From Parachlamydiales bacterium (GTDB lineage: Bacteria > Chlamydiota > Chlamydiia > Chlamydiales > FEN-1388), in NCBI GenBank assembly GCA_039806815.1, contig JBDHQC010000002.1, forward strand, positions 1-39,616: a stretch of 39,616 nt of DNA, given 5' to 3'. Of the stretch, positions 1 to 39,616 are shown piece by piece (the stretch's first letter is position 1; each line of letters begins with the position of its first letter). The notes below the pieces were generated by a model. The model did not search any database, was not told the origin of the DNA, and worked only from the letters and a program-made list of their open reading frames with translations. A program made the position numbers and the translations under genes.

Positions 1-8034: not shown

Positions 8035-9063
8035 CTAATAGCTCATTGAATCTAATTCGACCTTGCCACGGAAAACTTTTTGTGCATAGTACAAATATCC
8101 AAGAAATACAGGAACACCGCAAGCGGCGATTGCTAAAAGTAATTTTAGCGTATAAGGAGATGCAGAAGAATTGTAAATCGTCATGCTATTTACTTCTGGA
8201 TTTATAGTTGATTTGATGATGCTTGGGTACGTCCCCAATACAAGACTTAAAATGAGAGATAAAATGACGAAAAAGGAGCTTACAAAAGCCCACCCTTCGT
8301 TTTGTTTTGATAGATTGTATTTTATTCCAATTAATCCAATCAGACCGGACAATAAGATAATCCAAAGAAAGGGTTTTTCCATGGGAAGGAAGGCAACTTC
8401 CGGAATGTAGGAAATAGTGTAAGCATTCATTGCAATCCAAAATACGACAAAACCCCAATATATTTTTTTTACCCATCTTTGGATCATTTTTTGTAGGCTC
8501 CCTTCGGTTTTCATATTGAGGTATAAAGCACCGTGGAGGGTAAAAAGGGCAATTGTAAACAATCCTAAGATACACGAATATCTCGAAAATAAAGAACTCA
8601 ACCCTTCTTCTAAAAAACCTTCATAATTAAGGGGCATTCCTGAAACCATATTTGCAAGAATAATTCCGAAGCCGAAGGGAATCAAAATGCTTGCTATTGT
8701 AAATACGACGTCCCAAGATGATCTCCAGGATGGATTTTCTCTTTTACTCCGAAATTCGATGGCAACTGCTCGAAATATGTACCCAAATACCAACAGCATC
8801 ATAGGAAAATACAAGGTCGAAAATAAGACGGCAAAAATACTCGGAAACCCTGAAAGAAGAACACCGGACGTAATGATTACCCACAATGAGTTTCCATCCC
8901 AAACGGGGCCGATAGCATTTAAGAAAATCCGGCGATCTGTATCTTTTTTGCAAAATAAATGAAGGCAGCCAACGCCTAAGTCAAATCCATCGAGTGCAGC
9001 GTATGCAAACATGGAAAATACGAATACTGCATACCACAAGTTTTGTAAGACAATGAGTTCCAT
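8035..9063 (-). CDS. cydB: cytochrome bd ubiquinol oxidase subunit II
   Basis: 342-aa polytopic membrane protein with the GPVWDGNSLWVI motif, immediately downstream of cydA. Confidence 0.9.
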   Translation of the reverse strand: MELIVLQNLWYAVFVFSMFAYAALDGFDLGVGCLHLFCKKDTDRRIFLNAIGPVWDGNSLWVIITSGVLLSGFPSIFAVLFSTLYFPMMLLVFGYIFRAVAIEFRSKRENPSWRSSWDVVFTIASILIPFGFGIILANMVSGMPLNYEGFLEEGLSSLFSRYSCILGLFTIALFTLHGALYLNMKTEGSLQKMIQRWVKKIYWGFVVFWIAMNAYTISYIPEVAFLPMEKPFLWIILLSGLIGLIGIKYNLSKQNEGWAFVSSFFVILSLILSLVLGTYPSIIKSTINPEVNSMTIYNSSASPYTLKLLLAIAACGVPVFLGYLYYAQKVFRGKVELDSMSY

Positions 9064-9069
9064 ATGGTT

Positions 9070-10455
9070 TTATTGTTTTGTATAAGTTTTAAAAGGATCT
9101 CGGAAGGGGGCTTCTTCCGGAAGTTCTGTAGGTCCATGTTTTATTTTGTAGTCTAAAAGCGTGCAAAAAACAATAAATAAAGCAAGATAGATGACTACAA
9201 AGAAAATGAGCGTGATAAGAGCATCTTGTGCTCCTACGTTTGCAGAATAGCCATCTTTGGTTTTAAGGAGCTTATAGACAACCCATGGCTGACGTCCCAT
9301 GCAAGCCGAATACCAACCTGCAATATTTCCAATTTGCGGAAAAGTGACGGATGCAACTAGAAATTTTAAAAGAGTCGGATGCAATTGCCAATTGTTTTTT
9401 TTCCACATCCATAACCCACAAAGAGCGGCAAAAAACATAAGGCCCCACATGGCAACCATCAGGTGGTAGAGTTGGAATACTCCAGATACCCATGGCCATT
9501 CGTCTTTTGGAAATTGATCAAGGCCAGTAACCGGGGTTTTAAAATCTCGATGGACTAAAAAGCTCAATAAACCTGGGATCTTGAGGCCTGTAACAGTTTG
9601 TTTTTCTTGATCGACAACCCCAAAGAGATAAATTCCTGTAGATTCTTCCGTTTTATAGACCCCTTCGAAAGCAGCGAGTTTTTCTGGGTTATATTGTCCG
9701 ATTACACGGCCTAAATGATCTGCAGCAAAGAGCTGGGCAATGCTTGCAAAGATGATAATGGAAAAGGCAACTTTTAAGGAATTGACTGAAAATTCACGGT
9801 ATTTGTTTTTCAAAAGGTAATAACTGCAAATGCTGACGATTAAAAATGCCCCTGTTAGCCATGCCCCGAGCATGACGTGCACGAGATTAGCAAGCGATGA
9901 TGGGTTTAATACCATGTCCCACCAGTTCGTCACGACTGCATGAAGTACCCCCTTAGAATTTTTCATGAGCTCATATCCTGCCGGTGTGTGCATCCATGAG
10001 TTGACGCAGGTAATCCACACTCCTGAAAAATGCGCTCCAAAACATACGGATAATGTCGCGATAAAATGTACCTTTGGAGATACTTTATTCCATCCAAAAA
10101 GAAGTATTCCTAAAGCACCCGCCTCCATTCCAAACGCAAATAGACCTTCAAAAGCAAGCACAGATCCTAAGACATCCCCAATAAATTGCGAGTAACGAGC
10201 CCAATTTGTACCAAAGGAAAACATCAATGGAATGCCCGTTGCAACGCCTAGAGCAAAAGTCAAAGCAAAGACTCTCGTCCAGAATTTGACAATTGCTTCC
10301 CAAAGGGGGTTTTTTGTTTTGAGATACAACCCTTCAAAAAGCACCAAAGCAAGAGAGAGTCCAATACTCAAAGGGGGATAGATATAATGAAAAGTTATTG
10401 TGAAGGCAAACTGGATGCGATGAAGGATTTCTGCGGTCATAACTGTCCTTGTCAA
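9070..10455 (-). CDS. cydA: cytochrome bd ubiquinol oxidase subunit I
   Basis: 461-aa polytopic membrane protein with conserved N-terminal RIQFAFTITFHYIYPPLSIG and C-terminal GWYSACMGRQPW motifs. Confidence 0.92.
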   Translation of the reverse strand: MTRTVMTAEILHRIQFAFTITFHYIYPPLSIGLSLALVLFEGLYLKTKNPLWEAIVKFWTRVFALTFALGVATGIPLMFSFGTNWARYSQFIGDVLGSVLAFEGLFAFGMEAGALGILLFGWNKVSPKVHFIATLSVCFGAHFSGVWITCVNSWMHTPAGYELMKNSKGVLHAVVTNWWDMVLNPSSLANLVHVMLGAWLTGAFLIVSICSYYLLKNKYREFSVNSLKVAFSIIIFASIAQLFAADHLGRVIGQYNPEKLAAFEGVYKTEESTGIYLFGVVDQEKQTVTGLKIPGLLSFLVHRDFKTPVTGLDQFPKDEWPWVSGVFQLYHLMVAMWGLMFFAALCGLWMWKKNNWQLHPTLLKFLVASVTFPQIGNIAGWYSACMGRQPWVVYKLLKTKDGYSANVGAQDALITLIFFVVIYLALFIVFCTLLDYKIKHGPTELPEEAPFRDPFKTYTKQ

Positions 10456-10547
10456 TTTTTATACATAATGAGGAAAATAGATCACTTTGTCAATAGTACA
10501 AGGAATTGTCAGTGAGATGTTAGCAATTGAAAATGAAATCTTTCTTG

Positions 10548-10577
10548 TTAATTATCCCTAATATAGGGGATAATTAA
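10548..10577. promoter_or_regulatory. palindromic operator candidate upstream of the toxin-antitoxin pair
   Basis: Perfect 11-bp inverted repeat TTAATTATCCC (10548-10558) / GGGATAATTAA (10567-10577) separated by 8 nt (TAATATAG), directly 5' of the toxin ORF. Confidence 0.5.
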
Positions 10578-10637
10578 TATTGGAGAAGAAAAATAGACAT
10601 AAAACCGCTTAAATGGATTGCCTCAACAAAAAAAGAC

Positions 10638-10958
10638 TTGAAGGTATTACCTGAAGATGTGATTGATGTAATTGGCTATGCTCTTCATCAAGCACAATTA
10701 GGTAAGAAAAGTCACAATGCAAAAGCTCTTAAGGGTTTTGATTGTGCTGGTGTTTTAGAAGTTGTCGAATATGACGAAGGCGGGACATATCGTGCTGTGT
10801 ATACAGTAAAGTTTAAAGAAATAGTTTATGTTTTACATGTCTTCAAAAAGAAATCGAAAGAAGGAATAGCTACTCCGAAAAAGGACATAGATTTAATTAA
10901 GCAGCGATTAAAACTTACAGAGCAAGACTTCAAAGAGTGGCTAGGAGGTATAAAGTGA
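10638..10958 (+). CDS. type II toxin, HigB/RelE superfamily (phage Gp49-like)
   Basis: Motifs YRAVYTVKFKEIVYVLHVFKKKS and a Gp49-like N-terminus. The family-typical KPLKWIASTKKDL lies in frame upstream of the TTG at 10638, so the true start may be a non-canonical ATA at 10593 or 10599 preceded by GGAG. Confidence 0.75.
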   Translation: MKVLPEDVIDVIGYALHQAQLGKKSHNAKALKGFDCAGVLEVVEYDEGGTYRAVYTVKFKEIVYVLHVFKKKSKEGIATPKKDIDLIKQRLKLTEQDFKEWLGGIK

Positions 10959-11299
10959 GAAAAAAAGAAATTACTAGTGTATATGAGGATCTTGGATATA
11001 AAAATCCTGAAGAAATGGTGACAAAAGCCAATCTTGTTATGGAAATATCCGAGATAATAGAGAAAAACCAATTTACCCAGACAGAAGTTGCTAAAACTTT
11101 TAACATTTCACAGCCTAAGCTATCTGAACTTCTAAATGGCCGATTTAGGGGCTATTCTGTATCTCGACTAATACATTTTTTAAATGTTCTCGGAAAAGAT
11201 GTCGATATTATAGTCAAAGATAAACCGAAAACTCGATTAGCACGCGTGAATGTATATCATCAGAACTCATCCTCGAAACGGCGAGTTGTAGCAGCATGA
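10955..11299 (+). CDS. XRE-family HTH antitoxin (HigA-like)
   Basis: The HTH is FTQTEVAKTFNISQPKLSELLNG, and the N-terminal SVYEDLGYKNPEEM is typical of partners of Gp49 toxins. GTG 10955 is preceded by AGGAGG and overlaps the toxin stop (GTGA). Confidence 0.8.
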   Translation: MRKKEITSVYEDLGYKNPEEMVTKANLVMEISEIIEKNQFTQTEVAKTFNISQPKLSELLNGRFRGYSVSRLIHFLNVLGKDVDIIVKDKPKTRLARVNVYHQNSSSKRRVVAA

Positions 11300-11327
11300 A
11301 GGCACACTCTTAAGTTAAGCGCAAACC

Positions 11328-11356
11328 TTGAATCTTTTATTACTTTTTGGTATGCT
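11328..11356 (+). promoter_or_regulatory. sigma70-like promoter candidate for mnmA
   Basis: TTGAAT (11328-11333), a 17-nt spacer, then TATGCT (11351-11356), 28 nt upstream of the mnmA ATG. Motif match only, in an A/T-rich context. Confidence 0.3.
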
Positions 11357-11383
11357 ATTTGTTTTTAATTTCTGAATTATTTT

Positions 11384-12529
11384 ATGTCCCAAAATTGCGT
11401 AAATCCAAAAATTGTGCCCAAAAGTCGAATTGTCGTTGGTATGTCAGGAGGAGTAGATTCTTCAGTGACTGCAGCACTTCTTAAAAAAGAAGGGTACGAC
11501 GTCATTGGTCTTTTCATGAAAAATTGGGATGAAGTTGATGAAAATGGCGTATGTCTACAAGAAAAGGATCAAAATGACGCTCTTTTAGTTGCAAATTCTT
11601 TAGGAATTCCTTTTTACACTGTCAATTTTGCAAAGGAATATAAAGAGCAGGTCTTTTCTCACTTCCTCGATGAATTAAAAAAAGGAAATACTCCAAATCC
11701 AGATATTTTGTGTAATCGAGAAATTAAGTTTAAACTTCTTCTGGATACAGCATTAAATCTCGGTGCTTCTGGGCTTGCAACGGGTCATTATGCAAAAAAT
11801 GTTTGGAAAGAAAATGCATACCATCTTTTTTGTTCGGATGACGAATCAAAAGATCAGACGTATTTTCTTTATACTATACACCAAGGTGCTCTTGAAAGAA
11901 CTCTTTTTCCTCTTGGTGCGATACACAAGCAACAAGTGCGCACTATTGCAAGAAAGCTACAGTTGAATACAGCAGAAAAAAAAGACAGTACTGGCATTTG
12001 CTTTATCGGAAAGAGAAACTTCAAAGAATTTTTAAAGCCATATCTTGGATATTCAAAAGGCGTTATGATGACATATAATGGCAAAGTCGTAAAAGAACAC
12101 GATGGCGTAAGCTTTTATACGATTGGGCAACGAAAAGGACTTGGAATCGGAGGTCCCGGTGATGCATGGTTTGTCGTGGGAAAAGACGTTCAAAAGAATA
12201 TCCTCTATGTAGCACAAGGTGAAAACCATCCGGCTTTATATGCAGATGGCCTTATTTGTGATGATTTGACTTGGGTTTTACATCCACCTTGTGATTTTCC
12301 ATTTACATGCACCGCAAAAATACGATATCGCCAACATGAGCAAGAGTGTGCTATAGAGCCAATCTCAGATACACAATTCTCTGTCAAATTCAAACAACCC
12401 CAACGGGCAATTACCATACAACAATCAATTGTGTTTTACAAAGATCGAGAATGTCTTGGGGGAGGAATAATTATACAGTCTGATCCTTCTTACCATCATC
12501 GCGGTCTTACACTTCCCACAAGCTTATAA
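11384..12529 (+). CDS. mnmA: tRNA 2-thiouridine(34) synthase
   Basis: PP-loop VGMSGGVDSSV, plus GNTPNPDILCN, KDQTYFL and GICFIG motifs. Confidence 0.92.
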   Translation: MSQNCVNPKIVPKSRIVVGMSGGVDSSVTAALLKKEGYDVIGLFMKNWDEVDENGVCLQEKDQNDALLVANSLGIPFYTVNFAKEYKEQVFSHFLDELKKGNTPNPDILCNREIKFKLLLDTALNLGASGLATGHYAKNVWKENAYHLFCSDDESKDQTYFLYTIHQGALERTLFPLGAIHKQQVRTIARKLQLNTAEKKDSTGICFIGKRNFKEFLKPYLGYSKGVMMTYNGKVVKEHDGVSFYTIGQRKGLGIGGPGDAWFVVGKDVQKNILYVAQGENHPALYADGLICDDLTWVLHPPCDFPFTCTAKIRYRQHEQECAIEPISDTQFSVKFKQPQRAITIQQSIVFYKDRECLGGGIIIQSDPSYHHRGLTLPTSL

Positions 12530-12551
12530 AAATTAGTAACAGGAAAGAACT

Positions 12552-13410
12552 ATGCATTTTGTATAGAACGATAGTACTACCCCCACTGAATATCCTTTTG
12601 AGACGCCATCTTCTCCTCATGATGATCAAAATGTACTAACGAGTGTTCCTTCTTCTTACGTAGAAGCGGATTTTCAGGAAAGTAGAATTCTATACGATCT
12701 TTTTTGCTCGAATGTTCAAGGGGGTATTCAAATGCCCGTTTTTCCGGAAGAAATAAAGATGCAAGGTTGCTTAAAAGATCAATGCCGGGTAAAGCTCACA
12801 CAACTGATTCAAGAGATTGTACATGAAATCTATAATGAAAAAAAAAGACGGCATCTTTGTACTTCACTCAAAACTTATATCCACGACGAACTGTATAGTC
12901 GAAGCAGCTCTTCAAGTGCTTTTCATAGGGTTAAAAACAGGCCTTACCTTGAATCTTCGACCGAGCGGTTTGGAATGTCCTTATAAAGCTGCATTTGAAA
13001 CAACGCTTTTTCCTCTTCTTGAAGGTATAGTGACTATGGAAACATTTTCTCAAACATGTGTCCCTGAATTTGGACGTAAAACCTTTCACGCTCTTTCACA
13101 TTTATTGTATTCAAAGTTCTTCATTGATATAAAAAAGGACGATTTTCGAGGAAAAGAAAGCAATGCTGTTTGATTATTTGAAGAAGGAACGGAAAAATTA
13201 TTGGAAAGTCTTAAAGTATACCTAAATACAAACAGATTTTTGGATAAGTCTGATTGGGACATTTCTTCAGATAGCTTACTCTTATATGTTACTCGCTCTG
13301 TAGTTTATAGTACGCTTGCCGATCAAGATGTCACGAAAATAGATTTTGATTTAGATAAACTAGCAGAAGTCTGGGAGAAAAAAACCCGGATTGAAGCGGG
13401 GGTTTTTTAG
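12552..13410 (+). pseudogene. decayed gene of unknown function (about 285 codons) with three lesions
   Basis: An ATG at 12552 follows a GGAAAG Shine-Dalgarno. Codon 5 is an in-frame TAG. The frame shifts +1 inside an A9 run (12838-12846), and there is an in-frame TGA at 13174. Protein-like translation is continuous across all lesions. Confidence 0.45.
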
Positions 13411-13746
13411 TGAAAAAACACTCTTACCCAAGAGACTGGCAAGGTGGTGCTCCCCAGACTTCTTGAACCGCATCGCCGGGATTGGTTGGAATATCAAAGT
13501 TGTTATAGACGAAAGTAAAGCCTTGATCTCCGTCCTGCCCACTAAAACAATCATTTTCTATAGCTAATTTTCCAGAAAACGAATTGAATATAATTTCAAT
13601 TTTTTAATTTATCTTCTAATATATTCAAGGCAAATCAATAAATTAATTATAAATCAAATTAAAACTAATATAAAAATTAGTTTATGATTATAATAAAAAA
13701 TAGAGGGTAATTTATGTTTTTTTATAATCCCTAATAAGGGGGAATT

Positions 13747-16239
13747 ATGGAAAATACGGGTGGTGTTCCTCCACGTCAGGATTGGATAGGTCCTGAAAAA
13801 ATGGAGGCTGGTCCAATTGAGGAAGAAAAGCCCCTTTCAAAAAAAAGAAAAGCCTCTGAAATGCAAAAACCTCATGGCGTTGCACACAAAGTCCTAGAAC
13901 AAACAAAAGAAGAAAAAAAAGTATCCGAAAGAGCAAAGGCTCAGAAAATAAGTAAAACCGAAAAACGAGAGACAGGAAAAACAAAAGAAACTACGTTGAA
14001 GAGATTTTTTTCATTTGGAAAAACTAAAGAAAAGCCAAAAGGAGAAGTGTTACCTCGGCAAATATCCCAGAAAACCGAAAATTTATTGAAGGATCTTGCA
14101 TCTACAGAATCTATGCTTGCCCAAAAAAGAGCTTCGGGCAACTCTCTTTCTCCTCAAGAAACAGAAATGTTGGGAGAGATTTTTGAACGAACAAAAAGTC
14201 GGCTTGATGAAGTACAAAAAATAGGACTCTTTTCAGAAGCTACAGCTATTATGGGTGCTTTGCATCGCGCTTTTCCAAATAGTTCCAAATACACCTTTGA
14301 ATACTGCAAATTACTGATGCGTAACGGCCAATATCAAGAAGCAAAAACCCTCATTCATGAAGTTCTTCCCCTTATGGAAAATGTAGGTGATAAGGCAGCT
14401 TTCTTGCAATGGAGCATCCCGCAAGCAATTTCTCTTGGAGATATTCAAACTGCACAAACATGGGCGATGGAACTTCAAGCAATAAAACCAGGATCCATTG
14501 ACATTGATAGTTTAAATGGACTTTTGCGGTTACAAGAAGGTCTTAATGCTCCCTCAGAAGACGATAAAACTCGCGGAGGGCTTACAGAAAGACAATATGA
14601 ACTTATGAATAAAATGGTAAAAAATCAACCGCTATCCGATTCGGAAAAAATGGAAGTAGGAATACTCCTCGGAGAAAGTGTTGGCAATAAACAGCTTGCT
14701 ACAGCGTATCGCAATATTGCAAAATCACAAGAATATTCTATGAAAGAACAACTTGCTTACCTGGTCCTACCCGGGCAAATAGCAGGATCAATTGGACCAG
14801 GTGAAGCTGAAAAGGCAAAAAGAACAGAATTTCGACCTATTGCAAATTTTTGCAATTCCCAAAGTGTTGTTTCGTTCAAAACCCTACCTGAAAATCTAAA
14901 GAAATATACTGATGCTCAGGAAAAGTTTGCAAATCTGATGCAAAAGCTTGAAAAGATGCAAGATGTAAAAAAATATGAAGCAATATTGGAAAATTTAGAT
15001 TCAGCAGGAGAATACGATGCTCCTACAAAAGAGAAAATTCGATCTGAACTTCAAAAGCGAGTAGCAGATATTGATCCTGAAGATCTCGTTATTACCCCTG
15101 AAGATCAGCTGACACCAAAAGAAATGATGGACGTCCATTCATTAATAAACCTAAAAAATGTTCTCATTTCACAAATTCAAAATGGATTCATACAACGCAA
15201 TGAACTGCTAGATGGAATTATTGAAAAGGGGACATTTGCAGAACAGCTTGCAAACCAATTTATGGTAATAGGAGGAAGAAATTATCAAACAGGTGATATT
15301 ACTTTTCGCAATTATTCCAAATTTGAGCCGGTTACAGGAAAAAGACAAGGGCCTGTTATAGATTTATATAAAAAAATCACACCATTTGGGCATGCAGCAT
15401 TTATTGACAGATCGTCAGGAGAAGAGACCTTGATGTATTCTCACGTTTTGTCGCAATTCACCCATAATCCCGTAGACCTACAGGAGTTTTTGACACAAGA
15501 TATATATCGCGTGAATGCAAGTTCATTTGTTTCGCCTCAAGGAAAACGTTGGCTTGAAAGTTATATTCTAAGACAAAAAGAAGAGGCCGAAATTAGTCCA
15601 TTAGAAACTTTTGAAACTTTTGTGCAAGAGTCATTTTCTTCTAAGATGGAAGAGCTTTTATCAGGTCCAAGTTTTCCTGAAGAATTGAAAGAGATAGAAA
15701 AAGAAATTGATACATCAACTGTTGCAGGGAAGACAAAAATAGGCGGACTTGAACAAGCACAAATGAAACGAATACAAGCCTATCAAACACGACAATTTGG
15801 CACGATAAGAAATGATCCAATCCTCCAGATGAAGAGCATGCGATCTCCAATTCACAGAGACTTAGGGTCATATTTACCATGGTCTTCTGCTCAGGCTCAA
15901 GATTTTAAAGCGGTTGAGTTTAAAGGAAAGATGATTTGTTCGCAATTTCAAGCGCTTATGTTAATGAATACCCTTGCTCTGACAGGAGTTGATCTCAAGG
16001 AAAAAATGGCAGAACAGGTTCAATACGAGCAAGGGATAACAATAGAAGAGGCAAGACAAATTGTAGAAAAAGAAAATCCTATTAGCATTCCCATTTCTCC
16101 TTATGAAGATTTTACAAAAATGCATCCAAAAAGAGTCGTAGATCTCCTTAAAAAATCATTAAGTCCTGTTCCAATGTCAGAAGAGGCAAAAAGTATAATT
16201 CGCGCAGACGAATCATTTTTTAAGAGTGCTCTTGAATGA
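13747..16239 (+). CDS. large hypothetical protein (830 aa): basic N-terminus, TPR-like helices, possible permuted papain-like domain
   Basis: AGGGGGAA Shine-Dalgarno before the ATG. Lys-rich N-terminus with SKKRKAS. TPR-like segment at aa 170-250. The C-terminal half has GDITFRN...FGHAAFI...SHV...DIYRVN followed about 180 aa later by GKMICSQF. Confidence 0.7.
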   Translation: MENTGGVPPRQDWIGPEKMEAGPIEEEKPLSKKRKASEMQKPHGVAHKVLEQTKEEKKVSERAKAQKISKTEKRETGKTKETTLKRFFSFGKTKEKPKGEVLPRQISQKTENLLKDLASTESMLAQKRASGNSLSPQETEMLGEIFERTKSRLDEVQKIGLFSEATAIMGALHRAFPNSSKYTFEYCKLLMRNGQYQEAKTLIHEVLPLMENVGDKAAFLQWSIPQAISLGDIQTAQTWAMELQAIKPGSIDIDSLNGLLRLQEGLNAPSEDDKTRGGLTERQYELMNKMVKNQPLSDSEKMEVGILLGESVGNKQLATAYRNIAKSQEYSMKEQLAYLVLPGQIAGSIGPGEAEKAKRTEFRPIANFCNSQSVVSFKTLPENLKKYTDAQEKFANLMQKLEKMQDVKKYEAILENLDSAGEYDAPTKEKIRSELQKRVADIDPEDLVITPEDQLTPKEMMDVHSLINLKNVLISQIQNGFIQRNELLDGIIEKGTFAEQLANQFMVIGGRNYQTGDITFRNYSKFEPVTGKRQGPVIDLYKKITPFGHAAFIDRSSGEETLMYSHVLSQFTHNPVDLQEFLTQDIYRVNASSFVSPQGKRWLESYILRQKEEAEISPLETFETFVQESFSSKMEELLSGPSFPEELKEIEKEIDTSTVAGKTKIGGLEQAQMKRIQAYQTRQFGTIRNDPILQMKSMRSPIHRDLGSYLPWSSAQAQDFKAVEFKGKMICSQFQALMLMNTLALTGVDLKEKMAEQVQYEQGITIEEARQIVEKENPISIPISPYEDFTKMHPKRVVDLLKKSLSPVPMSEEAKSIIRADESFFKSALE

Positions 16240-16956
16240 TGAAAAACAAGAATGGAAAAAAAAGTACGTTGCAGTTATGGCAGCTGTTTCTGCTCTGAGC
16301 GTATTCGGGTGCAAAGAAAATGGAATACTCCCTTTTTGCTTAAAGCTTTGAATCTCCTTTTTAGAAAAACCACTTTCTGGTCCAATAAAGAAGGTGCATG
16401 TTTTTTGTTCTGCTATATGTTCTGAGATTTTTTCTAAAGATTTTGCATCGTCGTCAAAACTTCCATAGAAGGAATTTTTTGATTCCAGGAGACATTCTGC
16501 AAGGTCTTTTTTTATGCAAAGTTTTGGCAAATAAAGGCGCCCTGATTGCTTTGTCGCACTAAAGACTATATGTGAAAGTCTTTTTAAGCCATTTGGAGAA
16601 AGTGATTTCTTTTCAGATTTATCTGATTCAAAAAGCCAGATTTCATCGATTCCAAGCTCTGTTGCCTTTTCAATGGCAATCTCAAGATGAGACATTTTTA
16701 ACATTCCCAAAGCGAGAATCAAATGAAAGGGAAGCTTTTGTTGTTCTTCGACTTCAAAGACAAGACACGTCGCTCTATCTTTTGTAATCTCAGTAATTTT
16801 TGCATCTGCCAAAATTCCTTTGCCATTAATGAGTTCAAGTTCATCGGAAGCTTTTGCGCGAATGACATGAACGAGATGATGAAATTCATCGCCTTGAAGA
16901 ACAGCTTTTGAACCCATATGTAGGTCTTGATCTATGAAAAATCGATTGTAGGGCAT
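16213..16956 (-). CDS. rsmE: 16S rRNA (uracil1498-N3)-methyltransferase
   Basis: 247-aa ORF with the RsmE pattern (FFID...GDEFHHLVHVIR N-terminal PUA-like part, FIGPESGFSKKE and LRAETAAI C-terminal motifs). Confidence 0.85.
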   Translation of the reverse strand: MPYNRFFIDQDLHMGSKAVLQGDEFHHLVHVIRAKASDELELINGKGILADAKITEITKDRATCLVFEVEEQQKLPFHLILALGMLKMSHLEIAIEKATELGIDEIWLFESDKSEKKSLSPNGLKRLSHIVFSATKQSGRLYLPKLCIKKDLAECLLESKNSFYGSFDDDAKSLEKISEHIAEQKTCTFFIGPESGFSKKEIQSFKQKGSIPFSLHPNTLRAETAAITATYFFFHSCFSSFKSTLKK

Positions 16957-16978
16957 TTTACCTTATGTCTGGGTGGTT

Positions 16979-26607: not shown

Positions 26608-26699
26608 AAGTATCTTTGTCAATTCGACAAAATTGCATTGTAAAAATGCTCCCATTTGAGCTACAATTAACTCGATTTTTTCAATTTTGAATTACAGTT

Positions 26700-26773
26700 G
26701 GGGTATTAGCTCAGTTGGTTAGAGCGCCACGTTGACATCGTGGAGGTCAGCTGTTCGAGTCAGCTATATCCCA
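26700..26773 (+). tRNA. tRNA-Val (anticodon GAC)
   Basis: Manual cloverleaf. Acceptor GGGGTAT/ATATCCC (one G-U), D-arm GCTC-AGTTGGTTA-GAGC, anticodon arm CCACG-TTGACAT-CGTGG (GAC at 26734-26736), T-arm AGCTG-TTCGAGT-CAGCT, discriminator A. CCA is not encoded. Confidence 0.93.
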
Positions 26774-26796
26774 TTTTTATTGCCAACTTTTTATTG

Positions 26797-28362
26797 ATGG
26801 AACGACAAATAACGTCAATATTTCAGCGCACATGCGCGTACATCGTCTCTTTACTCTCATCAAAAATTATGCCGCAACTCGTTCCCCTGGAGGTTTTTGC
26901 ATTTCCATCGCATTTTTATTGTGACTTTATTGCGCCATCATCGTGGGATCCGGCTTTTCTAACGTTTTTAGAAAATGAGATACATAGAGAATTGAGAAAA
27001 GACTATTCAATGAAAGTATTTTCAATGATGAAAGAAAATGCCTCAGTTTTTTTAAAAGAGCACAAGATGGATTTTCTTTCAGAACGCGTTTTATTTTCTC
27101 AATCTCCCATTGTTACACTCTTATCTTTGGATTCTGCGTACGAGCTCGTCGAAGGAGAGATCTTCAATGCGATTGAAACTCCTCCTCATATAGTCTTATG
27201 CGACTATTCCCTATTTTCGTCCGAATATCCAAAAATAGGTGAGTATCAAGTTTTGAGGATAATTGGCAGTGGTAGTGTGACTTCTAAAGAAGCAAGTCAT
27301 TTTAAGCGGCTCTTTAAACAAGCAAAAGAAAATGATCCTGTCAGGGTGGCAAAAGAACTCGAGTACTTTTATTTTCCGGAAGTTTTTGCATCCCCGATTT
27401 GGCTGCAAAAAGGACTTCAAATACGAGATGCCTTTGATGATCGGATCCAAACGATTTGTTCTGAATACAATTTTATGCGAATTCACGCGTCATCAGAAAA
27501 TGTGTATGACAGTTTTGCTATTTTAGAAAAGAATTTAAAAAGACATCGCTTTATTCAATATTCAGACGTCCCATCTCTCTCATACAACAAAGATTGCAGG
27601 GGGCTTTTTGCAACAAAAAGTGCATATTGCGACGAGTTTTGTCTCTATTTAGAAAAAAAAGAGCTCGTCAATGAGCTAAAAGATATTTTAAATTTTATAA
27701 AAAAAGTGCATGCAATTTTTAAACTTTCACCTACATGGATAGTAAATTATTCGAAAAGTTTCAAAGGTTTTTCAAAAATAATTCAAGAGCTTGTAAAACA
27801 AACCCAAATCCATTTTGAAGAAAAAGAAAACCTTGATTATAGTCCAAGCTCGACCTTTGAAGCTGTGGTAAAAGATGCATATGGAACGATTTATCCAATA
27901 AGTTGCATTGAAATTCGACAAAAGAGCGATAGTGAGAAAATAACACTCTATGGATCTTCATTACTTTCTCTAGAGCGAGTTTTGGGGCTTCTTTTAGAAA
28001 AAAATTCCGGGTTTTTGCCTTTTGCACTATCTCCTGTGCAGATGCGTTGTCTTTTAGTAGGGGAGGTAAATACTTCTTGGGGGAAGGAAGTTCAAAAAAA
28101 GATTTCCTCTTTAGGCTATCGAATTGAACAAGATGAAAGAAAAGAGGTATCACTTTCTTCTAAAATTTACGAATGTCAGAGAGCAAAAATTCCAATTTCC
28201 TTTATAATTGGAAAAAAAGAAGTAGAAAATCAGAATGTCATGCTACGTGTAAATGACGAATCGTTAAAAGAGCTCATTGTCGAAAGACCGATGAATCTCG
28301 ATGAAGTGATTTCTTTATTACAGATAGCAGATAAAAAAAATCAACAAGAGGTGCTTTACTAA
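26797..28362 (+). CDS. threonyl-tRNA synthetase-like protein, N-terminally truncated and catalytically degenerate
   Basis: Collinear with ThrRS from the editing-domain region to the anticodon-binding domain ([23 protein letters not shown] versus [36 protein letters not shown] versus GDKEVESGKVAVR). It lacks the TGS domain, the HxxxH editing motif, CHRNE, DDAH and IHRA. Start set to ATG 26797 because the track start at 26740 lies inside the tRNA. Confidence 0.7.
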   Translation: [521 protein letters not shown]

Positions 28363-28363
28363 C

Positions 28364-28888
28364 TTGAGAGTCAATCAAGAAATTCGCGCTCCAAATGTGA
28401 GAGTAATTGCTCATGACGGAGAACAATTGGGAGTAATTCCCGTAAAAGATGCATTAAAGCTTGCTCAAGACGCAGGTCTTGATCTCGTAGAAGTCGTTTC
28501 AACATCATCTCCACCTGTCTGCAAAATTATCGATTATGGCAAATTTCGTTATGACCAGACAAAACGAGAAAAAGAAAGTAAAAAGTCACAACATCAGGTT
28601 AAAGTCAAAGAGATAAAGCTAAGCTTGAATATTACTGAGCACGATCTCGATACGAAACTGAGGCATGCAAAGGAATTTCTTGAAAAAGGCAACAAAGTCA
28701 AGATTTCCTGTATGTTTCGAGGGCGGGAAATGGTGCACCAAGAGCTTGGGAACAGGCTTATTGCCAAAACGGTAAGTACTTTAGAAGACATTGCCTGGAT
28801 TGAGACACCGGCTAAAATGTACGGAAGGGTATTGAGCATGGTGTTGGCGCCTTCAACGAAGAAGAAAAAAGTAGCAAGTCCTGAGTAA
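28364..28888 (+). CDS. infC: translation initiation factor IF-3
   Basis: Motifs VNQEIRAPNVRVI...GEQLGVI...LDLVEV...SPPVCKIIDYGKFRY. The TTG start has AGAGGTG 10 nt upstream and sits 1 nt after the upstream stop. Confidence 0.9.
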   Translation: MRVNQEIRAPNVRVIAHDGEQLGVIPVKDALKLAQDAGLDLVEVVSTSSPPVCKIIDYGKFRYDQTKREKESKKSQHQVKVKEIKLSLNITEHDLDTKLRHAKEFLEKGNKVKISCMFRGREMVHQELGNRLIAKTVSTLEDIAWIETPAKMYGRVLSMVLAPSTKKKKVASPE

Positions 28889-28911
28889 TTTGCTTTTTTC
28901 GTTCGATTTTC

Positions 28912-28940
28912 TTGCGGGATACGGCAAAAAATGCTATAGT
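28912..28940 (+). promoter_or_regulatory. sigma70-like promoter candidate inside the infC-rpmI spacer
   Basis: TTGCGG (28912-28917), a 17-nt spacer, then TATAGT (28935-28940) in a 162-nt non-coding gap. Motif match only. Confidence 0.3.
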
Positions 28941-29050
28941 TTAGACGAAATTTTGAGTCGGACTCTTTGCATCTTTACAGGCGCATCCCTTTGGCTTTAT
29001 AGAAGATCAAAGAAGACTTTAAGAAAATTTAGGCTGGGAGTGATGAAGCC

Positions 29051-29245
29051 GTGACGAAAATGAAAACTGTTAAATCAGTGAAAAAAAAATTTAGAGTGAC
29101 AGCTACGGGTAAACTGAAGAGAGGGCGCCCTGGCAGAGGTCACTTGTTGACGAAGAAATCAGCAAAAAGAAAACACCATCTTGAAACGCCCGCTTATGTA
29201 GCTGGAAAACCCGCTGCAAAGTACAAAGAATTGATGTGTGTGTAA
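29051..29245 (+). CDS. rpmI: 50S ribosomal protein L35
   Basis: 64-aa basic protein starting MTKMKTVKSVKKKFRVTATGKLKR (GTG start), matching the L35 N-terminal pattern. Confidence 0.9.
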   Translation: MTKMKTVKSVKKKFRVTATGKLKRGRPGRGHLLTKKSAKRKHHLETPAYVAGKPAAKYKELMCV

Positions 29246-29280
29246 AAGTATCGAGAATCTAAAAATTTTGGAGCAAAGCG

Positions 29281-29643
29281 ATGGTTAGAGCGACAAATTC
29301 GGTTGCAAGACATCGCCGCAAGAAAAGAATATTCAAACAAGCTAAAGGCTTTTGGGGGGATAGAAAAAATCACCTTCGCCTTTCAACTGAAGCTGTTATA
29401 AATGCGTTGGCATCAAATTATCGCCATCGCAAGCAGAAGAAAAGAGATTTTCGCGGTCTTTGGATAACGCGTTTGGGTATTGCGGCAAAAATACATGGTA
29501 TGTCGTATAGCAAGTTTATATTCGGTTTGAAAAAAGCAGGTTGTGAGATCAACCGCAAAATATTGTCTGATATGGCGATCTCGGATCCTAAGGGATTTGA
29601 AACCGTCGTTGCCGAAGCAAAAAAAGCATTAGCTACAGTGTAA
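29281..29643 (+). CDS. rplT: 50S ribosomal protein L20
   Basis: 120-aa basic protein with the L20 pattern (RHRRKKRIFKQAKGFWG..., INRKILSDMAI). Confidence 0.92.
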   Translation: MVRATNSVARHRRKKRIFKQAKGFWGDRKNHLRLSTEAVINALASNYRHRKQKKRDFRGLWITRLGIAAKIHGMSYSKFIFGLKKAGCEINRKILSDMAISDPKGFETVVAEAKKALATV

Positions 29644-29661
29644 CTTACTGTATCAGTATAT

Positions 29662-29697
29662 AAAACCCGAGTGTAGTGCTCGGGTTTTCTCTTTACA
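29662..29697 (+). terminator. rho-independent terminator/attenuator between rplT and pheS
   Basis: 10-bp stem AAAACCCGAG (29662-29671) / CTCGGGTTTT (29679-29688), loop TGTAGTG, followed by CTCTTT. Confidence 0.65.
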
Positions 29698-29708
29698 GTG
29701 GATCTCCT

Positions 29709-30737
29709 ATGAAAGAAAAAATTGAACAGTTGCGATTGCAATTTACATCCGACCTTCAAAAAGCAGCAAATGTTTTAGAAGTAGAAAATGTCAAAGTTGA
29801 ATATCTTGGAAAAAAAGGCAGCATACCGGGATTGATGCAGTCTTTAAAGAGCGTTTCTTCTGAGGAAAGGCCAGGCATTGGCCGTCTTATCAATGATCTC
29901 AAGGTATACGTTGAAGATTCATTAACAAAAGCACACCTGGAGCTTCAGGATAAAGAAGATATCCTTCGTTTTCAACGGGAAGAAATTGACGTAACGCTTC
30001 CTTCTCGAAAGAGGGCAATCGGAGCAAAGCATCTTTTAATGAAAGTCATGGATGAAATGATTGAAATTTTTTCATCAATGGGCTTTTCTGTTCAAACAGG
30101 TCCGCAAATCGACACAGAGTACTACAATTTTGACGTGCTCAACATGCCGCACGATCATTCTGCCCGTGATATGCAAGATACATTTTTTATAGCGCCAGGA
30201 GTTTTATTGCGAACGCATACCTCTAACGTTCAAGGAAGAGTTATGGAATCGACAAAGCCTCCGATTCGCATAATTAGTCCGGGGAGGGCATTTCGCAATG
30301 AAGACATCAGTGCTCGAAGTCATGTCTTCTTTCATCAGGTAGAAGGATTATACGTCGATGAAAATGTAACATTTCAGGATTTAATTTATACATTAAAAGA
30401 ATTTTCGATTCGATTTTTTGGGCCACATGTCATGCTTCGATTCCGGCCAAGTTATTTTCCCTTTGTAGAACCTGGGACAGAAGTCGACATTCAATGTCTT
30501 ATGTGCAAGGGTAAGGGTTGTGTACTCTGTAAGCAGTCTGGCTGGCTTGAGATTCTCGGTGCAGGAATGGTTCATCCACAAGTTTTGTTGAACGGTGGGA
30601 TCGATCCTGAAAAATATCAAGGGTATGCGTGGGGAATGGGAATCGAGCGTCCTTGCATGTTAAAATATGGAATTGACGATATTCGACTATTTTCAGAAAA
30701 CGACCTTCGTTTTTGTGAGCAATTTCCAGTCATATAG
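29709..30737 (+). CDS. pheS: phenylalanine--tRNA ligase alpha subunit
   Basis: Class II motifs GRAFRNEDISARSHVFFHQVEG and GMGIERP. Start set to ATG 29709 (MKEKIEQL) because the track start at 29676 lies inside the terminator hairpin. Confidence 0.9.
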   Translation: MKEKIEQLRLQFTSDLQKAANVLEVENVKVEYLGKKGSIPGLMQSLKSVSSEERPGIGRLINDLKVYVEDSLTKAHLELQDKEDILRFQREEIDVTLPSRKRAIGAKHLLMKVMDEMIEIFSSMGFSVQTGPQIDTEYYNFDVLNMPHDHSARDMQDTFFIAPGVLLRTHTSNVQGRVMESTKPPIRIISPGRAFRNEDISARSHVFFHQVEGLYVDENVTFQDLIYTLKEFSIRFFGPHVMLRFRPSYFPFVEPGTEVDIQCLMCKGKGCVLCKQSGWLEILGAGMVHPQVLLNGGIDPEKYQGYAWGMGIERPCMLKYGIDDIRLFSENDLRFCEQFPVI

Positions 30738-30744
30738 GTAAAAA

Positions 30745-31590
30745 ATGAGACACGAGTGGGTTGTACAGCAAAATGAACAGGGCTTGACTTTACGCGACTT
30801 TTTGCATAAAAAATTCGACCAATTATCAAATAAGCGCATAAAGCATATTATCGATAAAGGGTACTGTACCATTCAGGGAAAACCTGAAAAATTTTACCGA
30901 ACTTCAGTCCTCAAAGGACAAAAGATCGGGCTCTTACTTCCCGATGAAAAAAAAATCAGTACCAAACCTCAATTCCTCTTTGAAGAAGCAAGAATCTTAT
31001 ATGAGGATGAAGATCTTTTCATCTATGATAAGCCATCAGGGATTATATGTGATGATGAGGGGATAATTCAGCTTCTTAAACCCTTTAGGACTTCACTCTA
31101 CTTGGCTCATCGACTTGATAAAGATACGACTGGAGTGTGTGTTTTTGCAAAGAATGCAAAAACCCAAGAAATTCTCTTCGATAAATTTCGAAAACGTGAA
31201 GTTTTTAAATCGTATCTTGCAATAGTCGATGGTTTTGTTCAAAAAAAGACCTTTACTCAAGAAAGTGAGATCACCTCGACAAAATCCCGAAATCCTAAAG
31301 AGGCGAAAACCGAATTTCGGACCATTAAAAGAGAAGCTCATGCGACGTTACTTACAGCAATTCCCCACACAGGAAGAACACACCAAATACGTATTCACTT
31401 ACAAGAAATAGGGCATCCTATCTTGGGCGATTTTCAGTATGGGAAAAATTTTCAATGCACCTACGAAGCAACCAGACAGTTTCTTCACGCTGAAAAAATT
31501 GTCTTTTCTCATCCAAGGACGAATGAAAAAATACAAGTAATTGCACCTCTTGCAAAAGATATGAAAGTTGCCATAACAAATATTTTCTAG
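30745..31590 (+). CDS. RluA-family 23S rRNA pseudouridine synthase
   Basis: S4-like N-terminus, catalytic HRLDKDTTGV, and GRTHQIRIHL motif. Confidence 0.85.
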   Translation: MRHEWVVQQNEQGLTLRDFLHKKFDQLSNKRIKHIIDKGYCTIQGKPEKFYRTSVLKGQKIGLLLPDEKKISTKPQFLFEEARILYEDEDLFIYDKPSGIICDDEGIIQLLKPFRTSLYLAHRLDKDTTGVCVFAKNAKTQEILFDKFRKREVFKSYLAIVDGFVQKKTFTQESEITSTKSRNPKEAKTEFRTIKREAHATLLTAIPHTGRTHQIRIHLQEIGHPILGDFQYGKNFQCTYEATRQFLHAEKIVFSHPRTNEKIQVIAPLAKDMKVAITNIF

Positions 31591-31709
31591 AACCCAAAAG
31601 TCGTAAACGTGTATAAGTCGTAAAAAGTTGGACTTTATGTGCAAATTAAAAAAGTGATAAACAATATTTATATAAAGAAGACTATAAATGTAGTAGGACA
31701 CATGGCAGT

Positions 31710-32792
31710 ATGCGTTTTTTGATAATAAAGACCTCAGCACTTGGCGATATTGTGCAAACATATCCCGTCGTTCATTATCTAAAAAATCGATTTCCTGGAT
31801 GTCATATTGATTGGGTTGTTGAAAAAAGAGCACAAGATCTCGTACAAGATCATCCTCAGATTGATAATGCTATCGTTATCGATGCAAAATCGTGGAAAAA
31901 GAAACTATTTTCCATGTCGACATACCGAGCGATTTTAAATTTTTTAAGAATGTTGCGAAAAGATTCCTATGATGTCATTTTCGATTTACAAGGCAATTCG
32001 AAATCCGCGTTTATAACGTTTTTTTCGAAGAGTCGGGTAAAAGTTGGATTTGGATGGAAGACAGTACACGAACGGCCAAATCTTTTATCGACGACGCATA
32101 AAGTAAATCCTCCCAAAGGACAAAATATTAGAAGGGATTATCTTTATGTTGTGCAAGAATATTTTCACGACCATTCCTGTTCTCCTGATGAAGATGTCCT
32201 TTTAAGGCTTAAAAGTTCAGAGGAAAGTCAATTAGAGTTGTTATCGCGATCATTCCCTGAAAATTCTTGGCTTATATGCCCGGGTTCACAATGGAAAAAT
32301 AAGACAATTTCAGACGATGCACTCTATGGTTTTTTACAGCTTTCAAAGACTAACTATTGCCCGCATTTTATATTTTTATCAGGGTCTGATGAAGAAAAAA
32401 TGCTTTCTCAAAAAATGGCAAAATATTTTCCTGAGTGCTCGCAAATATTGCATAAGCCCTCTTTTGTGCTTTTGCAACACGTGATGCGAAAGGCAAAACT
32501 CGTATTTGGAGTAGATTCTCTTCCATTACATCTTGCAGGAACGACAGAAACGCCAACCTTTTCCATCTTTGGCCCTTCTATTGCCAATAAATTTCGCCCA
32601 TTAAAAGAATCATCTTATTCCTATCAGGCGTTGTGTCCTTACAATAAGACATTTGAAAAGCGCTGTCCTGAATTGCGATCCTGTTCTACCGGTGCATGTC
32701 TAAAAGACATACAACCTCAAGAGCTCTTTTATGCATTCCAACGTTGGTACGATCATAAAAAAGAGATGCAAAAGTCTTTTCTTACCGGCTAA
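31710..32792 (+). CDS. glycosyltransferase family 9 (LPS heptosyltransferase-like)
   Basis: N-terminus MRFLIIKTSALGDIVQTYPV is typical of GT9. The C-terminal half has GVDSLPLHLA. Confidence 0.75.
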   Translation: MRFLIIKTSALGDIVQTYPVVHYLKNRFPGCHIDWVVEKRAQDLVQDHPQIDNAIVIDAKSWKKKLFSMSTYRAILNFLRMLRKDSYDVIFDLQGNSKSAFITFFSKSRVKVGFGWKTVHERPNLLSTTHKVNPPKGQNIRRDYLYVVQEYFHDHSCSPDEDVLLRLKSSEESQLELLSRSFPENSWLICPGSQWKNKTISDDALYGFLQLSKTNYCPHFIFLSGSDEEKMLSQKMAKYFPECSQILHKPSFVLLQHVMRKAKLVFGVDSLPLHLAGTTETPTFSIFGPSIANKFRPLKESSYSYQALCPYNKTFEKRCPELRSCSTGACLKDIQPQELFYAFQRWYDHKKEMQKSFLTG

Positions 32793-32856
32793 TCCTTTTT
32801 GTTAATTAATTTTTTTGTTAAAGAAATAATTAACATATTCGAAAGGAAAGCTCCCT

Positions 32857-35800
32857 ATGGATTCTACTCAATCTCTACCTATCGGACCTAGTTTGCCCGG
32901 TGGAAATGTTCCGGAGACGAAAAGAGGAGAAGGTGAAAAAAAAGAGACGAAAATTTTTCAGAAAATTCAAAAAAACGAGCAAACTCTCGAACATTCCCTT
33001 CAGAAAATCGAAAAGAAAATAGAACTTGGCAAAAATGCAAATAGACAAGTGTATTTTGCAACGCTTCATGCATTGAAATTGAAAGAGAAGATCGATAAGG
33101 TTCCGGAAGGAACGCCCGATAAAGAGGCGCTTTTAAAAAAACAGTCGGAGTACGTCGAAAAATTAGCGACATTATTGCCTCAACTCTCGTCAAAAGAACT
33201 CACTAAACTTCAAAAGCGTTTTGAGAAATTAGAAGAAATGGTTTCCCAAGATCCACAGCTTGTAGCAGAACTTAAATCTGTACTTGGTCAACTTAAAGTT
33301 GCGACAGCGCGGCAAGAAATAGTGCCAAAAATCGAAAAAGAGGTAAAACTTCTTTCTAAAGAAAGTTCGAATCTTCCCTTATGGATCCAGGAAAATCCGA
33401 AAATTTCTAAACTTTATCAAGAAACCTATAAAGAATATAAGCAACAAAAGCAGGAGCTTAAAAAAGAGTTTAAAAAAATAGAACAAAATCCAGAACTTGT
33501 GACGGTGGTCGATGAAAAAAGGAAAGTCGAACTTCTCCATCGTTTAGAGAATATTAAAGAAAAGATCGCAGAATTTTCAGTATGTAAGGGATTACTCGAT
33601 TCTTTTGCAGAAGGAATTGTAGACGAAGAAAGGGCACTCCAAAATCTCGAAGATCTTTCTCGAGAAATGAAACAATTGCAAAAAGCTGCAATTGAAGAAA
33701 TTCATACTTTCACAGAAGCGGCTGTAAAGATTCAATCGCAAGAACAACCTCTTCCACCACCACCACCTCCTCCTCCTGCAATTTTCGATATTTCTAAAGA
33801 ACCAGTGGAAGAAGTAGAAAGGCCAAAAGAATTTGAATTAGAGTTGATGAAAGGAAGAGATCAACAAGTATTAAAGCGGCATCTCAATAATCTACAAAAT
33901 GAAATCGCCAATGTTTTCCAAAAAAATGGCTCTGAATCTCAAAGAGAACAAGCAATAAAAAATGTAGAAGATACCATTGTTGAGATCGTAGAGATCCTTA
34001 AAAAAGGATCCATGAATGCCCATGACATTATTTCCCGAATGATGAATATCATACTCGAGGGGATAAGATCTCCTTCTGAAAAAACGAGTTCTTTGTTTCG
34101 GGCAAATCAACGCCAAATTCTCGATGCTGTTGCAATCCAGGTTTCAAAAGAATTAAATAAGAGTGAAAGTGCTATTATTCGAGAAGATTTTGCAAATTAC
34201 TGGAGTGAGATTTCTTCATCAAAAAATGAAGAACTGAAAAGTATCGTAGAACCGATTGCGAAAAAAGCAGAATTTACAAAGTCGCATCTTTTCGAAAAAT
34301 TTGAATCAGCACAATCGCGATACCTTCGAGGCGAGACGACGAGTACAGAGTTATATACTGCAACATCAGAATTGTGCAAAATGATGATAGCCCGTCCTGA
34401 TAGGACAAAAAGTACGTTCAAAACGATTCTTCAAACTCTCGATGAGTCATTTAAATTCGAAGGAAAAGAAAAGCTTTCGCCAAAGCAAGAAGAGGTGCTC
34501 AACATCGTAGTGTCTGCTCTTCAGTCGCAATTTTCTGATGGGGTAGAGGGAAAAAATTTAGAAGATGATCTTACGACATTTGTCTATTTGGCAAACGAAG
34601 GAATTGAAGAAGTTTCAGTTGGCGAAAAATTCATCGCAAACCATCTTGCAAAAAGTGCAAACTTAGAGCTTCGAGAACCAATAGCTATAGATCCTTCCTC
34701 TGAGAAAAATGCAATTATATTTCATGCTGCAACGCACCTGGGTGGAAGTTTATCCGGTTCTGTTTATGGTATTGAAGGGGTAGATCTCGTACGACATTCA
34801 TTGCAACTTGGACTCAAAAAATTGGAAAAAGAACATGCAGGGGAAGTTGTTCGACCGACATTTATTGGGAATGAATGGCGATTTTATGTCGATGATGCAG
34901 AGCAATTGACAAAGCTTCTCGATCAGCTTGCAGAGCTCAGCAGAAACAATCCAGGGGTAACCATAATTCCTGGAAGTATTGCCTGGTCCGGAAAGGCAAA
35001 AGAAGAAGGACGACGTTCTCTTGCTTTTAACACGCTTCCTGTTTTTGAAAATGGAAGACTTGTCAATCTCTATCATAAAAAACACGAATCCATGGATATC
35101 GATACAATTTCATCTTTTACTAATCAATCAAAAGATACTTTTGGTTGGGCTACAGATATCGAAGGGTATAAAGAGGTTATCGAACAATACAATTCCAATT
35201 TTTTTATCCGCGACGATGTGATAATCGGTCATGAAATTTGTAATGATCATGTTCATTCCACTGCTAAAAGAGATTACAATGCCAGATTCCCAAGTGGAAG
35301 TGGTGCGGATATGCATGTACTTATGGCACATGGAACAATACCAAATCCACAGCGGTCTGCTACACAAGATGGGGGAAGATTTGCTTATGTCGATCATTCT
35401 TCAAATGCAAAATCAAAGTTATCAATCATTCATAGATCTGAAGCTCAAGTAAAACAAGAAGTAAAACATAGTGCGACAAATGATGATACAAGTGAACTTG
35501 GAGCATTTAAAACGCATATGCCCGAAGAATTTGTAACATTACAACCTGTTGTCGGAGAATTTAAAAATGATCTTGGCCTAATCGAAAGCGGAACGAAAGC
35601 AAAAGGGGTCCTTTCTGCAATTGCGCATCAAGCAAAGATCTCAGATGATGAACTGAAAAGCAAAATTGTAACATTGTTAAAACGGCAAAAAGAGGATTTT
35701 TATCCAAGCGAAAAGACAATTGCGAAAAAAGCATGGGGACAAAAGGATCTCGGTTTATTTCTTGGCAATGTGAAAAAGCGTTATACTTTTCAAAATGCAG

Positions 35801-39616: not shown

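Follow-up and report, generated by a model that had tools for sequence, protein, structure and literature searches.

Bacterial threonyl-tRNA synthetase (ThrRS) is the closest known system to the protein described here; it is a class IIa enzyme represented by E. coli ThrRS (1qf6), S. aureus ThrRS (1nyq) and the TGS-less enzymes of Opitutales and Methylacidiphilum (Verrucomicrobiota) and of Endomicrobium. Synthetase-derived pseudoenzymes are already known as a kind. The textbook case is HisZ, the HisRS-like regulatory subunit of ATP phosphoribosyltransferase. E. coli ThrRS represses translation of its own mRNA through an operator that resembles an anticodon arm, the repressor in that case being the active enzyme. 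Eukaryotes provide further moonlighting or ThrRS-like proteins, namely TARSL2 and the mitoribosomal protein mL39, which has a ThrRS-like N-terminus. Finally, vertebrate TRS serves as a scaffold for 4EHP-dependent translation initiation (PMC6430810). A literature search returned no description of a full-length dead ThrRS that is widespread in a phylum and sits in the ancestral thrS-infC slot.

The window is the whole stretch of DNA that was analysed, 39,616 nucleotides from a Parachlamydiales bacterium (assembly GCA_039806815.1, contig JBDHQC010000002.1). In the position of thrS it carries a gene for a catalytically dead ThrRS homolog, here called the slot protein, and the relevant features are as follows:

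26565..26597, + strand: terminator-like hairpin (14-pair stem then T-run; a consensus match only) that ends the upstream PARG/macro-domain gene and forms the 5' boundary of the unit
26638..26667, + strand: promoter-like site TTGTAA-18-TACAAT, about 30 nt 5' of tRNA-Val
26699..26774, + strand: tRNA-Val with anticodon GAC, conserved on the 5' side of the slot (26700-26773 by Rfam)
26797..28362, + strand: slot protein, catalytically dead ThrRS homolog, 521 aa plus stop (from the ORF, alignment and model)
26797..27276, + strand: N2 (editing-domain-like) region of the slot protein, residues 1 to ~160, editing residues replaced
27277..28026, + strand: linker helix and shrunken class II core, residues ~161-410
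28027..28359, + strand: anticodon-binding domain (ABD; HGTP_anticodon, PF03129, E = 8.5e-9), residues ~411-521
28348..28353, + strand: Shine-Dalgarno of infC, GAGGTG, inside the 3' end of the slot gene
28364..28888, + strand: infC (IF3), TTG start, 1 nt past the slot stop
29051-29245, + strand: rpmI (L35), with the next two the rest of the ancestral cluster
29281-29643, + strand: rplT (L20)
29676-30737, + strand: pheS

The reading frame of the slot gene is open from 26740, the first ATG 3' of the tRNA lies at 26797, and the stop codon TAA occupies 28360-28362. ATG 26797 fits as the start in that the N-terminal helix aligns with orthologs and pLDDT is high from residue 1. The sequence-only reading had described an intact ORF of 521 aa in the thrS position, and indeed a frame open over 521 codons would arise by chance with P ~2e-14 at the rate at which stop codons occur in the five other frames. 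The same reading was right about the close junction with infC, whose TTG at 28364 follows the slot stop by 1 nt and whose Shine-Dalgarno lies within the ORF end, but its 23-nt spacer between tRNA-Val and the ATG measures 22 nt. The neighbours of the slot gene are translation genes only, with no metabolic partner gene close by. The site at 26638..26667 is a candidate promoter that may drive a tRNA-Val-slot gene-infC transcript, its 9/12 matches being no better than in shuffled sequence.

The slot protein is collinear with bacterial ThrRS through an editing-like N2 domain, a class II core and an ABD, and it lacks the TGS domain. The protein alignment anchored on E. coli ThrRS starts at about residue 73 and reaches the C-terminus. 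Direct BLAST recovers the C-terminal domain only (E. coli 508-629), and same-slot orthologs align from E. coli 55-97; a PDB sequence search and tBLASTn against E. coli ThrRS also identify the protein as ThrRS. Pfam detects the ABD alone, with no tRNA-synt_2b or tRNA_SAD domain found in the slot protein, and the NCBIfam thrS model TIGR00418 matches at E = 7.7e-28 and 97.7 bits, below its curated cut-off of 383.65. The AlphaFold2 model (pLDDT 90.6, pTM 0.87) has full-length ThrRS, 1qf6 and 1nyq, as its top Foldseek matches (E ~1e-31, query TM-score 0.69-0.77), with alignments spanning 582-595 columns. The collinearity from editing region to ABD claimed earlier thus holds in both the protein alignment and the structural matches. 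Hydrophobic residues occupy 63 of 70 family-hydrophobic columns (90%) against a background of 0.40 (P = 5e-18). Canonical-invariant columns are kept at 9 of 11 positions in the ABD and at 13 of 45 in the class II core, and most family members have lost a loop that corresponds to about E. coli residues 297-331. The missing TGS domain had been counted among the lost functional elements; the absence is real, but it is not a sign of decay, because the nearest canonical relatives are the fully intact TGS-less ThrRS of Opitutales, Methylacidiphilum and Endomicrobium.

Residues are numbered here as in E. coli ThrRS, with positions checked against K-12. Of 25 residues that serve catalysis, zinc binding or editing, the slot protein retains 2, whereas the set is near-complete in seven canonical ThrRS and E. 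coli. The sole survivors are S517 and R520 of motif 3, whose S-x-E-R is retained. The editing site is changed throughout (H73->R, H77->Y, C182->V, H186->I), as had been noted for its HxxxH element. All three zinc ligands are replaced (C334->L, H385->C, H511->Y), as are motif-2 R363 and E365 (both to S) and the Thr/AMP contacts Q381->C, D383->E, Y462->P, K465->T and Q484->E. The earlier statement that class II and zinc residues are replaced is correct for these positions, although it mistook the Cys of CHRNE for a zinc ligand; that Cys is C361, which is no ligand, and the ligand C334 sits in MNCPGH. A check of the alignment against the ThrRS motifs and zinc ligands found no intact zinc triad or motif-2 residues. 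The same holds across the family: members keep 1-9 of the 25 key residues and canonical enzymes 22-25, with no intermediates, and C334 occurs in none of 81 locus-derived members (among the matches listed) or 140 library-derived ones. Judged by these residues, aminoacylation and editing chemistry have been lost in all chlamydial members examined.

It is accordingly extremely improbable that the slot protein is a working ThrRS with an unorthodox active site that serves as the organism's threonine-charging enzyme. Some public records do label orthologs "threonine--tRNA ligase" (e.g. MGA8164940.1, MGM0440407.1, NGX43357.1), and TIGR00418 gives high scores to the least degenerate members (best E-value 1.7e-134). 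However, the threonine-selecting zinc triad, the motif-2 Arg and all five scored Thr/AMP contacts are absent, the slot protein itself does not reach the cut-off of that model, many members have no ABD and some genomes have no such gene at all. Furthermore, Chlamydia trachomatis encodes thrS as a gene of its own, CTL0844, which we take to be located away from infC.

A different possibility is an enzyme with another chemistry or substrate, such as an ATP-dependent ligase or a tRNA-independent activity of the type of AsnA, PoxA/EpmA or the amino-acid:carrier-protein ligases. The pattern of conservation offers it some encouragement, in that within the catalytic core the family conserves motif-3 E519 (87%), R520 (81%) and S517 best, and about a third of members still have H385 (27/81 locus-derived, among the matches listed). 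Nevertheless, motif-2 R363/E365, R375, Q381, D383, K465 and Q484 have been lost without any conserved substitute, the loop at ~297-331 is mostly deleted, and the five family-specific signature columns, the only ones found, contain no obvious new active site. The slot protein moreover has neither H385 nor the ISSLQF motif of the family, and an alternative enzyme is very unlikely.

The identity of the slot itself is best seen outside the chlamydiae. In several non-chlamydial loci (L106/L107, L037, L086 and L047), tRNA-Val(GAC) lies directly 5' of an intact thrS-infC pair; genomes of the Ignavibacteria type have this intact tRNA-Val(GAC)-thrS-infC arrangement, and so does a genome whose canonical ThrRS is TGS-less. 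The slot had been called ancestral to thrS, and these loci agree. The presence of an intact thrS in the same slot of non-chlamydial bacteria argues that the slot gene descends, without having moved, from the thrS of the ancestral tRNA-Val-thrS-infC-rpmI-rplT-pheS cluster. The term "ThrRS paralog" used before is therefore apt as to homology with ThrRS, but the gene is better described as a positional ortholog of ancestral thrS. The phylogeny is uninformative on origin: distances are saturated (1.94 within the family versus 0.87 among canonical enzymes), and the family, which evolves at about twice the rate of canonical ThrRS, draws long archaeal and CPR branches towards it. No canonical thrS was found within the fetched chlamydial loci, and no thrS entries were found in the supplements of chlamydial pangenome papers; P0095 and P0187, considered as the canonical thrS of a chlamydial genome, turned out to come from Opitutales, and the surroundings of another candidate, P0018, were uninformative.

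The slot protein belongs to a large, unnamed family that occurs in most of the environmental chlamydiae sampled. Loci were gathered with a tRNA-Val(GAC) consensus pattern, and all locus counts describe that sample, among the matches listed; orthologs were retrieved by synteny, by exact look-up and by a protein-database query with the ortholog P0053. The tRNA-Val(GAC), nearly invariant in sequence, lies 5' of the slot in chlamydial loci and 5' of canonical thrS in other phyla. One intact slot ORF of 299-591 aa is present in 80 of 97 chlamydial tRNA-Val-to-infC loci (among the matches listed). Among complete chlamydial chromosomes, OY969554.1, OY970369.1 and CAVWGN010000001.1 have the slot gene and OZ253438.1 does not. 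A further 14 have no slot ORF, with infC directly after the tRNA, and 3 are fragmentary (again of the 97, among the matches listed); the copies that look disrupted are L177, L161 and L191 only, where assembly errors are possible. The ABD is present in just over half of the members and missing in 34 of 81 (among the matches listed). The isoelectric point does not differ meaningfully from that of canonical ThrRS (family median 6.3 versus 6.0). Few members have diverged as far as the slot protein, which matches the family consensus in 50% of its columns, where the median is 76%. No close ortholog of it was found in the protein database, the species-representative genomes or the JGI metagenomes, the exact protein is on record nowhere else, and a profile query of a word-indexed protein database returned canonical ThrRS and no orthologs. 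CT832 was considered as the C. trachomatis ortholog and set aside, since the only paper found names CT832 nusB.

Purifying selection maintains the family as a protein. In the L026/L033 pair, omega is 0.092 for the slot gene, close to infC (0.085) and rplT (0.062), versus values above 2.6 for spurious overlapping ORFs. Of 18 further close pairs, 17 give omega of 0.075-0.24, with dS saturated in the remaining one, and the corresponding IF3 values are 0.03-0.09; all of these values are rough, dS being near saturation in many pairs. Pooled by domain, omega is 0.105 for N2, 0.175 for the core and 0.166 for the ABD, so that all three are constrained. These results apply to the family. Omega is not measurable for the copy in the window because no close ortholog was found, and selection on that copy is suggested indirectly, by its open frame and its hydrophobic columns.

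These data bear directly on the idea that the slot gene is a neutral relic, a recently inactivated thrS drifting toward loss whose open frame is an accident of time. Such drift might be read from the 14 loci that have lost the gene and the few in which it is fragmentary or frameshifted (of the 97, among the matches listed), as well as from the marked divergence of the present copy, which leaves it without a close ortholog for an omega estimate. However, every member sampled across the phylum has lost its catalytic residues; the inactivation must therefore be ancient, and yet 80 of the 97 loci (among the matches listed) remain intact. Omega of 0.075-0.24 in 18 of the 19 close pairs, those with unsaturated dS, and constraint on three domains are likewise at odds with neutrality, as are the improbably long open frame, the preserved hydrophobic core and the confident model of the slot protein. 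An intact frame of 521 codons and a family omega well below 1 are not the marks of a pseudogene, and at the level of the family the orthologs are not evolving neutrally, as they would be in a pseudogene in disguise. The relic explanation is very improbable.

The junction with infC raises another alternative, in which all that matters is translation of the ORF or DNA signals inside it, the gene acting as a spacer that brings ribosomes to infC or holds signals for its expression while the protein is functionless. The slot ORF overlaps the infC start in 34 of 80 loci and ends no more than 30 nt away in 28 more (among the matches listed), so that it adjoins or overlaps infC in 62 of the 80. TTG is the infC start in 77 of 91 chlamydial loci (among the matches listed), and GGAG-type sites lie 5' of the infC start in other loci, as the Shine-Dalgarno does inside the slot gene here. 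In E. coli, infC promoters lie inside thrS, which also speaks for a spacer. Nevertheless, a spacer role would leave the amino acids free to change, whereas in all domains dN lies far under dS, and the ThrRS fold persists. Moreover, in the 14 lineages (among the matches listed) where infC directly follows the tRNA with no ORF between them, infC must be expressed independently of the slot gene. A functionless protein is thus hard to credit, and this alternative is given very little weight.

The combination of lost chemistry, kept fold and purifying selection argues that the slot protein is a pseudoenzyme rather than a synthetase or a decaying pseudogene. We therefore favor, with reasonable though incomplete confidence, a ThrRS-derived pseudoenzyme that descends in place from thrS, is under selection, and probably serves as a scaffold that binds tRNA(Thr) or other RNA and is coupled to infC. 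The retained non-catalytic role proposed from the letters alone agrees with the dead residues and, at family level, with the purifying selection on orthologs. The protein probably has a new, non-enzymatic job, and its function may be regulatory or that of a scaffold. In this model the protein would be produced from a tRNA-Val-slot gene-infC polycistron, with ribosomes that finish the slot ORF stopping on or beside the Shine-Dalgarno and TTG of infC, so that IF3 synthesis would be coupled to translation of the slot gene. The protein would work by binding rather than catalysis, as a ThrRS-shaped and probably dimeric scaffold with a regulatory or chaperone role in translation, and charging would fall to a second, canonical ThrRS encoded elsewhere in the genome. 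Its likeliest ligand would be tRNA(Thr) or an RNA resembling an anticodon arm, bound through the preserved E600/R609 surface of the ABD.

In E. coli ThrRS, R583, E600 and R609 contact the anticodon loop and the operator (PMC6430810). Among ABD-bearing members E600 is kept in 46/50 and R609 in 44/47, and the slot protein has both; R583 is Y in the slot protein and H in most members. The conservation of E600 and R609 makes non-catalytic RNA binding plausible. Anticodon-type RNA binding is not a universal function, however, because so many members lack the ABD; in ABD-less lineages the function would fall to N2 and the core, which might act via protein partners, the real ThrRS for example. The suggestion of an mRNA-operator remnant in the E. 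coli style finds no support inside the locus. A scan for hairpins mimicking an anticodon arm gave none at this locus and 6 scattered matches in 98 loci (among the matches listed), and Rfam recognizes no element at the locus beyond the tRNA.

How the slot protein compares with the systems introduced above can now be stated. It resembles bacterial ThrRS in its N2-core-ABD domain order, its fold, its tRNA-Val/infC slot, motif-3 S-x-E-R, E600 and R609, and differs in that zinc, motif-2 Arg/Glu, Thr/AMP and editing residues are replaced, the core is shorter and the score lies below the TIGR00418 cut-off. Like HisZ, it is a class IIa synthetase homolog that has lost its aminoacylation residues and, at family level, is selected for a non-catalytic role, and the frequent absence of the ABD in the family is a further likeness; unlike HisZ, the slot protein itself keeps the ABD and stays in a translation operon, away from any metabolic partner gene. 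With the E. coli autorepressor it shares two of three anticodon/operator residues of the ABD, but its locus has no operator-like hairpin, R583 is replaced and many members have no ABD. The moonlighting ThrRS and ThrRS-like proteins use ThrRS-derived domains as translation binding modules outside aminoacylation, as the slot protein would, but they are eukaryotic, and vertebrate TRS is catalytically active and binds via a vertebrate-specific N-terminal extension.

One practical consequence is that, with members labelled "threonine--tRNA ligase", completeness checks and metabolic reconstructions can count the dead copy as thrS. The family also provides a natural experiment on the uses of a synthetase scaffold after catalysis has been lost, and can serve as a marker of the course that gene displacement took early in the evolution of the chlamydiae. 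As a tentative and rather doubtful extension, the chlamydial ancestor may have had its native PVC-type TGS-less thrS functionally displaced by a second ThrRS with its gene elsewhere, possibly acquired horizontally, after which the native gene would have been exapted as a non-catalytic tRNA(Thr)/RNA-binding regulator, co-expressed and translationally coupled with IF3 and kept across the sampled lineages. If true, this displacement of thrS would reveal a new class of bacterial translation factor made from a dead synthetase.

The window contig is chlamydial, with an IF3 that is 57-72% identical to IF3 from Chlamydiota MAGs, ahead of all other phyla. The ThrRS homolog X and its surroundings are laid out as follows:

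25134-26555, plus strand: 473-aa protein directly upstream of the tRNA-Val-X unit
26565-26597: terminator-like hairpin closing the upstream gene (consensus match only)
26638-26667: promoter-like site preceding tRNA-Val (consensus match only)
26699-26774: tRNA-Val(GAC)
26797-28362, plus strand: ORF of X, 521 aa, from the first post-tRNA ATG (26797) to TAA (28360-28362)
28348-28353: GAGGTG, preceding the infC start
28364: TTG start of infC, one base past the X stop
28889-29050: infC-rpmI spacer, 162 nt
32857-36390, plus strand: 1177-aa ORF

The genes after infC encode L35, L20 and PheS. The sequence-only reading had described the frame of X as fully open, ending 1 nt from the infC start with a Shine-Dalgarno sequence inside the ORF end, and this description holds in full. 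The frame begins at 26740, inside tRNA-Val, and its openness is not due to chance (P ~2e-14, given the frequency of stop codons in the remaining five frames). A gene caller placed the start at Met25 (protein record P0001, 497 aa); ATG 26797 is favored because the N-terminal helix then aligns with orthologs and the predicted structure has high confidence starting at residue 1.

X has the fold of a ThrRS but not its catalytic, zinc and editing residues. Pfam detects only the anticodon-binding domain (ABD), and the NCBIfam thrS model, whose cut-off is 383.65 bits, gives E = 7.7e-28 and just 97.7 bits. By PDB sequence search and by tBLASTn with the E. coli enzyme, the family is collinear with ThrRS from residue ~55-70, just past the TGS domain, to the end. 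The AlphaFold2 model (48-sequence alignment) has a mean pLDDT of 90.6 and a pTM of 0.87, and Foldseek matches it best to the full-length ThrRS of E. coli and S. aureus (E ~1e-31, query TM-score 0.69-0.77). We scored 25 key zinc, motif-2, substrate-binding, motif-3 and editing residues, with E. coli numbering checked on the K-12 gene (C334 in MNCPGH; R363 and E365 in CHRNE; Q381, D383 and H385 in QDDAHIF; H511 in IHRAILGS). Seven diverse canonical ThrRS and the E. coli enzyme keep 23-25 of these, a wider canonical set keeps 22-25, and the window copy keeps two, S517 and R520. The motif losses first read from the sequence are thereby borne out in substance; the zinc ligand, though, is C334 of MNCPGH and not the Cys of CHRNE.

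No close ortholog of the window copy was found in the protein database, species genomes or JGI metagenomes, and relatives were recovered through synteny. In 16 chlamydial infC loci the gap between tRNA-Val(GAC) and infC is occupied by an ORF of 370-580 aa; identity to the window copy is 15-27% in full-length alignment and reaches at most 31% in local matches by tBLASTn. The tRNA-Val sequence barely varies among the chlamydial loci, and scanning with it gave at least 120 loci, and 97 of those listed reach infC. Among the matches listed, 80 of the 97 have one intact slot ORF (299-591 aa, median 460), three have fragments only, and 14 have no gene, with infC lying 105-392 nt downstream of tRNA-Val. 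The gene-less loci are L117 (=L021), L184 (OZ253438.1, a 1.42 Mb chromosome), L153, L137, L160, L199, L125, L134, L122, L187, L211, L196, L206 and L215, and X was deleted in these lineages, probably more than once. The family-HMM matches of L177, L161 and L191 are broken up among two or three frames. Either the genes are true pseudogenes or the breaks are indel errors, the latter being possible because the 'MFD' assemblies may be long-read. The 890-nt spacer of L204 has no detectable similarity.

When 1.84 billion cluster representatives were searched exhaustively with a profile, more than 150 clusters (50% identity) scored 435-667 bits. The locus-derived and database members scored and 140 new representatives keep 1-9 of the 25 key residues, versus 22-25 in canonical ThrRS, with no intermediates. 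Neither C334 nor a TGS domain was found in any of 81 locus-derived or 140 library-derived members; the ABD is present in 46 of the 81 and missing from 34. Across the Chlamydiota sampled, the family is widespread and occupies the ancestral thrS slot, with variable loss of the ABD and of the entire gene.

Some MAGs with the chlamydial tRNA-Val sequence carry record labels of Verrucomicrobia, Bacteroidetes, Verrucomicrobiae or 'Chlamydia trachomatis' (L014/L152, SZAS-6; L015/L110, BWOrgHeat_Nextera28_MAG1; L112, L116, L171, L157). Where the contig is long enough (it is too short in L116 and L171), X, a chlamydial-type infC or both are present as well, and the labels are probably taxonomic mislabels.

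Purifying selection acts on the family. The dN/dS check on orthologs uncovered no neutral evolution, with dN far below dS in all comparisons, and the omega values are approximate since dS is high and partly saturated. For L026/L033 omega is 0.092 for X, compared to 0.085 for infC, 0.062 for rplT, 0.117 for pheS and >2.6 for spurious overlapping ORFs. In 18 further pairs (60-82% amino acid identity) it is 0.075-0.24 in 17, with dS saturated in one, and 0.03-0.09 for IF3 in the same pairs; pooled by domain it is 0.105 for the editing-like N2 domain, 0.175 for the class II core and 0.166 for the ABD. The window copy is among the most divergent members, keeping 50% of family-consensus columns versus a median of 76% and lacking the family's ISSLQF motif. 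Of the 70 columns that are hydrophobic in the family, it still has a hydrophobic residue at 63 (P = 5e-18 against a background of 0.40), and selection likely acts on this copy itself.

Where did X come from? The initial proposal of a paralog in the ancestral thrS slot was right about the slot; its word 'paralog' needs correcting. An intact canonical thrS-infC-rpmI-rplT-pheS cluster directly follows tRNA-Val(GAC) in unrelated, non-chlamydial bacteria, including Ignavibacteria-type genomes (L037, L086, L047) and a genome whose canonical enzyme is TGS-less (L106/L107). The tRNA-thrS linkage is therefore old, and X is the positional descendant of the ancestral thrS rather than an inserted paralog. 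The TGS domain, counted earlier among the lost functional elements, is indeed absent; however, the family's nearest canonical counterparts lack TGS too: they are ThrRS of ~580-620 aa, all with intact active sites, from Verrucomicrobiota (Opitutales P0095, Methylacidiphilum P0188) and Endomicrobium and relatives, so the domain's absence is probably ancestral for this lineage and separate from decay. A distance tree is uninformative on origin because the family is saturated. A separate, putative canonical thrS would exist in X-bearing genomes; C. trachomatis thrS is its own gene, CTL0844, which presumably sits away from infC on the genome map.

Consensus matching found no terminator between tRNA-Val, X and infC in the window, and tRNA-Val and X may share one transcript. 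Among the matches listed, 70 of 80 loci have X beginning no more than ~30 nt from the tRNA. At the other end, the stop of X overlaps the start of infC in 34 of the 80, and in a further 28 the two are at most 30 nt apart. From this closeness it is a reasonable inference that IF3 translation would be coupled to X. The infC start in the chlamydial loci listed (L108-L226) is TTG in 77 of 91, TTA in seven and ATG in only two, preceded by a GGAG-type Shine-Dalgarno sequence. IF3 autoregulation is known for the E. coli AUU start, and the conserved non-AUG start would fit such autoregulation. Such coupling could not be the sole role of X, because its amino acid sequence is constrained and 14 lineages among the loci listed express infC without it.

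Elsewhere in the window, the 473-aa protein has a Pro/Gln-rich N-terminus and a poly-Thr run, after which comes a poly(ADP-ribose) glycohydrolase/macro domain of microbial type (PF10021, E = 2.5e-27); it could be secreted as an effector that targets ADP-ribosylation in the host. The 1177-aa ORF has no Pfam match at E <= 0.001. No Rfam family matched the infC-rpmI spacer; the L20-binding leader of rpmI-rplT sits between infC and rpmI in many bacteria.

Literature searches found no description of the X family, which we rate as belonging to an already known kind, the synthetase-derived pseudoenzymes. Members go under varying public names: some are called 'hypothetical protein', others 'His/Gly/Thr/Pro-type tRNA ligase C-terminal domain-containing protein', and others, in error, 'threonine--tRNA ligase'. 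The last, or 'threonyl-tRNA synthetase', labels dead members L018/L109 (MGA8164940.1), P0081 (MGM0440407.1), P0086 (NGX43357.1) and several JGI entries. TIGR00418 gives high scores to the members that have degenerated least (best E-value 1.7e-134), which probably accounts for the wrong names, and such misnaming could mislead completeness checks and pathway calls.

Among canonical-invariant columns of the core, family retention at substrate-contacting positions is 0% for M332 and C334, 3% for H511, 5% for R375, D383 and Q484, and 7% for K465; the structural positions G270, G372, D472, E519, R520 and E527 survive. There are only five family-specific signature columns, and therefore no new active site is apparent. 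The E. coli-style mRNA operator cited for the regulatory remnant first suggested is unsupported at this locus, since no anticodon-arm-mimic hairpin was found in the tRNA-Val-to-infC region of 98 loci and Rfam gave no element besides tRNA. In members that have it, the ABD is the region closest to canonical ThrRS, with 74% of invariant columns kept on average (9 of 11 in the window). E. coli ThrRS R583, E600 and R609 are reported to bind the anticodon and operator loop (PMC6430810). Of these, E600 persists in 46 of 50 members and R609 in 44 of 47, both being present in the window copy; R583 has given way to H or Y. This pattern points to ABD-bearing members that may still bind a tRNA(Thr)-like anticodon arm, and we infer that the role of X is non-catalytic binding, most likely of tRNA(Thr) or another RNA, on a ThrRS scaffold.
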